Part shown: in pieces, positions 1 to 4,551 of the stretch
How the letters are laid out: each line of letters begins with the position of its first letter
Position numbering within the stretch: position 1 is the first letter of the stretch
Virus record (IMG/VR): IMGVR_UViG_2706794684_000014
From: a virus
Taxonomy: Duplodnaviria > Heunggongvirae > Uroviricota > Caudoviricetes
Length of the DNA stretch: 4,551 nucleotides
Strand: one strand, 5' to 3'
The notes under the pieces: generated by a model
The model's input: the letters and a program-made list of their open reading frames with translations, nothing else
What the model was told of the DNA's origin: nothing
Databases searched by the model: none
Program-made: the position numbers and the translations under genes

Positions 1-1
1 G

Positions 2-610
2 GTCGGTGGAGAACGTTATTTTTTCTGTAATGAGCAGAACGAAAAAGGTGAGCCGGTCACCTGGCAGGGGCGACAGTATCAGCCGTATCCCATTCAGGGG
101 AGTGGTTTTGAACTGAATGGCAAAGGCACCAGTACGCGCCCCACGCTGATGGTTTCTAACCTGTACGGTATGGTCACCGGGATGGCGGAAGATCTACAGA
201 GTCTGGTCGGCGGAACGGTGGTCCGGCGTAAGGTTTACGCCCGTTTTCTGGATGCGGTGAACTTCGTCAACGGAAACAGTGACGCCGATCCGGAGCAGGA
301 GGTGATCAGCCGCTGGCGCATTGAGCAGTGCAGCGAACTGAGCGCGGTGAGTGCCTCTTTTGTACTGTCCACGCCGACGGAAACAGATGGCGCTGTTTTT
401 CCGGGACGTATCATGCTGGCCAACACCTGCACCTGGACCTATCGCGGCGATGAGTGCGGTTATCACGGTCCGGCGGTCGCGGATGAATATGACCAGCCAA
501 CGTCCGACATCACGAAGGATAAATGCAGCAAATGCCTGAGTGGCTGTAAGTTTCCGCATAACGTCGGCAACTTTGGCGGCTTCCTTTCCATTAACAAACT
601 TTCGCAGTAA
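2..610 (+). CDS. L: Tail tip assembly protein L (lambda gpL-like), 5'-partial; the gene begins upstream of the window
   Basis: The frame is open from base 2 with no stop until TAA at 608-610, so the listed ORF 149..610 is only the part after an internal Met. The translation (GGERYFFCNEQNEKGEPVTWQGRQYQPYPIQGSGFELNGKG...FGGFLSINKLSQ) matches my recollection of lambda gpL almost residue for residue. A C-terminal cysteine cluster is present (Cys codons at 428, 455, 524, 533, 545). Identification is by recall, not search. Confidence 0.93.
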   Translation, partial: VGGERYFFCNEQNEKGEPVTWQGRQYQPYPIQGSGFELNGKGTSTRPTLMVSNLYGMVTGMAEDLQSLVGGTVVRRKVYARFLDAVNFVNGNSDADPEQEVISRWRIEQCSELSAVSASFVLSTPTETDGAVFPGRIMLANTCTWTYRGDECGYHGPAVADEYDQPTSDITKDKCSKCLSGCKFPHNVGNFGGFLSINKLSQ

Positions 611-615
611 ATCCC

Positions 616-1278
616 ATGACAGAGACAGAATCAGCGATTCTGGCGCACGCCCGGCGATGTGCTCCAGCGGAGTCGTGCGGCTTCGTGGTAAGAACGCCGG
701 AGGGGGAAAGATATTTCCCCTGCGTGAATATCTCCGGTGAGCCGGAGGCGTATTTCCGTATGTCGCCGGAAGACTGGCTGCAGGCAGAGATGCAGGGTGA
801 TTTGCCGTGGTGGCTGGTCTGCCGGGGGGCGATTCACAAGTTCCGCTGTGTGCCACATCTTACCGGGCGGCGCTTTGAGCACGGGGTGACGGACTGTTAC
901 ACGCTGTTCCGGGATGCTTACCATCTGGCGGGGATTGAGATGCCGGATTTTCATCGTGAGGATGACTGGTGGCGTCACGGTCAGAATCTCTATCTGGATA
1001 ATCTGGAGGCCACAGGGCTGTATCAGGTGCCGTTGTCAGCGGCGCAGCCGGGCGATGTGCTGCTGTGCTGCTTTGGTTCATCGGTGCCGAATCATGCCGC
1101 CATTTACTGTGGTGACGGCGAGCTGCTGCACCATATTCCTGAACAACTGAGCAAACGAGAGAGGTACACCGACAAATGGCAGCGACGCACACACTCCCTC
1201 TGGCGTCACCGGGCATGGCACGCATCTGCCTTTACGGGGATTTGCAACGATTTGGCCGCCGCATCGACCTTCGTGTGA
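616..1278 (+). CDS. K: Tail tip assembly protein K (lambda gpK-like); NlpC/P60 peptidase domain intact, N-terminal JAB/MPN-like domain apparently truncated
   Basis: A 220-aa ORF starts 5 nt after the L stop. An in-frame internal ATG at 760 (MSPEDWLQ...) corresponds to the classically annotated lambda K start. The NlpC/P60 signature is present: Cys in GVTDCYTLF (codon 895-897), His in VPNHAAIY (1093-1095) and HH in ELLHHIPE. There is no obvious Shine-Dalgarno before 616, so translational coupling to L is possible. The 3' end overlaps I by 103 nt in another frame, as in lambda. Confidence 0.88.
   Translation: MTETESAILAHARRCAPAESCGFVVRTPEGERYFPCVNISGEPEAYFRMSPEDWLQAEMQGDLPWWLVCRGAIHKFRCVPHLTGRRFEHGVTDCYTLFRDAYHLAGIEMPDFHREDDWWRHGQNLYLDNLEATGLYQVPLSAAQPGDVLLCCFGSSVPNHAAIYCGDGELLHHIPEQLSKRERYTDKWQRRTHSLWRHRAWHASAFTGICNDLAAASTFV
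1158..1164 (+). promoter_or_regulatory. Putative ribosome-binding site for I
   Basis: Purine-rich AGAGAGG lies 11 nt upstream of the I start codon at 1176, inside the K coding region. Confidence 0.45.
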
Positions 1279-1847
1279 AAACGGGTGCCGAAGCCATCCG
1301 GGCGATGGCCACACAGCTCCCTGCGTTTCGTCAGAAGCTGAGCGACGGCTGGTATCAGGTGCGTATTGCCGGGCAGGATGTTAGCACGTCCGGATTAACG
1401 GCACAGTTACATGAGGCTCTGCCTGACGGCGCTGTGATTCATATTGTTCCCAGAGTCGCCGGGGCCAAGTCAGGTGGTGTATTCCAGATTGTCCTGGGAG
1501 CAGCCGCCATTGCCGGATCATTCTTTACCGCCGGAGCCACCCTTGCAGCATGGGGGGCTGCCATTGGTGCCGGTGGTATGACCGGCATTCTGTTTTCTCT
1601 CGGTGCCAGTATGGTGCTCGGCGGTGTGGCTCAGATGCTGGCACCGAAAGCCAGAACTCCCCGCACACAGACAACGGATAACGGTAAGCAGAACACCTAT
1701 TTCTCCTCACTGGATAACATGGTTGCCCAGGGCAATGTTATGCCTGTTCTGTATGGTGAAATGCGCGTGGGGTCACGTGTGGTATCTCAGGAGATCAGCA
1801 CGGCAGACGAAGGGGACGGTGGTCAGGTTGTGGTGATTGGTCGCTGA
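1176..1847 (+). CDS. I: Tail tip assembly protein I (lambda gpI-like)
   Basis: A 223-aa ORF, the same length as lambda gpI, with a sequence (MAATHTLPLASPGMARICLYGDLQRFGRRIDLRVKTGAEAIR...GGQVVVIGR) matching my recollection of gpI. An AGAGAGG Shine-Dalgarno-like motif lies at about 1158-1164, 11 nt upstream of the ATG. The start overlaps the 3' end of K. Confidence 0.92.
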   Translation: MAATHTLPLASPGMARICLYGDLQRFGRRIDLRVKTGAEAIRAMATQLPAFRQKLSDGWYQVRIAGQDVSTSGLTAQLHEALPDGAVIHIVPRVAGAKSGGVFQIVLGAAAIAGSFFTAGATLAAWGAAIGAGGMTGILFSLGASMVLGGVAQMLAPKARTPRTQTTDNGKQNTYFSSLDNMVAQGNVMPVLYGEMRVGSRVVSQEISTADEGDGGQVVVIGR

Positions 1848-1895
1848 TGCAAAATGTTTTATGTGAAATCGCCTCCGGGCGGTTTTATCGTTTAT

Positions 1896-1899
1896 GGAG
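1896..1899 (+). promoter_or_regulatory. Putative ribosome-binding site for J
   Basis: GGAG lies 8 nt upstream of the J ATG at 1908, within the 60-nt I-J spacer. Confidence 0.55.
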
Positions 1900-1907
1900 C
1901 ATGACGA

Positions 1908-3345
1908 ATGGGTAAAGGCAGCAGTAAGGGGCATACCCCGCGCGAAGCGAAGGACAACCTGAAGTCCACGCAGCTGCTGAGTGTGATCGATGCCATCAGC
2001 GAAGGGCCGGTTGAAGGTCCGGTGGATGGATTAAAAAGCGTGCTGCTGAACAGTACGCCGGTGCTGGACAGTGAGGGGAATACCAACATCTCCGGCGTCA
2101 CGGTGGTGTTCCGGGCAGGTGAGCAGGAGCAGTCACCGCCGGAGGGATTTGAATCCTCCGGCTCCGAGACGGTGCTGGGTACGGAAGTGAAATATGACAC
2201 GCCGATCACCCGGACCATCACGTCGGCAAACATTGACCGACTGCGTTTTACCTTCGGTGTACAGGCACTGGTGGAAACCACCTCAAAGGGAGACAGGAAT
2301 CCGTCTGAAGTTCGCCTGCTGGTTCAGATACAGCGTAACGGTGGCTGGGTGACGGAAAAAGACATCACCATTAAGGGCAAAACCACCTCGCAGTATCTGG
2401 CCTCGGTGGTGGTGGATAACCTGCCGCCGCGCCCGTTTAATATCCGGATGCGCAGAATGACGCCGGACAGCACCACAGACCAGCTGCAGAACAAAACGCT
2501 CTGGTCGTCATACACCGAAATCATCGATGTGAAACAGTGCTACCCGAACACGGCACTGGTCGGCGTACAGGTGGATTCGGAGCAGTTCGGCAGCCAGCAG
2601 GTGAGCCGTAATTATCATCTTCGCGGGCGCATTCTGCAGGTGCCGTCGAACTATAATCCGCAGACGCGGCAATACAGCGGTATCTGGGACGGAACGTTAA
2701 AACCGGCATACAGCAACAACATGGCCTGGTGTCTGTGGGATATGCTGACCCATCCGCGCTATGGCATGGGGAAACGTCTTGGTGCGGCAGATGTGGATAA
2801 ATGGGCGCTGTATGTCATCGGCCAGTACTGTGACCAGTCGGTGCCGGACGGCTTTGGCAGCACGGAGCCGCGCATCACCTGTAATGCCTGGCTGACCACA
2901 CAGCGCAAGGCGTGGGATGTGCTCAGTGATTTCTGCTCGGCGATGCGCTGTATGCCGGTATGGAACGGGCAGACGCTGACGTTCGTGCAGGACCGACAGT
3001 CGGATAAGGTGTGGGCCTATAACCGCAGTAATGTGGTGATGCCGGATGATGGCGCGCCGTTCCGCTACAGTTTCAGCGCCCTGAAAGACCGCCATAATGC
3101 CGTTGAGGTGAACTGGATTGACCCGGATAACGGCTGGGAGACGGCGACAGAGCTTGTGGAGGATACGCAGGCCATTGTCCGTTACGGTCGTAACGTCACG
3201 AAGATGGATGCCTTTGGCTGTACCAGCCGGGGGCAGGCACACCGCGCCGGGCTGTGGCTGATTAAAACGGAACTGCTGGAGACGCAGACCGTGGATTTCA
3301 GCGTGGGTGCTGAAGGGCTTCGTCATGTACCGGGCGATGTCATTG
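1908..3345 (+). CDS. J: Tail tip host-specificity protein J (lambda gpJ-like), N-terminal segment, interrupted by the N gap at 3346
   Basis: A long ORF with strong coding character starts MGKGSSKGHTPREAKDNLKSTQLLSVIDAISEGPVEGPVDGLKSVLLNSTPVLD..., which matches my recollection of the lambda gpJ N-terminus. The I-J spacing of 60 nt is the same as in lambda. The track's apparent stop at 3608 is an artefact of reading through the N run. Confidence 0.9.
3259..3345 (+). repeat. Direct repeat, copy 1: 87 nt immediately 5' of the gap, about 92% identical to 3602..3688
   Basis: By direct comparison, tgattaaaacGgaactgctggaGacgcagaccgtggaTttcagcgtgggTgcTgaagggcttcgTcatgtAccgggcgatgtcattg differs from the post-gap copy at 7 positions. 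All are third-codon-position changes, and both copies encode [29 protein letters not shown]. Confidence 0.9.
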
Positions 3346-3601
3346 NNNNNNNNNNNNNNNNNNNNNNNNNNNNNNNNNNNNNNNNNNNNNNNNNNNNNNN
3401 NNNNNNNNNNNNNNNNNNNNNNNNNNNNNNNNNNNNNNNNNNNNNNNNNNNNNNNNNNNNNNNNNNNNNNNNNNNNNNNNNNNNNNNNNNNNNNNNNNNN
3501 NNNNNNNNNNNNNNNNNNNNNNNNNNNNNNNNNNNNNNNNNNNNNNNNNNNNNNNNNNNNNNNNNNNNNNNNNNNNNNNNNNNNNNNNNNNNNNNNNNNN
3601 N
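3346..3601. other. Run of 256 N: assembly or scaffold gap, not biological sequence
   Basis: Uninterrupted n characters. The flanks overlap each other (see repeat feature), and the gap length shifts the J reading frame from window frame 0 to frame 1. Confidence 0.95.
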
Positions 3602-3688
3602 TGATTAAAACAGAACTGCTGGAAACGCAGACCGTGGACTTCAGCGTGGGCGCAGAAGGGCTTCGCCATGTGCCGGGCGATGTCATTG
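3602..3688 (+). repeat. Direct repeat, copy 2: 87 nt immediately 3' of the gap
   Basis: See copy 1. It encodes the same peptide in the post-gap J frame. Confidence 0.9.
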
Positions 3689-4551
3689 AAATCTGTGATG
3701 ATGACTATGCCGGTATCAGCACCGGCGGGCGCGTGCTGGCGGTAAACAGCCAGACCCGGACGCTGACGCTCGACCGTGAAATCACGCTGCCATCCTCCGG
3801 TACCATGCTGATAAGCCTGGTTGACGGAAGTGGCAATCCGGTCAGCGTGGAGGTTCAGTCCGTCACCGACGGCGTGAAGGTGAAAGTGAGCCGTGTTCCT
3901 GACGGCGTTGCTGAATACAGCGTGTGGGGGCTGAAGCTGCCGACGTTGCGCCAGCGCCTGTTCCGCTGTGTGAGTATCCGTGAGAACGATGACGGCACGT
4001 ATGCCATCACTGCCGTGCAGCATGTACCGGAAAAAGAAGCCATCGTGGATAACGGGGCGCACTTTGACGGCGACCAGAGCGGCACGGTGAATGGTGTCAC
4101 GCCGCCAGCGGTGCAGCACCTGACTGCCGAAGTCACCGCAGACAGCGGGGAATATCAGGTGCTGGCGCGCTGGGACACGCCGAAGGTGGTGAAGGGGGTG
4201 AGCTTTATGCTTCGCCTGACCGTGGCAGCGGATGACGGCAGTGAGCGGCTGGTCAGCACGGCCCGGACGACGGAAACCACATACCGCTTCACGCAACTGG
4301 CGCTGGGACGGTACACGCTGACAGTCCGGGCGGTAAATGCCTGGGGACAGCAGGGCGATCCGGCGTCGGTATCGTTCAGGATTGCCGCACCGGTAGCACC
4401 GTCGCGGATTGAGCTGACGCCGGGCTATTTTCAGATAACTGCCACGCCGCATCTTGCGGTTTATGATCCGACGGTACAGTTTGAGTTCTGGTTCTCGGAA
4501 ACGCGGATTACCGATATCAGGCAGGTTGAAACCACAGCCCGCTACCTTGGC
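3604..4551 (+). CDS. J: Tail tip host-specificity protein J (lambda gpJ-like), continuation after the gap, 3'-partial; runs off the window end
   Basis: The frame (codons from 3604) is open to the window end. The translation [66 protein letters not shown]...[32 protein letters not shown]... matches my recollection of the central region of lambda gpJ, including a fibronectin-III-like stretch. It is missing from the ORF track only because it has no stop in the window and its first in-frame Met lies well inside the segment. Confidence 0.88.

Follow-up and report, generated by a model that had tools for sequence, protein, structure and literature searches.

A short Shigella sonnei contig carries a K gene from which 81 nt have been lost in frame, and the lost segment encoded every zinc ligand of the N-terminal JAB/MPN protease domain of this lambda-type tail protein. 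The C-terminal NlpC/P60 peptidase domain keeps its active-site residues, and the full-length parent of the shortened protein is a common Shigella allele. We regard the allele as a private, probably inactivating deletion, or else an assembly error, and not as a new kind of K. A real and recent slippage-type deletion in the K gene of a resident prophage, which abolishes the zinc site and probably leaves the JAB half without function, is the explanation that we favour and judge to be probable.

The K gene lies in a lambda-type tail cluster

The window, that is, the whole stretch of DNA that was analysed (4,551 bases), is the complete contig CWUB01000225.1 of the Shigella sonnei draft assembly GCA_001247645.1, and the K protein of this contig is recorded as WP_052977309.1, 'C40 family peptidase [Shigella sonnei]'. 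Its genes are ordered L, K, I and J, which is part of a lambda-type tail cluster; the flanks of K, which lies upstream of J, carry the Pfam domains Phage_tail_L and Lambda_tail_I and J domains.

1..610, + strand: 3′ part of tail gene L, 202 codons, truncated by the contig end (Pfam Phage_tail_L, 2.8e-69; gene call)
616..1278, + strand: K homologue, 220 aa, with an 81-nt in-frame deletion relative to the 247-aa parent
1176..1847, + strand: tail gene I, 223 aa, whose start overlaps the 3′ end of K (Pfam Lambda_tail_I, 3.4e-27)
1464..1478, + strand: AKSGG, the terminus of the ubiquitin-like domain of gpI (residues 97-101)
1908..3345, + strand: 5′ part of J, 479 codons, open, matching the parent prophage identically
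3346..3601, no strand: run of 256 Ns, a false scaffold gap
3602..4551, + strand: middle part of J, a different allele, which shares 94.3% identity with the parent prophage and 99.8% with other E. coli prophages

The K genes of lambda and phage 434, whose product is the tail tip assembly protein K (TAPK, annotated as 'C40 family peptidase'), likewise lie between L and I, with I overlapping their 3′ end. The K lesion is the one sign of decay in a tail cluster that is otherwise intact in the window.

Iyer, Burroughs and Aravind (2006; PMC1779556) described K as a JAB domain joined to an NlpC/P60 domain and gpI as carrying a ubiquitin-like domain that ends in a conserved Gly, and predicted that the JAB domain of K cleaves gpI at this Gly. 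EXnHS/THX7SXXD is the zinc-binding JAMM motif, and the paper that defines it places lambda K among the JAMM proteins of unknown function (PMC300881). The gpK protein is needed for tail assembly and is absent from virions (PMC12617516, PMC10721106). The mature tip structure resolves only residues 135-223 of gpI (PMC10721106), an observation that agrees with loss of the ubiquitin-like part, and with its predicted cleavage by K, but does not prove it. In the gpI of the window, a Gly/Ala-rich hydrophobic linker follows AKSGG.

A single 81-nt deletion joins two short direct repeats

Protein alignment over all 220 residues gave 96% identity between the window K and the 247-aa K of phage 434 outside one gap of 27 residues (EIVALVHSHPGGLPWLSETDRRLQVQS). 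At the DNA level there is likewise a single gap, and the lost segment (EIVALVHSHPGGLPWLSEADRRLQVQS) measures exactly 81 nt, or 27 codons, corresponding to residues 62-88 of the 247-aa protein; the same loss was seen against phage 434, E. coli ET210 and four Shigella-type loci. From the L stop to the I start the window measures 566 nt, which is 81 nt less than the 647 nt of phage 434. When the 663-nt K gene was used as the query, every best match, both among phage records and among 5,426 complete E. coli genomes, spanned 744 nt in two pieces. An earlier note, made from the sequence alone, had proposed an in-frame deletion of about 27 codons (about 81 nt) with a junction near 796-801. The alignment to phage 434 K, a lambda-type K that does hold the extra 27-aa HxH...SxxD segment, and the L-to-I distance proved this size to be exact, and the junction was found where it had been proposed, within 796/797-800/801.

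797..800, + strand: deletion junction, with GTGA common to both breakpoints (alignment to full-length genes)

The two breakpoints in the parent, GATGCAGGGTGA (followed by GATT) and GGTGCAGAGTGA (followed by TTTG), lie 81 nt apart, whereas the window reads GATGCAGGGTGATTTG, with GAGATGCAGGGTGATTTGCCGTGG as the junction-spanning sequence. Since both breakpoints end in GTGA, the junction can be placed anywhere within 797-800. The flanks of the breakpoints form an imperfect direct repeat, TGCAGgGTGA / TGCAGaGTGA, matching at 10 of 11 positions, and judged from sequence such an arrangement fits slippage during replication or a deletion mediated by microhomology.

The deletion removes the zinc site and leaves the NlpC/P60 site

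The two domains of the shortened protein were located as follows.

625..786, + strand: JAB/MPN remnant, residues 4-57, comprising helix 1, two strands and helix 2, with Glu19 kept and none of the zinc ligands (Prok-JAB, regular-expression search, model)
865..1206, + strand: NlpC/P60 (C40) peptidase domain (Pfam NLPC_P60, PF00877, 4.4e-13, profile positions 1-105 of 105)

The full set of JAMM zinc ligands, namely His68, His70, Ser78 and Asp81, lay in the deleted segment. A regular-expression search of the entire K ORF found neither HxH nor HxH..SxxD, in agreement with the earlier statement that the 220-aa ORF lacks an H-x-H...S-x-x-D motif; Glu19, the general base, is present in AESCGF (nt 670-672). 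The Prok-JAB profile matched full-length K with 53.2 bits over profile positions 3-103, and shortened K with 25.5 bits over positions 4-57 of 114, a marginal match that lies wholly upstream of the metal ligands, so that no JAB match with intact ligands was obtained for this ORF. The JAB/MPN domain of the shortened K is incomplete. Because all zinc ligands are deleted, the definition of the JAMM motif predicts that the JAB half would neither bind zinc nor cleave as a protease.

The NLPC_P60 match reached 49.6 bits against a curated cut-off of 23, and the residues Cys94 (895-897), His160 (1093-1095) and His172/His173 (1129-1134) are all kept. Pfam and the comparison with full-length K uphold the view of K as a JAB/MPN and NlpC/P60 fusion from which that note had started, and its reading that the Glu context, the Cys at 895-897 and the His at 1093-1095 survive held at the level of single residues. 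The NlpC/P60 domain, its catalytic residues and the N-terminal Glu context are therefore the same in the window K as in the K of lambda and phage 434, but the latter has residues 62-88 with the whole HxH...SxxD site and the window K lacks them.

In the model of full-length K (pLDDT 80.8), residues 62-88 form a strand (62-69), a loop and a helix (79-88), and His68, His70, Ser78 and Asp81 sit on these elements. The N-terminal domain of this model matches P. furiosus JAMM1 and the C-terminal domain matches NlpC/P60 peptidases of the MepS/Spr type; for K itself, a structure search found no solved structure, only the distant MPN NMR structure 2kks. In the AlphaFold model of the shortened K the confidence falls from 80.8 to 68.9 overall and from ~90 to 60-80 in the N-terminal domain, which is a hint at most, AlphaFold being no folding test for deletion mutants. 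Full-length K thus shares with the JAMM/MPN+ proteases (AfJAMM, P. furiosus JAMM1, Rpn11 and Csn5) both the fold, as matched to PfJAMM1, and the E...HxH...SxxD motif (PMC300881), whereas the window K retains the Glu alone of that motif. Catalytically dead MPN- domains also lack the ligands, but the window K has in addition lost the structural elements that carry them.

Both active sites of K are conserved across the family

Conservation was assessed in an alignment of 108 sequences, consisting of the query P0002 together with 107 sequences that represent clusters at 50% identity, 215-285 aa in length and mostly 35-60% identical to K. The residues were kept as follows.

Glu19: 101 of 108
His68: 104 of 108
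His70: 102 of 108
Asp81: 104 of 108
NlpC/P60 Cys: 102 of 108
NlpC/P60 His: 103 of 108

The JAMM ligands E/H/H/D are conserved in about 100 of the 108 representatives, and the exceptions in this alignment are mostly fused or partial entries. As both active sites are under equal constraint, loss of the JAB core departs from the norm of the family.

This degree of conservation argues against a working JAB-less K, in which the zinc-protease core would be dispensable, or its loss advantageous, and the NlpC/P60 domain together with the N-terminal scaffold would support tails. We consider that explanation improbable. It draws on the fact that the deletion is in frame and leaves intact the NlpC/P60 triad as well as gene I and as much of J as the contig shows, and on the phage K versions with NlpC/P60 alone that were listed by Iyer et al. 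(PMC1779556); the same authors suggested that these versions are probably degenerate and typical of prophages in the integrated state. Like the window K, such NlpC/P60-only TAPK proteins adjoin a ubiquitin-like gpI and have no working JAB, but in them the whole domain is absent, whereas the window K keeps half of the JAB domain and lost 27 codons in a single recent deletion. The loss of a core strand and a helix, which lowers the model confidence across the N-terminal domain, also speaks against a functional protein.

The parent is a common Shigella allele and the shortened K is private

The exact 220-aa K was found on one contig only in a collection of ~15 billion proteins. The parent was rebuilt in silico by inserting the 27 residues of the closest E. 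coli allele into the 220-aa protein, and the resulting 247-aa protein exists exactly as P0282, on at least 1000 contigs, 5-Mb genomes among them, with the source names Shigella sonnei and Shigella ('MULTISPECIES: C40 family peptidase [Shigella]'). All 220 shared residues of P0282 are identical to the window K. Four parent loci (L007-L010), located via the gpI of the window, all encode P0282, with the K of L007 at 9261-10004; L007-L009 lie in complete genomes that, by the source names of P0282, are presumably Shigella. Positions 1-3345 of the window differ from these four loci only by the 81-nt deletion, by two synonymous SNPs, which together with the deletion make up all differences from the P0282 gene itself, and by a 3-nt change in L, the sole departure from the parent in the flanking L, I and 5′ J DNA. 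Tail gene I is identical in sequence to that of the parent. Apart from the deletion, the private differences are:

555..557, + strand: 3-nt change in L, CGC against GCA in the parent (TTTCCGCATAAC against TTTCGCAATAAC; global alignment to L007)
1071, + strand: synonymous SNP in K, TGC in the window against TGT in the common Shigella allele
1167, + strand: synonymous SNP in K, TAC in the window against TAT in the common Shigella allele

The change at 555-557 (KFRNN to KFPHN) lies just past the C-terminal Cys cluster of gpL and, from its sequence, looks like a compensated +1/-1 indel pair; a 48-mer with this L variant was absent from the 5,426 complete E. coli genomes. A 50-mer across the K junction, built so that neither arm alone seeds a match, was absent from the same genomes, which hold ~14,700 K copies, and from 50,697 phage records, and a junction 24-mer was absent from GTDB genomes, IMG/VR and JGI metagenomes. 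The earlier suggestion of a natural JAB-less variant, taken as a lineage, is not supported by a singleton allele whose exact parent is a common Shigella allele and whose missing ligands are conserved in the family. That note had named two further possibilities without choosing between them, a decaying tail gene in a prophage and an assembly error, and each of these is still plausible.

All four private differences fall within 555-1167, and positions 1168-3345 are identical to the parent. Either a patch brought in by recombination or a consensus mixed from paralogous prophage copies could account for this clustering.

The contig is chimeric, and the junction argues for a real mutation

The flanks of the N-run, 3259-3345 and 3602-3688, repeat one and the same J segment at 92% identity and map to overlapping reference positions. 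Since they duplicate one segment, the 256-N gap is false, and since J to the right of it is a different allele, the scaffold is chimeric and joins two prophages. The strain must accordingly possess two or more lambdoid tail clusters. The contig thereby illustrates the chimeric J genes and false gaps that arise in scaffolded short-read drafts of multi-prophage genomes.

Such an assembly raises the question of whether the isolate carries a normal 247-aa K and the 81-nt gap arose from short-read assembly, scaffolding or gap closing among repeated lambdoid prophages, which we regard as the main rival explanation, a serious possibility if a doubtful one. The shortened K is a singleton among ~15 billion proteins with its parent on at least 1000 contigs; the 4.5-kb contig contains a false gap and two joined J alleles; the private L change 240 nt upstream of the deletion is indel-like and is accompanied by two clustered SNPs; and a mixed consensus of paralogous copies would account for the four private differences within 555-1167. 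The junction itself points the other way, as it has no more than 4 nt of exact homology (10 of 11 positions if one mismatch is allowed). For k-mer assemblers and overlap-based gap closers, a homology of 4-10 nt is too short to join two sequences unless reads hold the junction. Similar deletions at other short repeats, in independent assemblies made with other pipelines, weigh against an artefact as well. A real mutation is favoured by the short homology shared by the breakpoints and by the independent deletions of this kind in other assemblies.

Further JAB-core deletions, where inspected, also lie at short repeats

By protein search and alignment, other near-identical K proteins of 204-219 aa were found to carry different in-frame deletions of the JAB core. 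At least five further in-frame deletions of the JAMM core, with junctions all different, are present in other E. coli/Shigella draft assemblies.

P0021, P0023, P0024, P0026 and P0034: 87-nt deletion at an exact 9-nt repeat, GGCTGCAGG
P0029: 84-nt deletion at GCTGGTC
P0033: another 84-nt deletion
P0066: a larger deletion of the JAB core
P0092: partial 178-aa entry from Shigella sonnei, with yet another JAB-core deletion
Loci with parallel K deletions: L004, 10001-10657; L005, 5795-6454; L006, 6001-6660

The parallel deletions that were inspected as DNA, or that could be read from the protein, are located at short repeats. The P0023 form lies within a complete-looking lambda-like head and tail cluster and occurs in four assemblies, and among the parallel deletions some are on contigs of 200-630 kb and were seen in several isolates. 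The 87-nt junction (218-aa form) was absent from the complete E. coli genomes, where only partial 28-nt matches to full-length variants were obtained. The distinct junctions of these parallel deletions indicate that such events occur naturally. The search for them used the deleted protein as the query and is thus biased towards similar matches.

Several independent in-frame core deletions, one of them in a complete-looking morphogenesis cluster and present in four assemblies, might be taken to favour a functional JAB-less K. However, the parallel cases come from that biased search, neither the 81-nt nor the 87-nt junction occurs in any of the ~14,700 K copies of the complete E. coli genomes, and deletions also occur in the NlpC/P60 half, as is expected of neutral decay seen through a protein search. 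A broader proposition, namely that the JAMM core is dispensable for lambda-type tails and that the repeats make its in-frame excision recurrent, tolerated and possibly selected, seems to us very unlikely. If it were true, the natural alleles would be working JAB-less K proteins, and the predicted cleavage of gpI by the JAB domain would not be essential. Degenerate JAB-less prophage K proteins were already noted in 2006, and the window allele is a mutant of a well-known gene and not new in kind. A repeat-bracketed JAB core that has been excised in frame several times independently nevertheless provides natural variants for testing the predicted protease role of K in gpI processing and tail assembly.

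Losses of 21-63 residues, likewise in frame, were observed in or beside the NlpC/P60 half in P0059, P0073, P0093, P0101, P0113, P0116 and P0119, which belong to other prophages; P0101 is on 6 contigs, one of them of 3.9 Mb. An enrichment of deletions in the JAB core over the rest of K was considered and rejected, as deletions of the NlpC/P60 half were also found and the query had itself been the deleted form.

Proposed origin and consequence of the deletion

We propose that the K of the window belongs to a lambda-like prophage common in Shigella sonnei and would act as a non-structural tail-tip assembly protein. In one isolate, 81 bp were probably lost between short imperfect direct repeats, through replication slippage or a microhomology-mediated deletion. 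The event would have taken one beta-strand, a loop and one helix, while keeping the reading frame, the NlpC/P60 site and the start of the overlapping gene I. As the JAB domain of K is predicted to process the ubiquitin-like gpI, its loss may affect gpI processing and tail assembly. Because the JAB site is conserved in the family, gpI processing is its predicted role and K is needed for tails, the allele is most likely a recent loss-of-function lesion. Such a lesion may be tolerated, since a prophage would not be under selection in the lysogen, and the second lambdoid tail cluster of the same strain could possibly supply K.

Annotation effects and split genes in related entries

The 199-aa 'NlpC-only' K entries P0074 and P0076 were examined as candidate JAB-less proteins and rejected, as they are called from an internal Met49 and HSH...SEAD is present in them. 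Thousands of database K entries start at Met49 (MSPEDWL...) and leave the upstream Glu outside the annotated protein; calling the gene in this way gives the false impression of a 'JAB-less' K. In L008, a complete-genome relative, the tape-measure gene (5671-8231) and J (10634-14130) are each broken into two ORFs, which reflects either prophage decay in that strain or long-read indel errors.

Follow-up and report, generated by a model that had tools for sequence, protein, structure and literature searches.

Gene layout of the window

The window, a stretch of 4,551 nt, carries the tail genes L, K, I and J in that order on one strand, with J interrupted by a run of 256 N. The following features were assigned from Pfam domains, RefSeq annotation, the list of open reading frames and comparison with reference loci.

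1-610, + strand: tail gene L, 202 aa, truncated at its 5' end by the start of the scaffold (Pfam Phage_tail_L; RefSeq "phage minor tail protein L, partial [Shigella sonnei]")
616-1278, + strand: tail gene K, a C40/NlpC-P60 peptidase lacking the JAB/MPN motif because of a private in-frame deletion of 81 nt (Pfam, RefSeq, reference comparison)
1176-1847, + strand: tail assembly gene I; the long open reading frame starts at 1176 and the public call is 1275-1847 (list of open reading frames, Pfam, protein match)
1908-3345, + strand: 5' part of J, A-type allele, 479 aa, reaching the end of the 3345-bp contig (Pfam FNIII-A_GpJ and Phage-tail_3; 100% identity to J of loci L004, L006 and L007)
3259-3345, + strand: A-type copy of the 87-nt overlap, of which 3269-3345, after the fork, is A-specific (alignment)
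3346-3601, no strand: scaffold gap of 256 N, most likely no real sequence (public record; reference mapping)
3602-3688, + strand: b-type copy of the 87-nt overlap, with which the 950-bp contig begins (alignment)
3602-4551, + strand: middle part of J, b-type allele, 316 aa in the frame from 3604, running off the end of the scaffold (Pfam Ig_J and Ig_J_second; identical to locus L022 over 950 of 950 nt)

The whole window is identical to a public scaffold of Shigella sonnei, CWUB01000225.1 (4551 bp; GCA_001247645.1). The scaffold comes from a short-read draft assembly and joins a contig of 3345 bp to one of 950 bp through 256 N. Public gene calls divide J into 1908-3345 and 3602-4551, and RefSeq lists the products before and after the gap as two separate partial proteins of Shigella sonnei, WP_148978017.1 (479 aa) and WP_148978018.1 (316 aa). 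Since the window is the entire scaffold and both partial proteins are on record, the N run belongs to the scaffold as deposited, where it divides two independently assembled contigs. A literature look-up for the accession returned nothing.

The interrupted gene is recognizable as gpJ, the tail tip or host specificity protein J (TipJ) of phage lambda. The domains PF24801, PF13550, PF24421 and PF24489 are distributed over its two parts, and the window shares with lambda both the gene order L, K, I, J and the domains FNIII-A_GpJ, Phage-tail_3, Ig_J and Ig_J_second. At the DNA level it is 95-100% identical to annotated gpJ genes of E. coli and Shigella prophages, matches for which the gpJ designation derives from RefSeq. 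Unlike lambda gpJ, the J of the window is incomplete, being split by the gap and running off the end of the scaffold, and its 5' and middle parts come from different alleles.

Two J alleles on either side of the gap

An ungapped alignment of 87 nt pairs positions 3259-3345 with 3602-3688 and shows seven mismatches (offsets 10, 22, 37, 49, 52, 64 and 70; G/A, G/A, T/C, T/C, T/A, T/C and A/G). All seven are at the third codon position in the J frame from 1908 and all are synonymous, both copies encoding the same (L) plus 28 residues; random placement of seven differences among 87 sites would put every one at a third position with P = 2.7e-4. This pair is the only long direct repeat of the window (92% identity, spacing 343), the remaining repeats reported by the search (21-22 nt, 73-77% identity) being noise. 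The first-pass annotation had described the two flanks as a single stretch of J differing only at synonymous third positions, and had proposed that J reads in frame once the overlap is collapsed; realignment agrees with the former, and translation across a junction of 3345 with 3689 agrees with the latter. That annotation missed a shift of frame: the two copies start 343 nt apart, which is 1 mod 3, and as deposited the two parts of J are therefore read in different frames. Both contig ends are pure J to the last base, without foreign termini.

Several origins of the repeated segment were considered and rejected. A genuine tandem duplication disagrees with the out-of-frame offset of 343, with the synonymous nature of all seven differences (P as above), with the correspondence of each copy to a separate natural allele, and with reference J genes, none of which has two copies. 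The pair does not resemble the template and variable repeats of a diversity-generating retroelement, as the substitutions are all synonymous and adenine-specific in neither direction, and no open reading frame for a reverse transcriptase is present among the L, K, I and J genes of the window. Target-site duplication by an insertion sequence or transposon was likewise rejected, the repeat being 87 nt long and 8% diverged, with contig ends that are J to the last base.

The pre-gap part of J (1908-3345) has no mismatches to loci L004, L006 (CP110404.1, Shigella sonnei strain S17BD05200; PMC11125565) and L007. Beyond the overlap, J in these three loci and in two partial proteins of S. sonnei (P0144 and P0148) keeps to the same allele, here called A-type. 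Compared with the post-gap contig, this continuation has 55 mismatches in 950 nt (94.3% identity) and at least eight amino acid differences.

All departures of the pre-gap contig from L004 outside J are private changes, located in L and K. At 555-557 in L the window has CGC where L004, E. coli EC2 (L001) and N3 (L002) all have GCA, changing KFRNN to KFPHN, a difference equivalent to a compensating pair of +1 and -1 indels. K lacks 81 nt at 796-797 (27 aa, EIVALVHSHPGGLPWLSEADRRLQVQS) that are present in the same three references; the missing stretch contains the JAB/MPN metal-binding motif and is bracketed by two GTGA microrepeats. The exact 220-aa K protein is recorded only for CWUB01000225.1, and its 81-nt loss may be genuine, as an in-frame deletion in a prophage undergoing decay, or may stem from faulty assembly. 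Besides this deletion, the change at 555-557 and single-nucleotide differences at 1071 and 1167 are the sole private differences from the S. sonnei prophage A. The possibility that the pre-gap contig is itself a patchwork of A and b sequence was rejected, because the changes private to it (the 81-nt deletion and those at 555-557, 1071 and 1167) occur in none of L004, EC2 and N3.

The post-gap contig represents a second allele, here called b-type. It has no mismatches over 950 nt to the IMG/VR locus L022, two over 950 nt to E. coli EC2, which is its best match among finished genomes (99.8%), likewise two over 950 nt to L025, and two over the 874 nt covered by L035. The b-type genes have 5' halves of their own: over the 1351 nt upstream of the overlap, L022 differs from the pre-gap J at 49 positions and EC2 at 35 (42 of 1438 for EC2 when the overlap is included). 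An origin of the post-gap contig as a consensus mixture, considered because A-type bases occur at 3711 and 3722 amid b-type sites, was rejected, as 19 natural b-type loci share the haplotype and L022 matches at 950 of 950 positions. The b allele was not found in a complete S. sonnei chromosome: look-ups of P0003, P0018, P0088, P0001 and P0002 gave only other alleles (82-97%). The protein search works with clusters at 90% and does not distinguish A from b. Neither half of J had a match above 97.5% in the phage collection.

The earlier suggestion that the two sides of the gap may come from different prophage copies is supported at the level of J alleles, in that the pre-gap side is 100% identical to prophage A, the post-gap side deviates from the S. 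sonnei continuation at 55 of 950 positions, and the locus that matches the post-gap side perfectly has a 5' half that deviates from the pre-gap J at 49 of 1351. The two copies of the overlap are also, as had been supposed, diverged natural alleles and no recent duplication, the pre-gap copy being found exactly in S. sonnei-type chromosomes and the post-gap copy exactly in 62 IMG/VR loci and E. coli EC2.

The 87-nt segment is present once in each of the eight reference J loci (L001, L002, L004, L005, L006, L007, L008 and L010), none of which has a duplication or insertion at this site. Mapped onto the complete E. coli genomes L001 and L002 and onto L004 and L006, which are 4.8-Mb chromosomes carrying prophage A, the end of the pre-gap contig and the beginning of the post-gap contig both fall on these 87 nt (11985-12071 in L004, for example), so that the flanks of the gap overlap on a segment that is single-copy in finished references. 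When the overlap is collapsed, none of 5,426 complete E. coli genomes matches the resulting hybrid of pre-gap and post-gap sequence over its full length at more than 98.5%, and each half alone has an exact or nearly exact natural counterpart.

Multicopy J genes and joins in other scaffolds

J-like sequence occurs at a median of three places per complete E. coli genome, with a maximum of 14, and the protein database holds thousands of partial J proteins on contigs of 0.8-1.6 kb, one fragment cluster alone having 3,697 members. Lambda-like J genes are multi-copy and mosaic in Escherichia and Shigella, so that short-read assemblies break there. A pair of contigs that truly overlap would be expected to receive a single 'n' from SSPACE, as in the scaffolds L035 and L044, and not 256 N.

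The scaffold was likely produced by the Sanger pipeline, in which Velvet assembly (k of 66-90% of read length) is followed by SSPACE and by GapFiller with 120 iterations (PMC5320598). Its output includes 299 S. sonnei assemblies with a mean of 405 contigs and neighbouring CWW* accessions, and CWUB01 was not found among the accessions in the available part of its list. According to the pipeline authors, SSPACE and GapFiller are greedy tools that "can lead to false joins", an N gap is placed between joined contigs, and a link requires at least five read pairs between two contigs; they also state that their evaluation set was screened for contamination (PMC5320598). The window resembles false joins of this type in having an N gap between small contigs of a multi-copy prophage gene, with flanks that overlap on references.

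The break points themselves coincide with none of the features sought. Neither contig end (3345 and the equivalent of 3259) matches a polymorphic site in the allele panel, and the causes of breakage known from De Bruijn graphs (forks of k-1 due to single-nucleotide differences, boundaries of insertion sequences, and tips) were tried and none fits. The final 87-mer of the first contig and the initial 87-mer of the second are homologous k-mers, and 87 is a value of k that the pipeline allows for 100-nt reads (66-90% of read length), which is possibly a coincidence.

In a scan of IMG/VR, 62 loci had the b-type version of the 87-mer and 19 the A-type version; three scaffolds, L025, L035 and L044, have both. 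An A-type segment matching L004 at 100% adjoins a segment with the b-type 87-mer in both L035 and L044, with a single 'n' between them; the J coordinates overlap by about 1.1 kb at these joins, which are therefore plainly non-collinear. Further single-'n' joins between J fragments of different alleles occur in L080, L085 and L087. The false joins in L025, L035, L044, L080 and L087 follow the same pattern as the window, with flanks that are different natural alleles, and differ from it in that their gaps are a single 'n' whereas that of the window is 256 N; the attribution of the window to the Sanger pipeline is only likely. Overlapping L-K-I-J fragments of differing alleles strung together by single 'n' were noted at L025 8833-13607, L035 1782, L044 1065, 2987 and 4254, L080 7274, and L087 1745 and 5710, and this class of artefact seems to be widespread in IMG/VR proviruses derived from isolate genomes.

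Two of these scaffolds also contain J copies in which the alleles share sequence. In the b copy of L035, the 377 nt from about 2892 to 3268 are the same as in the A allele, and divergence sets in at 3269. Segment 11486-13606 of L025 is an uninterrupted contig of 2121 nt that is like the pre-gap J from about 2313 to 3268 (about 950 nt, two mismatches) and b-type thereafter. Both switch to b-type exactly at 3269, which is the first mismatch of the overlap. Such stretches (2892-3268 in L035; 2313-3268 in L025) beside sequence that is 6-8% diverged, with a sharp switch at 3269, are what is seen in mosaic genes of lambdoid prophages, which arise by homologous recombination between co-resident prophages. 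In the window the switch coincides with a contig break and a duplicated segment, which makes it an assembly join and not a demonstrated recombination joint. The existence of a stretch common to two J copies that fork at 3269 makes it plausible that the link from the pre-gap to the post-gap contig runs through a shared repeat.

Origin of the gap

The gap is very probably a scaffolding artefact that joins two alleles of J and hides no biology. The 3345-bp contig carries L, K, I and the 5' part of J of the common S. sonnei prophage (the A allele), which the scaffolder would have linked by read pairs to a 950-bp contig carrying the middle of another J allele (b), writing its estimate of the gap length as 256 N. 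Because both contig ends span an identical 87-nt segment of the gene, the gap most likely represents no real sequence. What looks like a repeat is this segment of J in two allelic versions, both maintained as functional by purifying selection, each in a separate phage lineage. Two J-like templates must have been present among the reads, and the strain presumably holds two J-bearing elements. That the N run most likely stands for no missing sequence, as the first-pass annotation had held, accords with the single occurrence of the 87 nt in the eight reference loci, with the overlap of the flanks in four of them (L001, L002, L004 and L006), and with the frame restored by the collapse. The positive estimate of 256 N, which differs from the single 'n' of L035 and L044, speaks against an artefact.

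There is a small chance that the isolate carries a rearranged J, either an A/b recombinant formed with a newly acquired lambdoid prophage or a joint of J_A and J_b through about 256 nt; if so, the scaffold records recent recombination between prophages in a host-range gene and no assembly error. It is quite unlikely that the scaffold order is right and that J is a genuine recombinant, A-type to about 3268 and b-type from 3269, with only 3269-3345 and the N run artefactual and derived from the reads of a second, A-type copy of J. A J of this composition may exist, given the uninterrupted contig of L025 (11486-13606), which has two mismatches to the pre-gap J before 3269 and two to the post-gap contig, and the 377 nt of A allele upstream of 3269 in the b copy of L035 would make read-pair links through it legitimate. 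However, L025 derives from short reads that were scaffolded in a similar way and may itself be a chimera of graph paths, every complete S. sonnei-type chromosome and every partial J protein of S. sonnei that was examined goes on as A-type, and no finished E. coli genome has the hybrid at above 98.5%. Such a recombinant would still need a second J template, so that the gap is an artefact either way.

A real rearrangement with some 256 nt of true sequence is unlikely, since the contig ends are pure J, their divergence is only synonymous, and the frame would break. In its specific form, J_A would be truncated near 3345 and followed by about 256 nt of unknown sequence and by J_b from the equivalent of 3259, as a joint between prophages or an insertion that leaves a frameshifted J pseudogene. 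This structure is highly improbable, although the scaffolder estimated a positive gap of 256 and not an overlap, and although S. sonnei is rich in insertion sequences and prophage remnants, examples being IS1 beside the tail genes (L004 and L010) and fusions of J (L008 and L010). None of the eight reference J loci has it, the contig ends show no foreign termini, the gap length is only an estimate, and comparable scaffolds are non-collinear artefacts. Target-site duplications of insertion sequences are short and identical, and the diverged 87-nt pair is unlike them. It is hardly credible that the sample was mixed or contaminated and that the b-type contig came from a second strain (E. coli) rather than from a second prophage of the same genome. 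The nearest finished match of the post-gap contig is indeed E. coli EC2 (99.8%), and the exact I protein is mostly found on contigs of 20-50 kb, for example in L007, which is unbroken over 25 kb and 100% identical to the pre-gap J. Against this, the independent assemblies L035 and L044, A-type at 100% to L004, also have the b-type 87-mer, the evaluation set was screened for contamination by the pipeline authors, and the scaffolder requires at least five read pairs to link two contigs (PMC5320598).

As a scaffolding artefact, the junction is of importance for data hygiene only and adds no new biology, being an ordinary artefact of draft assembly in a well-known phage gene. Taken at face value, the scaffold would suggest that the host-specificity gene is chimeric or duplicated. 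Since public scaffolds of Shigella and E. coli contain further cases of the artefact, joins across N runs in these genes should be distrusted in the typing of tail-fibre and J alleles, in counts of prophages and in analyses of recombination.

Two finished chromosomes contain lambdoid remnants that have decayed and carry deletions inside them. In locus L008 (8668-11326), an open reading frame fuses lysozyme to J beside sit-like ABC transporter genes. In L010 (9297-11383), L is fused across K and I to J at about position 3138 of the window, and IS1 is present in the tape-measure region.
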